Part shown: positions 1-64,000 of the stretch, in pieces
How the letters are laid out: every line of letters begins with the position of its first letter
How positions within the stretch are numbered: the first letter of the stretch is position 1
DNA from: Candidatus Latescibacterota bacterium
GTDB lineage: Bacteria; Latescibacterota; UBA2968; GCA-2709665
DNA length: 64,000 bases
Direction of reading: 5' to 3'
Assembly (NCBI GenBank): GCA_965116875.1
Contig: OZ220733.1
Location: forward strand, 4,832,001 to 4,896,000
Translations under genes and position numbers: made by a program
Notes under the pieces: generated by a model
The model's database searches: none
Seen by the model: the letters and a program-made list of their open reading frames with translations, nothing else
What the model was told of the DNA's origin: nothing

Positions 1-132
1 TATACAATAATTTCTTCGATTCCATATCTCCGGCACGGTTTTTGCATTTCGCAAACTGCCGATGCCATCGGACCACATGGACAGTTCGTGTTTTTCCGCG
101 AGAAGGTGACAAACCTACCAAGGGAGGTCGTC

Positions 133-588
133 ATGATGTTGGTACGCAGAATTGTAATGATCGCATTAACACTGTCGTGCATCTATGCGCCTGTGGCGGG
201 AGAACCGATTGTCAAGCAAATCACCCTGAAATCAGATGAGGGCGACGAAAGGAAGCGAGATACCGGACTGGCACTCTTGTGCTTTGCTGCCAGTGCAGGG
301 ATGGCTTACTATTCGCTGCAACAATTCGCGCTGGATAGCGAGGCCGACAATAATCAGACGAATTGTGTTATAGATGGTGGTGACATCGCTTCGTGCGAGA
401 GGCAGTACCCTAACGAAAAATATTATCTAAAAGGCGCGCTGGCGGCGGCTGGTTCCGGCATTATGTTCGGATTCGGCTTAAAGGCATGGAGCGGCAAGGC
501 CGAAAAGGCAAACCTGGGCAAGTCATTGATGATCGGAGTAAGGTCCGTTCGTCGCGGGGCTGTGGCTGCAGCGCAGCTGCGATTCTAG
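133..588 (+). CDS. Hypothetical exported/membrane protein
   Basis: GGGAGG SD before ATG133; signal-peptide-like N-terminus, two Gly/Ala-rich hydrophobic segments, C-terminal Phe. Confidence 0.6.
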   Translation: MMLVRRIVMIALTLSCIYAPVAGEPIVKQITLKSDEGDERKRDTGLALLCFAASAGMAYYSLQQFALDSEADNNQTNCVIDGGDIASCERQYPNEKYYLKGALAAAGSGIMFGFGLKAWSGKAEKANLGKSLMIGVRSVRRGAVAAAQLRF

Positions 589-710
589 GACGTGCCCAAC
601 ATCGCGCAGACGGGACATAGAGGTGGCCAGACAAGAGGCTGGCGCACGAGGCGGGTCGGTTGAATAACCGATGTCGAACGAACGCGCCGAGTCGTGGAGG
701 GACCCCCGTG

Positions 711-1214
711 ATGTTGACAAAGGAAGGATTAGTGAGACTAGCGATTATCGCTTTGCTGTTCGTCGGTGTCGCGACGCATGCGGACGCTACGAAGCATAAT
801 TTCAAGGGAAAGTTTCGGCGCGACACCAAGGGCGACTGGTACCCGGCAACCATTGTGATCAAGCCTAGATCTGTCATTATTTCCCATAACGGCTACACGA
901 TCGCCAAGATTGGTCCCGGCGCCAAGATTGCGGCGGGCATGCACAAGAAGATCGGTAAATCCTACTTGGGCGTGCTGGCCGGGGGTATCGCGACGGCTGG
1001 AGGATTGATTTCAGCAACGTCGATGAAAGACAAGAAAAAGACTGCCATAGCGGCGCTCTTGCCGGTTGTCGGCGCCGTCGTGACTGCTGTCGTTCGTCAT
1101 GAAAACCGCATCCATTTCACGCTCTCTGACAGTACGAAATTACTACTTCAGATTCGGATAGGCGGCGGTCTCGAGGACGAGTTCTATCGTCGGGCCCGTG
1201 ATATGCTACAATGA
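711..1214 (+). CDS. Hypothetical exported protein with glycine-zipper-like hydrophobic hairpin
   Basis: GGAGG SD upstream; signal peptide ending ADA; hydrophobic segments LGVLAGGIATAGGLI and IAALLPVVGAVV. Confidence 0.6.
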   Translation: MLTKEGLVRLAIIALLFVGVATHADATKHNFKGKFRRDTKGDWYPATIVIKPRSVIISHNGYTIAKIGPGAKIAAGMHKKIGKSYLGVLAGGIATAGGLISATSMKDKKKTAIAALLPVVGAVVTAVVRHENRIHFTLSDSTKLLLQIRIGGGLEDEFYRRARDMLQ

Positions 1215-1311
1215 CGGGAAATCCACGCGGGCTGTCTTATCGCGACGAGGACACGACAAAATGCGATAAGCCTTAAATTAGGGAATTCCTCAAGTGCGGC
1301 GTAACAATGTT

Positions 1312-3125
1312 GAGTCCTCTCCGAAAACGGGTGTTATGGGAACATCGTAAGAGTGGTCAGCGTTGGAACTTGAGAAGGAGCGTGTGTCGGAGATAAGGCG
1401 CGTAGGTGCGGCCTAACGCAGCAGGGGCAAGGTACAACGTTGCTCAGGGCGATGATATAGCGGTTTTTCGCAATAAATCTCCACTTATGCGGGTAGCATC
1501 GTGGGTGTTGCGACGTAATTCCGGATTCGAACCAGATTGACCCATAAGGTGCGACAGCGCGCCCACCATTGATGTGGCATCAATCCGCGATAGCGGGTTT
1601 TACCGTTTCGGGTGTAATAGCTCAACTGGAAGATGCTGGCTTCGACGTTATTGCGTCGGTTTCTGATGTGTTCAGGCAGGGCTTCAATCTGTTTACGTTT
1701 AAGGTAATTGTCGATGTGTTGTTCTTTAAAGTATCGGGGTTTGCCATCGATGATGAGTTTGTATTTTCCCGGTTTGTATTCCTGGGCAATGTGCACCACT
1801 CCGGTTTTTCGATCCGTGACGGTGACGCCGTCATCTGTGCGTTCATAGATGAAACGTCCTGGGGTTCCCTGCAAGCCATTGTAATAGAATTGCTTGTTCT
1901 GTTCTTCTGCATACTCGGCGTTGGATGGATCGTGATACGCCCCATCCATTGACACTTCCCGAACCTGTCCGACCACATGCTGTGTGCGCTCGATCGCCGC
2001 CTGCACAAACCCGTTGTCGGGCGCCGTCGCGGGTTTGACGTCAACGTCCGTGATCAAGTTGAGGCCCTCGTCACCACAGGTCTCGGCGAGGTTGACACTG
2101 TATCCTTTTACCTTATCCTCCCCTTTCTTACGAAAGGCCGCATCTTCGTCATCGGGGGACTGCAACGAGGATGCGGAGATCTCGTCAGGCGGCTTGGGAA
2201 GCACCTGTTTGGAGGATGATATCACCGTATATTGGTCCCCGAAAACACGCGCCATCACACCATAGTGATTGCTGTCTTGCTCGGTATAGGTCGCCTGAAG
2301 CCTGCTCAATAACACACCGTATTCCTGTAGCTTCTCCCCTTTTTCAGCACGGGTGAGTCGGTAGACAACCTGATGGGGTTTCACCTTGAGCATTGCGTCC
2401 AGAACCTGCCGATCTCTTGCCGATAATCGTCGCTTCAGGTCCTCGTCCAACGATCCCCAGAACCGGTGTAAGCAACTCACCACCAACTGCAACCGACAAC
2501 ACAACGCAATGTTCGAGCCGATCAACTTACTGTCCATTCGGATTTGCTGACCCAACACACCGAAGGCATTGGCCTGCGTCTTGGTTAAGCTGCTAAAGAC
2601 CTCGCCAACCAGGTCTTGACCGGTGTTCAGTTGATATGCATACAAGGCCTGCTTGAACAGGTAATACGTCGACTCCACAGGCGCCTCATCAGACAGATTC
2701 ATCAATCCCAATGCCCGCATCGCCAGTATGTTGAACCGACATTGCTCGAACAGTTGCGCATCGCTCCACCCAAAGCCCTCCTTCATGATCATCATGGCAA
2801 ACAACTGACGGATGGGCGCATTGGGACGGCCGATGTCGGCATCAAACAACACCGAAAACACATCCTCGTCTATCTTTGACGTGAGGTGCTCGTAAAACAG
2901 ATTATGCCACGACTTCGCATCATTCAACTGCGCCTGTTTCCGATCCGTGAAGTGTGACTCGAAATTCGAAAACAAATCCGGTTGACTGCACGACGCGCTT
3001 TTCTTAAACATCGCTACCGTCCCTCGCTCGTCTTCCGTTTTACATCTGAAACTTCGCATCCTCTTGTCATTTGGAATTTAGCACTTTTTTCTCAATAAGA
3101 AAACTCGACTTTTCGGAGTGGACTC
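1312..3125 (-). mobile_element. Complete insertion sequence (IS1182/IS5-like DDE element), ~1.8 kb
   Basis: TIRs GAGTCCTCTCCGAAAA (1312-1327) and TTTTCGGAGTGGACTC (3110-3125), 15/16 match; AATGTT duplicated at 1306-1311 and 3126-3131. Confidence 0.9.
1485..3011 (-). CDS. DDE transposase with DUF772-like N-terminus
   Basis: GRPNAP..L..MM..K..FGWSD motif; RMDS, MDGAY and RNNVEASI catalytic-like motifs; lies within the TIRs. Confidence 0.9.
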   Translation of the reverse strand: MFKKSASCSQPDLFSNFESHFTDRKQAQLNDAKSWHNLFYEHLTSKIDEDVFSVLFDADIGRPNAPIRQLFAMMIMKEGFGWSDAQLFEQCRFNILAMRALGLMNLSDEAPVESTYYLFKQALYAYQLNTGQDLVGEVFSSLTKTQANAFGVLGQQIRMDSKLIGSNIALCCRLQLVVSCLHRFWGSLDEDLKRRLSARDRQVLDAMLKVKPHQVVYRLTRAEKGEKLQEYGVLLSRLQATYTEQDSNHYGVMARVFGDQYTVISSSKQVLPKPPDEISASSLQSPDDEDAAFRKKGEDKVKGYSVNLAETCGDEGLNLITDVDVKPATAPDNGFVQAAIERTQHVVGQVREVSMDGAYHDPSNAEYAEEQNKQFYYNGLQGTPGRFIYERTDDGVTVTDRKTGVVHIAQEYKPGKYKLIIDGKPRYFKEQHIDNYLKRKQIEALPEHIRNRRNNVEASIFQLSYYTRNGKTRYRGLMPHQWWARCRTLWVNLVRIRNYVATPTMLPA

Positions 3126-3255
3126 AATGTTGAGGTCAATTCCCCGCCCGCTATTGAAGAGTGGTTGTTGCAAATCGGAAATGACCCGTCGATCCGGAGC
3201 AGATCGAATTTGTGGACAACTTTAACTCCAGACCACATCTCGGGAGAATAGACAA

Positions 3256-3642
3256 ATGAACCGTACAATGATTGGTTCGATTCTGGGGACAGTGGCAGTA
3301 GTCGTGGTCTCCATTGTAACAGCAGCGATGTACGTCGCAAGGCTGGAGGAACGTGTCAAGAACCTTGAGATCGATTCACAACAGCAAGAGAACAGAACGA
3401 ACATTGCAATCAGGACCTTTGCAAACACACCGCGACCTCGCGGATCACAGGTGGGATTTGCAAATAGTGGGAGTTGGGGGGTCTGGAGCGACCCTCAGTT
3501 CTGTCCAGATGGTTACTACGTTTGCGGATTGAAACAGAAAGTTGAACCCAGACAGGGTGACGGCGATGACTCCGCGATGAACGCGGTCGCTTTTTATTGT
3601 TGCCCTTTAGACCCGCAAGCTGAACCCAACGCAAGTCAGTGA
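3256..3642 (+). CDS. Membrane-anchored protein with one VMO-I (vitelline membrane outer layer, beta-prism I) repeat
   Basis: N-terminal TM helix, short coiled coil (RLEERVKNLE), then WGVWSDPQFCPDGYYVCGLKQKVEPRQGDGDDSAMNAVAFYCC matching the VOMI repeat pattern. Confidence 0.75.
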   Translation: MNRTMIGSILGTVAVVVVSIVTAAMYVARLEERVKNLEIDSQQQENRTNIAIRTFANTPRPRGSQVGFANSGSWGVWSDPQFCPDGYYVCGLKQKVEPRQGDGDDSAMNAVAFYCCPLDPQAEPNASQ

Positions 3643-3806
3643 TGAGCTTGCCATCGCGGAACCTGCACAACCAAAGACCCCTTGCTCCCTTTGTCTCCAA
3701 CATCTATTTTTGACCTCATTTTATACTCTTCTCTCCGCCCAAAATTCGACGTTAAACTCGGAGGGGGGTTGTCTCACTTTATGATTGGCACGGAGGGAAA
3801 GCTACA

Positions 3807-4385
3807 ATGAATAAGCGAATCTTCAAGCAATGGATTATTCTCGTGATCCTTTTCTATATTGTAGCACTCGTCATCGGAATCATGCTGAAGAACTGTGATA
3901 CTGGCGACGGTGAGCCGTTGTACAATACATTCAAGGACCTCTTGCCATTGATAATTGCCATTCCTGTCGTTTGGCTAGGCTACTGTTTCCACGGTCGACT
4001 TGCCTATCTGAGAGACGTTCGCGAACTGTGGTCAAAGATTGTTGTGGCAGTACAAGAAGCCATCCAATACACTCACCTCAAAACTCCTTCACAGTCGGAA
4101 TTTGGAACCGTGTTGAAGAACCTCAGTATAGCGACGGAAGAACTGCGAGCTATATTTATCAATATTGGCGAAGGGAGGGAAGGGATCGGTTTGTATCCAT
4201 ACGAAAGCATCAAGACCATCCACGCCCAAATATCATGTCTCAGCTTTGGACCGCAATTTACCGAGAAAAACGCGAAGGTGGCACGTAATCAGATAGTTGC
4301 GAGTTGGAAAGAGTTCAGGAAACACTACCTCAATGAGCTAGAGCGAAGTGTTCCCACCGATATTGATAGTCCTTTCTTCAAGTAG
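3807..4385 (+). CDS. Hypothetical protein with 2 N-terminal TM helices and a helical C-terminal domain
   Basis: GGAGGG SD; two hydrophobic segments; AT-rich codon usage. Confidence 0.7.
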   Translation: MNKRIFKQWIILVILFYIVALVIGIMLKNCDTGDGEPLYNTFKDLLPLIIAIPVVWLGYCFHGRLAYLRDVRELWSKIVVAVQEAIQYTHLKTPSQSEFGTVLKNLSIATEELRAIFINIGEGREGIGLYPYESIKTIHAQISCLSFGPQFTEKNAKVARNQIVASWKEFRKHYLNELERSVPTDIDSPFFK

Positions 4386-4818
4386 GCATATTTGGACAGT
4401 GCTACCAGCAGATAGTAAGTATCATTAACGGGTGAAGGCCTTATCAGGCAATTGTTATTCCAGCCTGCTTGTCTACGGTGGAATTGTTGTCAAATGTCTT
4501 GGATAGGGGAGAGCGCATCCTGGTGGTTTAAGCGGCGCCTCCTGGAATCGCAGCGACGGCGCGCTCTTCGCGCCAACGCCACGTTTACGGCGCCAAAATC
4601 CGCATCGTATGAGCCGTAATGTGCGGGGGCGTGGATTGATTGATTCGTGAAAATTGACAGTCCCAGGTGGCTCCATTGTGCCGATCATGGGCTGCCCGAT
4701 CAGTGCAATCCGTGACAACACTCTCACGTCAAAACACGCGCTCGTTTAGCCCGGGTTGAACGGGGGCTTCTGGGATAAGGGTGTTTACTAAGATAAATGA
4801 CCTGGAAAGGATTTACAG

Positions 4819-5890
4819 CATGCAATCGCCAATCCGTGGATTCACTAGCTCAGTAACCGTAGCATACTTCATCGCAATTGTCTGCGGGCTGTTCAACGTC
4901 GCATTTGCGCAACTTCCGCCCGAGGTCCTTGCGGATAAATATCTCATGCAGGCGGAACAACTGGCTGAGAAAGATGAATTTGACGGTGCGCTCAGCCTCA
5001 TGGACTCAATCAAGACAATGGAAAAGGATCAAAATATCACCCTGCGTGAGGACTTCCATTTCATGCACGCGAAGTTTGCCTACGCGGCGGGCAGGGCGCA
5101 GACTGCAATGGACGCGGTGAGCGAGTATCTGTCAGCGGGTCGCCGGGGCGAATACTATGACGAAGCGCTGGCGCTGTTGATCAGGGCCGAACAGGTACTT
5201 GCCGACTTTGACTTAACCGCTGCGAAAAAGTGCACGTCGGTTATTCAATTGAGAGATCCCTCTCGTTACACCACCCTTGATGGGAGGTCTGGGAAGCGTG
5301 TTTCTGAAGCTTCCTACTGTTGGCGGGCATTGATCAACCCTCCGGGTTGCCAAATATGGGTCGATAGCTACATGTTCGTTCATCGCAACATGCACTGGAC
5401 GGGCAAGTGTCCGGACGGTCGGGCAGAGGGGAAGGGCACGCTCACGGCAGTTTGGAGTTATGTAGCAGGTTCATACAGTTACGCGGATTCGCTGGGCCAC
5501 CGGGGGCGGTTCATAAAAGGCCGACCCCATGGCGATTGGGATATTCGCTGGTACGAAAACGGGCAGCTTCGTCGTCCAAACGCTGTCTCGACCGATGATT
5601 TCCTGGTTCGCAAGGGTCGATATGAATACGGCAAGAAGCACGGAAAATGGACTACTCGGTATCGGGTGTTTTTCGGTGATACTCGAACGCATAGAGTTCA
5701 AGGAAATACAGGCGAATATTCACAAGGATTGAAGGAAGGCGAATGGTTGTATGGGCGTCGTACTGCCTGTGAATCCGTGACATATCGTGCAGGCGCGAGG
5801 CTGGAGTCCAGCCGTGTTGACTCGGTGGTTTGTCAGCAGAAGCTAAGCAACGTCGAAGGCTATGGTTGGTCGAAATACGGACGGCGATAA
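4819..5890 (+). CDS. Exported protein with TPR-like N-terminal domain and MORN-like beta-repeat C-terminal domain
   Basis: Signal peptide ending AFA; helical domain (LPPEVLADKYL...EYYDEALALL); WTGKCPDGRAEGKG, GRFIKGRPHGDW, GRYEYGKKHGKW, GEYSQGLKEGEW repeats. Confidence 0.7.
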
Positions 5891-6023
5891 GGGGGTTTAC
5901 AAGAGATCACGCCGAACTATCGCCTTTTTAGCGATAATCCCGTCTACTACGTCATATGTCAACACAGCCAAGAATACAGGAGCGACTAAAGCCTGACTTG
6001 AGTCTGAATTCCTTCAGAAGGAA

Positions 6024-6176
6024 AATGAGAAGGGCAGACAGGAATGTCCGCCCCACCCTGCAGAAACCACCACACAATCCCGATTGACTGGGTTTTCAGG
6101 GCGACCGGCCGGTCGCCCCTGCAATACGCAAAAAGCCTGATATGCAACGACATATCAGGCTTTGTTTATTCAGTTT
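6024..6176. repeat. 153-bp direct repeat copy 1 (composite of REP-like palindromes)
   Basis: Matches 7393-7545 with 2 substitutions; hairpins at 6032-6056, 6098-6122 and 6132-6163. Confidence 0.95.
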
Positions 6177-6225
6177 TACAGCAAAGATCGGCGAACGATT
6201 CGCGACTGGTCTCCGGCGCCAGATC

Positions 6226-6269
6226 AAAACGGGACAACGCACCTGTAGCGTGCATTGTCCCGCATTTTT
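6226..6269. terminator. Putative intrinsic terminator downstream of the rpn-like gene
   Basis: CGGGACAAcGCAC-loop-GTGCaTTGTCCCG stem flanked by A and T tracts. Confidence 0.6.
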
Positions 6270-6302
6270 CGTTCGATGGGAAGGATGTTCAGGGAATGAT
6301 GC

Positions 6303-6581
6303 TCATCCCTCTTCTTGATCCATCAGTTGACCGAACGCGTCGAGGCTGGCCGCCTGTACCGCGCCGCGGTGCAGCTGTTCGAGACGCTTCACGTCGTCGA
6401 CGTTTTCGATGCGGGCGGCGAATGGATGCGACGCAGCGACGTCGAATCGGACGTCCAGTACGGCGAGGATACTTCTCCGGAGCCCTTGCTCGATCCCTTG
6501 TTCAATCCCCTGCTCAATTCCTTGCTCGACGCCCTGTCGGGTGAGGTATTGGGCAAACGACGATTCACGTACGAGATCCAT
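6303..6581 (-). CDS. Candidate intragenic in-frame small protein (RpnS-type antitoxin), 92 aa
   Basis: AAGGAGG (6593-6587) 5 nt before in-frame ATG6581, just upstream of the EQGI repeats. Confidence 0.6.
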   Translation of the reverse strand: MDLVRESSFAQYLTRQGVEQGIEQGIEQGIEQGLRRSILAVLDVRFDVAASHPFAARIENVDDVKRLEQLHRGAVQAASLDAFGQLMDQEEG

Positions 6582-7220
6582 CATGCCCTCCTTCGAAATG
6601 ATATCAGTAATGGTTTCCGGCACGTACACCAGACCGCTCAGCAACGCCATTCCTGCAAGATAGTCGGCTTTTTTCGGCAGAGCCATCGCACGCGCGTGTG
6701 CGGCGTGCAGACATCGGCGCAACCACGCCTGTGAATCCAACCCTTCAGGAGGCTTCATCAACGGCGCGAAGGCGATCAGCCCCTCGTGTCCCGCATCCAG
6801 AACCCCCTGGCCATCCTGCTCGCTCAATCGGATCACCCGGTATTGCACAAATACCTGGTGGCCCGGATGCGATTGCGAATACTGACCGGGATCCTGTCCT
6901 CCCGAATCCGGACGCAGGTAGATGACGCTGGAACAGACTGGCAACCCATGGCGCTCGATCGCCCGCCCGATATAGCCGACCATGCGACGCGGCATGGGCG
7001 GATCGGTACTGTCCGTCGTTTGAAATTCGGTGTGAACCAGTGCCTCGCGGTCGTCGATGCGCACGCGAATGAGACTGTCGGCCTGGCTTGTCGAGACCGT
7101 GGGCTGCTGGGTGTCGATGACTTCGAGGACTTCCACTTCCTCCCGACCGAGCGTGAAGCTGGCAAAGTCCTCGGGATAGCTTTGTATCAGGTGCTTGGAA
7201 ATCGCATCAAACTCTGCCAT
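6303..7220 (-). CDS. Rpn/YhgA-like PD-(D/E)XK nuclease (recombination-promoting nuclease family)
   Basis: D..SKHL N-terminus; ADSL...VHTEFQ catalytic motif; MPRRM..Y; VIYL; C-terminal (EQGI)n repeats and RF helical tail. Confidence 0.85.
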   Translation of the reverse strand: MAEFDAISKHLIQSYPEDFASFTLGREEVEVLEVIDTQQPTVSTSQADSLIRVRIDDREALVHTEFQTTDSTDPPMPRRMVGYIGRAIERHGLPVCSSVIYLRPDSGGQDPGQYSQSHPGHQVFVQYRVIRLSEQDGQGVLDAGHEGLIAFAPLMKPPEGLDSQAWLRRCLHAAHARAMALPKKADYLAGMALLSGLVYVPETITDIISKEGMMDLVRESSFAQYLTRQGVEQGIEQGIEQGIEQGLRRSILAVLDVRFDVAASHPFAARIENVDDVKRLEQLHRGAVQAASLDAFGQLMDQEEG

Positions 7221-7392
7221 GCAGGACGCCCTGGGGGAGGAGGAACGGGTCTGTATAAACAAGATACCGGTTCAAGGCGGAAAGTCAATTGCGTCATGGT
7301 AAGAGTGAACGAATCATTTACAGCCCGCGCTCGTCCTGGCCAACGCAAGGGCGACCCATACCTGTCATTCTTGCGCATTCCGGCAGGATGAC

Positions 7393-7545
7393 AATGAGAA
7401 GGGCAGACAGGAATGTCCGCCCCACCCTGCAGAAACCACCACACAACCCCGATTGACTGGGTTTTCAGGGCGACCGGCCGGTCGCCCCTACAATACGCAA
7501 AAAGCCTGATATGCAACGACATATCAGGCTTTGTTTATTCAGTTT
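7393..7545. repeat. 153-bp direct repeat copy 2; contains GTGG- and GTAG-type REP-like palindromes
   Basis: Minus strand reads GTAGGGGCGACCGGCCGGTCGCCCT (7491-7467) and GTGGGGCGGACATTCCTGTCTGCCC (7425-7401); AAAGCCTGATATG/CATATCAGGCTTT stem at 7501-7532. Confidence 0.95.
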
Positions 7546-7590
7546 AACAAGTCCGGGCGATGCAGGATAGCCGACGTATTGTTGCCGGCC

Positions 7591-8376
7591 TCAACCCCGC
7601 GCCAGGTCCCGGTAGGCCCTGAAGAGGTCCGCGTAATACGCCGCGAACATCCACCGGTCGCCGACGCCCCGATCGGGGCTACGTTCGGCTTCGGCCGACA
7701 TGTACCCCGCGTATCCTTTCTGGTGAAGCAGCCGGAACAACTCCCTGTACGGGTACCCCTGGCCGGCCAGGTCGTGCATATGCACGTGATCCAGCCAGGG
7801 CCAGACCGCTTCGAGCGCCTGCGCAACCGAACCGTCAACCACGTCTTCGGCCACCGAATTCCAGATCAATCCGAAATTTGAATGGTCCACCCGTTCGGCT
7901 ACCGACCGGCACGACCGCCAGTCGAATTCGCCGTGCAGTTCCAGGCACGGCCTGACAGCCCTAGCGACGCCGTACGCGCAGAGCTCCTGAAGCGCATCGG
8001 CCACCTGAGCGATCGTCTTCTCTCTCGGCACGTCTTTGGGGAAATTGTTCCCGAAGACCCTCACCCTGGGCGCTCCCAGATCCGCCGCGAGATCCATCCG
8101 CGCCTTTGTCTGTTCGATCTGGTCCCGAAGATCGGACGCGTCCTCATCGTGATACCGGTTTCCCGTTGCGACGCTGATGATTTCGATGCCGGCCGCCCGG
8201 CAGTCTGCCACGACCTGCCTGCGTTCGGCGTCATCCAGCGAAGCCTCCACGCCGTGCCCGTGACCCAGATCCGTCCGGAACTCGACGCCCTCGACGCCGT
8301 GGTCACCCAGCGTCTGCAGCAGGTCCCGGCGCGAAAGGTCTTTCAGAACGCCATATGTCATCCAGGAAAGTTTCAT
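7591..8376 (-). CDS. Sugar phosphate isomerase/epimerase (xylose isomerase-like TIM barrel)
   Basis: GVEFR, LELHG, HVHMHD, SAEAE motifs. Confidence 0.85.
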   Translation of the reverse strand: MKLSWMTYGVLKDLSRRDLLQTLGDHGVEGVEFRTDLGHGHGVEASLDDAERRQVVADCRAAGIEIISVATGNRYHDEDASDLRDQIEQTKARMDLAADLGAPRVRVFGNNFPKDVPREKTIAQVADALQELCAYGVARAVRPCLELHGEFDWRSCRSVAERVDHSNFGLIWNSVAEDVVDGSVAQALEAVWPWLDHVHMHDLAGQGYPYRELFRLLHQKGYAGYMSAEAERSPDRGVGDRWMFAAYYADLFRAYRDLARG

Positions 8377-8423
8377 CTACAGCACTCCTCCTTTGTAAAG
8401 GCTGCCGCGGAAGCGGGCTCCCA

Positions 8424-9149
8424 TCAGACCACCGGCTCCTTGCCGATCCTCGCGAATCCCTCGGCATACCGGCAGTCGTTCATCCCTGCCATATGCTGCG
8501 CCTCGATGGCGCGGTACCGGTTCAGGACGGTATACACTTCCGGAAGGGGCGGCTGAGCGGCAAGCTTCTTCAACGCTTCGATCTTCTGTTCGAAAACCGA
8601 CGAAATATCCACGTACAGGTCCGGAACGAAACCCGATACCGGTGACGTGCCCATCGTGGTTTCGTAGCATATCACAAGCGGCCGCTGACACGGGGCCCGG
8701 CCGGTCTTGATTCCTCCTGCATTGCAGTAGGAACATGCCCACAATGCGGCCTGCGTGGTCTCCACGTGGTCCGGATGCATCACGTCGTTGATCCAGTGAC
8801 TCAGCACGAGATCCGGTCTGAATCGCCGAACCGCGTCCAGCAGCTGCAGACGGCGGTCGGGCCCCAAAACCAGCGGACTGTCTCCGAAATCGAAGCAATC
8901 GACGGTCGCTCCCAGGATCCCGGCGGCCGCTTCGAATTCCTCCCTTCGCCTCTCCTTGACGTCCTCCAGGGTCAGGTCCGGGTCCTGCGCCCATAGCGCG
9001 GGCGATTCGCACCGCTCTCCATAGGTCAGGTTATGGACGTGTACCGTGCCGCCCGCGTTGACGAAACGTATGATCGCCCCACCCGCGCGCGAACAGAAAT
9101 CCGCCGCGTGTGCGCTGAATACCAGCACCCGCATTCCATCCCCGATCAT
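8424..9149 (-). CDS. PIG-L/LmbE family protein, 4-oxalomesaconate hydratase (GalB)-like
   Basis: SAHAADF..RAGGAI, TYGERCES..LW, RREE..AAA.ILG, HPDH motifs. Confidence 0.8.
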   Translation of the reverse strand: MIGDGMRVLVFSAHAADFCSRAGGAIIRFVNAGGTVHVHNLTYGERCESPALWAQDPDLTLEDVKERRREEFEAAAGILGATVDCFDFGDSPLVLGPDRRLQLLDAVRRFRPDLVLSHWINDVMHPDHVETTQAALWACSYCNAGGIKTGRAPCQRPLVICYETTMGTSPVSGFVPDLYVDISSVFEQKIEALKKLAAQPPLPEVYTVLNRYRAIEAQHMAGMNDCRYAEGFARIGKEPVV

Positions 9150-9278
9150 TCCACGTTCCCTTTCTCGACGATGATTTCAACATCGACCTGACGGCCCGGA
9201 AACCGGGGCGCGACGCGCTCGTGACGCCGGCGCCCCCCCATGCACGTACGGACGGGTGAACCCGGCCGGCCCTGCCAT

Positions 9279-10022
9279 TCATCCATATTCAGGAAGAGAC
9301 CCATCGTCTTCGGGTATGTAGCCCAACAGCTCCCTCGCGTTCGTGAGATCCCATTTCTTCTCGCTGCCACCCGACACACCGTAGAAGATCCCGAAACCGA
9401 CGTGTTCCGTTTCGACAGACCTCCAGACCAGTTGCGCCAGGTCCCTCGGACTCAGCCAGCGGGAATACCCGGGCTCATATCTTGTTCCCGGCGCATCCTC
9501 CCCATTGAAATTCGCCACCCGAAGGCAGATCACACGTATCCCGTGTCGTTCCGCATAGAACCTGCCCAGGGCTTCGCCAAAAGCCTTTCCCGCGCCGTAC
9601 ACGCCGTCCGGTCTTACCGGGCTATCCGGTGTGGAGACCAGTCCTTCCTTCTCGTATAAACCCGTGACATGATTGGTACTTGCGAAGACGACCACCGGCA
9701 CTGCGTTTATTCGCGCAGCCTCAAGGATATTGTACACACCCGGATTGTCGACTTCGAGAGTCGCCTTCGCCACGTCTTCCGCGGTCATGCCGCCCCATCG
9801 CCGGATCGCCAGATGCACGACGGCGTCCACGCCCGACGTGGCTTCGACCATCGTCGCGCGGTCCGCAACGCTGCCGACGACCACCTGGTCATCGGGATGC
9901 ACGTCGTCCGGTACCGTCGAGTGCAGCAGAAGCCGGAAACCGTATCGCGCTCTCAACCTCGACCGGATAGACGTCCCGAGCGACCCGGCGGCGCCGGTCA
10001 GGAATATCTGCTTCTTTCCCAT
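9279..10022 (-). CDS. NAD-dependent epimerase/dehydratase, uronate dehydrogenase-like
   Basis: TGAAGSLG, FASTNHVTG, RPDGVYGAGKAFGE, WLSPRD. Confidence 0.85.
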   Translation of the reverse strand: MGKKQIFLTGAAGSLGTSIRSRLRARYGFRLLLHSTVPDDVHPDDQVVVGSVADRATMVEATSGVDAVVHLAIRRWGGMTAEDVAKATLEVDNPGVYNILEAARINAVPVVVFASTNHVTGLYEKEGLVSTPDSPVRPDGVYGAGKAFGEALGRFYAERHGIRVICLRVANFNGEDAPGTRYEPGYSRWLSPRDLAQLVWRSVETEHVGFGIFYGVSGGSEKKWDLTNARELLGYIPEDDGSLPEYG

Positions 10023-10303
10023 GGCGCGGGCGGATCCTCCGTCGTGGAATTGGCCTGGCGCACGAATTCCTTCATCTGATCCCTGGACTGTGGGAACCTG
10101 ACCGCCGCGATCGGGCCCGTTCAACCGGTGGATCGCGGAAGCAGCGTCTGCGATGACTGAGTAAACACGAATCCTGAAGATACCGTCTCGCTGCCGCGGG
10201 CGCAATACCCTTCGGCCCGGCTGCGACGGGACCGTTGTATATGGTCTCGTTTATGTATATCTTCCATCGGCCCGATGAGCCCTTCAATGTGCGTGGAGGC
10301 GGC

Positions 10304-11065
10304 GTGGAGCCAATCGACATCAAATGGATTCTGGACATGGTCCGTGAAGCCGGCGGTATCGCCCTCTCCCACTTCGGAAGGACGGAAGGCACGCTCAAGG
10401 CCGACAATTCATGGGTCACGCAGGCGGACGTGGACGTTGAAGCCTTTCTCAGGAGAGAGATCGAATCCAGGCGTCCGAACGATGCGATACTGGGCGAAGA
10501 AGGCGCCAATCCGACGCCGTCGTCGCCTGTCGTATGGGCGATCGATCCGATTGACGGAACGCGCGCGTTCAATCACGGCCTTCCGGTCTGGGGCGTGTCG
10601 ATCGGCGTCTTCGAGAACGGTGAACCCGCCATGGGGGCGTTCATTCTGCCGGCCGTTGGAGACGTCTTCTACACGGACGGCGTTTCCGCCTTCTGCAACG
10701 GGCGCGCGCTCACGCCACCAGCACCCGCGCTGGACGCCAACGCCCTGCTGCTTGTCAGCGAAGGCGCATTCAAACGTCTCAGGATCGACTACCCCGGTAA
10801 AACCCTCAGTCTCGGGTCCGCGGCGGCCCATTTGTGTTACGTTGCCAGGGGCTCGGCGGTCGGCGCTTTCGACCACGCGTCGATCTGGGACTATGCCGCC
10901 GGCGCAGCGATCCTGAAGGTGCTGGGCATTCGCTTGCGGTACCTCTCGGGCGGATCGGTGGACTTCGAGGAATTATTCGGCGCAATGGCCGCGCCTGAAC
11001 CCACCCTCGCGTCAACGGACCTACACTTCGACGCCCTGCAGCGCGCGTTTCAGCGCGCCCACTGA
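10304..11065 (+). CDS. Inositol monophosphatase family protein
   Basis: VTQAD, GEE, WAIDPIDGT, WDYAAG; GTG10304 after GGAGG. Confidence 0.9.
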   Translation: MEPIDIKWILDMVREAGGIALSHFGRTEGTLKADNSWVTQADVDVEAFLRREIESRRPNDAILGEEGANPTPSSPVVWAIDPIDGTRAFNHGLPVWGVSIGVFENGEPAMGAFILPAVGDVFYTDGVSAFCNGRALTPPAPALDANALLLVSEGAFKRLRIDYPGKTLSLGSAAAHLCYVARGSAVGAFDHASIWDYAAGAAILKVLGIRLRYLSGGSVDFEELFGAMAAPEPTLASTDLHFDALQRAFQRAH

Positions 11066-11081
11066 CTGCCGCCGCGGAACG

Positions 11082-11840
11082 TCAGTCCGAAAGACCGTAG
11101 ATTCTCGCCAGATTCTCCCCGAAAATCAGCCGCTCGGCATCCTCTCCAAGGCGCAGCCGCTGAATCGCCCGTTTCACCTGGATGGGTCGATATTCCGGCA
11201 GATTGGAGCCGAAGACCACCCGTTCCGGCCCCAGCGTCTCCACCGCCCTCCCCACCTCCACCGGAACGGTCTCCTCCGGGTTGTCCGACCAGCGTTTGTG
11301 AAAACGCAGAATGGTCGTGCCCATGTATACGTTCCCAAATTGCGCGCACACAGACAATGCCGCTTCGAAATGGTCCGGAAATCCCATATGATCCAGGATG
11401 ATCGCGGTTTCCGGAACCCGTTCCGCGATCGCCGCTGCCCGATCCGCGCTGCAATTTCCCACCCCCGTATGGATCGAAATGACGATGCCAAGCTCCTGTG
11501 CGGCGTCCGCGAATGGAAAGACCATGGGATCGTCCACCTCGAACTTGTGGATTGCGCCCATCAGCTTCATCCCCCGAGCCCCTCGGGACACATAGCTCCT
11601 CAATAGCGCAACACCCCGTTCCCCCCAGTGCGGATTCATCATCACGCAGGGCAGCAGATTCTGATGCCCCGCTGTCCGTTCCAACAGCCCGTCGTTGTCC
11701 GGATCCTCCTTCGCGTCCGGCATCACCACGGCCATCTCGAATCCCGCTTCCGCCTCGCATTCCAGCAATGCCGCGACGGACATGGGGCGCCCGTACCAGT
11801 CTTCGGCCAGATAGGCCTCGAAATCGCCCGTAATTGCCAT
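11082..11840 (-). CDS. Amidohydrolase_2 family protein with atypical N-terminal metal motif
   Basis: GMKL, IHTG, DHMG, FGSNLP, IFGENLARIY; DFEAY in place of DxHxH. Confidence 0.8.
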   Translation of the reverse strand: MAITGDFEAYLAEDWYGRPMSVAALLECEAEAGFEMAVVMPDAKEDPDNDGLLERTAGHQNLLPCVMMNPHWGERGVALLRSYVSRGARGMKLMGAIHKFEVDDPMVFPFADAAQELGIVISIHTGVGNCSADRAAAIAERVPETAIILDHMGFPDHFEAALSVCAQFGNVYMGTTILRFHKRWSDNPEETVPVEVGRAVETLGPERVVFGSNLPEYRPIQVKRAIQRLRLGEDAERLIFGENLARIYGLSD

Positions 11841-11890
11841 GCTGTGACCCCCTTTCGGCGCTTTCGCGTTCATTCTCAGGCTGACGGCGT

Positions 11891-12724
11891 TCATCCCAGT
11901 TGCAATACCCGCCACCGGTCGTACGACGGACGCATCCTTTCCGGCAGAAATCCGCGCACATTGTCCGCGAGCATCCATTTCAGGCGCTCGTCCGTATTCT
12001 GCGGCTGTTCGCCGTCACTGTGTTTCTGCCAGCTCCCGGCAAGTGTCAATCGTTCGGGCCTCGTCTTGTAGACTCCCCGATGGACCGCGTTTCCGTTCCA
12101 GAAAATCGTCTGTCCCGCTTTCAGATGCATCACTTTCTGCGTTGAAATGTCAGCGTGCCGGTTCTTCAACAGACGATCCCGCTCCTCTTCCGTCCGGTAT
12201 CGCCGGTGGCTTCCCGGCACCAGTTGCAGGCAGGAATCGTCAAGCAGCGCCAGGTGCCACTTCAACGACACGATCGGCCGGTTCAGGATTTCCATTTCCA
12301 CCTCGCGGGATCCGTCCCGTTCATTCTTGCCGAAATCCCGGTGCCACCCACCGCTCCAGTCCACCTCGTCCGGCGACGTGAAGATCAGCACGCCGCCCAG
12401 GCGAAGATCGGCGCCGAGAAGCGGCTGTACATATCGCATCACCGGCTGAGACATCAGATACTCCGCAAAGACCGGTTCTTTGAATTCGGGAGCGAACAGG
12501 CCCCGGATCGCCCACGGCTCTCCTTCCGGCGTCCGGTGCGTGTAGATATCCACCTCCCGGGTGCGTGTCTTCGCCTTCACCCGCCGCGTGGCGTTCAGAA
12601 GCGACGCCAGCATCTCCGGATCGACCGCATCATCCGCGATGAAATAGCCCTGTGTGCTGTACTGTTCCCTGGCCTCTGCCAAATCCATAGCCCGCATCCT
12701 CCATGATTGACCTGCGAGGTTCAT
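11891..12724 (-). CDS. Phytanoyl-CoA dioxygenase (PhyH) family Fe/2OG oxygenase
   Basis: WHRD, VPGSH, HRG motifs; start may be the downstream ATG (MDLAEA). Confidence 0.85.
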   Translation of the reverse strand: MNLAGQSWRMRAMDLAEAREQYSTQGYFIADDAVDPEMLASLLNATRRVKAKTRTREVDIYTHRTPEGEPWAIRGLFAPEFKEPVFAEYLMSQPVMRYVQPLLGADLRLGGVLIFTSPDEVDWSGGWHRDFGKNERDGSREVEMEILNRPIVSLKWHLALLDDSCLQLVPGSHRRYRTEEERDRLLKNRHADISTQKVMHLKAGQTIFWNGNAVHRGVYKTRPERLTLAGSWQKHSDGEQPQNTDERLKWMLADNVRGFLPERMRPSYDRWRVLQLG

Positions 12725-12758
12725 CCCTCAGATTCATGCGACGATATCAACGTGGGTT

Positions 12759-15700
12759 TCACCACTCCTTCTTCCAGAAGATCCCGAGCGAACTCCGGTC
12801 CCGTTCCCGCTCGTTTCCCTCCCGCTGCTGCGCTTCCAGCGTCACGTTCGGCAACAGTTCGTATTCGACCACAACCTCCCTGCCCCTCGCCTCGGATACG
12901 TCCTGCGCGTAGCTGACGAAGAACCGGGACCCGAAATACTTGCCCGCCCGTACCCGGGTTGCCGAACTCCCAAGGCCCAGATCAATTTCCACGACGTCCA
13001 GGTTCAGTCTCCGGCCGATTGTGCGTTTCAACTGGTTCGCAGCAACGCCAAGCACAAGGACGGCGGCCTGGCCCTCCAGGCGGCTCCCGGCCCCGCCTTC
13101 CCCGCTCACCAACCCGGACACGTCGTCGGCCGGCCTGCCTATCAGGAGGTAGGAAAGGATGTCCGATTCGTCCATGGGTGGCATGGTATCGCTTTCAAGG
13201 GAGATATTGGGTTCCAGGAGCGTCCCCCCCACAACGACGCTGATCACCGCGTTCTCATTGGAAACCAGCCTGATCCTGCGGGTTGCTATAATGTAGAGAT
13301 CCGGGTTGATGTCGGCACTGCCGCGGAAGTTGATCTCTCCGCGGTCGATCGCGAAGCTCGTATTCTGAAACTCGTACCGACCCTGCCTGCTGTCGAGAGA
13401 CCCGTACAGCCGGATACCCTCCTTGTCCTTGACCAGATCCACGTCCCCGGAAATCTCGACGTTCAGTTCCCGGTCGCGGATCCAGACGTTTCGAGAAGCC
13501 GATACCCGGACGTCGCAGACCAGATTCCGGAAGAGTGGCGACGACATCCAGGCGACGTCCGTCGGGTACTCGATGAAGTCGGACAGCCTCAGAACCGCAC
13601 GGGACAACGCCACCCTGCCATTCAGCTTACCCGCCTCGAGGTTCCCTTTCAACTGAAGGCCGGCATTGAGGGTGGCCTTGAATGAGGCCAGGTCGACGGC
13701 CTCGAACTCGTTCGCATTCAACACAAGGTCATATCGTTCCAGGTCGAACCCGTCCAATGCCACTTCACCCGTCAGCGTAACTCTGGTCTTCTTTCCGCCG
13801 GTTTCGAAGCGCTCGAGTACGATCCGGTTCCCATCGAACTTCAGATCCGCTTCTGCCTGGTCAAAGTCCGTGTTCAAAGGCACGATCCGGGCCTTTCCAT
13901 CGCGCAGCGTCAGCCATCCACGCTTGAGAAGCCGCTTCGGCGTCCCTTTCACCGTGAGGTCGACCGCCAGAGTACCCTGCGCGCCCTGGACCGCCGGGAA
14001 TACGTGGGGCAGGAAGTTCAGATCGACTCCGGCGGATTTCAATGATGCGTCTACCGGCCCCGGCGGAAACAGATCACCCGGACCGCCCGACGACAGGTCC
14101 AGGGGAAACTGCCCATTCGCCACAGCCTCTCGTCCGTGGGACTGCACCAGTCTCAGGTCCACGGTCGCGCGTTTGTTCCGATATCCTGCAGTTCCCGATG
14201 CTTCTTTCAGACGGACGCCCCCGACAGCTCCGTCTCGAAACGTCAACTCTGTTTTCACATGCGGGTTCTCCGGTGTGCCGGACAGCGCGATCGTACCCGT
14301 AAGCATCCCGCTCAAATCGCCTGCCATCCGCAGAAAGCCGGACCAGATCTCCAGGTCCACGTCGATGAGACCCACAACCACACCGTCCCCCCGGCCGCTG
14401 TGTCCTTGCGCCTGAATCGCCCCGCCGTTCCCGACCATACGGAAACGCTCCACCAACACGCCTTCCCGGGGGCGATACGTAATTTGAGAGGCGCCATCGC
14501 TGCACAGAGACACGCCGCCCACGCCAACCGCGAGGGAGTCCAGCTCGAGGACGTACAAACTGTCCGCCCAGGCTGCGCCGCCCCTGAGGTGGAGTTGATC
14601 GATTTCGTCCGGACGACTGCCCAGGACAAATGAAATCCCGTCTCTACTCAGCCCAAGATCCGCAGACACGTCGTGGACCGTTCGCCCGCCCCATACAAGA
14701 GAATCCGCGCGGACTTCAAGATCTCCCTGTAAGAGTTGCGGCCCCGTCATTCCGAGTTTGACCCCGTGGATCGGGACGCCCTTGTAGTTCACGCTGTCTG
14801 CCAGCAGATCCGCCGTGACAAGGTGTTTCGTCCAGGCGCCCTGGACGCCGGCCGAAAAAGATGCCGGTGATCCTGACAGTCCGTGGCCGATGACACTGTC
14901 GAGCGCCCGCAGGTCCTCGACCCGACCCCGTGCGCGGATGTCAAGACTGTCGCCCGGAACAATCCAGCCGTTTCCCTCCAGACGCGCACGGGTCCCGGCC
15001 AGGAACAGTCGATTCACGATCGTGCGGCGACCCTCTTGAACCAGGCTTGCCCTTGCGCTATCCAGCTTTCCGCCCAGGAACCGCGACGCTCGCAGCATCA
15101 CGTCCGCGTTGGCTTGCGTCGAGTCCGGATGTAATCCCCTGCCGGCGAGTCCAATCTGAAGCGATACGCCTTCCAGGACGCCCGAACGGTTCAGAAGCCG
15201 ATCCACCGCCGCCCCGTCCACCCGCAAGCCCGCAATATAGCTGGGCTGTTTTCCTTCGGGGTCCCAGAACCGCCCGAGATCGATCCGACCGTGTCCCCTG
15301 ACCACGCCGAATCCGTCCGACAGCCGCACCCCGATACTATCGAGACTGACGATGCCCTTCCCGAACGACCCCCGGAGGGCGAGTCCGGTTGCCTCAGGCA
15401 ACCCGTCGATTTTCGCGACATCGAACACCGCGTCGCCGCGCCAGACTCCGGCATCCACCCGTTGAAGCCGGATTCCGCCGGTCAGATCGGTCTTCGGTGC
15501 GCCGGCGCCTGAAAATGAGGAAAGATCCAGGCGATCAACCCGTGCGCTCAGTTCGTATAGCGGCTCCGCTTCCGCCAGTGCGACCGCCAGCCCGGTGAAG
15601 ACACGTCCGGCAGGCCCTTCCGCGGCGAGGTCCATTCCGACTTTGCCTCTTTTGAACGACACGGCCAGATTCGCCGTGTCGACGACGACCCCCGAGAGCA

Positions 15701-16790
15701 TGGCGCGTGAAATTCCCGCGGTGACGTCCGTCTCGGCCGTGAAGGGATCCAGGCCATGCCCCCGTAGTCGAACGGCCGCGTCAAAGTGGGCGTCGAGACC
15801 AATCCGGGGGGCGATTCGCATCAGGTCGATCCCGGTCGCGGTCGCGCGGATGTCATAACCCACGTTGGCCCGCGAGAAGTCGACGTGACCTGAAAGAGCG
15901 CAGACGGTTGACCCGTCGTCGAGTTTCAGGTCCATATTCGCGCGGGTCGCGTCGCCCCACACCCTGCCGACCGCGGCAAGGCTTCCCATCGGGTACGGAC
16001 CGGGAAGAATGCGCTCCAACTCGTCAAACGCGAGCGAATCCGCACGCAGCATGAAGTCGAACGAGGGCCGGGACAACCCGGTCATCGTTCCGTCGATTCG
16101 GACACCGGACCCCGCCGTGTGCAGCCGGATCCCGGCCAGCGTCAATCCGCCATCCGCGAGCATGGTCACACCCGAGAGATCCCGAATTACGATTGGAGGA
16201 TCGAAGACAAGGGAGCGCAGACGGCGCAGCGCCAATTCGTAACCTTCCGGGCCGGCTCGAAATCCCATGACCATATCAAGGCTATCGACCCTGCCGGCGG
16301 CATTCAGTTCAATCCTCCCGTCCACGACCTCCACGTGGCGGATGTGGATCTCCCATTTCGGGCCCTTCTTCCACCATTGCGGGTCCGATTCGGGCAGCAG
16401 GCCGGAAGCAGAATCCGCGGCGGCCGCGCCTGCCGGAAGCCGGAATCTTGGTGCGGTCAACAGGAATTCGTCGACGAGTACCGTTCCTCTTAACAACGCA
16501 GAAGGCCGATATCGGGCTTCAACCGCGTCCACGACGACCAATGGATCCTGTTCTGTGCCAAACCGCACTTGATCCAGGCGGAATCCATTCAATGGGTTGC
16601 CGTGCAGTCGACCGATATCCACGGCCACGCCCAGGTCCCGGGCGAGCCGCTGCTGAACGTACGCGCGCAGATACGGGTTCGCATGACCCGTTGCCAGCGC
16701 GAGCAGACCGAATCCGACGATCACGGCCGCGCCGGCCGAGAGCAGGACGGCGATTTTTACAATGCGTTTCAAGGGGCTCCTGTCCGGCAT
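12759..16790 (-). CDS. tamB: Translocation/assembly module TamB
   Basis: N-terminal TM anchor, long beta-taco repeats, C-terminal DUF490-like region (DILSYLLIGR...AGKYF...SY). Confidence 0.85.
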   Translation of the reverse strand: MPDRSPLKRIVKIAVLLSAGAAVIVGFGLLALATGHANPYLRAYVQQRLARDLGVAVDIGRLHGNPLNGFRLDQVRFGTEQDPLVVVDAVEARYRPSALLRGTVLVDEFLLTAPRFRLPAGAAAADSASGLLPESDPQWWKKGPKWEIHIRHVEVVDGRIELNAAGRVDSLDMVMGFRAGPEGYELALRRLRSLVFDPPIVIRDLSGVTMLADGGLTLAGIRLHTAGSGVRIDGTMTGLSRPSFDFMLRADSLAFDELERILPGPYPMGSLAAVGRVWGDATRANMDLKLDDGSTVCALSGHVDFSRANVGYDIRATATGIDLMRIAPRIGLDAHFDAAVRLRGHGLDPFTAETDVTAGISRAMLSGVVVDTANLAVSFKRGKVGMDLAAEGPAGRVFTGLAVALAEAEPLYELSARVDRLDLSSFSGAGAPKTDLTGGIRLQRVDAGVWRGDAVFDVAKIDGLPEATGLALRGSFGKGIVSLDSIGVRLSDGFGVVRGHGRIDLGRFWDPEGKQPSYIAGLRVDGAAVDRLLNRSGVLEGVSLQIGLAGRGLHPDSTQANADVMLRASRFLGGKLDSARASLVQEGRRTIVNRLFLAGTRARLEGNGWIVPGDSLDIRARGRVEDLRALDSVIGHGLSGSPASFSAGVQGAWTKHLVTADLLADSVNYKGVPIHGVKLGMTGPQLLQGDLEVRADSLVWGGRTVHDVSADLGLSRDGISFVLGSRPDEIDQLHLRGGAAWADSLYVLELDSLAVGVGGVSLCSDGASQITYRPREGVLVERFRMVGNGGAIQAQGHSGRGDGVVVGLIDVDLEIWSGFLRMAGDLSGMLTGTIALSGTPENPHVKTELTFRDGAVGGVRLKEASGTAGYRNKRATVDLRLVQSHGREAVANGQFPLDLSSGGPGDLFPPGPVDASLKSAGVDLNFLPHVFPAVQGAQGTLAVDLTVKGTPKRLLKRGWLTLRDGKARIVPLNTDFDQAEADLKFDGNRIVLERFETGGKKTRVTLTGEVALDGFDLERYDLVLNANEFEAVDLASFKATLNAGLQLKGNLEAGKLNGRVALSRAVLRLSDFIEYPTDVAWMSSPLFRNLVCDVRVSASRNVWIRDRELNVEISGDVDLVKDKEGIRLYGSLDSRQGRYEFQNTSFAIDRGEINFRGSADINPDLYIIATRRIRLVSNENAVISVVVGGTLLEPNISLESDTMPPMDESDILSYLLIGRPADDVSGLVSGEGGAGSRLEGQAAVLVLGVAANQLKRTIGRRLNLDVVEIDLGLGSSATRVRAGKYFGSRFFVSYAQDVSEARGREVVVEYELLPNVTLEAQQREGNERERDRSSLGIFWKKEW

Positions 16791-16832
16791 GTTGTATCGG
16801 CGTGTGGCCTCATTCCCGCCTCTCCCGACGGC

Positions 16833-18659
16833 TCAAAATGCCTGACCCAGGCTGAAATGGATCTGACGGCCGGGCTGCGAGGGATCGTCGGAGAGACGGA
16901 ACGCGACGTCGAGACGGGCAGGGCAGATTGGATTCAGATAACGCAATCCGCCGCCCGCCGCCACACGTAAACGGCCTGGATCGAAGGCTCCAAACCTGTC
17001 GGTCATCACGTTGCCGACATCCGCGAATACGGCCATTCCCAGGCCGGAAAACAAACGGGTACGAACTTCGACGCTTCCTTCCAGATGGCTCAGGCCACCC
17101 ACCGGCAGGTCGGACGGATCACGCGGCCCAAGCCGGTTCAGCTTCCATCCACGTACACTGCTGGCGCCGCCCGCAAAGAATCGTTCAAAATTGGGGATAG
17201 ATTCCACGTGCCTGCGACTTAGAATCAACCCTCCCGATACCTTGAGGGCAAACACGCTCCTCCAGAGTACCTTTCTGTACCAGCGGCACTCCCCCGACAC
17301 TTTGAAAAAGTCTCTGTACCCCGACGCCTTTACCGCGAGTTCAGCCAACATGCCCCGGGTCGGATCGAAAAAATCGTCCCGTCTATCCTCCAAGTACTCT
17401 ACCGAAAGCGTTGTACGGGTGCTGTCCGGATCGAAATCAACAACCTCGGTCCTCACCTGAAAGACGACGCGCCCGGTCGCCCGGAAAGTACGTTCCAGCG
17501 CCGCGCTTGCCCCTGCCCGCTTCACACGGATCTCCTCGGGGCGTTCCTGCTCCACGAATCCCGCCATCTCCAGCCACGTCCTGCTTCCGAATATATATGG
17601 CTGCCTGACCGTAATTCTCGCTCGCGCCTCCAGCGCCGACGCCGAAGATTCGGCCGTCAACTGGCGTGCGCCGCCGCCCAGAAAACTCCGGTGCCGCCAT
17701 GCCAGCAATCCCCGCAACTGCTCTTCGGTATCGAATCCGGCGCCCAGTTTCAGACTCCGGGCCGGTCGTTCCCGCACCAGAACGGACACATCCACGGGAC
17801 TCGAACGGGCGACCGTGTCCGGTATGCCCAGCGATACCGACCGGAACGCCTCCGAACGATACAGTTGAAGCCGGCTGTTCGAGAGGTCCTTCCGGCGGTA
17901 GGCGTCTCCTGACCTGAATGTAAGTCCCCTCAGGATCAGATCGTCCGAAACCGTTCGATTCCCTGAGATCCTTATCTTTCCAAAGCGGCATTTCGGCCCC
18001 GGAGTCACACGATACGTCACGTCGGCGCGTCTGTTACGCACGGCCACGTCAGCGGCAACCTCGGCGAAAGCGTGTCCATCGTTCTGAATGATCTCGGCGA
18101 TCTTTTTGAGATCCGACTCCCCGCCCATCCGGGTCAATGGGCTGGCCGGTCTGGTGACCAACGCATCCATCAGACGCGCGCTGTCCCGCCAGGCGTCTGC
18201 CGGCAGGACCTTCAGTCGCACGCTGGAGACGACGACGGGCTCGCCTTCCACGATGCGGAGCCGAATGCGGACGAAACCGGGGCGGTACCGGTCGACGACC
18301 GTGTCCACAACAGCATCGAAATAGCCCTGGTCCTCATAACGCGACCGGATACGCGCGACGTCGGATCGAAACACCGCGGGATCGAACTGCCGGACGTCTA
18401 CGCCCGGAAAAATCTCGTACCAGGGGTTCGCCCTGGTAAACATCAGGAGTTTGAGATCCCCGTCGGAAATCGCACGATTCCCTTCTATCGCTACCGCGTC
18501 GACGATGACGGAATCCGCATCCTGTGCGAAGAGGGCACGGGGAATCACGAAAACAACCGCGGCAACGACGGTTCTGAGGAGAATCAAATTTCTCCATCCT
18601 GTCTGATGACTCACTGAAACTGAACTGCGGCACGTCGGAAGCCGGCCGTTCGCCGGCAC
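16833..18659 (-). CDS. tamA: Omp85 family TamA/BamA-like outer membrane protein
   Basis: Three POTRA-like domains, FFAGGASSVRGW, C-terminal FSLGQAF; directly upstream of tamB; start uncertain. Confidence 0.85.
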   Translation of the reverse strand: MPANGRLPTCRSSVSVSHQTGWRNLILLRTVVAAVVFVIPRALFAQDADSVIVDAVAIEGNRAISDGDLKLLMFTRANPWYEIFPGVDVRQFDPAVFRSDVARIRSRYEDQGYFDAVVDTVVDRYRPGFVRIRLRIVEGEPVVVSSVRLKVLPADAWRDSARLMDALVTRPASPLTRMGGESDLKKIAEIIQNDGHAFAEVAADVAVRNRRADVTYRVTPGPKCRFGKIRISGNRTVSDDLILRGLTFRSGDAYRRKDLSNSRLQLYRSEAFRSVSLGIPDTVARSSPVDVSVLVRERPARSLKLGAGFDTEEQLRGLLAWRHRSFLGGGARQLTAESSASALEARARITVRQPYIFGSRTWLEMAGFVEQERPEEIRVKRAGASAALERTFRATGRVVFQVRTEVVDFDPDSTRTTLSVEYLEDRRDDFFDPTRGMLAELAVKASGYRDFFKVSGECRWYRKVLWRSVFALKVSGGLILSRRHVESIPNFERFFAGGASSVRGWKLNRLGPRDPSDLPVGGLSHLEGSVEVRTRLFSGLGMAVFADVGNVMTDRFGAFDPGRLRVAAGGGLRYLNPICPARLDVAFRLSDDPSQPGRQIHFSLGQAF

Positions 18660-18819
18660 TCCCTATGACGCCCGCCTGTCCTGTCGGTTTCAGTCCGGCG
18701 CCCCGTAGCGGAAGATAGTCCTCCGTACTGCGGGCACAAGGAATTTCTCTCTCGCCATCCATTCATGCCGACCTGTATTCCGCAGCCGAAAGGTCAGAAA
18801 ACCCAAAGGACAGAGCGTG

Positions 18820-18858
18820 AAAAGGCCCCTGTTTCCCGATTGGAAACAGGGGCCTTTT
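18820..18858. terminator. Intrinsic terminator downstream of clpB
   Basis: AAAAGGCCCCTGTTTCC-CGATT-GGAAACAGGGGCCTTTT perfect 17-bp stem. Confidence 0.85.
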
Positions 18859-18874
18859 ATCCGCCGAGGGAATC

Positions 18875-21502
18875 CTATCCGCCCGCCACCGCCGCCTGTG
18901 TGGAATTCTCATGTCGCAACGCAAGTTCGCCGTCTTCCAGATCCACGCGAACCCGCGCCCCGTCGACAATATCGCCGCCAATGAGGCCCCGGCCGATTCG
19001 CGTTTCCAGCTCACGCTGCAGGAACCGCTTCAGGGGGCGGGCGCCGTAGACCGGATCGAATCCTTCACGGGCGGCGAATTCCCGCGCGGCATCGGTGATC
19101 TCCAGTTCGATCCGCCGGTCCTGGAGGCGCTCTCGGAGATCCGCGGTCATCAGATCCACGATTTTCGCAATCTCAGCCTGCGTCAAACCCTTGAAAAGGA
19201 CGATATCATCCACGCGATTGAGAAACTCAGGCCGAAAATGCAGCCTCATCTCCGCCATGACCGCCGTGCGGGCTTCGTCGTGGACCTCCCCGCTTTCCGC
19301 GACGCGATCGACGATGTGGGAAGCGCCGATATTGGACGTCATAATGATCACGGCGTTCTTGAAGTCGACGGTTCTCCCCTGGGCGTCAGTCAACCGCCCT
19401 TCGTCGAGGATTTGCAGCAGCACGTTGAACGCGTCGTGGTGGGCCTTTTCAATCTCGTCGAAGAGAATGACCGAGTAGGGTTTCCTGCGCACGGCCTCGG
19501 TCAGCTGTCCCCCGTCCTCGTACCCCACGTACCCCGGAGGCGCGCCCACGAGGCGGGAAACCGAGTGCCGCTCCATGTATTCGCTCATGTCGATGCGCAC
19601 CATATTGTCTTCGGAATCGAATAACGCCTCCGCCAACGCCTTCGCCAACTCGGTCTTGCCGACACCCGTGGGACCCAGGAAGATGAACGAGCCGATCGGC
19701 CGGCGCGGGTCCTTGACCCCCGCCCGCGCCCGGATCACGGCATCGGCCACCAGTGACACGGCTTCGTCCTGACCCACGACGCGCCTGTGCAGGATCTCAT
19801 CCAGCCGGAGGAGCTTTTCCCGCTCGCCTTCTACCAGACGCGTGACGGGGATCCCGGTCCAGCGGGACACGATCTCCGCGATCTCGTCCCCGGTCACCTC
19901 TTCCCGGAGCAGCCGGCCGTCTGCGGACACCCGCGCCTCTTCCGCCTCCAGCGACTGCTCCAGTTCCGGCAGGCGGCCATGACTCAACTCAGCCAACCGG
20001 TTCAGGTCGTATTTCCGTTCCGCGTCTTCGATGTCTCGTCGCACCGCTTCGATCTGTTCGCGAAGGTTGCGAACCGTGTCGATCACCTTCTTTTCGGATT
20101 CCCACTGGGCCCGCATCGCGTCGGCCTGCGACTTCAGATCGGCCAACTCCTTGCGAAGATCTTCCAGTCTCTGCGCGCTGCCCTGATCCGACTCCTTCTT
20201 CAGTGCCGCCTCTTCGATTTCGAGTCTCATCACCCTGCGGGTGACCTCGTCAAGCCCCGCCGGCATGGAATCGATTTCCGTGCGGATCATCGCGCAGGCC
20301 TCGTCGACGAGGTCGATCGCCTTGTCGGGCAGAAACCGGTCCGATACGTACCGGTTGGAGAGCACCGCGGCGCCAACCAGCGCGTTGTCCTGAATACGTA
20401 CCCCGTGGTGCAGTTCGTACCTTTCGCGAAGCCCTCTGAGAATCGAAATGGTATCCTCCACCGACGGCGCATCCACCGTCACGGGTTGAAACCGCCGCTC
20501 CAGTGCGGCGTCCTTCTCGATGTATTTGCGGTATTCGTCCAGTGTTGTCGCCCCGATACAGTGCAGTTCCCCCCGCGCCAGCATCGGTTTGAGCATGTTT
20601 CCCGCGTCCGCGGACCCTTCCGTACGTCCGGCGCCGACGATATTATGGACCTCGTCGATAAACAGCAGAATGCGGCCCTCGCTTTGCGCGATCTCGTTCA
20701 GGACGGCCTTGAGGCGCTCCTCGAACTCGCCTCGAAATTTCGCGCCCGCCAGCAGTGCGCCCATATCCAGCGAAAAAACCGTACGCTCTTTCATCCACTC
20801 GGGCACGTCTCCTTTCACGATCCGCTGGGCGAGTCCTTCCACGACGGCCGTCTTTCCGACGCCGGGCTCCCCGATCAGGACCGGATTGTTCTTGGTCTTG
20901 CGGGACAGGATGCGCACGACCCTTCTGATTTCCGCATCGCGACCGATCACCGGATCCAGTTTGCCGTCGCGGGCCTGCGCGACCAGGTCCACACCGTACT
21001 TTTCCAGTACTTCGCATGCGGGTTCCGGATCGGGACTCGTCACGCGCTGATTGCCCCGTACGCGGGTCAATGCAGCGAGGAAGGCCTCCTTCGTAACACT
21101 GAACTCCTGCAGGATCCGCCCGGCCACGGTATCCGGCCCTTCCTCCAGCAGCGCCAGGCCCAGGTGTTCCACGGATACGTACTCGTCCTGCATCCGCTTC
21201 GCCTCCGCCTCGGCGCCCAGAAGCATCTTCCGGAGGCGCGGCGTCACGAACATCCGGCCGGGCTCGTGGTTGCCTACCGCCTGCCGCGGTCGCCGGTCAA
21301 GTTCGCTTTCCACTTCCGTCTTGAGGGTATCGGCGTCGATATCCATCCGCGCCAGAATACGCGGGACCAGGCCGTCGGACTGCTCCAACAGCGCGAGAAA
21401 CAGGTGTTCCACGTCCACCTCCGGGTGCCCGTACCCCATAGCGCGCGTTTGTGCGTCCCGAAGCGCCTCCTGCGATTTCCGGGTCAGTCTGTCCGTATCC
21501 AT
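18875..21502 (-). CDS. clpB: ATP-dependent chaperone ClpB
   Basis: Clp_N repeats, two Walker A motifs ([16 protein letters not shown]), coiled-coil M domain; AAGGAGG SD before ATG21502. Confidence 0.97.
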
Positions 21503-21515
21503 TTGGGCCTCCTTG

Positions 21516-21618
21516 GAAGCTGTCCTGAGATTCCCGGCGGTCTTCGCACCTGCCTGCGCAGCGTATTGCGCTGCAGTCAGGCCCGTCGGGAACTCACCGG
21601 TCATGTGAAACCAGCTTC
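21516..21618. mobile_element. MITE-like repeat family A, copy 1
   Basis: GAAGCTGT...CAGCTTC termini; sub-terminal sequence shared with 44453-44610 and 47112-47331. Confidence 0.75.
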
Positions 21619-21929
21619 CTGCTTGTTCACAATGATTCCGCATCCGGATTCACCGTACCGGGTCAGGCTCTATACTCATGCTTCCCCGGATTCCACAAGG
21701 CTCCACCGGCCAGTGGATTGCCATGAATCGTACGGATGCCGCGTGAGTCTGGTTTGCTGTCACCCCGGATACCTTGCAATGATCGTGCCAGAATGATGTA
21801 CAAGACAGAGATCAGGACAGAAACCCGAATCGGGCGAGAGAGAGCCTCATTCGTCGAACGCACGACGTCACGCCATCTGGAATCGTCTCTCGGTGCTGCG
21901 GCTTTTGCGGAATTGAGGTGAATTGGGCG

Positions 21930-22146
21930 GTTCGACACGCTCAGGGCAACCCACATAAACCTGCGCCTGCAAACTGAGCCGCTCCCTGAGCTTGCGATCC
22001 CTGAGCCTGTCGAAGGGTCGAAGGGTCGGCGAATGACGAAGAAGAACGCAGACGGGTTACGAAACACGGGCATTTCGACATTTCGACACCCTTCGACAGG
22101 CTCAGGGACCGAGCTCAATGCAGGCATGCTTGCTTCGACAGGCTCC
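21930..22146. repeat. Cluster of CCCTGAGCCTGTCGAAGGG-type REP-like palindromic repeats
   Basis: Perfect 20-bp inverted pair at 21998-22017 and 22089-22108, plus degenerate TTCGACA copies. Confidence 0.8.
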
Positions 22147-22329
22147 ACACAAGCAATAACCACGTATCGAAATGCTCAGCGTAAACAGCGCAGCGGGATT
22201 GGATGGATCGGCGGAATCGCGGCGGCATCTTTACCGTCCAGAGCACTTGACGTTGAATTTATCTCGATCATCACGTATCTTTCGAATCGTTCATACCCCC
22301 AACTTCCATTCCGTCCGGAGGATCGCCGG

Positions 22330-23163
22330 ATGAAATCCGACACAGAGGCCCTTTCGGTATTCGCACCCGATCTCTTCGCCGGGAAAACCGCTCTCGTTAC
22401 CGGCGGCGGGCGGGGAATCGGCAAGCGGACCGCCCTCGCGTTTGCGCGGCTGGGCGCTCAGGTTGTGATCGCCGGCCGCCACGCCGAAACGCTCACTTCT
22501 GCGGGCGAGGAAATCGTGTGCGTCGGCGCGCGATGCCTCGCCCTGCCCGTCAATATCCGCGAAGTCGAACAGGTTGATCATCTCCTCTCAACGGCGCTTC
22601 GCGAATTCGGCGCAATCGACTACCTGGTCAACAACGCGGGCGGCCAGTTTCCGGCGCGTCCGCCGGACATCACCGACGGGGGCTGGCGGGCCGTTGTCGA
22701 TCTCAACCTGAACGGCACCTGGAACATGTGCAGCCGCTTCGGACCCCATATGGCCGCGAATGGTTATGGATCCATCGTCAACATCGTACACGTCTATGCG
22801 CTTGAACGGGGAGCGCCGCCGTTTGCCCACTCCGGGGCCGCCCGGGCAGGCGTGGTCAACCTGACCAAGACCCTGGGATTCCACTATGCCCGCAAGAACG
22901 TCCGTGTCAATGCCGTCGCTCCCGGATTCGTGGACACCTCGGGCCTCCGGGAACATGAATTCGGGCCGCTTCAGAGAGAAAACTTCGAATCGCAGGCGCT
23001 TTGCGACGTTCCCGCCGGCCGGTTCGCGGACCCGGACGAGGTTGCCGCGATCACGCTGTTCCTCTGTTCTCCCGCCGCGGCCTACATTACAGGGACGACG
23101 ATTGTCGCCGACGGCGCACTGTCACTGGGCAACTGGACGCCGTGGATGGATCCCGAATCGTAG
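22330..23163 (+). CDS. SDR oxidoreductase (trans-2-enoyl-CoA reductase/AtuB-like)
   Basis: TGGGRGIG, NNAGGQF, HSGAARAG in place of YxxxK, VNAVAPG. Confidence 0.88.
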   Translation: MKSDTEALSVFAPDLFAGKTALVTGGGRGIGKRTALAFARLGAQVVIAGRHAETLTSAGEEIVCVGARCLALPVNIREVEQVDHLLSTALREFGAIDYLVNNAGGQFPARPPDITDGGWRAVVDLNLNGTWNMCSRFGPHMAANGYGSIVNIVHVYALERGAPPFAHSGAARAGVVNLTKTLGFHYARKNVRVNAVAPGFVDTSGLREHEFGPLQRENFESQALCDVPAGRFADPDEVAAITLFLCSPAAAYITGTTIVADGALSLGNWTPWMDPES

Positions 23164-23172
23164 CAAAAAAAT

Positions 23173-23205
23173 ACAGAGAGGCCGGGGGTTTCCCGGTCTC
23201 TCTGT
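23173..23205. terminator. Hairpin/terminator between convergent genes
   Basis: ACAGAGAGgCCGGG-loop-CCCGGtCTCTCTGT preceded by an A tract. Confidence 0.6.
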
Positions 23206-23354
23206 CTGTGTGGTCTCCACGGTTTGTCTGTTCGAATTCGAGGCAGACAACCATATGCCGTTTTGGCACATTCTCGGTGTCAGTTCGGCATAATATGCCA
23301 AAATGGCGTATTATGCCTTGATGCGCGGATGCCGGCTTCGGCGTCGTACCCGGG

Positions 23355-24161
23355 TCAATATCCGATTCGCCGCAAAAACGCGTATGTCCCGGCGCTTCGC
23401 CTGGCTTCGCTGACGGGGTCGTCGGCGCCCGGTACCGGGTTTCCCGGACAGCTGGTTACCCAACGCGAAAAACCGATCTCCACCAGCGCGTTTCGAATCG
23501 AGACGAAATCCAGGTCCACACCCTCCCCCACGTCGCACCAGACCGGATCGTATCGACCTCTTTCATCCCGTGAGCACGACGTGTAATCCTGAAGGTGCAT
23601 GTAATTCAGTCTGGGACTGAAGTCGCGTATCGAATCTGCCGGATCGTAGCCCCAGAGCCTGGCGTGGGACACGTCGATACAGAGCTTTGCCTTGCGCAGC
23701 CGACCGGCGTAGAACTTCCAGTCGGCCGCTGAGTCCACGAGCGTATTGGTATGGATGTGATAGCTGATCTCCAGGCCCAGCGTTTCCGCGTATTCCGCCC
23801 ACGCTTCCGCGCCCTCGGCGGCGGCGGCCAGGTCATCCTCGTTCACGGGGCGGCCCGCCGGTTTTCCGCCGCTCATGAACATAAAGCAGTCGGCGCCCAC
23901 CTCGGCGGCGTAATCCATCCGGCGCCGGTTGCGTTCCACGTGCGCCCAGTCCCGAATATCCGGCGAACCACTGGCGGTATAGACGGCCATCGGCAATCCG
24001 GCGTTCCCGCACATCCGCCGCAAACGGGAAGGCGGCCCCAGCCAGTCCGCGGACATCCTTCCTTCCCAGCCGTCCCATCCGGCCCTGGCCAACTCCTCCA
24101 GCGCCCGTTCCAGATCCGGCTCCTGCCATCGGAGCGTGCTGTATCCCAGCCTGAATTCCAT
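23355..24161 (-). CDS. Sugar phosphate isomerase/epimerase (IolE-like TIM barrel)
   Basis: DGWE, YHIH, CIDVSH, YMHLQD, VGEG. Confidence 0.85.
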   Translation of the reverse strand: MEFRLGYSTLRWQEPDLERALEELARAGWDGWEGRMSADWLGPPSRLRRMCGNAGLPMAVYTASGSPDIRDWAHVERNRRRMDYAAEVGADCFMFMSGGKPAGRPVNEDDLAAAAEGAEAWAEYAETLGLEISYHIHTNTLVDSAADWKFYAGRLRKAKLCIDVSHARLWGYDPADSIRDFSPRLNYMHLQDYTSCSRDERGRYDPVWCDVGEGVDLDFVSIRNALVEIGFSRWVTSCPGNPVPGADDPVSEARRSAGTYAFLRRIGY

Positions 24162-24201
24162 GGTTCCTCCCGTCTGCGCATAGCGCGAAGGCAGCGGGTA
24201 C

Positions 24202-26694
24202 CTAGCGTCCCCGCCGACCCAACTCCTCCTGTGCGCGGCGAAACAGAGCGATCAGACGCGTGCGCGTATTCTCGTCCCTGAATACGCCGATCTTCTCCGC
24301 CCACGCGACGCCGCCCTCCAGATGGGTCAACAGATATTCTCCGTCGGCGGATTCGAACGCGCATCGTCTGCCCACGTCGATGTAGACCGGCGATGAGTGG
24401 GCCATTACGGGACCGGCGTCCGTGGCGTATTCGCCCCAGCAGCGGGCAGCCACCCAGCATGACTTTTCAACTTTCAACGCCTGCTTCAGTGTGACCGCCC
24501 TGCGGTCCCCTGCCGCCTGCTGTCTGGCGGCGCGTTTCCCGTTCACGATCAGTTCCACGGCGGTCAACGGCCACACGCTTTCGGCAGCAGCGACCACTTC
24601 CACTGTCCCTCCGTTTCCCTTCAGTGCGATCTCCCCTCCCATCGGCGTTCCGTCGACGCACAGATCGATCATTGCCCCGGTACTGGCGAACGTCGTGCCG
24701 CGTTTTACAGCTTTACACCAATTTTCAAATGTAAACGCTTCTCCGCGTGCGAGTTTAGCATAGGTGCGCGAACCCCCCAGAATGCGCTCGTTCGACATTT
24801 TGTCCGTTCCGCCGACGATCGGGAGTTTCTGCCCCGAATTCAACCATCGATAGTACCCCCGCTCTCCGGCGCCGATCCGCTCGCCCTGCCAGATCCAGCA
24901 CATCTCCGCGGCGTCGGCCTGGCCCAGCAGGATATTGGCGGCATTCTCGAAATCGGGCGTGGGCATATGCGGCATGATCACCAGGCCCCCCTGCTTCCGG
25001 CACGCTTCGGCCCAATCCGCCATCAGAACCTGGATCTCGCCGCCGATCCAATCCTCCTGCGGCCCGCCGGTACACATCGGCGCCACCATTTCTTTCAGCC
25101 CCAGCAGGCTGATGTGCCCCAGCACGTGCTGCCGGTTTTCCTGGCTCACCCAGATCTTGTGGAACTCGCTGCTCGTTGGCGCCAGGCCGCCCGTAAACTC
25201 CTCCCAGCTCGTAAACAGTCGGCCCCACTGACTGGCCAGAAGATTCACGACGTTGAGATCTTCCCCTGCGGCTTCGAGATGGGAGGACTGCGACGACAGG
25301 AAGTGCACATGGGTGTCGCCGGAATAGAATCCCCGGTCTTTCATGTCAAATGCGCGTTCAATATCCAGAGCGAGATCCCGCTGACCCGGCTTGATCTCAA
25401 TCAGACTCCGCACGGGCACATACTCGAATCCTCGCGCCACCTCCACGTAAACCGGTCCTACGGGAAGTTCCACCTGGCAGGTTCCGTCGATATACGCGTA
25501 CGGGGTGCCGCGCACCTTGCAGTCGCCGCCCATGTCCTCGAACCACGCTGTATTCACGTCGGCCTGGTGGCCGTGGGGCGCGAAGTAGGCCCCGTGTGGA
25601 GACCGGAAGTGAATCCGGCATCCGACCGGACGGCCGATGGCGGCGTCGTTCACACTGACGTGTACCCACTGCCGGCCCGCGGGCGCAACGAGGTCCACAC
25701 GCGTCGCACCGCTCGTTACGGTCTTCTTGTCCAGAACGTCTCCCCATCGGAACGCCTCGCTGGAATCTCCGCACCGGATGCTCAGCCGCCCTTCCCGCGA
25801 GCCATGGACCTCGAGATAACGACCCTCCTGAAACGCCTGCCCTCCCGACCCCCACCCCGCCTCATCTGTTTCGAGGAAATCCGCGCCGGGCACGTAGAGC
25901 CGGTCCTGTCGTGCGATCACGCCTCGATCCATATCGGCCGCGATCTCCTCCCCGCCTCCGGTCGATACCGCCACCTCGCTGCGCGGATGCCAGGCCAGCG
26001 GATCCCGTTCCTCCTGGCAGAGCGTGATGCCGCCCAGGGCGACTGCAGCCCCTCCGGACGCCGACACCTCAATTCTCGTTATGGTCTTCCCCGGATGCGG
26101 ATTGACCCAGTCGTACAGCCACCAGCCCGACAGATCGCTGCTTTCCGACCTTACGCCCACCTGTGCCGCGCCGTACGGCATGCTCCGGTCGTCCAGCCCC
26201 ACCGGGAGAAACTCACGGCAATTCCGGCAGAGAAAGGGATGGTGTCCCCACGGCACGAACAGGTCGTGAATCTCGAAACGCCGTCTCAGATCCTGTCCGA
26301 CGCCGGTACCTGAATCGTAGCCGATCCGGTACCTTCCCACAACTTCCCCCGTCCCTTCAAGACTCGCGTCGGCGCCGCGGACCGGCGTACAGACGTGAGC
26401 GAACAACACCCGGCGCGCCTTCCGGCCGACGTCTATGGTCACAGACCCGGCGCCATTCCAGTCTGCCCGACCTGAAACCACGATGAAGGCCGGCTGGGGG
26501 GAACGCTCCTCACGGTCGGCGAGGGCGAACGGGACCCCCCAGAACCGGCAGTTTCCCTCCGGCAGCCGGTGCAGCCCGCTCAATGCCGTCGATCCGTGCG
26601 CGGACGGCCACAGGTACCCGTCCGCGGTCTCGATATTCTCCGTCCCGCAATTGTACCAGGGGCTCAGATCCAGCGGATGAAAAATGTCTGACAT
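24202..26694 (-). CDS. CehA/McbA-type PHP-fold metallohydrolase, paralog 2
   Basis: RGFEY, SGDTHVH, ENRQHVLGH, GGLVIMPH, GGTDK, AHSSPVY. Confidence 0.8.
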   Translation of the reverse strand: MSDIFHPLDLSPWYNCGTENIETADGYLWPSAHGSTALSGLHRLPEGNCRFWGVPFALADREERSPQPAFIVVSGRADWNGAGSVTIDVGRKARRVLFAHVCTPVRGADASLEGTGEVVGRYRIGYDSGTGVGQDLRRRFEIHDLFVPWGHHPFLCRNCREFLPVGLDDRSMPYGAAQVGVRSESSDLSGWWLYDWVNPHPGKTITRIEVSASGGAAVALGGITLCQEERDPLAWHPRSEVAVSTGGGEEIAADMDRGVIARQDRLYVPGADFLETDEAGWGSGGQAFQEGRYLEVHGSREGRLSIRCGDSSEAFRWGDVLDKKTVTSGATRVDLVAPAGRQWVHVSVNDAAIGRPVGCRIHFRSPHGAYFAPHGHQADVNTAWFEDMGGDCKVRGTPYAYIDGTCQVELPVGPVYVEVARGFEYVPVRSLIEIKPGQRDLALDIERAFDMKDRGFYSGDTHVHFLSSQSSHLEAAGEDLNVVNLLASQWGRLFTSWEEFTGGLAPTSSEFHKIWVSQENRQHVLGHISLLGLKEMVAPMCTGGPQEDWIGGEIQVLMADWAEACRKQGGLVIMPHMPTPDFENAANILLGQADAAEMCWIWQGERIGAGERGYYRWLNSGQKLPIVGGTDKMSNERILGGSRTYAKLARGEAFTFENWCKAVKRGTTFASTGAMIDLCVDGTPMGGEIALKGNGGTVEVVAAAESVWPLTAVELIVNGKRAARQQAAGDRRAVTLKQALKVEKSCWVAARCWGEYATDAGPVMAHSSPVYIDVGRRCAFESADGEYLLTHLEGGVAWAEKIGVFRDENTRTRLIALFRRAQEELGRRGR

Positions 26695-26853
26695 AGGCTA
26701 CACGCTCCAATCTTGTGGGGTCATTCCAAAATCAATTGACGCCCGGCAGCTTTCTCCGTACTCTCACACGACCGTTGAATCGCGTCCACGACCCGCACCG
26801 CCGATCCGCTGATGTCCGGAGCCGGTGTGCTGCATTGGCCAGGAGCAAAACCG

Positions 26854-27594
26854 ATGGTTATCGACAGCCACGTTCATCTGCGGCACGGCAACGCGGAGCG
26901 TACGGAATACACCGCTCGCCAGATCGTTGACTCCATGGATGGCGCGGGTGTGGCCAGGTCCGTCGTCTTCGCCATCTGCACCACCGCGTTCGACGCCATC
27001 TCGCGTGCCCGGACCGCGCACGAGTTGTATCCGGACCGCCTGATCCCCTACGCGTACGCGCTGCCCAACGCGGAACGGTCCATCATCGGATGCATCGAGG
27101 AAGCCATCACCGTCATGGACTTCAAGGGCATCAAGATACACGCCGGGGAATGCACCCTGGCCGAATACGTGACGGACCCCGTACTTGAACTGGCCGGCAG
27201 ACATGGCGTACCCTGTCTCATCGACTTCATCGGCCGTCTCGACGACCTTGAACGCATGGCCCGCGCCTTTCCCGACACCCCGATCATCGTCGCCCACATG
27301 GGCCGGTACCTCTGTACGGACCGTGGACTCATCGATCGATTTCTGGGAATCGCCGAGGCGTACGGGAACGTCCATATGGACATCAGCGGCGTCGTATTGA
27401 TCTGGAAGATCCGCGAGGCCGTGGAGCGCCTGGGGCCGGAACGCATCATCTGGGGTACCGACGGGCCCTATCCCACGCCCGACCTGGCAACGTACATTAC
27501 GACCGATCTCGCAAAGGTCCGCGCCTCCGGACTCCCGGAATCCGATCTTTCCGCCATTCTCGGTGGAAACATCGCACGGCTGCTGGCGCTCTGA
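26854..27594 (+). CDS. Amidohydrolase_2 family protein
   Basis: IDSHVH, GIKIH, AHMG, WGTDGP, ILGGNIARLL. Confidence 0.9.
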   Translation: MVIDSHVHLRHGNAERTEYTARQIVDSMDGAGVARSVVFAICTTAFDAISRARTAHELYPDRLIPYAYALPNAERSIIGCIEEAITVMDFKGIKIHAGECTLAEYVTDPVLELAGRHGVPCLIDFIGRLDDLERMARAFPDTPIIVAHMGRYLCTDRGLIDRFLGIAEAYGNVHMDISGVVLIWKIREAVERLGPERIIWGTDGPYPTPDLATYITTDLAKVRASGLPESDLSAILGGNIARLLAL

Positions 27595-27781
27595 CACAAC
27601 GGCCATGTCAATAAAACACGATACAATATCGTTCAATTGAGGTTGATACAGGTATCTCGCGTTGAAAACCGTACTGCGGACGGGAAAAGGGCTGGGGCGC
27701 AGCCGCAGTACCGACGGCGCGACTTCACCCGCGACTCCCGCACACCGAACACGATGACAGGGGACTTCTCAACACTTTTTC

Positions 27782-27809
27782 TTGACAAAAGTCCGCGTTT
27801 GTATATTTT
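27782..27809 (+). promoter_or_regulatory. Putative sigma70 promoter for the riboswitch-asd transcript
   Basis: TTGACA at 27782, 16-nt spacer, TATTTT ending ~10 nt before the aptamer. Confidence 0.55.
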
Positions 27810-27818
27810 TCCTCCGCT

Positions 27819-28001
27819 GCAAGGGTAGAGGCGCGGGTTTGCATGAGTAGCCGGCAGTGGACGGCGGACCCACAACTGCCGGACCAAAGGGCAAACCTGC
27901 CGAAGCCCGAGACTCCCGCCGCCGGGATGAACGGGCTGGGCTGCTGGATAAGATCCAGCGGACTGTCACGGGAAACAGCGTCCCGTGGAGCGCTCTCTTG
28001 C
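27819..28001 (+). promoter_or_regulatory. Lysine riboswitch (L-box) aptamer
   Basis: AGAGGCGC, ATGAGTA, AAAGG, GCCGAA, TGGG, ACTGTC, GGAGCGCT in canonical order; P1 GCAAGGGTAG/CTCTCTTGC; upstream of asd. Confidence 0.9.
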
Positions 28002-28022
28002 GACGTGGCCCGGATCGGTCGA

Positions 28023-28063
28023 AGCCGGCGATGTCTCTACCTCTGGACATGCCGGCTGTTTTT
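28023..28063 (+). terminator. Riboswitch-controlled terminator (expression platform)
   Basis: AGCCGGC-g-ATGTC...GACAT-GCCGGCT followed by GTTTTT; CTCTACC (28035-28041) is complementary to GGTAGAG of P1. Confidence 0.7.
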
Positions 28064-28100
28064 GTGCCGCCGACAACCCTCACTCACAGAAGGAACGGAA

Positions 28101-29183
28101 ATGAAAAAACTCAAAGCAGGCGTTCTGGGCGCCACCGGCATGGTCGGTCAGCGTTTTGTCTCACTCCTGGAAGACCATCCCTGGTTTGAAGTCTCTGTGG
28201 TGGCGGCCAGCCCGCGGTCCGCGGGCAGGTCGTACCGTGAAGCGGTCGCTGGCCGCTGGACACTCGACTCTGACATTCCGGCCGATATCGCCGGTCTGAC
28301 GGTCAGGAACGTCAACGAAGTCGACGCAATTTCCGGCGAGGCCGATTTCGTCTGTTCGGCGCTGGATATGGAAAAAGAGGACATCCGCAGTCTCGAGGAC
28401 GCCTATGCCAGACGGGAAACGCCTGTTGCGTCCAACAATTCGGCCCACCGCTGGACTCCCGACGTGCCGATGCTCATGCCCGAGATCAACGCGGGACACG
28501 TGGCCGTCATCGAGGCGCAGCGCAGGCGCCTGGGTACACGGTCCGGCTTTGTCGCCGTCAAGCCCAACTGTTCGATACAGCCCTACGTTCCCGCATTTGA
28601 GGCGCTTGCGGACTTCGCACCCCGTCGCGCGTCCGTCTGCACCTACCAGGCCATCTCCGGCGCCGGAAAGACATTCCGGTCCTGGCCGGAGATGGAGGAC
28701 AATATTATCCCCTTCATTGGAGGAGAAGAGGAAAAGAGCGCAATGGAACCGCTGAAGATCTGGGGCGAGATCCACGACGGTGAAATCCGTAACGCCAGCG
28801 GCCCGGCGATTTCAGCCCAGTGCATACGCGTACCCGTCAGCGACGGTCACATGGCTGCCACGTCGGTGTCGTTCGAACGGAAGCCATCCCGGGAGCAGGT
28901 CATCGATTCCTGGCGGAAATTCCAGGGGGACCCGAAGGCGGCCGCGCTGCCCTCGTCGCCAAAACCGTTCCTGACGTATTTCGATGAAGAAGACCGGCCC
29001 CAGACCCGGTTGGACCGGGACGCGGGGAACGGCATGGGCGTTACGCTCGGCAGGCTGAGGGATGACAACCTGTTCGACTACAGATTCATCGCCCTGAGCC
29101 ACAACACCGTTCGGGGTGCGGCGGGCGGCGCCATTCTCATGGCTGAACTGCTTGCGGCCGAGGGATATCTGCAGGCAAAATAG
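28101..29183 (+). CDS. asd: Aspartate-semialdehyde dehydrogenase (archaeal/fungal-type subfamily)
   Basis: GATGMVGQRF..LL.HPWF, KPNCS, QAISGAG, RVPV.DGH, SHNTVRGAAGG. Confidence 0.95.
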   Translation: MKKLKAGVLGATGMVGQRFVSLLEDHPWFEVSVVAASPRSAGRSYREAVAGRWTLDSDIPADIAGLTVRNVNEVDAISGEADFVCSALDMEKEDIRSLEDAYARRETPVASNNSAHRWTPDVPMLMPEINAGHVAVIEAQRRRLGTRSGFVAVKPNCSIQPYVPAFEALADFAPRRASVCTYQAISGAGKTFRSWPEMEDNIIPFIGGEEEKSAMEPLKIWGEIHDGEIRNASGPAISAQCIRVPVSDGHMAATSVSFERKPSREQVIDSWRKFQGDPKAAALPSSPKPFLTYFDEEDRPQTRLDRDAGNGMGVTLGRLRDDNLFDYRFIALSHNTVRGAAGGAILMAELLAAEGYLQAK

Positions 29184-29224
29184 CGCCATTTCGCGACGCC
29201 CCGCCGACGGTTCCGGACCGGCTT

Positions 29225-31726
29225 TCAGTGAGGGACCCCGTGCCGGTGCATCCTGCGATGGATGGCCTCCCGCGCCTCCAGAAACGGCCGCTCAAGGTAT
29301 GCCATGTGGTCCTCCTCCCCGTGGTGGTGGGTGACCTCTCCCGGCCGGTGCTGCCGGCTGTTGAGTTGCATGTATGAGATACAGCCGTCCACCAGCGTCA
29401 ACATATACCTCGCCGTTTCAGAATTGAACATCCACCATTCGCCGCCACAGGAAATGTAGACCGGTGAGGTATGCGCCATGATCCCGCGACCCCAGCCGTC
29501 CAGGTGCGGGACCGCTTCGAAATAGCCCGGCCCCCCGCAGCGCGCTGCCAGCCACGAGTGCCCGCCCACGTCGATATCCGCTTTCACACGCAGCTTTCGC
29601 GTACCTCCGGGCTCCTCCGTTGAAGCAACGACCCGACCGTTCTGTACGATCTGAAGCGTATGGATGGGCAGCACGCTTTCGGCCTCCGCAACGGCTTCGA
29701 CCGTACCCCCGTTACCCGGGAGCCTCATCGTGTCGCCGATCTCGTGGCCGTCCACCGTGAACCGGATGATCGGCCCCCCGCTGTGAAAGGTCCGTCCGGC
29801 GGCCATGTTCCTGCACCAGGTTTCGTAGGTGAACGGCTCATCTTCCGGGATTCTCACGTACGTCCTGTAAATGCCCACGGGCACGTCGCTGCTCATCTTG
29901 TCGGTGCCGCCCACAAGCGGCAGCCTGTACCCGCAATTGAGGTAACGATAGTATTCGTGATGATTGTACGCGGTATGCCTGAGCATCTCAACCGCGTCGG
30001 CCCGCCCCGTGGCGATGAGCGCCGCGGGCTCGCCGTTGGGATTGGGCAAATGTGGAATGACGACGGTTCCGCCCTGCGCGTGACATCGGTCCGCCCAATC
30101 CGACATCGTCACTTCGAGGGTTCCACCCATCTCCGCTTCTCCCGGACCGTCGGAACACCAGGGCATCACGGTCTCTTTCAGACCGAGCAGAATCAGGTGC
30201 CCCAGAAAATGCTGCCTGTTTTCGGAACCGACGTAGACGATGCTGCTCCCGTCCGGTGACACGCTCGCCCTGCCGGTGAACTCCTCGGTGCTGGTAAAGA
30301 GGTTGCCCCACTGCGAAGGCAGCAGGTTGACAACGTTGAGGTCCTCCCCCTGCGCCTCGGTGTGGCTTCCCTGCGTGGAGAGAAAGTGGACGTGCGAATC
30401 TCCGCTGAACCATCTCTCGTCATTCATGCGGCACCAGCGTTTCAACCGCAGTTCCAGTTCCCGTTGCCCGGGTCTGATCTCCACCGCGGTTCGTAACGGT
30501 TCGTATTCGAATCCCCTCGCCACGTCCACGATGACCCTGCCTCTTGGCATCCAGCCCTGACAGGCGCCGTCCGTGTACGCGTACGTAATCTGACCCAGCC
30601 GGACGTCGCCGCCCACGTCGATATGCCAGGTACCCAGGTTGGAATTCACATGCGGATGGTGACCGTGCGGCGCGTAGGGTATCCCCTCGGGAGACCGGAA
30701 GTGAACCCGGCAGGGTACGGATTGCCCCGTCTCGTCGTCCACCACGCGTGTGTGCACCCAGTTGCGGCCGCGGTTCACGACCTCGACCTTCAATGCCGCG
30801 GTCTCGACGCTTCCCTGCTTTTCCAACTCACCCCAGTTGACGGCGCCGAGGGTCTCGTCGCCCTGCGTCACCGTGACGGTTGCCGAGGGTATCGCGGCCA
30901 CCTCGACATAGGCGGGACTGCCTGACGGATTCTGCGGTTCCCCCCATCCCTTCCTGCTGTCCCTCAGGAACGATTCCGACGACTGCTCCGGCAGCGGAAA
31001 GGGGTACGTGGCGATACCCCGGTCCACCTTCACGTCCAGGTCGAACGGATTTTCAGCGTCCTCGCGCTCCCGCAGCGTGATCAGCACCTCCCGCGGGGCC
31101 TCCCGGGAAAACGGATGCTCGTCGACGTGGCCCAGCGTGATGCCGCCGATGACGAACCGGGGACCCGCGGGGATCACCTCAAGCCGTTCGATGACCCGAT
31201 CGGGGTGTGAATTCTCCCAGACCCAGAGCGTAAAATCCCTCGATCTCCCCTGGTACGCTTCGGTCTGCCTGCGCCCGGCGTCACCCCACCGTCCCTCGTG
31301 GCGCGGCAGCATGCCGTCGGTCCGGTCCTGCACCGCAACGAAGGGAAGCCCGGCGGACGCGGGTACGGCGCCGATCTCGAACCGGTCCCGGATGGCCGCC
31401 GAAACGACAACGCCGCCTTCAAGATGGAATCGATATTCCGCCACCCGTTCGCCGATCGGACCGTTGTCCGGAATCCGCGAATCGAGCAGCCGGTGCGCCA
31501 CGATGACCCGCCGCGCCGTCTTCCGGACCTGGATCGATGCCGGCTGGTCCGGAATTCCGTCGCCGAAACCCAGCAGACAGGGTGCTTTCTTCGCGTCATC
31601 GCTACCGATCAGAAACGGCAGCCCCTGGTAGTGCCGGACGCCGGCAGAAAGGTCCCGACTCTCGCCGAGATGCTCCTGTCCGGCGTTGCACATGCCGGAC
31701 AGATCCAGTGGTTCGTACGCGTCCAT
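29225..31726 (-). CDS. CehA/McbA-type PHP-fold metallohydrolase, paralog 1
   Basis: RGFEY, SGDSHVH, ENRQHFLGH, GGTVVIPH, GGTDK, AHTSPVY; colinear with 24202-26694. Confidence 0.8.
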   Translation of the reverse strand: MDAYEPLDLSGMCNAGQEHLGESRDLSAGVRHYQGLPFLIGSDDAKKAPCLLGFGDGIPDQPASIQVRKTARRVIVAHRLLDSRIPDNGPIGERVAEYRFHLEGGVVVSAAIRDRFEIGAVPASAGLPFVAVQDRTDGMLPRHEGRWGDAGRRQTEAYQGRSRDFTLWVWENSHPDRVIERLEVIPAGPRFVIGGITLGHVDEHPFSREAPREVLITLREREDAENPFDLDVKVDRGIATYPFPLPEQSSESFLRDSRKGWGEPQNPSGSPAYVEVAAIPSATVTVTQGDETLGAVNWGELEKQGSVETAALKVEVVNRGRNWVHTRVVDDETGQSVPCRVHFRSPEGIPYAPHGHHPHVNSNLGTWHIDVGGDVRLGQITYAYTDGACQGWMPRGRVIVDVARGFEYEPLRTAVEIRPGQRELELRLKRWCRMNDERWFSGDSHVHFLSTQGSHTEAQGEDLNVVNLLPSQWGNLFTSTEEFTGRASVSPDGSSIVYVGSENRQHFLGHLILLGLKETVMPWCSDGPGEAEMGGTLEVTMSDWADRCHAQGGTVVIPHLPNPNGEPAALIATGRADAVEMLRHTAYNHHEYYRYLNCGYRLPLVGGTDKMSSDVPVGIYRTYVRIPEDEPFTYETWCRNMAAGRTFHSGGPIIRFTVDGHEIGDTMRLPGNGGTVEAVAEAESVLPIHTLQIVQNGRVVASTEEPGGTRKLRVKADIDVGGHSWLAARCGGPGYFEAVPHLDGWGRGIMAHTSPVYISCGGEWWMFNSETARYMLTLVDGCISYMQLNSRQHRPGEVTHHHGEEDHMAYLERPFLEAREAIHRRMHRHGVPH

Positions 31727-31760
31727 ACCGGTTCCCCCCTGTCGATGCGTTCCGTCTACG

Positions 31761-32726
31761 CTATGTCACCCGGTTGCGCGGGTGACCCTCCAGAAACGCA
31801 ATGACGTTGTCCACGGCGCCGCCGTTCAGCAGATCGACCCCTTCCGGGGTCATATCGGCGCAGTGAGGCGTCAACACCACCTGTTCGCAGGTCAGCAGCG
31901 GATGAGACGGCGGTACCGGCTCTTCGTCGTACACGTCGATGGCTGCGCCAGCCAGACGTCCGGTCCGGAGCGCGGCAACGAGCGCATCCGTGTCGACCAC
32001 CGGCCCCCTGGCGCCATTCACCAGAATCGCGCTGTCTTTCATGAGTGAGAATTCCCGCGAACCGATCATACCGCGACTGTCGTCAGTCAGCGCCACGTGC
32101 ATGCTGACGACGTCGGCCTTCGAAAGCAACTCATCCAGCGCTACGAAACGCACGCCCAGCCTTTCGGCCCGCTCCTCAGACGGATGGTACGTCCACGCAA
32201 TGACCTCCATCCCGATCGCGCGCCCGAGCCTGGCCATTTCGGCCCCGCTGTTTCCAGCGCCCACAATGCCCAGTACCTTGCCCTGGAGGTAGATGCCGTC
32301 CATCCTGGGCCACTCGCCCGCCTGCATGCGTTTCGTGAAATACGCCGCGCGTTTCGCCGCGGCGAACATCAGTCCGAACATGTGCTCGGCCACCACCGGC
32401 GCCGTCCGTCCAGGCTGATTGCAGATCACGATCCCGTGGTCGCGGGCAGCGTCGAGGTCGAACATGTCCGTGCCGATCGAGCAACTCGTTATCATCCGCA
32501 GACCGGGCAACCGTTCGAATTCCTCCCGGCCCCAGGTAACGACCCCCCGCGTGTTTATGATGACGCCCGCACCCTGCGCGCGTTCGACTTTCTCAGCGGT
32601 CGACTCCGGCCTCGAGTCGTACAAAACCACCTGTCCGTATGGCGCGAGGCGGTCCAGGTGACCGGACCCGGCGATCATCACGGGATCGTCTCCCGGGACC
32701 ACCATCCTGACGGTTCCCTCTCCCAT
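31761..32726 (-). CDS. D-2-hydroxyacid dehydrogenase family protein
   Basis: VGAGNSG, MHVAL, NGARG, DVYDEEP, TPHCA. Confidence 0.9.
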   Translation of the reverse strand: MGEGTVRMVVPGDDPVMIAGSGHLDRLAPYGQVVLYDSRPESTAEKVERAQGAGVIINTRGVVTWGREEFERLPGLRMITSCSIGTDMFDLDAARDHGIVICNQPGRTAPVVAEHMFGLMFAAAKRAAYFTKRMQAGEWPRMDGIYLQGKVLGIVGAGNSGAEMARLGRAIGMEVIAWTYHPSEERAERLGVRFVALDELLSKADVVSMHVALTDDSRGMIGSREFSLMKDSAILVNGARGPVVDTDALVAALRTGRLAGAAIDVYDEEPVPPSHPLLTCEQVVLTPHCADMTPEGVDLLNGGAVDNVIAFLEGHPRNRVT

Positions 32727-32809
32727 TTCATACCCTCCAGTGTTTCCTTTTCTGACGACGCGGGTGCGGAACGCCGTGCACAATCGCGCGGTTGAACGTC
32801 CTGAATCGC

Positions 32810-34000
32810 CTACTCGCCCTTTGCCGATCGCCCCGGACCATCCGAGGCCAGAGTGGACAACGCACAAAGCAGCAGGTCGATCTCCTCCTCGAGAAGGAAA
32901 AAAGGAACGCTGGCGCGGAGTCCGCGCCGCGTTGTGTCGAACGCCTTGACGACGATGCGCCAGCGTCTCCTCAGCGCATCCCTTACGTCCGGAGGCTGCC
33001 ATCCATCCAGGTTGAATGCGACCAGGGCGGCAGACTGTTCGGGGCGCACGGGCGTGATCAGCCTGACGCCCGGAATCTCGGTCAACCCCTGCTTCAAACG
33101 GGTTGTCAGCGACGCGGTGCGCGCCCAGATCGCCTCGAGTCCGATGCCCGTAAGGTATTCCACCGCAACGCCCCACGCATGAACAAGCGGCCAGGACCAT
33201 GGCCCGAATTCAAACCTCTCCGAACTTTCCTTGAGTGCAAATCGATCTTCCCGGAAGTCCACCCACGCCTGCGCGCGCCCGCCGGCATAGGTAACGCGGA
33301 TCCGATCCCTGCTGTCCTTTCTCGCGTACAGGGCCCCTGCGGCGTAAGGCGAATACATCCACTTGTAGGAGAGAATTCCGGCAAAATCGCAGCCGAGTCC
33401 GTTCAGGTCGATCGGGTACAACCCAGCTGAATGCGCCATGTCCAGAAAACTGATAACGCCGCGCTCCCTTGCCGCGGCACAGATCCGTTCGGCGGGCAGA
33501 CGGTACCCGGTTTCGGAAATGACATGGCTCAGCCCGATGAGCCGCGTGCGCTCCGTGATTCGCGTGACGACCGCCTCCACCTGCTCGTCCGGATCGTCCG
33601 CCAGAGGTACCTTGTCCACGACAACGCCGTACAGGTCGCGCAAATGCAGGCAGGGCACCAGCAGCGCCACCTCCTCTTCTTCCGAGATCAGGATGCGGTC
33701 ACCGGGATGCCAGTCCAGGCCGCGTATGACGGTCTGAAACGCTTCGCTCACGCCACGCATCAGGGCCAGGTCGCCGGGCGTAACGCCGAAAAACGACGTC
33801 AGCTTCTCCCGGGTCCGCTCGCGACGGGGATATTCCTCGTCCGGAAAGGCAATGTGCATTGGACCGCGTTCCCACAGTTCCCGCATCAGTCCGATATGCG
33901 CCTTCGCCACGGGCGCCGGGGTAATGCTCACGCCCCCGTTCTGGAACCAGACGAAGGTATCCAATGCCGGAAAGTCCGACCTGATCCTTCCGATATCCAT
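32810..34000 (-). CDS. Class V PLP-dependent enzyme (selenocysteine lyase/isopenicillin N epimerase-like)
   Basis: IRSDFPAL, SHV..ETG, LDMAHSAG, SYKWMYSP (PLP lysine), RFEFG. Confidence 0.88.
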   Translation of the reverse strand: MDIGRIRSDFPALDTFVWFQNGGVSITPAPVAKAHIGLMRELWERGPMHIAFPDEEYPRRERTREKLTSFFGVTPGDLALMRGVSEAFQTVIRGLDWHPGDRILISEEEEVALLVPCLHLRDLYGVVVDKVPLADDPDEQVEAVVTRITERTRLIGLSHVISETGYRLPAERICAAARERGVISFLDMAHSAGLYPIDLNGLGCDFAGILSYKWMYSPYAAGALYARKDSRDRIRVTYAGGRAQAWVDFREDRFALKESSERFEFGPWSWPLVHAWGVAVEYLTGIGLEAIWARTASLTTRLKQGLTEIPGVRLITPVRPEQSAALVAFNLDGWQPPDVRDALRRRWRIVVKAFDTTRRGLRASVPFFLLEEEIDLLLCALSTLASDGPGRSAKGE

Positions 34001-34069
34001 TGTTCCGTGCCCCGATTGTATTCCTGAAATCCGAAACCCGCGTCCGGCATCCCTGTGCGGCCCGTCGCA

Positions 34070-34975
34070 CTACTGCCAGTGGGCGGGCAGAATAACGTCC
34101 TTCAGTCCCAGATGGCGCGCGATCCAACGCTCCTGAAAGACGCCATCCTTGTAGCGGGAGTGCTCCGAGTTGCGGACCTCCGCGGCGCCCGGCATGGCGT
34201 GGACCATCGCCCCGAGCAACCGCCGGCTGCCCCAGAGCAGGGTCGGCACTGTGATCCCCGGAACAAAAAACAGGGGGTCGAAATAGGAAACCGTGCGTGC
34301 GACCCGGTCGCGGCGGTCAGGGAACTGGCGCAGGTACTCGTTGACCTCTTCCAGCGGATAGCTGTCCGTTCCCTCCGCCCGGTCCATCGTGCCATAGAAG
34401 AAGGACGGGGAAGCGACAACGTGCGTCATTCCGCCGCGTAGCGCCGCGGCAAGCAGCGGCATCTCGTTCTGTCCGATCCCCACGATTCGTTTCCGGTCCG
34501 CTTCCGGGCGGGTGAGCACATAGTCCATCGCACGGCAACAGTCGGCCACGATACCTCGCAGGACGTAGGCCTCGGGGTCTTCGATGCCGTCCACGAACAG
34601 CCCGGGGAACGACGCGGAATAGGGTACGTCGGCGTTGCGTTGTCCCCGTGCCGCCATCGCGAAAACCAGGAAACGGCCCTGCTTTTCGATTGCGTCTCCC
34701 TGCGGAAGCGGCTCCACCACGCTCTGCAGACGCGTGAAATACACCAGTGCCGGAAATGGACCCTCCCCGTGGGGGATACTCAGATAGCCGAACAGCCGGT
34801 ACGGCCCGATGCCCGTGAAACGCACACCGTATGTCGTTGAGAAATCGGTACACCGGATCGGCATGACTTCCGCCTCGGGCGCCATCGGGGTGGCGTCCAG
34901 CGCTTCCATCGTGCGACTCCAGTACGCATCGAAATCATCGGGCCTGGACGTAGTCGGTTGGAAGTGATCGTGCAT
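34070..34975 (-). CDS. Acetylxylan esterase/cephalosporin-C deacetylase (CE7) homolog lacking the catalytic Ser
   Basis: RPDDFDAYW, RGQ, YPLEE conserved; nucleophile elbow reads GIGQNE. Confidence 0.75.
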   Translation of the reverse strand: MHDHFQPTTSRPDDFDAYWSRTMEALDATPMAPEAEVMPIRCTDFSTTYGVRFTGIGPYRLFGYLSIPHGEGPFPALVYFTRLQSVVEPLPQGDAIEKQGRFLVFAMAARGQRNADVPYSASFPGLFVDGIEDPEAYVLRGIVADCCRAMDYVLTRPEADRKRIVGIGQNEMPLLAAALRGGMTHVVASPSFFYGTMDRAEGTDSYPLEEVNEYLRQFPDRRDRVARTVSYFDPLFFVPGITVPTLLWGSRRLLGAMVHAMPGAAEVRNSEHSRYKDGVFQERWIARHLGLKDVILPAHWQ

Positions 34976-35032
34976 CGACGCGTTCTCCGTGATCCTGGAG
35001 GGCAGCTGAAGTCCGGCCTCCGGGATTCGCAG

Positions 35033-35962
35033 TCAAGGGTGATTCTTCAGATGTTTCTCGAAAAATGCGCGTATCACGGCGCCGTGCTCCACGGCGCCCG
35101 CATCGTGTCCGTGGCCGTCGTAGGCATACATTCGCTTGTTGCTCGACGCGATTGCGCGGAAAGCCGCGTACCCGGTTTCCGGTGGACAGATATTGTCCTG
35201 CAGACCCACGTTGACGATGATCGGACACGAAATCAGCGGTCCGAAGTGAATCCCGTCGAAATACCCGAGCGTCTGCCTTACAGCGGCCTCCCTCTCGGGA
35301 TACAGCCTCAGATAGTCGCGTATTTCCTGATAGGGATAGGTATGTGTGAGCTGGATCGCGTCCATGAATCCGCACAGATAGGGCGCTCCCGCGGCCCCGG
35401 CCCTCGGGTTTCTCAGCGCGGCAACCACAAGCGTCAACCCGCCGCCCTGACTGCTTCCGGTCACGCCGATCCGCTCTGAATCCACCTCCTCCCTGCCCGC
35501 CATAAAGTCGAATCCGCGCACGGCATCGATATAAAACCCGCGATAGGAGTAGGTATTCCGGTCCACGATGTTGTGCGTCAACAGCCCTGGATATCCGGGA
35601 TTGAACTGTCCGTTGCTCCTGAGTTTTCCCCGCGGTGCGACGCTGAAAACCGCGTACCCCTCAAGGGCTTCCTGTTTTGGCAAACGGGGTTCCCCGATGT
35701 ACCCTGGAACATGGAGGATCGCGGGCAGCGTCCTCTCGCGTCTCACAGGCAGGCAGTACCAGCCCGCGATCCTGACGTCGTCGATACTGTCGAAGTGGAC
35801 GTCAAAAACGTCCACTTCGGGGGTGGACCGCAGCGAGCTGTGTTCCACGGAACTGTTCAGGGGAATTCGCTCCGCGGAATCGACCACGTCGGTCCAGAAC
35901 GCATCGAAATCACCGGGGCGCACCATGGATGAACCGTAATTCTCAATTGCGACTCTTCCCAT
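35033..35962 (-). CDS. Acetylxylan esterase/cephalosporin-C deacetylase (CE7)
   Basis: RPGDFDAFW, GSSQGG, GLQDNICPP, GHGH triad. Confidence 0.9.
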   Translation of the reverse strand: MGRVAIENYGSSMVRPGDFDAFWTDVVDSAERIPLNSSVEHSSLRSTPEVDVFDVHFDSIDDVRIAGWYCLPVRRERTLPAILHVPGYIGEPRLPKQEALEGYAVFSVAPRGKLRSNGQFNPGYPGLLTHNIVDRNTYSYRGFYIDAVRGFDFMAGREEVDSERIGVTGSSQGGGLTLVVAALRNPRAGAAGAPYLCGFMDAIQLTHTYPYQEIRDYLRLYPEREAAVRQTLGYFDGIHFGPLISCPIIVNVGLQDNICPPETGYAAFRAIASSNKRMYAYDGHGHDAGAVEHGAVIRAFFEKHLKNHP

Positions 35963-35987
35963 GCAACCTCCGTCTGTTTGCGAACGG

Positions 35988-37928
35988 TCAGCCCGTTGGG
36001 CCGAACGCCCGGACGACGACGGAACTCTCCGCTCCGCGGCGTCCGAATGCGTTCACGGGCCTCACGGACAGCGTGTTCACCTGCCCGTTCAGGCGCCACT
36101 CGAAGGCGGACTCCGCTCTTTCCTGCCAGATCCCGCTATCGATGCGTACTTCGAATCCCCTCAAATTCGCGGTTTCCGTATCCAGCATCACGCGAAGCGT
36201 ATCCGGTTCGTCTGCCTGCTGAAGGTGAATCTCGGCCCGATTCAGCGTCCAGTAGAGGTCTCCCGGACGCTCCGTACGTTCGGAGAACCAGGGCAACGGC
36301 GTGGTGTCCGCGTCCTGCCAGAACAGATATCTGTTAAAATGGTAGGAGATCTTTCCATGCTCTGGCTCTCCCGGCCCCATGGTTTCCAGTTCGTCGTTCC
36401 GAAGGGAGATCATGAACCGTTCGAACAACCGCAAGCGCTCCTTCACCTGAAATCTCCCGGCAATCGATGGCGGCGGCTCCGGGACGATTCCTACGTCTGC
36501 AAAATCCTGTTCCACCCACGCGCGGTGCGCTTCCAGCGCCGAGAGCGGCACCCCCCGGCGTTCGAAGTGGTACGTGAATTTCGTCTCGTCGTTGGAATCT
36601 CCGCCGACGTCCATGGCCACCCATTTGCCGTGCTCGTTCGACCAGACTTCGTTGATGCAGTGTGAACGCATGATCTGGGTGCGCGCTGTGAATCCCAGCG
36701 CCGCGGCGCAATGTGACATCACGGTCGCATAGTGCGTACACATTCCGAGGCTCAGCTTACGGCTTGCGAGACTCAGTATGACCATGGCGTCCCAAGGAGG
36801 ACAGAAGTCGATGTCACCCATGTTCCAGCCGTCCTCCCATTGCTCCCTCACCCACTGCCGCAGATGAAGGAACGCCTCGAACTCGGATTTCGCGGGACGG
36901 ATGACATCGTCGAGTTTCCAGCGATCCCTCAGGATCCGTCCCCGTTTTGAATCCGCCGGCAGATGTGAAAACCGGTAGGAACTGCGAACCAGCGCAGGGT
37001 TTTGGGAACCGACGATGCGGGCCGCCGGCCTGGCAGCCCGTGACGTGACCGCAAGCGATACTGCCACCACCTCAGGCGTCTGCGACGGCTGATCGGTCTG
37101 CAGGACGATACGCCACTGCAAGAACCGGACGGCGCCGCCCGGAACGATTGATTCGGATGCCGGCGCCCACGCCGTCCAGGTCTTCGGGCAGTAAGCCGGA
37201 CACGATCCGCCACGCCACTGCAGTCGCGCGGAACAACCCTCGGGCGTCCGGACGTCGGCCGACAACCGGATCTCGTCCACGCGGCCCGCGGCGGCAATCC
37301 CGCCCTCCGAAACAAGCCCGAGCAAATCCACGGCATTGGAACAGACTTCGCCCGATGCGACAAATTGGTCCAGCCAGAGCCGGACCATGTACTCCCCGCG
37401 GGCGCGGTCATTGACGCCCATAGACTCCGTACGCCAGGTCTGACCGCCGTCGTCGCTTACGGCGCTTCGCCCCGGCTGAACACTCTCCTCCACCAGAAGT
37501 GTCCACACGGCGTCGCCGAGGGCCCTGAAAATCACCTCGTTGCGACCCTCCCTGAGCCAGCCGGCGGAAATCTCCAGCGGCCGCCACCGGTCCTGCCAGT
37601 ATTCGCGGTCACCCGACCAGCCGACCCTCAGCGAATGACCGTTTACCAGGACCTCCATCCCACCGTCGGCCCGGTCACAAAGGAGGTACGGACAGAGAAG
37701 CGCGCCGGAAGCATCCACTGACGGGATGAGAAACGACTTGCGGGCCTGCCGCAGCCCGAAAATCTCTTCCCGATCGTTCGTACTGCAATTGCCCATTTCG
37801 TCCGCGACCGTAACGCCGCGCCGGAGCAGGACGGTGTTTCCAGGGACGGAGATTCCCCTGCCTGTACACGCCACGAAATCCCGGCGGGACCGCCAGACTC
37901 TGGTGCCGTGCGCCAACGTCATGCCCAC
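35988..37928 (-). CDS. Transglutaminase-like domain protein
   Basis: GMCTHYA, HCINEVW, KWVAMD (Cys-His-Asp triad); beta-rich N-terminal region and Ig-like C-terminus. Confidence 0.75.
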   Translation of the reverse strand: MGMTLAHGTRVWRSRRDFVACTGRGISVPGNTVLLRRGVTVADEMGNCSTNDREEIFGLRQARKSFLIPSVDASGALLCPYLLCDRADGGMEVLVNGHSLRVGWSGDREYWQDRWRPLEISAGWLREGRNEVIFRALGDAVWTLLVEESVQPGRSAVSDDGGQTWRTESMGVNDRARGEYMVRLWLDQFVASGEVCSNAVDLLGLVSEGGIAAAGRVDEIRLSADVRTPEGCSARLQWRGGSCPAYCPKTWTAWAPASESIVPGGAVRFLQWRIVLQTDQPSQTPEVVAVSLAVTSRAARPAARIVGSQNPALVRSSYRFSHLPADSKRGRILRDRWKLDDVIRPAKSEFEAFLHLRQWVREQWEDGWNMGDIDFCPPWDAMVILSLASRKLSLGMCTHYATVMSHCAAALGFTARTQIMRSHCINEVWSNEHGKWVAMDVGGDSNDETKFTYHFERRGVPLSALEAHRAWVEQDFADVGIVPEPPPSIAGRFQVKERLRLFERFMISLRNDELETMGPGEPEHGKISYHFNRYLFWQDADTTPLPWFSERTERPGDLYWTLNRAEIHLQQADEPDTLRVMLDTETANLRGFEVRIDSGIWQERAESAFEWRLNGQVNTLSVRPVNAFGRRGAESSVVVRAFGPTG

Positions 37929-38179
37929 CTCCCGTTGAGATCGATAATTTGCGCCGTCATCGGTGATTCACTATATTTGGAAACCCGCGTGTGCCGGCGG
38001 CAACAGGGGGGATGTCCGCCCGGTTTCCATTGGCCCTTCCGGGGCGACAAACAGACCGCGCGAACCGGCGCCCGCACCGGTTTAATTCGGAAAAACACCG
38101 GAAACGACGCCGATGCAACGGGTGAACGCCCGGATTCCGGCGAAGCGAGTCCACGGGAACCCGCAACAGGGATTGTCTC

Positions 38180-39652
38180 ATGCAAGGTGGAGACATCGTC
38201 CGCATTGGACATCTGAAGACCATCGAGGCTTTTCAGAAACGCCTCGAGGACCTCTGCCTGGCGTTGCCATCCGACAGGGACATCCTCACAGCGACCGATT
38301 CTCCACTCGCACAACCCTTCCCTTTCAGCCCGGAATCCATCGGCAATCGGTTTGCAATCCATCCAATGGAAGGATGGGACGGGCTCACCGATGGAAATCC
38401 TTCGGATTACACCCGCCGCCGGTGGCGCCATTTCGGACTCAGCGGAGCAAAACTGATCTGGGGAGGGGAGGCGATTGCCGTTCGACCCGAGGCCCGTGCA
38501 AACCCCAACCAGCTGTACGCGGCGGAACACACCCGCCGCGGCCTCGCCGAACTGCTGGAGATCCTTCGAGCAGCCCATCGACAACACGTTGGCGGCACGG
38601 ACGATCTGGTTGTCGGTCTGCAACTCACGCACTCGGGACGGTTCTGCCGGCCCACGCACGAAAGCGGGATGGAACCCAGAATCCTGTACAGGCACCCCAT
38701 CCTGGACTCCAGATTCGGTTTGGGACCGAAGCACCCCGTGATGTCAGATGCGGAGATACGATCCGTTATAGACGATTACGTGAAAGCCGCGCGAATGGCG
38801 GCTGATCTGGGCTACCAGTTCGTGGACGTCAAACATTGCCACGGTTATCTGGGACACGAATTCCTGAGCGCCGTCACACGCGACGGTCCCTACGGAGGCA
38901 CGCTCGAAAACCGGACCCGATTTCTCCGTGAGATTGTACAGGGCATCCGGGCCGTCGCTCCGGATCTCCGGATTGGTGTGCGACTGAGCGCGTTTGACTT
39001 TGTTCCGTTCCGGCCGGACCCGAAACGGTCTGACGGTTCCAGAAAGGGCGCCGGCGTACCGGAAGACTTCGACCACTGTCTGCCTTATGCATTCGGATTC
39101 GGCGCCAATCCCAAAAATCCCGTGGTACCAGACCTCACCGAACCCTATCAGTTTCTCGACTTACTCGAACGTCTGGGCATACAACTGGTCAATCTTTCGG
39201 CCGGCAGCCCGTATTACAACCCCCACATTCAGCGTCCCGCGTATTATCCGCCCTCAGACGGATACCAGCCTCCTGAAGATCCCCTCGTTGGCGTCGCGCG
39301 CCAGATTGACGTGGTTCGGCGGATCAAGGCACGGCATCCCGACCTGATTGTGGTGGGTACAGGCTATTCTTACCTTCAGGAATTCCTGCCGCACGTCGCT
39401 CAAGCGCTCGTTCGCAATCAACAGGTCGACTTTATCGGCCTGGGCAGGATGGTCCTTTCCTATCCACAGCTTCCTCTGGACGTACTCAGGAAAGGAGAAT
39501 TAAACACCAGGGTAATCTGTCGGACGTTCAGTGACTGCACGACCGCTCCCAGGAACGGGATGATATCGGGTTGCTTTCCACTGGATACGAACTATAAAAA
39601 AACCCCTGAAGCCAAACGCCTCAGGGAAATTAAGAAAGCCCTCCGTTCCTAG
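38180..39652 (+). CDS. NADH:flavin oxidoreductase (Old Yellow Enzyme family)
   Basis: [42 protein letters not shown]-terminal CRTFSDC. Confidence 0.9.
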
Positions 39653-39698
39653 CAAGGGTAAAGCGGCGCGCCGCCCGGTAGCGCCGCGCATGGTGCGC

Positions 39699-40508
39699 TC
39701 AACCCGGTCTGGCATCCACCACATCCACGGATTTCAGGACGAAGACTTCCTCCAAATTGAAAAAATCGACGCTGGGACGTAACTGGACTTCCCTGAAAAG
39801 CGCCTGATCGCGTTCACCCACGCGTGAGACCATACCGATTAGAAGACCCTTGGGAAAAACACCGCCCAAACCGGAGGAGATCACCCTGTCGCCCTCTGAC
39901 ACCTCGCTGCGTACCGACACATGTCTCAGAAAAAAGTTGCCGTTTTCGCACGTCACGATGCCCGAGGTCCGTTTATCGCGCTGCACGATCGCGCTCACCC
40001 TGCAATTTCGATCCAGCAACAACTGAACCACGGAAGTGTGCGGGTGAACCTCGAGTACCCGTCCGACGAGCCCGTCCGCGGTTACCACCGGCATGCGTTT
40101 CCCCACCCCGTCCGCCGCACCCATATCCAGGAGTACCGTGTTCAGTATGCGGTTCGGGTCCCTGGCGACCACCCTTGCCACCAGGTAGATGCCTTCCGCC
40201 TTTGTACGAAAGTCGAGCAACGCTCGAAGCCTGAGATTCTCCATTCGCGCTTCACGGAGTTCCAGCAATTCGAGCGAGATGCGCAGATTCTGGTCCCGCA
40301 GAACACGATTCTCATGGCGAAGCCTGGAGAGTTCCATCGGCCATGTAAACAAACCGTGCCCGGCCTTCATCAGTCCGGTGGCGATGCCCCTTGCCATCGC
40401 CACACTTTCAGATCGGCCAAGCGCCATGAGACTGAACGACACAAGGACAGCCACGCCCAGCACGACATAGGCACGGTGCCCGCGCAAAAAAACAAACAGC
40501 CACTGCAT
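39699..40508 (-). CDS. mreC: Rod shape-determining protein MreC
   Basis: TM + coiled coil (EN.RLRALL), GLVGRV, SSGLGGVFPKGL. Confidence 0.95.
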   Translation of the reverse strand: MQWLFVFLRGHRAYVVLGVAVLVSFSLMALGRSESVAMARGIATGLMKAGHGLFTWPMELSRLRHENRVLRDQNLRISLELLELREARMENLRLRALLDFRTKAEGIYLVARVVARDPNRILNTVLLDMGAADGVGKRMPVVTADGLVGRVLEVHPHTSVVQLLLDRNCRVSAIVQRDKRTSGIVTCENGNFFLRHVSVRSEVSEGDRVISSGLGGVFPKGLLIGMVSRVGERDQALFREVQLRPSVDFFNLEEVFVLKSVDVVDARPG

Positions 40509-40530
40509 CGGTCATCCAAACCATTGTGGA

Positions 40531-41550
40531 CTACAATAGCATTTTCTGATACAGGTCGATATTCTCGAGAACACGTCCGGTACCGCGGACAACACAGGTT
40601 AGCGGGTCGTCCGCTACGATAACGGGCAGGCCCGTTTCTTCCATCAGCCTGCGATCCAGTCCGCGCAGCAGCGCCCCGCCGCCCGTGAGGATGATTCCCC
40701 TGTCCAGAATATCGGCTGCCAGTTCGGGCGGCGTCTGCTCCAGGGTCTGCCGCACGGCTTCCAGAATAGAACTCACCGTACTGTTCAGCGCCTCCCGAAT
40801 CTGCACGGAATCGATGATGATTGTCTTCGGGATAAAGGAGACCGTATCCAGGCCCCTGCACGGATGCTGGAATTCGCTGTCCAGATCGCCGGCGGAACCG
40901 ATTTCACACTTGATCTGCTCCGCGCTCCGTTCTCCGACCAGAAGGTTGTGTTTTCGTCTGAGCATTGTCATGATGGCCTGGTTCATCCCGTCGCCCGCGA
41001 TCTTTATTGATCTCGAGGTCACGATACCCGACAGGGCAATCACCGCGATTTCGGTGGTACCGCCACCGATGTCGATGACCATGGACCCCACCGCCTCTTC
41101 AACGGGCAGGCCGATACCGATGGCCGCAGCCATTGGCTCCGTAATGATATACACCTCGCGGGCGCCCGCGCGCTCCGCGGATTCCCTGACCGCCCGCATT
41201 TCAACGGCAGTCACCCCCGAAGGCACGCAGATCACGATCCGCGGGCGTACGAGAAGCCTGTTTTTCTGAACCTTGCGGATGAAATGCCGAAGCATCTCTT
41301 CCGTCACGTCGAAATCGGCGATGACACCGTTCCGCAGGGGACGTATGACATCGATATCGGGGTTCTGGCGCCCCATCATCTGCTTGGCGTGGGAGCCAAT
41401 GGCAAGTGGTTTGCGGGAATTGCGATCCAGCGCCACCACTGAAGGCTCGTCGACCACGATATTCTGCCCCTTGACATAAACCAGGGTATTGGCCGTACCC
41501 AGATCGATACCGATGTCGTTGGACAGCAGTCTGGAAAGAAAAAAAGCCAT
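40531..41550 (-). CDS. mreB: Rod shape-determining protein MreB
   Basis: IDLGTANT, EPMAAAIG, DIGGGTTE, LTGGGALL. Confidence 0.97.
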   Translation of the reverse strand: MAFFLSRLLSNDIGIDLGTANTLVYVKGQNIVVDEPSVVALDRNSRKPLAIGSHAKQMMGRQNPDIDVIRPLRNGVIADFDVTEEMLRHFIRKVQKNRLLVRPRIVICVPSGVTAVEMRAVRESAERAGAREVYIITEPMAAAIGIGLPVEEAVGSMVIDIGGGTTEIAVIALSGIVTSRSIKIAGDGMNQAIMTMLRRKHNLLVGERSAEQIKCEIGSAGDLDSEFQHPCRGLDTVSFIPKTIIIDSVQIREALNSTVSSILEAVRQTLEQTPPELAADILDRGIILTGGGALLRGLDRRLMEETGLPVIVADDPLTCVVRGTGRVLENIDLYQKMLL

Positions 41551-41567
41551 AGCGATTCGATCCCTAA

Positions 41568-41777
41568 CAGTCCGTTGATAAAGTCGCTCTGCAGGCATGC
41601 CAGTGAAGTTCTGGCAGGCAGGCGAGGCTTGGTGTTCCGCCCCGGAAATAGATTGCCATTGTGGTCGAAGACAAGGCGCGCAACCGAGTCCCATCCTGCG
41701 ATTCGGCGAGGAAGCGCAGCGAAGGTTTTCGACCGCAAGGGCCGGCCGCAGCCCGGATGGGCTTTTTCAACGGACTG
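41568..41777. mobile_element. MITE family B (210 bp), IS5-type target site
   Basis: TIRs CAGTCCGTTGATAAAG and CTTTTTCAACGGACTG (15/16); CTAA duplicated at 41564-41567 and 41778-41781; no transposase. Confidence 0.85.
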
Positions 41778-41785
41778 CTAACGGG

Positions 41786-41932
41786 TTAACCGAGCAATCG
41801 ATCTCGAACGTCGCGATATTTATCCAGGGTCTCTTCGAACCAGAACAGGGACATCTCCGTCAGAATGGCGCCTTTGCCGGGTATACCGTTGGGCGCGACA
41901 CAGTCAAATGCCGAGAATCGGTCCGCCGCCAC
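41786..41932 (-). pseudogene. purC: purC (SAICAR synthetase) remnant, 48 codons
   Basis: Translates VAADRFSAFDCVAPNGIPGKGAILTEMSLFWF-EETLDKYRDVRDRLLG*; PurC N-terminal motif joined to a PurC-like C-terminal helix. Confidence 0.8.
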
Positions 41933-41937
41933 GGACT

Positions 41938-42600
41938 CTAGTTCAGTATTCGAACCTTCCCGCCATCGACCCTGACTCTTCCCTCCGCGAACAGGCGGAT
42001 CGCTTCAGTATACAACTCGTGCTCTACGGTGAGTACCCTTCGTGCCAGGGAATCCGGCGTATCGTCGGGCGCAACGCGGATCCTTCGCTGCAGAATGATC
42101 GGACCTGTGTCGTATTCCTCGTCCACGAGATGTACGGTCGCACCGGAGACCCGTGCGCCGCTGCGAACAACGGCTTTGTGGACACGTTCCCCGTACATAC
42201 CCTTGCCACCGAATGCCGGAAGAAGCGCGGGGTGTATATTAACGATACGGTTCCTGTACATCTTGAGCGTCGCCGGGCCCAGTTTCTTCATATAGCCCGC
42301 AAGAACCACCAGGTTGACGCAGTGCGACCTGAGCGTTTCAGCGATCGCACGGTCGAGGGAACCGGGTTGCGGGTGCGTCCTCCCGCTGAGGTGAATCGCG
42401 GGAACGCCGGCCCGCCTTGCCCGGGCAAGCGCCCCGGACCTGCTATTGTTGCCGATGACAACGCCCACGCGCGCCGCGAGCCGTCCCGAAGCGCTCCGGT
42501 TGAGTATCGCCTGCAGATTCGTCCCTCCCCCCGAGGCGAGTACGCCCAGGCAATATACGGCATTCCTTCCGGGTGGGATCGCTGTTCCACGTTGCGACAC
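41938..42600 (-). CDS. purN: Phosphoribosylglycinamide formyltransferase
   Basis: SGGGTNLQAI, LAGYM, NIHPALLP, GATVHLV..YDTGPII. Confidence 0.96.
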   Translation of the reverse strand: MSQRGTAIPPGRNAVYCLGVLASGGGTNLQAILNRSASGRLAARVGVVIGNNSRSGALARARRAGVPAIHLSGRTHPQPGSLDRAIAETLRSHCVNLVVLAGYMKKLGPATLKMYRNRIVNIHPALLPAFGGKGMYGERVHKAVVRSGARVSGATVHLVDEEYDTGPIILQRRIRVAPDDTPDSLARRVLTVEHELYTEAIRLFAEGRVRVDGGKVRILN

Positions 42601-42881
42601 GGGGATTCATTCCGATGGCTGACTCTGCAACAGACGATTCGGCGGGGAAGATGTAGAAAAGCGGGAAGTCACCCGCCGGCGGGAACGGCGGCGGGACGGG
42701 GAGACAAGTGACTCGGCCATGGAAAATAAACCATTGCCCGCCCGATGTCAAGCGCTTTGCAGGCCAGGTTCAGGCGGCGGGAAAGTCAGAATCCACTTGA
42801 CAAAAAACCAGCAACATTCCTTATTTAACCCGATATATGTTAAGCACTTACTCATCTATCGCGCCACAACGGAGGTCGTCT

Positions 42882-43778
42882 TTGAATATCCGCAAAGCGG
42901 TAATCGCGGCTGCCGGCCACGGCAGCCGGATGTTGCCGGCCACCAAAGCCCTGCCAAAAGAGATGATGCCTGTCGTCGACAAACCGGCCATACAGTACAT
43001 CATCGAAGAATTGGTCGAAGCCGGCATCGAAGACATTCTGATCATCACGGGCAGGGGAAAAAGGGCGATAGAAGATCACTTCGACCGCAACGTCGAGGTC
43101 CACGACGCCCTTGCGAAGCGGGACGACCGCTCGATGCTGGCAACCCTTGAACGCATCGAACAACTTGCCGACATCCACTATCTTCGACAGAGAGAACTCC
43201 TGGGAACCGGTCACGCCGTCCTCAAAGCCCGCAGACACGTGGGCGACGAGCCGTTCGCCGTGTTATTCGGAGACGATCTGGTTGTATCCGAAACTCCGTG
43301 TATCGGCCAGTTGGCGGACGCGTATTCCAGACTCGAGGCGCCGATTCTGGCGGTTAAAGAAGTGGCGAGGGAACTTGTTGGCAGTTATGGCGTGGTCCGG
43401 GCCGAATCCATCAATGGGGCAAGCCTGGTCAAGGGCCTGGTGGAAAAACCGGATCCGGCACGGGCGCCCTCGAATCTCGCCTGCCTCGGTCGGTATATCT
43501 TCGAGCCCGACATCTTCGATTTTCTGAATCGCATCACGCCGGCCGGCAGCGGCGAGTACCAGCTCACCGATGCCATTCAACTGATGGTTCAATCCCGCCC
43601 CGTTTACGCGTGTGCGGTCGAAGGAGATTGGCACACGGTCGGCGACCTGCTCTCGTATCTTCAGACGACCGTTTCGTTCGCCCTGACCCACCCCGATATC
43701 GGCGAATCCTTCCGGGAATATCTGAAAAGAACCTGCCAGGCGCTGTCCTCAGGCGCAAGGATTTCACCCGGAGGTTGA
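42882..43778 (+). CDS. galU: UTP-glucose-1-phosphate uridylyltransferase
   Basis: KAVIAAAGHGSRMLPATKALPKEM.PVVDKP, VEKP, GEYQLTDAI; TTG start after GGAGG. Confidence 0.93.
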   Translation: MNIRKAVIAAAGHGSRMLPATKALPKEMMPVVDKPAIQYIIEELVEAGIEDILIITGRGKRAIEDHFDRNVEVHDALAKRDDRSMLATLERIEQLADIHYLRQRELLGTGHAVLKARRHVGDEPFAVLFGDDLVVSETPCIGQLADAYSRLEAPILAVKEVARELVGSYGVVRAESINGASLVKGLVEKPDPARAPSNLACLGRYIFEPDIFDFLNRITPAGSGEYQLTDAIQLMVQSRPVYACAVEGDWHTVGDLLSYLQTTVSFALTHPDIGESFREYLKRTCQALSSGARISPGG

Positions 43779-44264
43779 GCCGACCCGCGCCAGGGCAAGA
43801 ATGCCGTCGAAGTCATCCAGAATCCTGGCAGAGTGGCTGGTTATTGTACATTCCTGCCTTGCGATCCATTCCATATCCTGCCTGCTCAGGCCGTCGCGCT
43901 GCCGGAAGGCCTCCAGCTCGTCCCGGTCGAGAACCGTAAGCCGACCTGTTGGATCGAACCAGAGGTCCAGCATGAGGTCGACATAGTCCACGCGGTGATC
44001 GCCAACCTTCAGGTCCCTGCATACGTGGAAGAGATGCCCGATCAACCTGCCTTCCGGATCGCACATCTTCCACAATACAAACCCCGATCCGTGCCTGTAG
44101 AATCCGTACGTTACGGACCCGGCGTGAATCTCCAGATCCCCCACCCGTCCGGACTCCGCATTCACATATCTGAGTACGACGTAGTCACGGGCGCGCAAAA
44201 TGGATTCACAATCAAAAACGGCATCCGGTTTGTCCAGGTGCCGTTTTATCTCCCGATAATTCAT
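43764..44264 (-). CDS. DUF402 domain protein
   Basis: YVDLMLDLW...VLDRDEL motif. Confidence 0.75.
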   Translation of the reverse strand: MNYREIKRHLDKPDAVFDCESILRARDYVVLRYVNAESGRVGDLEIHAGSVTYGFYRHGSGFVLWKMCDPEGRLIGHLFHVCRDLKVGDHRVDYVDLMLDLWFDPTGRLTVLDRDELEAFRQRDGLSRQDMEWIARQECTITSHSARILDDFDGILALARVGSTSG

Positions 44265-44437
44265 TGCGGAATTGAACGAGTGAGCAGATAACAGAATAGC
44301 ATCGCCGTGCTTGCCACAAGCCAGCACGACCATTGGAGCAGTTTGGCCCGCCGCCCTTCCATTCCGGAAGAAACGGACTGACCGAGATAACACAGCAGGA
44401 ACACCAGCGAAATACCTACACCCCAGATTGTGATCAA
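44261..44437 (-). CDS. Unannotated 58-aa two-helix membrane microprotein
   Basis: AAGGAGG SD then TTG44437; MITIWGVGISLVFLLCYLGQSVSSGMEGRRAKLLQWSCWLVASTAMLFCYLLTRSIPQ; ATGA overlap with the DUF402 start. Confidence 0.6.
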   Translation of the reverse strand: MITIWGVGISLVFLLCYLGQSVSSGMEGRRAKLLQWSCWLVASTAMLFCYLLTRSIPQ

Positions 44438-44452
44438 GTAAGTTCCTCCTTG

Positions 44453-44610
44453 GAAGCTGTCTTAAAATTCCCAGCGGTCTTCGCACGGCTGCAAAAGCGC
44501 CGGTCGGCGTTGGTCAAACCCGTATAGACAAATATGGGCGAGTTTTCCCGCCTTGACCGCCACTTTTTCGCTCGCGCTCGGGAACTCACCGGTAATTTTA
44601 AAACAGCTTC
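44453..44610. mobile_element. MITE-like repeat family A, copy 2 (best-preserved TIRs)
   Basis: GAAGCTGTCTTAAAATT and AATTTTAAAACAGCTTC (16/17). Confidence 0.8.
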
Positions 44611-45354
44611 TCACTCCCTCGTCTGCGCCTCTCCCGTCATCGGAACAAAACGGACGGGTATGACCCGCTCTTTCTTCACGCCATCCCGCTCCTTGACAAG
44701 CAGCGTCAGGTATTGATTGTCGGTGCCGACGGGTATCACCATGCGCCCTCCCTCACGAAGCTGTTCGACGAGTCTCGGCGGAACATGGTCGGGCGCCGCT
44801 GTCACGATAACCGCATCGAAGGGAGCATGTTCCTCCCAACCGCGGTACCCGTCGCCGAGGCGAACGCTGATGTTGTCGTAACCCATGTCCCGGAGTCGCT
44901 CTTCCGCCTGCCGGGCAAGCGATGGCACGATTTCGATGGTATATACCTCACGCACGAGCTTTGCCAGAACGGCCGCCTGATAGCCCGACCCGGTTCCCAC
45001 CTCAAGTACGGTCTCGTCGCCCTTCAAGTTCAGCAATTCAGTCATTTTCGCCACAATATACGGCTGAGATATCGTCTGGTCTTCGCCGATAGGCAGTGCG
45101 CCGTCGTCGTATGCGCGTTCCCTGAGGTGTTCGGGCACAAACAGGTGCCGCGGCACTCCGAGCAGTGCATTCAACACGCGCCGTTCCATGATCCCACGAC
45201 GTTCGATCTGTATTTTTACCATCTTCCTGCGCATAATGAGAAACCGCGCCTCCTCATCCGCCGACACCTTCCGTCCGTCCGTTGAATCCGCGCTACATCC
45301 GGCGCAAAGCGCCAGCCAGAGCGCCGGCAATGCGGCGCTGCGTACGCCATGCAT
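44611..45354 (-). CDS. pcm: Protein-L-isoaspartate O-methyltransferase with lipoprotein-like signal peptide
   Basis: VPRHLFV, QTISQPYIVA, VLEVGTGSGYQAA, PFDAVIVTAA, FVPM; N-terminal LWLALCAGC. Confidence 0.92.
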   Translation of the reverse strand: MHGVRSAALPALWLALCAGCSADSTDGRKVSADEEARFLIMRRKMVKIQIERRGIMERRVLNALLGVPRHLFVPEHLRERAYDDGALPIGEDQTISQPYIVAKMTELLNLKGDETVLEVGTGSGYQAAVLAKLVREVYTIEIVPSLARQAEERLRDMGYDNISVRLGDGYRGWEEHAPFDAVIVTAAPDHVPPRLVEQLREGGRMVIPVGTDNQYLTLLVKERDGVKKERVIPVRFVPMTGEAQTRE

Positions 45355-45375
45355 GGTCTGAGGCCTCCATGGGGA

Positions 45376-47007
45376 TCACTTATCCTTCCTCTCCATATAT
45401 GCCTTGTCTCGATCCAGAAGCTCAGGGTTCAGCCTGTAGAACAATTCGCGGGCCTGGGGAAGCATCCTGCTCGTGACGACGAATCGTCCGTCGAGCAATA
45501 AAGAAGGATTCATCGACACGTCGATTCCCGCTCTACCCGCCGCAACCCGGGACCGCGAAGCCAGGGCATCGCCGTCGGAGGCGGCGCAGCGCCGGATGCG
45601 TTCGACGTCGATCGCCTGCTGTTTCAGACAGGCGATGTAAGATTCCTTGATCCCGTGTTTCGAGGCGCCGCGGAACACGCACATTGCAAAGGCCCGGTAC
45701 CTGTCGGGATAGATCTGCCGGACACACAAGCCGGAAAACGCGTCTTCATCCTGCCCCATCGGATGCAGGCGCAGGCGTTCCGGGGCATCGACGGCGTCCA
45801 GCCAGGACTCCAGACCTCCAACGATTCGTGCCGTCGCCGGCGACGTTCCCGCGAAGAAGAAGTCCATTCGGCCCGGGTCCGCCTTCCTGCCCATAAGGCG
45901 GGACACCGGCACGAGTACAGGCTTTGGCATAAAACTTTCGTGAATCGGATAGACGGCTTTCGCAAATCGTTGAAAACGGGCGGTTTTTGCGAAACTATGA
46001 TCGAGGATGAACGCCGGCACCCGGTCGACCTGAAACCGGTCCGCCATCCTCCTCCCCTGCCGGGAATGTACGTTGAGCGTCTGAACGTCCACGCCGGGGA
46101 ACAATTCTCGCGTGGACCGGACGAACAATTTCGGGTCGCAGAGGCCGCATCGGGTATCGTTCAAGACGGTCATCCGGAAGACAACCGGATCGCTGAATCT
46201 GCACGACGCCGCGGGCGTACCGGGGTTAACGCAGACACCCACCCGTCCCGCTGACACACAATCGCGGTCCGTTCCGCAAACCGGCACAGCAGCACAGGGC
46301 CCCGCCAGACTGTCCAGCCCGCAGATGCGGCGCGCCAGACCCTGCGTTTCGATTCCACCCTTGACCTCCACGCCGTTCACGTAAAGCGTAGGTGACGCTT
46401 TGACACCCAGTTGATTCGCCCTCCGGATATTGTCGCTGAAAAGCGTCTCGCCCTTTGTGCCAGAGGCCATTTCCGCCACCCGGTCCGCATCGATTCCCGC
46501 CCGCCCGGCGCTGGTGTGCCAATCCGGAGACTCCATGTTTTCATTTCTGTCGAGAATATAGTCGTAGAATCTGTCCGGATACAGATGCATCATCACGACC
46601 TGCCGGATTCCCTCCTCCACCTCAGCGTCGCCATGCAGACTCAGGAATCGACCGGTACCGGATACGGTGCTGGATTCGCAGGATTCACCGCGGCTGCGGA
46701 GCGGCCTGAGCGGCCCGGCCGACACGGGTTCCTTTCCGGCCTCCTGGGCGATGAAATGCAGGCGGAAATCGATGCCGTCGCCAAATGCCCTGACGGCCGG
46801 TGCGAGCGCAGCTTCCGCCCGCATCCCGTAAGGACAGTGCGCCATCACGAACAGTTCGACCTTAACGGGACCTCCGGAGTCTCCGGAGTCTCCTGCGCGA
46901 GCCCTGATTACATCGCTTCCGAAGACCTCCGCAACGGGTCCGGGAAGCCACGGCAAGAGGCCCGCCAGCACAATACCGCAGATTTCCCGCACCGCGGAAT
47001 GGTACAT
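45376..47007 (-). CDS. Exported Cys-rich multi-thioredoxin-fold protein (GILT/DsbA-like)
   Basis: VELFVMAHCPYG, SLHG.AEVEE, GVKASPTLYVNG, CGLC, Cys-rich linker; GAAGGAGG SD upstream of ATG47007. Confidence 0.65.
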   Translation of the reverse strand: MYHSAVREICGIVLAGLLPWLPGPVAEVFGSDVIRARAGDSGDSGGPVKVELFVMAHCPYGMRAEAALAPAVRAFGDGIDFRLHFIAQEAGKEPVSAGPLRPLRSRGESCESSTVSGTGRFLSLHGDAEVEEGIRQVVMMHLYPDRFYDYILDRNENMESPDWHTSAGRAGIDADRVAEMASGTKGETLFSDNIRRANQLGVKASPTLYVNGVEVKGGIETQGLARRICGLDSLAGPCAAVPVCGTDRDCVSAGRVGVCVNPGTPAASCRFSDPVVFRMTVLNDTRCGLCDPKLFVRSTRELFPGVDVQTLNVHSRQGRRMADRFQVDRVPAFILDHSFAKTARFQRFAKAVYPIHESFMPKPVLVPVSRLMGRKADPGRMDFFFAGTSPATARIVGGLESWLDAVDAPERLRLHPMGQDEDAFSGLCVRQIYPDRYRAFAMCVFRGASKHGIKESYIACLKQQAIDVERIRRCAASDGDALASRSRVAAGRAGIDVSMNPSLLLDGRFVVTSRMLPQARELFYRLNPELLDRDKAYMERKDK

Positions 47008-47111
47008 AGTGACCGCTACTCCTCCTTCTAGCCGGCTGCTGAAGTCCGGCGCCATATGGTTCCGACCGGAAAGAACAAGAAAGGCCGTCTCCGGCAGAGA
47101 GACGACCCTTG

Positions 47112-47331
47112 GAAGCTGTCCTGAAATTCCCAGCGGTTTTCGCACGGCTGCAAAAGCGCCCGCCTGCGCAGCGTACTGCGCTGCAGGCAGGCCGGTCAGC
47201 GTTGGTCATCAAATCCACCCGAATACGAGATCGAGGCTGCGCTTGCTCGCCTCTCGTCGGCGGACTTTCCCGCCTTGACCGGCCCTTTTTTGCTCGCGAT
47301 CGGGACGTACCGGAAATCCTGAAACAGTTTC
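47112..47331. mobile_element. MITE-like repeat family A, copy 3
   Basis: GAAGCTGTCCTGAAATT...GAAACAGTTTC; carries the GCCTGCGCAGCGTAyTGCGCTGCAG palindrome also present in copy 1. Confidence 0.75.
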
Positions 47332-47358
47332 AACCATTGCAACGCCTGGCCGATGACG

Positions 47359-48159
47359 TTACTTCAACAGCATCATCCGCCTGGATGCCGAGAAATTGGG
47401 GGCCTGCAGCCGGTACAGGTAGATCCCGCTGGCGACCTGCCTTCCCAATTGGTCGTTTCCATCCCAGGTTGCCGTATAGTGCCCGGATTCGTTGCGCGCG
47501 TCCACCAGAATGCGCACCTCCTGACCAAGAAGATTATATATGGACAACCTGACTTGTCCGGCCTCCGCGATCTGATACTCGATTGTTGTGGATGGGTTGA
47601 AAGGATTCGGCATATTCTGGTTCAGGGCCGTTCGGTCGGGCAACGGTTTCAAGTTCCCGATCTCTATCTGTGCAAGGATATCGATATTTCCATCGAGCCC
47701 GACGAGTACGCCTTCAGCGACCTGGAAATCCGTTGGGAGCGGGGTTTCCGTTGTTTTAAAGATGAGCTCGACGAGACCACCGTCGCCGCTGGCGCCCTCG
47801 CCGTCGACCTTCATGGCGCCGATATCCAGTTTTCCGGGCGTCCGGTTGGAGGACAGAAAGAGCGTATTCCTTTCAGACCGGGACGAGAGCAGATTGCCGT
47901 CGAGTTCCCTGGTTTCGATGAATTCGTACTTTCCCGCGTCGTAGATCAGCGAGAATCCGTACCCCTTCAGGTTTTTGGCCTGGGCAAGTGTAACGTGCAG
48001 CTTCAGGACACCGGGTTCGGCGTCCGGCGCGTCCGCCCGCTCCAGCGTCAGTCGAGCGAACGAGTTCTGACCGCCGTTAATAGTCAATCCATCGGTCATT
48101 TCTCCCGCCGAAGCGGAGCCCGCCAGAGCAAGTGCCAGAAAAACGAGAATTGTACGCAT
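47359..48159 (-). CDS. Secreted cohesin-like domain protein with T9SS type-A/FlgD-Ig C-terminal sorting domain
   Basis: Signal peptide; NLKGYGFSLIYD...GDGGLVELIF; QNMPNPFNPSTTI...WDG...SGIYLYRL...MMLLK. Confidence 0.85.
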   Translation of the reverse strand: MRTILVFLALALAGSASAGEMTDGLTINGGQNSFARLTLERADAPDAEPGVLKLHVTLAQAKNLKGYGFSLIYDAGKYEFIETRELDGNLLSSRSERNTLFLSSNRTPGKLDIGAMKVDGEGASGDGGLVELIFKTTETPLPTDFQVAEGVLVGLDGNIDILAQIEIGNLKPLPDRTALNQNMPNPFNPSTTIEYQIAEAGQVRLSIYNLLGQEVRILVDARNESGHYTATWDGNDQLGRQVASGIYLYRLQAPNFSASRRMMLLK

Positions 48160-48425
48160 ACCGCCTCCTTTCGGAGTTTGGAAAAACCTCGCCAAGAAGC
48201 CTTCTTCGTTAAATCTACGGGGTACAGCACCCCATGTCAACAGCCAAATAAGGCGATGCCGCGGAAAAAACCCTATTGAAGCAAGAAACAGTCTCCGGTA
48301 CCGCGAGACAGGCGGACGCCGCCGCCCCGATTCAGTCATGGAATCATCGAATCTTCCGGCGCATCCGGGCGAACCCGCACCGGGAAAACTCCGTCGTGCC
48401 GCGACGACGCCGGTCGGAAGCCGGC

Positions 48426-49949
48426 TCACCGCGCCGGTTGCAGTTCACCGAAGTAATCCTGAATCGAGTCGACGAGGCCGGCGATGCCGACTTCCCAATC
48501 CGCGGCCTGCGCGACAACGGAAAAGCCCAGACTCCGAGCCGTCTCTGCCGTTGTGGGCCCAATACAGGCAGCGGGGAGCGTCCGCGAAAGTTCAGGCATT
48601 CCGAATTGCTTGAATAGTTCCGTACAATTTAATGCGGCAGAAGGGCTTGAAAAAACTACCAGGTCGACCTCCTTCCGTTGAAGGCGTACCTTGACCCGAT
48701 CCGAAATGCCCGGGGGCTTCTGAGTCCGGTAAACAATAACCTCCCGCACGTCCGCCCCCAGCGCGCGCAATGCATCCGGTATTGTTCTTCGTCCCTTTTC
48801 CCCTCGGGGAATCAGCACCCGCAGCCCGGACACGTTTCCTTCGGCGAACCGCTCCGCAAGGTTGGCGGCCGTGTGCCGGGACGGACACAAATCCACGTGC
48901 AGCCCGTGTCCGCGGACCTTTTCCGCGGATTTCCGACCGACCACGGCAACCCTGACATCCGTCAATCCGTTCAGGTTTCCATGTATCGATCGCACCCTGC
49001 TGAAGAAGCGCTCGATGGCGTTCCCGCTGGCGAAAACAAGCCAGTCGAACCGGTCGAGCTCCCCAATTGCGGCATCCACCGGCGACCAGTCATGCGGGTC
49101 CGCTATCTCTATTGCGGGGGCCACCAGGACCTCGGCCCCGAGTCCCATCAACATGCCGCGCAACTCCCCGACCTGATTCCGGCTGCGGGTGATCATGATA
49201 CGCCTGCCAATGAGAGGAAGCCGTTCGAACCACGGAAAGTCCGACGCGGCCACCTCACCCACGACAATTGCGGCCGGGCTGCGTACTTCCACGCCGGCCA
49301 GGGTACCGAGCGTACATCGGACGGTCGTCTGACCGGGCAACGTTCCGTCCTGCACCACGGCCACAGGGGTATCGGCGGGACGTCCTGCCTGGATCAGTCT
49401 CCGGGCGACCTCCCCGCGGTTCCGTACGCCCATCAGCACGACAAGGGTGCCGCCCAGCTGACCCAACGCGCGCCAGTCTACTTCCGGGAGCGCGTCCAAA
49501 GACTCGCGGTGACCCGTTAGAATCGTCACATGCGGCGCGATCCCCCGCCGGGTGACCGTAATGCCCGCGTATGCCGGCGCGGCGATCGCGCTGGTTATTC
49601 CCGGTATCACTTCAAATGCGACGCCCGCATCTTCAAGCGTCGCCATCTCCTCCCCGCCGCGCCCGAACAGGAATGGGTCTCCGCCCTTCAGACGTACCAC
49701 CCTCAGCCCTTTCTCCGCCCGTTCAACCATCAGCCGGTTGATCCGTTCCTGCTGTCGTGACTGGGCGCCGGGACGTTTGCCCACGTCAATCCGCTCACAA
49801 TCCGGCGGCGCTTCGTCCAGCAACGCCGGATTCGCCAGGCTGTCGTAGAGAATCACGTCAGCTTTCCGGATACGGCGAAGGGCCTTAACTGTGATCAGTT
49901 CGGGATCTCCCGGCCCCGCACCAACGAGATAAACCACGCCTTTCGCCAT
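48426..49949 (-). CDS. cobA: Uroporphyrinogen-III C-methyltransferase/uroporphyrinogen-III synthase fusion (CobA-HemD)
   Basis: YLVGAGPGDP, RLKGGDPF.FGRGGEE; HemD half ITRSRNQ, FSSPSA, CIGPTTA. Confidence 0.93.
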   Translation of the reverse strand: MAKGVVYLVGAGPGDPELITVKALRRIRKADVILYDSLANPALLDEAPPDCERIDVGKRPGAQSRQQERINRLMVERAEKGLRVVRLKGGDPFLFGRGGEEMATLEDAGVAFEVIPGITSAIAAPAYAGITVTRRGIAPHVTILTGHRESLDALPEVDWRALGQLGGTLVVLMGVRNRGEVARRLIQAGRPADTPVAVVQDGTLPGQTTVRCTLGTLAGVEVRSPAAIVVGEVAASDFPWFERLPLIGRRIMITRSRNQVGELRGMLMGLGAEVLVAPAIEIADPHDWSPVDAAIGELDRFDWLVFASGNAIERFFSRVRSIHGNLNGLTDVRVAVVGRKSAEKVRGHGLHVDLCPSRHTAANLAERFAEGNVSGLRVLIPRGEKGRRTIPDALRALGADVREVIVYRTQKPPGISDRVKVRLQRKEVDLVVFSSPSAALNCTELFKQFGMPELSRTLPAACIGPTTAETARSLGFSVVAQAADWEVGIAGLVDSIQDYFGELQPAR

Positions 49950-50012
49950 GATGATCCCAAACCGCCACGGATCCGGCTGTCCTCCCGTGACCTGTTGACG
50001 CCGACACGCGGT

Positions 50013-50933
50013 CTACAGGACGTCTCTCAGAATCTCCCTCGCCCCGCGCTCGATCAGTAGACCGGAAAGCCTCCTGCCGAGCTCGAGGGAATCGTCCGGA
50101 TCTCCCGTTGTCCGCGCGCGGACAATCCTGCCGCCGTCCGGGACGGCCACCATTCCGTCCGCAATGAGGCACCCCTCGACCAACCGCGCCCACGCGCCAA
50201 CCGGCATCTGACATCCCCCGGCAAGTTCATCCAGCATCGCTCGCTCGGCACGCACAGCCGAGTGAGTGGAACGATCATGCAGACAGCGCGCCACCCGCGC
50301 GACGCGATCATCGTCCTGTCTGATCTCGATACCCAGCGCACCCTGACCTGGAGCCGGAAGGAACCGTTCCGCCGGGAGAAATTCGCTCACGCGACCTGCC
50401 AGTCCGAGCCTGCGCAGACCCGCCGCCGCCAGAACCACCGCCTCGACTTCGCCCGCATCCAGTTTCCGGAGCCGGGTATCCACGTTTCCGCGAATCCCTG
50501 CGACCGTGAGGTCCGGTCTGATGTGACGCAACTGCGCCTGTCGCCTCAGGCTGCCCGTACCCACCACCGCGCCGTCCGGCAGGCGATCGAGCCTGTGCCC
50601 GGCACGACTGACCAGCGCGTCCCGGACGTCCCAGCGGCGGCTGGTGGCCGCCAGGCGCAAGCCCCCGGGCAGCCGGGTAGGCATGTCTTTCAGAGAGTGT
50701 ACCGCCAGATCGATTCGTCCATCGAGGAGCGCTTCATCGATCTCTCTGGTAAAGACCTGCTTGCCTCCGATCTGCGCGACCGGCACGCCCGGCTCACGGT
50801 CTCCCGTGGTTCTGATCGCCTCGATATGTACTTCTAGGCCGGGATTCGCATTGAGCAAAATCGTTCTGGCCCAATTCGCCTGCCAACGGGCAAGGGGGCT
50901 GCCCCGGCTGCCGATCAAAATGCGTGTCAACAT
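50013..50933 (-). CDS. hemC: Hydroxymethylbilane synthase
   Basis: GSRGSPLA.WQ, AVHSLKD, GTGSLRR, RGNVDTRL, GGCQMP. Confidence 0.96.
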   Translation of the reverse strand: MLTRILIGSRGSPLARWQANWARTILLNANPGLEVHIEAIRTTGDREPGVPVAQIGGKQVFTREIDEALLDGRIDLAVHSLKDMPTRLPGGLRLAATSRRWDVRDALVSRAGHRLDRLPDGAVVGTGSLRRQAQLRHIRPDLTVAGIRGNVDTRLRKLDAGEVEAVVLAAAGLRRLGLAGRVSEFLPAERFLPAPGQGALGIEIRQDDDRVARVARCLHDRSTHSAVRAERAMLDELAGGCQMPVGAWARLVEGCLIADGMVAVPDGGRIVRARTTGDPDDSLELGRRLSGLLIERGAREILRDVL

Positions 50934-52252
50934 TCGCTCTGCACCCTTTCTGCGGGTGCTTCCTGCGTCGACGATCCTGCGGTGAGGGCCGGGGCCGCAT
51001 CCAGGTCGAACAGGCGGACAAGGGCGTCCACATAGGTCAGCGCTTCCCCTGAATCGGCGGCTTCCCGCAAACGGACCTGCGGCGCGTGCAAGAGCTTGTT
51101 CATGTATAGCCTCAGGAGGCCGGCCACTTTCTCCTGTTGTATTTCCGAGAAATCCGACAACCGGGCCCGTTCCAGTTCCTCTTCAAGGAGTTCCTGGAAT
51201 CGACGGCGCATGGCCACGATGGCGGGCACTACGTCGAGCGAATTCAACCATGAGGAAAAAACCCTCACCTCTTCGTCAACGATATGCCGTGCCTTCTCCG
51301 CCTCACGCCGCCTCTTCCGCATATTCGCCCCCACGACCGCCTGCAGATCGTCGATATCGTACAAAAATACATTGTAGAGAGATCCCGCGTCCGGGTCGAT
51401 GTCTCTGGGCACCGCAATGTCAATGAGAAACATGGCGTTATTCCGGCGCTTCTGCATCGCGAGCGCAACGCGTTGTCTTTCAAGAATCGGGGCTGTCGCG
51501 CTGGTTGAACTGATGACGATGTCGGCACGGTGCAGTCCATCCATCGCATCCGGCCAGGACAACGCTTTCCCGTTCACCCGCTTCGCCAGATCCCGCGCCC
51601 GCGCGAACGTCCGGCTGGACACCATCAGTCGGCCGATCCCGCTGTCCACGAGGTGCCTGGCGGTCAGTTCGCTCATCTCCCCCGCACCCAGTACCAGGGC
51701 CGTCCTTTCGTCCAGCTTGCCAAGGATCTTCTTTGCAAGCGCCACTGCCGCGAAACTGACCGAAACTGCGCCGTCGGCGATCTCGGTCTCCGTTCTTGCC
51801 CGTTTGGATGTTTCGACGGCCGAACGAAACAGCCTGTTCAGGACGGCGCCGCTCGTTCCCGCTTCGATGGCGCGGGCGCCCGCATCCTTCACCTGCCCGG
51901 CGATCTGCGGCTCGCCCATGATCATCGAATCCAGCCCCGATGCAACGCACAGCAGATGTCGGACCGCATCCAGGTCGTTGCGGGTGAACGTGAATCCGCG
52001 CAATTCACCAGCGTCGATCCCGCTGATTCTTCCGAATACGCCGATAACGCCTGCGCGCGCGGTCTCGGGATGGTCTGTGACGACGTAGGCTTCGGAACGA
52101 TTGCACGTTGAAATGAGACTGCATTCGACCACGGCATCCAGCGCGTGCAATCGTTCAAGGATGGACCTGTGTTTCCTTTCGGAAACCGACACGCGGTCCC
52201 GGACTTCCACCGAGGCCGTTCGGTGGCTCAAGCCCACCACTACGATAGACAT
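50927..52252 (-). CDS. hemA: Glutamyl-tRNA reductase
   Basis: GLSHRTA, STCNRSE, GLDSM..GEPQI.GQVK, GAGEM, DIAVPRD. Confidence 0.96.
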   Translation of the reverse strand: MSIVVVGLSHRTASVEVRDRVSVSERKHRSILERLHALDAVVECSLISTCNRSEAYVVTDHPETARAGVIGVFGRISGIDAGELRGFTFTRNDLDAVRHLLCVASGLDSMIMGEPQIAGQVKDAGARAIEAGTSGAVLNRLFRSAVETSKRARTETEIADGAVSVSFAAVALAKKILGKLDERTALVLGAGEMSELTARHLVDSGIGRLMVSSRTFARARDLAKRVNGKALSWPDAMDGLHRADIVISSTSATAPILERQRVALAMQKRRNNAMFLIDIAVPRDIDPDAGSLYNVFLYDIDDLQAVVGANMRKRRREAEKARHIVDEEVRVFSSWLNSLDVVPAIVAMRRRFQELLEEELERARLSDFSEIQQEKVAGLLRLYMNKLLHAPQVRLREAADSGEALTYVDALVRLFDLDAAPALTAGSSTQEAPAERVQSEC

Positions 52253-52881
52253 GCCGTTACTTTCCTGTCGAGTTCATCCCACCGTTCCCGCCGAACCAGG
52301 TCCACGGTCTCCCAGTTCACCAGCAGATCCCACACTGCCTTTCGCCGCGCGGGACTTTCGGGAAACCGTGCCATTACACGCGGACGCAAACGGGCGAGAT
52401 ATTCCACCATACCTCCGTGTTCCGGCCCAAGGACCTCCTCGAGACGCCGTCTTACCATACGCGCGTATGCCGGGCTGGCCGCCCCGGTTGAAACCGCCAC
52501 CTGTAACCCACCGCGGCGCAGTGTGGAAGGCACCGCGAAATCTCCCGCGCCCGCCGGGTCCGCACGATTGACCGGAACCCCCCTTTCAGCCGCTGCTCGC
52601 GCAACCTCGTCGTTGACCGGACTCGTGTCCGTTGCAGCGAAAGCCAGGGCCGCGCCGTCGACGTCGCTTCGATGAAAGCCACGACGCACCAGATGAATCC
52701 GTGTGTCTGCAGCCAGGACCTCCAGCGAATCCGAAATCTCGGGCGCAATCACCCAGACGCGGGCGCCTGCGTCGAGCAGGCCCCTTGCTTTCCGCTCCGC
52801 AACGGTTCCACCGCCCACGACGACACATTTCCTGTTCCGCAGGTCCAGAAAGATCGGATATTCAACACATTGGCCGGCCAT
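52240..52881 (-). CDS. Precorrin-2 dehydrogenase/sirohydrochlorin ferrochelatase (SirC/Met8/CysG N-terminal type)
   Basis: YPIFLDL, VVGGGTVAERK, VSTGAASP. Confidence 0.9.
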   Translation of the reverse strand: MAGQCVEYPIFLDLRNRKCVVVGGGTVAERKARGLLDAGARVWVIAPEISDSLEVLAADTRIHLVRRGFHRSDVDGAALAFAATDTSPVNDEVARAAAERGVPVNRADPAGAGDFAVPSTLRRGGLQVAVSTGAASPAYARMVRRRLEEVLGPEHGGMVEYLARLRPRVMARFPESPARRKAVWDLLVNWETVDLVRRERWDELDRKVTACLS

Positions 52882-52901
52882 ATGAGCTCACGCGATTCAA
52901 C

Positions 52902-53729
52902 CTACTGTGCCAGAACGTGTTTACCGGGAAATAGCAGGCCCATGACGGGAAATGTGAACACGACGAGGACAAATCCCAGAATTGACATAAGCGCCGCGCG
53001 CTTTCCCTGCCAGCCGGCAATCCTTCGGGCTGCAAGATGGCCGGCATAGACAACCCACGTAACCAGCAGCACCCAGAATGCCGGTTCGTTCCAGATCCAG
53101 AGCCTGTACATCTTCTGGTGAACCCAGACGGAACTCGCCACGATACCCGCCGTCAGGAAGACGAAGCCGAAAGACGCGGCACGGTTGTTTGTCTGGTCAA
53201 GTGTATCCAGCGGCGGCAGTCGATCGTAGAAAAAGCCCAGATGCTTCTTCTGGATTTCACCCAGCAGCATCACGTACATCGTGGCGCTGACACTGGATAT
53301 GGCAAACGCCGCATATGCCAGAATGTATGCGAATACATGAAGCTTGAACCAGCCGCCCGTATGCGACACTCTTGGCATGCCCTCGGCGCCCGTCAGGTTG
53401 GTAGCGGCGACCAGGTGCAACACCGCAACGATGGGAACCACCAGTGCGCCCAGCGAACCGCGACAGGTCCCGAACTCCAGATAAAGAAAGACAATAACAA
53501 CCAGCCAGGCGCATAGAGAAGGCAGCACCTGGCTGGTCAAGGGAACCTGTCCGGTAGCAACGGCCATGTTCGCGAGCAGCGTACTGTGCAGTACCCAGCC
53601 CGCGATGAGGCTCCAGAACCCCAGGGAGCCCCCAATGGCCCGCATCCGTATAAAATGCGCGGCGTAAGCGCATGCGCTGATGATGTACGCCGCGCCCGTA
53701 CCCATCACCAGCAGATTCTGCATACCCAT
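52902..53729 (-). CDS. Cytochrome c assembly protein (CcsA/HemX-like)
   Basis: Multiple TM helices, LH motif, LPPLDTLD, GWQGKRAA; typical position upstream of hemA. Confidence 0.85.
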   Translation of the reverse strand: MGMQNLLVMGTGAAYIISACAYAAHFIRMRAIGGSLGFWSLIAGWVLHSTLLANMAVATGQVPLTSQVLPSLCAWLVVIVFLYLEFGTCRGSLGALVVPIVAVLHLVAATNLTGAEGMPRVSHTGGWFKLHVFAYILAYAAFAISSVSATMYVMLLGEIQKKHLGFFYDRLPPLDTLDQTNNRAASFGFVFLTAGIVASSVWVHQKMYRLWIWNEPAFWVLLVTWVVYAGHLAARRIAGWQGKRAALMSILGFVLVVFTFPVMGLLFPGKHVLAQ

Positions 53730-53876
53730 AGCATCGGACCCCGACCTGAAACGGCGTGTGAAACCAATCCCTGGCGCGCCCACTGACAGGATCCATCACG
53801 GCGTTCCCCGCGCCCGCCACCGGCGATCCGGTTTCTCGTTTCCGAACCCCCGGAAGGTCGATACGGGGCACTCAAC

Positions 53877-55076
53877 TTACACAATCCCGTCGGCCGAATC
53901 AATCGAAATCCGGCAATTTCCACCCGGCGCAACCACGCCGAGTACGACGGAACCGGATGCGCCCGTTGCGGCTGGCAGATTTCCGGGCCTGCCCTCCACG
54001 GTCGCATTGGCAAGCACCGCAAAGGCAATCGCCTCCCTGGCATCCGCGGGCACGCCCAGCGCATCGGAATGACACACGTCCACGTCCGGGAGCGCACCGG
54101 TCAACATCCTCATCAGAACCGGATTTCGGCTGCCGCCGCCGCTGACGGCCACCCTGCCGATCGGGGTCACGGGCACGACAAACCGCTCCAACGCATCCAC
54201 GATGCTTCGCGCGGTAAACGCGGTCGCCGTGGCAATCAGGTCTTCATCCGCCAGGCGCCCGCGCCAGGCCAGGACCTCCGCTACCAACGTCGCGCCGAAC
54301 GTCTCCCTTCCGGTGGACCTGGGCGGCGCCGCGTTCAAAAAAGGATGCCGCATCAATTCGCCCAGCAGCGACTCGGACACGTCGCCCGAGTCTGCGATCG
54401 CCCCACCCGCGTCGTACGCCAGGCGTCCTCCCGTAATGACCTCAGTCAGCGCGTCCAGGAGCATATTGCCCGGCCCTGTGTCGAATGCCAGGACGTCGTC
54501 CGGCCCACAACCTGCCGGCAAAACGGTAACGTTTGAAATCCCGCCGATGTTCAGCAGCACGCGACTCTCGCGCCCGGACCGGAAAAGCAGATAGTCCACC
54601 AGTGGGACGAGTGGCGCTCCCTGTCCTCCAGCCGCCAGATCCCGCGCCCGGAAGTCAGCGACCGTGGTGACGCCGGTCCGCTCCGCGATCACGCACGGAT
54701 CGGCAATCTGCAGTGAGGATCGCGTGACCACATCGAACGCGCTGTGTGCCTCCGGCAGGTGGTGTACGGTCTGTCCGTGCGAACCGATGAGATCCACCCT
54801 GGACATTTCCACACCCGCTTCGCGGCACACGTTGAATGCGGCTCTGGCAAACCACTCGCCAAGAACGGCATTCAGCCTGCATATCCTGTCCACCCCGCCA
54901 CCTCCGGCTTCCGAGACGTCGAGGATCTCCCGCCGCAATTCCGGCGGGTACGGCAAACCTGTAAACGCAACCAGCCGAATCCCCGCTTCCTCCCGCCCAA
55001 CCTCGACAAGAGCCGCGTCTACGCCGTCGACCGACGTACCGGACATCAGGCCGATTGCCCTGCGAAACGCACCCAC
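53877..55076 (-). CDS. anmK: Anhydro-N-acetylmuramic acid kinase
   Basis: IGLMSGTSVDGVD, GSHGQT, GGQGAPL, NIGGISN, FDTGPGN, STGRETF. Confidence 0.96.
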   Translation of the reverse strand: MGAFRRAIGLMSGTSVDGVDAALVEVGREEAGIRLVAFTGLPYPPELRREILDVSEAGGGGVDRICRLNAVLGEWFARAAFNVCREAGVEMSRVDLIGSHGQTVHHLPEAHSAFDVVTRSSLQIADPCVIAERTGVTTVADFRARDLAAGGQGAPLVPLVDYLLFRSGRESRVLLNIGGISNVTVLPAGCGPDDVLAFDTGPGNMLLDALTEVITGGRLAYDAGGAIADSGDVSESLLGELMRHPFLNAAPPRSTGRETFGATLVAEVLAWRGRLADEDLIATATAFTARSIVDALERFVVPVTPIGRVAVSGGGSRNPVLMRMLTGALPDVDVCHSDALGVPADAREAIAFAVLANATVEGRPGNLPAATGASGSVVLGVVAPGGNCRISIDSADGIV

Positions 55077-55108
55077 TCAAGCCCCCCGTGCTTCAACTGA
55101 ATCACCTG

Positions 55109-56164
55109 TCAACGAGCACCCCCGCCGCCATACAGGTCCGATGCCTTGCGCACGCCTCCCAGGAAATACCGAAAACCGATCACCCCGCGAAAGACATTGC
55201 GGAAGACCTCGCGGTCCTCGACCGTGCGCACCCGTTGCGCGTCCCGACGTCGACGCAGAATCGACGCCGGATGGAACAGGACCCAGCAAAGGCCGCAAAG
55301 CGCCGCGGCAGGGCGCATCCAGTCGCGCTTTACGATCCCGAGCGGCACGGTACAGAGTTCCATCAGCACCCGGATCGGGAACACCCAGGCCAGCGAGAGA
55401 GCGGACATGTTCTTCAGCACCATCACCAGCTGATTTCTGTGGTTCAGATAGGCCTTGCGGAAAGCCCGCGCATTCAGTGACCAGCCTCCGTAGTGATAGA
55501 CCACGGACTCCGGGACGGAAATCGCCCGGTATCCCACGAGATGGAACCGCCAGCACAGGTCGATTTCCTCCATGTGCATATAAAACCCTTCATCCATGAG
55601 CCCGGTGTCTTTCAAGCACCTCATCCGCAGAAACATCGCCCCCCCTACCGCCCAGAAAATATCCCGCGAACAATCGTACTGCCCTCGATCCTCCTCTACC
55701 GTTTCGAACAGCCGGCCCAGACAGAAGGTGTACCCCAGCATGTCCATCATCCCGCCGGCGGCGCCCCCGTAGTCGAACTTCGCGCGTTCACGAAGCGATC
55801 TCACTTTCGGCTGGCACACGCCCACCTTCGGGTCGGCTTCCATTGCAGCCAGCAGTGGCGCCAGCCAGCCTTCGGCCACTTCGACGTCGTTGTTCAGCAA
55901 CATCGCGAATTCACCGCGTGCCGTCTCAAGCCCCCTGTTACACCCCGCACCCATCCCTTTCCCGCCGCCGACGCTCACCACACGTATGCCGGGAAACCGC
56001 GCCTGCGCCTTCTGCAGGCTTCCGTCGTCGTACGGCCTGTCGTCGGCGACAATCACCTCGAAAGGCGCGCCGCTCGTTCTCGCGTAGAGGAAATCCAGGC
56101 AGGTCAGCAGAACATCCCCGAGGAAATGCGGTACGATCACGGACACGAGGGGCTTATCGGCCAT
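55109..56164 (-). CDS. Glycosyltransferase family 2 (WbbL-like)
   Basis: VSVIVP, LLNNDV, MEEIDLCWR, S.VYHYGG. Confidence 0.9.
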   Translation of the reverse strand: MADKPLVSVIVPHFLGDVLLTCLDFLYARTSGAPFEVIVADDRPYDDGSLQKAQARFPGIRVVSVGGGKGMGAGCNRGLETARGEFAMLLNNDVEVAEGWLAPLLAAMEADPKVGVCQPKVRSLRERAKFDYGGAAGGMMDMLGYTFCLGRLFETVEEDRGQYDCSRDIFWAVGGAMFLRMRCLKDTGLMDEGFYMHMEEIDLCWRFHLVGYRAISVPESVVYHYGGWSLNARAFRKAYLNHRNQLVMVLKNMSALSLAWVFPIRVLMELCTVPLGIVKRDWMRPAAALCGLCWVLFHPASILRRRRDAQRVRTVEDREVFRNVFRGVIGFRYFLGGVRKASDLYGGGGAR

Positions 56165-58631
56165 CCGTCGCCTCTTGACGCCTGACCCTCCGCCGTAACG
56201 TCTCCAACGCCTGCGCAACCTCACGGTCTCCCGGAGTCAATCGCAGGAGGTACTCCAGATCGGCTGCGGCGCCGGCGAGGTCTCCGATGCGTTCCCGTGA
56301 CGCCGCCCGATTGAACAGCGCCCGTTCGACCTGTATGCTGTTTTCAATCATCCTGTCATATAGCTCAATTGCCGCGTCGAATCGACCAATCTGCATCTGC
56401 ACCTCAGCCGCAGTCCCCAGACGCGTTTCTTCGTCGACCAGGTCCGAATCCAGCACGATGTTCAACAATCGCTGGGTTTCCTCCGGCCGGTCCAGTCGAT
56501 GCATCAACACCGCCATCTGGACGGCGCCCTGCCAATGCTCCGGCGGAAGCGCGTGATTCTCGCAGAACCGGAGGACCTCGTAGGCGCCATCCCGGTCTCC
56601 TTCTTCGGCGAGGCCTTCCGCGAGGCGCAGGAACACGGCCGGGTAATTGGCCAGCAGGTTCAACGCGGTCCGGTTACGATGCACCCCGGGGTCCGAGACG
56701 CCCCGGAACTGATAGAGGCCCGTCAGGTGCTTCCTGGTCTGTTGCAGATGAACACGCGACGCCTTCCGCCGCAACAGACGGAAGACCATGCCCTCCATCT
56801 CCAGGTAGTCATCCAGTCCCATCCTGTTACCGTCCGGTACGGTCAACGCGAAATAGACCGGCCTTGTCCACTCGTTCCAATCCACGATCTTCAAGACCAT
56901 AACATCCTGAACCCGCAGTACCCTGCCCGGCATTTCCTGGACGGTCCAGGTCAATCCGGCCGCACGCACCTCCCTGGCCTCTGGCCAGAATCGCCCGGAT
57001 TTCATCACAGCAGTACGCGTACGCGCCGTCAATACCTGCTCGATGTATTCGTCCGTATACCGGATGGGTACTTCCGGTTCCAGATCCTTCAACTGCCTGA
57101 TATACCACGACGTATTCAGAAGACTCAGGTTAACGACACGTACATCCCTTCGGAGGCCCATCACCTCCTGCTGGTACCAGAGAGGAAAACTGTCGTTATC
57201 CGCATTGGTAAACAGGATTGCGTGGGGGGCGCAGGAATTCAGAATATTGGCCGCATAGTCGAATGCAAACCGGTTGCCGGTCCGGTCATGCGTCGGATAG
57301 AGGCTTGCGGCCAACGCACCCGGCATTGCGAGCAGAAGGCAGGCGGAGGCAACCGCCGCACCCCTGCCATAAAGGTGGTGGGCCATGCGAATGACCGCCG
57401 ACGCCGCAATGCCCATCCACACGCAGAACAACGCGAAGGAGCCCACAAACACGTAGTCGCGTTCCCTCGGCTGCGGGTCTTCCATATTGAGATAAACCGA
57501 AAGCCCGACGCCTGAAAGCACGAAGAGTGCGGCAATTGCCCAGAAACGTCGGGCGTCCCGGCGCCAGTGTTCCCAGACACCCCAACAGCCCAGGAGATAC
57601 GGTACTACCGAAATGCGCACCAACTCCACTTCATGCGACGTGGCCCTGCGAAAGGCATCCGAGACGAATCCGATACCGGGCACGGGAAACTGTGCGACGA
57701 AGTACTTGAAATACATCGTCCAGATCTGGAAATCCCACAAGGGGGCCTTTCGGTTGAATACGCCCAGCAGCATACTTTCCGTACCATACTGTTCCCGGCC
57801 GAGAAACCTGATGAAGTTGGACCACGTTTCCGGATTGTTCTGGTCGATCATCGGGTTCAACCCCGACCGGATATAGAGAGAGGCGTACGTCGAATATCCC
57901 GCGACGAACAGGAGCGCCGCGAACGCCCAGGCCCGCGGGTCCTTCATCAACTCCGGCTTCCTGAACCAGACCAGCATCAGCAGCGTGGGAACGGTCAACA
58001 GACACAGCAGATGAACACCGCCGGCGAGGCCCATGAGATAGGCGACAAAATAGAGGATCCGGTGGCTGTCCGGCGCTCCGGCGTGTTCCATCCACCGCAG
58101 TCCCAGCCAGAGGGACAACGCCATCAGCATGATCGAGAATCCGTACACCTCGGTCTCCACGGCATTGTACCAGAACGTATCTGAAAACGCGAGCATCAGG
58201 GCGGCCACGGCACCCCCGACCACACCCGAAACACGGATGATGTTTCTCTCGCCGTCGCACCCGCCCGGCAGGATCAGCCGTACAGTGATCAGATATACGA
58301 ACAGCACCGCAAGCGCGCTCGTTATTGACGAGATGAGATTCATGGGCAACGCGGGGTCTTCCCAGACCGGCAACATCGTAAAGAAACGTCCGATCAACAG
58401 GTATAGCGGCGCGCCCGGCGGGTGAGGAATACCCAATGTAAACGCGCAGGCGATAAACTCTCCCGAGTCCCAGAACGAAACCGTTGGCGCGGCGGTCTTG
58501 ACGAATACCGCCAGCGATATCAGGAATACGCCCGCGGCGCAAATGCGGGAAAGGCCGGTCCCGACGTACGGATCGCATTCCGCGAGTCTGTCGGATTGTA
58601 AAACGCTCGTCATTTTCCTGTTGATCGCCAT
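56154..58631 (-). CDS. DUF2723 (TMEM260-like GT-C) membrane protein with C-terminal TPRs
   Basis: APTVSFWDSGEF...LGIPHPPGAPLY, AVETEVY, RERDY, FTNADNDSFPLWY.QEV, NLSLLNT.WY. Confidence 0.88.
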   Translation of the reverse strand: MAINRKMTSVLQSDRLAECDPYVGTGLSRICAAGVFLISLAVFVKTAAPTVSFWDSGEFIACAFTLGIPHPPGAPLYLLIGRFFTMLPVWEDPALPMNLISSITSALAVLFVYLITVRLILPGGCDGERNIIRVSGVVGGAVAALMLAFSDTFWYNAVETEVYGFSIMLMALSLWLGLRWMEHAGAPDSHRILYFVAYLMGLAGGVHLLCLLTVPTLLMLVWFRKPELMKDPRAWAFAALLFVAGYSTYASLYIRSGLNPMIDQNNPETWSNFIRFLGREQYGTESMLLGVFNRKAPLWDFQIWTMYFKYFVAQFPVPGIGFVSDAFRRATSHEVELVRISVVPYLLGCWGVWEHWRRDARRFWAIAALFVLSGVGLSVYLNMEDPQPRERDYVFVGSFALFCVWMGIAASAVIRMAHHLYGRGAAVASACLLLAMPGALAASLYPTHDRTGNRFAFDYAANILNSCAPHAILFTNADNDSFPLWYQQEVMGLRRDVRVVNLSLLNTSWYIRQLKDLEPEVPIRYTDEYIEQVLTARTRTAVMKSGRFWPEAREVRAAGLTWTVQEMPGRVLRVQDVMVLKIVDWNEWTRPVYFALTVPDGNRMGLDDYLEMEGMVFRLLRRKASRVHLQQTRKHLTGLYQFRGVSDPGVHRNRTALNLLANYPAVFLRLAEGLAEEGDRDGAYEVLRFCENHALPPEHWQGAVQMAVLMHRLDRPEETQRLLNIVLDSDLVDEETRLGTAAEVQMQIGRFDAAIELYDRMIENSIQVERALFNRAASRERIGDLAGAAADLEYLLRLTPGDREVAQALETLRRRVRRQEATDGR

Positions 58632-58924
58632 TGTTCCGGGTCCCGTCAGTTCGCACGCCGGTTCCGATGGCTGGTTCGGAGACAACTCACGCGGGGATTT
58701 ACGAATTCTGGCAGCTGAACGGCCGGAGCCCGCGTTGGGTCCGGCAGCTCCCGCTCGATGTTTACGTTCACCGTGTCGCAACCGTGCAGGCGAACAGGAC
58801 GCTTCCGCCTTTTTTCATACGCCTCGACGTTACGGGGGTTCGACGTGCGTATGGCGATATTCACCGCCTTGCTACAGGGGACCGGGCTGCCTCATGCCGT
58901 CGCTCGGGAGACCATTCGAGGATT

Positions 58925-60343
58925 TCAGACTGCGGTAGCCCTTTCTTCTTCGACATTTTCGATGACGCGCATCGACTTCCACTTGCCGCTCCGGAACCGC
59001 AGCATGAAAATGAAACCGCCCGAGACAAGGTAGAGGCTGACGAAAATCCAGGCGACGTAGAGATCCCACCCGAATGTCACTACCGTCAGATAGGTTGGCA
59101 GAACCATGACAAACCAGCCGAGTGCTACCGACGTGAGCATGACGAACCGCGTATCGCCCGCACCCTTGACGCCTGCCGAAAAGACGATATATATCGCATC
59201 GAAAACACAATAGAACGCTACGAATCGCAGCAGGACAACCGACAATTCCCAAACCTGCTCGAAGGCCTCGGGATCGGCGCCTGAAATATACGGCCTCAGG
59301 AAGAGACCCGGCAGGAAAACATACCCTGCGGCCATCGCCAGCATATACGCCAGGCTGAGATGCACAGCGGACCACGTGCTGCGCTCCGCCAGATCAACCT
59401 TGTCCTTTCCGATATATTGACCGACGAGGGTTGAAACCGCGATGCCCAACCCCATCATCGGAAGGAAAGCGAGTGTATTGATGTTGAAGGTCACGCTGGT
59501 GGCCGCCAGAGCCGTCGTGCCAAGTTTCCCAACCAGTAGTATAAACATCGAGAAACCCAGAATCTCCAACATGAACTGAATTCCGTTCGGCAACCCGTAG
59601 CGCACCAGCCGACCCAGCAACTCCGCTTCGGGACGCCATCCGCTCAATGTGCGAAGGGTATCGCGGTACCTGGGACGAATCATCAGCGCAAAGAACACGA
59701 GGGGGATCAGGAGGTGCGATACCACCGTCGCCCACGCGGCGCCGCGAATGCCCCATTCCGGAAATCCCCAATGGCCGAATATCCACGCATAGTCCAGGAT
59801 GACATTCACCCCGCATGCAAGGAAATTCACCCACATGACCGTCTGAGTATCTCCGCGCCCGCTGAAGAAAGACGATACCGCCACCCCCGCAATGCCCGGC
59901 CCCATAAAGCACAGAATCCTGAAATACTCGGCCTCCAGCGCACGTATACGCGGCTCATGGCCGGCCCATTCAAAGAAGGTTTCCGAAAACGGCATCAGGC
60001 ATAGAATAATCACTCCCGATGCCAGACCGACATATATGCCCTGCCACACGGCCGGACCTACCCGATCCTTCCGGTCCGCACCCCAATACTGGGCGACAAA
60101 CGTGTTTACATAGGCAACCGTACCGATAAACAGACTGGTGAAGGTAAAGTGCAACATACCTGCGGGGAGACAGGCTGCAAGTACGTCCCGGCCGTACCAA
60201 CTCAGGAAGACCCGATCCACAAAGATCTGCAGGCTCCAGGAACCCGTGCTGAGAATCAGAGGCGCCGCCATCCGCAGCACCTCCCTGTAGCCTCCCGGTT
60301 CCTTCCACCGCGACATCATGCGCACCTCGTCGGTCAGGGACAC
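58925..60343 (-). CDS. MATE family efflux transporter
   Basis: About 12 TM helices, GRGDT..VM, GIRGAAWAT, GAGDT. Confidence 0.92.
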   Translation of the reverse strand: MSLTDEVRMMSRWKEPGGYREVLRMAAPLILSTGSWSLQIFVDRVFLSWYGRDVLAACLPAGMLHFTFTSLFIGTVAYVNTFVAQYWGADRKDRVGPAVWQGIYVGLASGVIILCLMPFSETFFEWAGHEPRIRALEAEYFRILCFMGPGIAGVAVSSFFSGRGDTQTVMWVNFLACGVNVILDYAWIFGHWGFPEWGIRGAAWATVVSHLLIPLVFFALMIRPRYRDTLRTLSGWRPEAELLGRLVRYGLPNGIQFMLEILGFSMFILLVGKLGTTALAATSVTFNINTLAFLPMMGLGIAVSTLVGQYIGKDKVDLAERSTWSAVHLSLAYMLAMAAGYVFLPGLFLRPYISGADPEAFEQVWELSVVLLRFVAFYCVFDAIYIVFSAGVKGAGDTRFVMLTSVALGWFVMVLPTYLTVVTFGWDLYVAWIFVSLYLVSGGFIFMLRFRSGKWKSMRVIENVEEERATAV

Positions 60344-60657
60344 CGGCTCGTATGATCATTCCCGGTGACGGCATCAGCCGGTCCCTGCGAGCCCTTGACC
60401 TTAGTGTCCTGGTGTCTCCCTGCAATCCGTCGTTTAATCGCGTTTGTCAACTTGCACATTTTCGCATGAACGGCCGCGGAAACATACGCATCCTGGGTAA
60501 CGTTGCGATGAAGCCGCAATCCCCGGCGTTTTCGGAAGGACGCGCTGAAGGGTTCGGCATCTGAGTCATTTTTCTCTTGTCCGGTGATTGCCACAACGGT
60601 AGATTCGCAGGCCGACCCGGAAGATCAAATGGACCCTTTCACGACCGGAGCCGGACC

Positions 60658-62031
<1,374 letters not shown>

Positions 62032-62054
62032 GCAAACACGACAGACGGGATTCG

Positions 62055-63422
62055 TCAATCGAATCGCCGATGCGCCGCACCGCCAAGTCGATGCACGAAG
62101 AAAACGGTAGGGGGCGCGAACAGGAGCGCGGTCCAGAACATCGGCCGGTACGAGATCCACGCCACCAGAAGACCGGCAATCACAGGTAGAAACCCTTGAG
62201 GCAGCGCGAACATGTTCAGAAAGCTCGTATACGTGGGACGGCGGTTTTCGGGCGCGAGTTCCAGCACGTATGCCATGCGTCCGTTAAACACCGCGCTGCT
62301 GGCGAAGCCCGAGAATACAAACGTCAGTGCGTAAAAGGCGACGCGCGGATTGAATGTCCAATCGATACCCCAGTTCGAGAGCGGGGCGACGGACAGAGAC
62401 GGGACGTACCTGGCCAGTAGCGGTACGGCGGCCGACACAGCCATCAGATACGAACCGAACACGAGCAGCGCGCGGTTTCCTTTCCGATGCCCGACGTGGG
62501 CCCAGAGCGCGTTTGACAGCACGGTACTGACCTGCATTACAGATACGAATACGCCGACGTAGACCAGCCCGAACCCCAGGTCGGCAATCGCGTATGGCAC
62601 GTAGAACGGCGACCCCATCATCATCAGAGACCAAAGTAGCTGCATCCCGCACAATCGACGGTAATCGGGATCGTTCTTCAGCAGGCGCAACCCGCTGTTC
62701 AGGTAGCTGGAGAGCGTCTGACGCAGATACCGCACCTGGCCCGCCGGTTCCCGAATTCTGCTGAATACGAAAACCGAAAGCGCGTTTCCCAGTCCGGCCA
62801 GCAGGAACAGCGCCGAATAGTTCGACGGGAATGGGATCCCGCTGCGTTCGCTGAGCACGAAAGTGATCACCCCGCCCGCCGCCATCGCCGTTACGCCGCC
62901 GCAAAGTCGCCGTACGGCGAAAAGACGCGACCGGTCTCGCGGCGGGACGACTTTCCCCACGATATCCATCCAGGGGACGTTCCATATACCCATCATGGAA
63001 GTGGAAATCGCGTACAGTACCAGAAAACAGCACAGAAAATAAAAGGGCTGACGACCTCCCATCAGGTACGTCAGCCCCGCGATTGCCAGCCAGACGGAAC
63101 TGCGCATTCCGCCAGCCAGAAGCAGAAAGGGCATTTTTCTTCTTCGGTTCTCGATAATTCTGGAAATAAAAATCTGAGGCCACGCCCATCCGATCCTCAT
63201 CAGCGCACCAACCAGCCCGACCGCGACGCTCGAGGCCGTCAGCGTTTGAACGAAAGCCGGCAGCACCATATCCGAGCTGGCCAGCGTCATCGACATGAAG
63301 ACGAGGCCGCCGTTCAGAATCAGCAGCCGCCGGTTGCGGCGGACTTCCGCCGGGTCCGGTTCGTCGGGATCGGCCGGATCGGCCGACGCCCGCCTCCAGT
63401 GCGCAGATGAGAATTCCCTCAT
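62055..63422 (-). CDS. MFS transporter
   Basis: About 12 TM helices, W.D.VGK.VP..R.RLF, ELAPENRRPTY. Confidence 0.85.
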   Translation of the reverse strand: MREFSSAHWRRASADPADPDEPDPAEVRRNRRLLILNGGLVFMSMTLASSDMVLPAFVQTLTASSVAVGLVGALMRIGWAWPQIFISRIIENRRRKMPFLLLAGGMRSSVWLAIAGLTYLMGGRQPFYFLCCFLVLYAISTSMMGIWNVPWMDIVGKVVPPRDRSRLFAVRRLCGGVTAMAAGGVITFVLSERSGIPFPSNYSALFLLAGLGNALSVFVFSRIREPAGQVRYLRQTLSSYLNSGLRLLKNDPDYRRLCGMQLLWSLMMMGSPFYVPYAIADLGFGLVYVGVFVSVMQVSTVLSNALWAHVGHRKGNRALLVFGSYLMAVSAAVPLLARYVPSLSVAPLSNWGIDWTFNPRVAFYALTFVFSGFASSAVFNGRMAYVLELAPENRRPTYTSFLNMFALPQGFLPVIAGLLVAWISYRPMFWTALLFAPPTVFFVHRLGGAAHRRFD

Positions 63423-63512
63423 GCCAAACGCTTCCGTCGGCTGACCTCGCAGGGCGCCTGACAGGGCCCCGGCTTCCGGGATTTCACCATCGTCGGGTCG
63501 CAGCGGGTGGTT

Positions 63513-64000
63513 TCAAATTCCAATCGCGTAGCCGTCCCGTCTGGGATCCGCACCGCCCATCAGCCCGCCGCTTTCCTGGTCTACGGCAATTCCCTGCGCC
63601 CCTCCCGTTACGTGGGAAAAAGCGTCGACAACGTCAATCTGATGCCCCCTGCGAATCAGGCCGGACCGGATTTCCGCCGGCACGCGGGATTCCATATAGA
63701 CACGCGTGCCGGCGTGCTGAAAGCGGAATCTTGGCGCTTCGATGGCGGCTTGAATGTTCATCCCGAAATCCAGAAAATTGGTGGTGAACTGGGTCGTCGT
63801 CTGCTGAATTCCCCAACTTCCCGGTGTGCCGAGCGCCGCCAGCAGCCGACCATCCTTGAAGATCTGGCACGGCGAAAGACACATATCGATTTTCTTGTGC
63901 GGCTCGATACAGTTTGGGCTGCCGGGCACCGTATCCGCCCATTTGATAAAATTGTTCAGAAACATACCCGACTCACCGATAATCTCGCCGGAGCCGAACC
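63513..64000 (-). CDS. ggt: Gamma-glutamyltransferase family protein (C-terminal part, truncated by the window edge)
   Basis: GMFLNN, LGTPGS, AAIEAPRF, GGADPRRDG. Confidence 0.88.
   Translation of the reverse strand, partial: FGSGEIIGESGMFLNNFIKWADTVPGSPNCIEPHKKIDMCLSPCQIFKDGRLLAALGTPGSWGIQQTTTQFTTNFLDFGMNIQAAIEAPRFRFQHAGTRVYMESRVPAEIRSGLIRRGHQIDVVDAFSHVTGGAQGIAVDQESGGLMGGADPRRDGYAIGI

Follow-up and report, generated by a model that had tools for sequence, protein, structure and literature searches.

A single divergent gene of the Rpn family lies between two nearly identical copies of a 153-nt direct repeat, each carrying three hairpins, at the border of a variable, lower-GC, transposase-bearing region in the 64,000-nt stretch of Candidatus Latescibacterota DNA that we analysed (the window). 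We put the chances at about even that the locus holds an rpn cassette complete in itself, with a copy of a terminator/REP module on either side, and that the cassette entered by recombination at that module. The repeat copies, their hairpins and the adjoining sequences are as follows.

6024 to 6176, no strand assigned: repeat copy A, 153 nt, with the hairpins in the plus-strand order H1, H2, H3 (from alignment and folds)
7393 to 7545, no strand assigned: repeat copy B, 153 nt (from alignment)
6031 to 6054, minus strand: H1, REP-like but imperfect as a hairpin, its minus-strand 5′ edge reading GTGG (in copy B, 7400 to 7423)
6099 to 6118, minus strand: H2, a perfect 20-nt palindrome with an 8-bp stem and a GGCC loop (in copy B, 7468 to 7487)
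6132 to 6163, no strand assigned: H3, with 13 bp of stem and a 6-nt loop, preceded by an A-run and followed by a T-run (in copy B, 7501 to 7532)
5974 to 6023, no strand assigned: tail beside copy A, with weak in-register homology to 7343-7392 and a decayed half-REP, CAGGAGCGAC
7343 to 7392, no strand assigned: tail beside copy B, the in-register homolog of 5974-6023, with the half-REP CAAGGGCGACC
7394 to 7367: second promoter-like site, at the junction of copy B and its tail

Alignment of 6024-6176 with 7393-7545 agrees with the repeat described in the first-pass annotation, giving two mismatches in 153 nt (98.7% identity; 6078, T/C, and 6121, G/A) at an offset of 1369 nt. Of 100 shuffles of the window, none matched the 20-nt palindrome twice or the 32-nt hairpin twice, so the repeat pair is not a product of chance. 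The identical stretch includes the linkers and the terminator in addition to the REP hairpins, and the similarity fades beyond it rather than ending sharply: to the left, 28 of 47 positions match in register (5977-6023 against 7346-7392; 11.6 +/- 2.9 for random local segments, p ~1.5e-4), this weaker homology spanning about 50 nt, and to the right 11 of 24 match (p ~0.02). No further copy of the unit exists in the 64-kb window, and a blastn comparison of 5950-7600 with 72,556 plasmids gave no match. We also looked for copies through the ORFs that cross the repeats. The 55-aa ORF across copy A had no candidate among database proteins of 30-97 aa, and the 111-aa ORF across copy B and the region upstream of rpn matched one protein at E <=1e-3, of 1274 aa and over residues 22-52 only; these searches are weak negative evidence, since such ORFs are rarely called. 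The module could be common in the genome outside the 64 kb. The same window holds another, truly dispersed repeat, with three scattered copies of 61-90% identity.

The three hairpins per repeat that had been noted before are borne out by fold predictions, both for the DNA (-35.7 kcal/mol, z -6.07, with none of 200 shuffles equally good) and for the minus strand folded as RNA (z -5.32). H3 looks like a bidirectional intrinsic terminator, and its form fits a terminator between convergent genes. H1 (GTGG) and H2 of copy B (GTAG) have the form of REPs, extragenic palindromes that are short, rich in G+C and headed by GT[A/G]G. Read on the minus strand, the H2 tag is GTAG in copy B (GTAG+GGGCGACC..GGTCGCCC) and, through one of the two mismatches, GCAG in copy A; the earlier assignment of a GTAG-type REP to each repeat is thus right for copy B and not for copy A. 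The unit's four REP-type hairpins share a strand, the G-rich one by GC skew. Rfam gave no match in 5900-7650 at E <=1; across the whole window, a lysine riboswitch alone passes the gathering threshold. A riboswitch or small RNA was dropped as a candidate for the unit because nothing in Rfam matched and there were no further copies for comparison, and an integron attC site was dropped because the unit folds as three separate hairpins and not as one long imperfect palindrome.

We scanned a genome collection for the H2 stems with a free loop, and found them at at least 121 loci in many phyla, all in other organisms. Among the matches listed, the GTAG tag is present on 107 of 124, a head-to-head partner lies within 120 nt of 34 of 124, and H1-type stems occur at two of 121 loci; by blastn, again among the matches listed, these loci share nothing of the 153-mer beyond H2 and a few adjoining bases. 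As a hairpin of REP type with the GTAG tag and with relatives in many phyla, H2 belongs with a class that has already been described (PMC3733652). The likeness to GTAG REPs and BIMEs, and to REPIN-RAYT systems (PMC3733652, PMC3116915, PMC2817692), covers the G+C-rich extragenic palindrome with its GT[A/G]G head, the location beside terminators, and the recurrence of stem and tag across phyla; a RAYT-like gene also stands beside such hairpins at one locus (L060), among the matches listed. REPs are, however, defined by high copy number, whereas in the 64 kb H2 occurs only twice, both times inside the repeat, and perfect hairpins tagged GT[AG]G or GCAG number three in the window against one to seven in ten shuffles, which is the chance level. 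Similarly, a REPIN is an inverted pair present in many copies, whereas H1 and H2 stand in tandem, head to tail, on one strand, and no RAYT is found among the 42 window ORFs scanned.

The interval between the repeats holds one gene, rpn, with a promoter-like site and a terminator of its own.

6303 to 7220, minus strand: rpn gene, RpnL-like, 305 aa, with its ATG at 7220 and an in-frame TTG upstream at 7262
6303 to 6581, minus strand: putative intragenic antitoxin, RpnS-like, 92 aa, starting at Met214 (6581-6579)
6484 to 6537, minus strand: QG(V/I)E four-residue repeats, encoded by four tandem 12-nt units
6229 to 6263, minus strand: terminator-like hairpin of rpn itself, 14 pairs, tail TTTGATCTGG
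7261 to 7288, minus strand: promoter-like site of rpn, TTGACT, 16 nt, TATCTT

The 14-pair stem on the minus strand (6263-6229) agrees with the earlier reading of a single gene with its own terminator. About 80 nt upstream of rpn (7221-7297) are conserved in the N-terminally extended homologues P0014 and P0020. The earlier assignment to the Rpn family stands on homology, residues, internal start and repeats, and falls short of curated thresholds: Pfam returns no family for the product even at E <=10, and TIGR01784 matches at E 6.6e-6 with 26.1 bits against a cut-off of 52.1. At E <=1e-3 this model matches 19 of the 38 clade members (best 1.7e-8). In tblastn, residues 1-230 of the product are 26-30% identical to genes on 31 cyanobacterial plasmids (E down to 3e-14) that are annotated as Rpn family or DUF4351; the homologue P0069, 61% identical, is likewise named Rpn family by NCBI. 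Residues D5, D48, E65 and Q67 are invariant in all 38 sequences, with the ExQ spacing kept. We equate them by pattern, not by direct alignment, with D11, D63, E82 and Q84, mutation of which inactivates RpnA according to PMC5350276.

The C-terminal part of the gene has the features expected of an antitoxin encoded within its toxin. An internal Shine-Dalgarno sequence, AAGGAGG (6593-6587), stands 5 nt before Met214 in front of ATG ATG (6584-6579), and the predicted internal start is conserved, with E211 invariant and G212 and M214 kept in at least 90% of sequences. The four-residue repeats begin about 15 residues after Met214, and in published Rpn proteins such repeats start 8-20 residues past the internal Met (PMC10400941); the spacer from RESS to RF measures 28, 32 and so on up to 56 residues, in steps of four only, in 38/38 sequences. 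Residues 214-305 are predicted to form a homodimer, with a score of 0.74 against 0.05 for the best of three controls, runs agreeing in 100% of contacts and a partner pLDDT of at least 84; that mark is reached by 20 of 30 solved pairs and by one of 23 single chains. A like dimer (RpnAS) has already been solved, so the prediction shows likeness to it. As to a PD-(D/E)XK fold of the N-terminal domain, the AF2 model of the product (mean pLDDT 79.1) has no match in the PDB by Foldseek at E <=1e-3, its weak matches at E 0.02-0.3 including restriction-endonuclease-like proteins (1y88, EndoMS, SfsA, XisH), and a sequence-profile search of the PDB found none. PADLOC gave no defence-family match for rpn and the six ORFs to its left, two marginal matches aside.

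Compared with E. coli RpnL/RpnS (RpnA-E, RpnP2; PMC10400941, PMC5350276), the present gene shares the D..ExQ residues of PD-(D/E)XK type, a predicted internal start for a C-terminal small protein, four-residue repeats 8-20 residues past that start whose number varies among relatives, a dimer predicted along the first helix, and a multi-copy, patchy family distribution; the clade has roughly 1700 homologues, and identical Rpn proteins are found on up to 21 contigs. The protein is very distant from them, without a Pfam match and below the TIGR01784 cut-off. By sequence and model, rpn has the look of a divergent member of the Rpn family, of the "antitoxin within toxin" kind known as RpnL/RpnS, with toxin and antitoxin as predicted roles, in keeping with its earlier description as a toxin-antitoxin gene.

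The unit sits between two convergently oriented neighbours of different composition.

4781 to 5890, plus strand: left neighbour, an ORF of 369 aa that belongs to no known family (no Pfam match), GC3 0.57
7591 to 8376, minus strand: right neighbour, a xylose-isomerase-like TIM-barrel gene (Pfam PF01261, 1.1e-24), GC3 0.77

The left neighbour, convergent with rpn, is the last gene of the lower-GC region (GC 0.48-0.54 over 1-6000), which also holds an IS1182-like transposase at 1485-3059, and the right neighbour, with its stop codon 46 nt from copy B, is the first high-GC core gene (GC about 0.60-0.66 from 8001 on). GC3 rises in the same direction, from 0.52-0.63 in the ORFs left of the unit through 0.68 in rpn to 0.75-0.77 in the next two genes, and the border noted in the first-pass annotation is plain in these values.

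In the origin that we favour at roughly even chances, a single module would have stood between the convergent genes 4781-5890 (plus) and 7591-8376 (minus) before the gene arrived. The cassette would then have come in by recombination with the module as homology, possibly by unequal exchange, or by one crossover with an intermediate that was circular or repeated in tandem, leaving one module on each side of rpn, and such entry would need no transposase. A local origin is supported by the lack of a third copy in the 64 kb, by the lower likeness (61-90%) of the window's truly dispersed repeat and by the fit of H3 to a terminator between convergent genes. A simple recent duplication does not explain why identity falls from 99% to about 58% and still exceeds background over the left ~50 nt; for that, either gene conversion must have acted on the core, or the two modules must be older copies that have diverged. 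By simple geometry, as had been suggested, homologous recombination between copies A and B would delete the 1369-nt unit and leave one module; alternatively, it may amplify the unit into a tandem rpn array. That the toxin-antitoxin pair might stabilise the integrated state, also suggested in the first-pass annotation, is speculation.

Published rpn genes differ from this one in their surroundings. They come and go one gene at a time, with ends that vary and with neither inverted repeats nor target duplications, their arrays arise by tandem direct duplication, and surveys report no repeats flanking them (PMC10400941), whereas the present gene has its 153-nt pair. Similarly, among six annotated rpn loci on cyanobacterial plasmids, none of the four with a single rpn has bracketing repeats, and the other two are tandem rpn pairs. 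With neither the surveys nor these four loci showing flanking repeats, the present case is unusual, and there is still room for a special mechanism. The tandem arrays (PMC10400941; Synechocystis plasmid loci L124 and L125) share with the present locus direct repeats of an rpn-containing segment, and unequal exchange between copies A and B would yield exactly such an array; in L124 and L125, however, the duplication takes in the gene (300 nt at 93%), and here the flank alone.

We weighed this origin against other accounts of the repeat. The module, at 153-200 nt, may instead be a dispersed, multi-copy intergenic element of BIME or MITE kind, with rpn flanked by it through chance or a preference for terminators and its arrival unlinked to the repeats. 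The lower-identity homology past the core is what one would expect between two members of a family, REP-type units elsewhere occur in clusters reiterated together with their flanking DNA (PMC3733652), and the same genome has another dispersed repeat family. However, the two copies lie 1.4 kb apart with none in the other 62 kb, they are 98.7% identical as compared to 61-90% for that other family, and both protein-database proxies failed to turn up further copies, a weak point given how rarely such ORFs are called; on balance we consider this account unlikely, if worth keeping in mind. A very long target-site duplication, with staggered breaks just outside the outer hairpins perhaps made by a structure-sensitive nuclease, even Rpn itself, and filled in after the cassette had been joined, would place the repeat ends near those hairpins, and they do lie 8 nt before H1 and 13 nt after H3. 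RpnA is a DNA endonuclease whose products end in 3′ hydroxyls, and template switching by a polymerase where it has cut is discussed by its authors (PMC5350276). Against this origin, RpnA shows little sequence specificity (PMC5350276), and rpn genes came without target duplications in the published survey (PMC10400941). A true duplication has sharp ends and unrelated sequence outside them, so that the homology past the left end (28/47, p ~1.5e-4) does not fit a clean one, and we regard this origin as improbable. That the assembly placed one segment twice around a mis-joined contig is hardly credible: the copies differ at two positions, the flanks are unique and coherent, with gene, promoter and terminators in place, and assemblers usually break at repeats instead of duplicating them.

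The first-pass annotation read the unit as a non-autonomous, REP-delimited cassette. On this model, a RAYT/HUH (Y1) transposase whose gene lies in another part of the genome would excise and insert it as single-stranded DNA. The model draws on the GTAG-tagged type of H2, on the tag and head-to-head counts given above (107/124 and 34/124, among the matches listed), on the Y1_Tnp protein of L060, the one such product among the 66 ORFs adjoining H2-type hairpins, among the matches listed, and on the four REP-type hairpins sharing one strand. In IS200/IS605 elements the end hairpins share one strand, the left and right ends differ, and no duplication is made. The present unit resembles these "peel and paste" elements (PMC6006769) in its same-strand hairpins and in having no inverted terminal repeats, and differs in that 153 nt are alike at both ends and no Y1 is found inside or nearby among the 42 window ORFs. 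Several further results tell against the proposal: Pfam finds no Y1 transposase in those ORFs and the unit is not repeated in the 64 kb, tagged hairpins are no commoner in the window than chance would give, linkers and terminator are part of the identical stretch and weaker homology continues past it, copy A has lost the GTAG tag, and the REPs are tandem rather than in the inverted REPIN arrangement. Nor does an Rpn relative occur at any of the 121 H2-type loci, among the matches listed, or a bracketing repeat at any of the four single-rpn cyanobacterial loci, and the papers cited here describe no RAYT that moves a cargo gene. We hold this route to be highly unlikely, and nothing shows the unit to be a transposon.

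It is a rather doubtful idea that repeat, rpn and repeat form a portable unit, the rpn cassettes of the clade travelling with the REP/terminator module as a recombination handle; the routes could be cleavage directed by the hairpins, template switching, or the action in trans of a Y1 enzyme. The parts, namely the Rpn gene, the GTAG-type REP and the terminator, are each of known kind, and their combination is seen here as one instance.

The rpn genes are widespread antiphage toxin-antitoxin genes, clearly mobile between genomes, for which neither a mechanism nor defined ends have been described (PMC10400941). A single rpn bracketed by a long, near-perfect direct repeat therefore makes a useful locus. 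The near-identical 153-nt bracket would make rpn easy to lose or to amplify by recombination; from the repeat one would also expect a putative defence gene to be lost and amplified to a measurable extent. Relatives of the locus could reveal whether rpn entered by recombination at a REP/terminator module, and if the repeats and gene were to prove a portable unit, this would be the first defined insertion footprint for rpn genes, which have so far been described without defined ends.

Two 153-nt direct repeats, copy A and copy B, enclose rpn, the sole credible gene between them. The features of the unit, and of a dispersed repeat family found elsewhere in the window, are as follows.

6024–6176: repeat copy A, 153 nt, between the convergent genes 4781–5890 (plus strand) and rpn (minus strand)
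6031–6054: H1, imperfect hairpin
6099–6118: H2, hairpin with a perfect 8-bp stem and a GGCC loop
6132–6163: H3, hairpin with a 13-bp stem, an A-run on one side and a T-run on the other, flagged by the terminator scan
6263–6229, minus strand: rpn's own terminator
7220 (ATG) to 6303, minus strand: rpn, 305 aa
7288–7261, minus strand: promoter-like site of rpn
7393–7545: repeat copy B, 153 nt, 46 nt past the TIM-barrel gene's stop codon, upstream of rpn
21511–21618, 44448–44610 and 47107–47305 (~21.5, 44.4 and 47.1 kb): three copies of the dispersed repeat family

Alignment bears out the first-pass annotation of a single gene with its own terminator between 153-bp repeats: the copies differ by two mismatches, at 6078 (T/C) and 6121 (G/A), with a start-to-start distance of 1369 nt. 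In a correction to that annotation, the similarity is not confined to the 153-mer: 28 of 47 in-register positions remain identical on the left (p ~1.5e-4; random segments from the surroundings give 11.6 ± 2.9) and 11 of 24 on the right (p ~0.02). Searching the 64-kb window for the 20-nt palindrome and for the 32-nt hairpin gave exactly two matches apiece, even with up to 3 mismatches permitted, and two matches to either were seen in none of 100 shuffles of the window.

Folding the 153-mer gives three separate hairpins, as had been proposed, both as DNA (plus strand, −35.7 kcal/mol, z −6.07, with equally stable folds in 0 of 200 shuffles) and as RNA (minus strand, z −5.32). H1 and H2, which are REP-type, share an orientation and are therefore paired head to tail. 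The GTAG head of H2, read on the minus strand and previously ascribed to both repeats, holds for copy B but not for copy A, whose tag contains one of the two mismatches and reads GCAG. A second promoter-like site (7394–7367, minus strand; TTGTCA, 16 nt, AAGAAT) exactly spans the junction of copy B with the unique segment, and the equivalent position in copy A is without one.

Scanning a genome collection for H2 stems with a free loop, we found at least 121 loci, including ones in Chloroflexota, Desulfobacterota, Verrucomicrobiota, Planctomycetota, Armatimonadota and Gemmatimonadota. The next bases are AC, equivalent to a GTAG head on the opposite strand, in 107 of the 124 matches listed, and GC, the GCAG of copy A, in 4; a head-to-head GTAGGGG partner lies within 120 nt in 34 of these 124. 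The recurrence of head and stems across the listed loci supports the REP likeness noted earlier and places H2, by sequence, in a widespread GTAG-tagged REP kind. A published account (PMC3733652) already describes this class, its presence in distant phyla and its GTGG variants, and notes that head-tail pairs are rare. The 153-mer beyond H2 and a few bases appears in none of the 121 matching loci listed, and H1-type stems in 2. Neighbours of the listed hairpins are ordinary genes, with a Y1_Tnp protein in 1 of 66 ORFs; this ORF (locus L060) overlaps two hairpins with the head GTAGGGGCG. The same head is common to REP hairpins of differing stems in many phyla (L001–L121, e.g. L002, L030, L032, L072), often in head-to-head pairs such as the two REPIN-like doublets of a Gemmatimonadota locus (L004, 7927–8700).

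The assignment of rpn to the Rpn family is supported by homology despite sub-threshold curated models: Pfam gives no match even at E 10, and TIGR01784 scores 26 bits, under its cut-off of 52.1. The protein has 1705 relatives at E ≤1e-3, the closest ~84–86% identical (84% by BLAST, 86% in the multiple alignment); the few named ones are from Gemmatimonadota, one labelled ‘Rpn family recombination-promoting nuclease/putative transposase’. TIGR01784 is matched by 19 of 38 clade members at E ≤1e-3, and by tblastn residues 1–230 match genes annotated as Rpn or DUF4351 on 31 plasmids of cyanobacteria, with E down to 3e-14. Additionally, D5, D48, E65 and Q67 are invariant in all 38 aligned sequences and repeat the D11/D63/E82/Q84 pattern of E. 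coli RpnA, mutation of which inactivates that enzyme according to part of PMC5350276. The AF2 model (pLDDT 79) gave no Foldseek match in the PDB at E ≤1e-3, only weak restriction-endonuclease-like ones, and a PDB sequence profile search returned no matches.

The RpnL/RpnS ‘antitoxin within toxin’ design, described in sections of PMC10400941, has its hallmark present in rpn as a putative internal antitoxin. AAGGAGG (6593–6587) followed by ATG ATG (6584–6579) forms a candidate internal start, around which E211 never varies and conservation of G212 and M214 is 90% or more. QG(V/I)E repeats begin ~15 residues past Met214, which fits the 8–20 residue onset given there for RpnS four-residue repeats (PMC10400941, in part), and in all 38 of 38 relatives the length of the spacer holding them falls in the series 28, 32 ... 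56 residues. For the C-terminal 92 residues the prediction is a homodimer along that helix, with a score of 0.74, compared to 0.05 for the best of 3 controls. Among solved pairs 20 of 30 attain this score, and among single chains 1 of 23; all contacts (100%) agree between runs, and the pLDDT of the partner is 84 or higher. Since the RpnAS dimer structure has been solved, the prediction shows likeness to RpnAS and is no independent proof. Stabilisation of the insert by such a toxin-antitoxin pair would be possible in principle only. Two homologues, P0014 and P0020, recognisably keep some 80 nt from upstream of the rpn ATG in their N-terminal extensions; rpn thus moves together with the promoter region that belongs to it.

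The window is a chromosomal stretch whose ClpB is 93% identical to a Gemmatimonadota MAG protein, the closest in the protein collection. GC is 0.48–0.54 at 1–6000 and ~0.60–0.66 further on, and GC3 is also lower in 1–6000; the repeat-rpn-repeat unit thus lies at a compositional border, where it had first been placed. Core genes follow from 7591 on (the TIM-barrel enzyme, PIG-L, TamB, an Omp85 protein, ClpB, MreBC, haem synthesis), while 1–6000 holds an IS1182-like transposase and ORFs unassigned to any known family. The transposase, IS1182/IS5-like (1485–3059, minus strand), has a DUF772 domain and an NF033551 score of 93 bits, under cut-off; a small ORF (3256–3642, plus strand) has a match (1.4e-14) to the vitelline membrane outer layer protein I (VOMI) domain, a family unusual for a bacterium. 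Further along, a lysine riboswitch (RF00168, 84 bits; 27818–28003, plus strand) lies immediately upstream of an aspartate-semialdehyde dehydrogenase gene. The dispersed family, with 61–90% identity among copies and internal insertions and deletions, has every copy at the 5′ end of a minus-strand ORF call and looks MITE-like, since the two ends repeat each other in inverted orientation (GGAAGCTGT...ACAGCTTCC). It shows how a mobile small repeat appears in this genome, and the 153-mer is unlike it.

The best explanation, which we hold with about as much belief as doubt, is that the rpn cassette entered by recombination at a pre-existing terminator/REP module. One module would have lain between the convergent genes 4781–5890 and 7591–8376, and the arriving cassette would have used it as homology, through unequal exchange or through one crossover with an intermediate in circular or tandem form, leaving a module on both sides. 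This agrees with the family behaviour described in parts of PMC10400941, namely single-gene gain and loss with variable ends, without inverted repeats or target duplications, and arrays arising through tandem direct duplication. Tandem rpn pairs are found in two Synechocystis plasmid loci examined; a bracketing repeat is found in none of the 4 single-rpn loci among the 6 annotated plasmid loci examined. In two cyanobacterial plasmids an Rpn/DUF4351 gene directly adjoins a CRISPR array and cas genes (L122, 3461–5263; L123, 3851–4574). The left flank is at odds with a plain recent duplication: identity there steps from 99% to ~58%, yet stays above background, which suggests either that gene conversion homogenised the core of an older module pair or that the incoming module was related to the resident one but diverged from it.

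A dispersed module, its two copies unconnected with the arrival of rpn, is unlikely; no third copy of the 153-mer turned up when all 64 kb were scanned for repeats, and two protein-database proxies, both weak, gave no further ones. A very long target duplication from staggered cuts at the outer hairpins appears improbable. The RAYT-mobilised cassette of the first-pass annotation we consider more improbable still: its mobile-element reading finds no support in the copy number within the 64 kb, no Y1 transposase is present among the 42 window ORFs scanned, no Rpn relative occurs at the 121 H2-type loci listed, and the 3 tagged perfect hairpins in the window lie within the range of ten shuffles (1–7). 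That the repeat is an assembly artefact seems very improbable indeed.

From geometry alone, recombination between the copies would lose 1369 nt and leave one module, and unequal exchange would give a tandem array. The parts of the locus are of known kinds; what is unusual is that a lone rpn gene is bracketed by a long direct repeat, and this makes the locus well suited to testing how rpn genes move.
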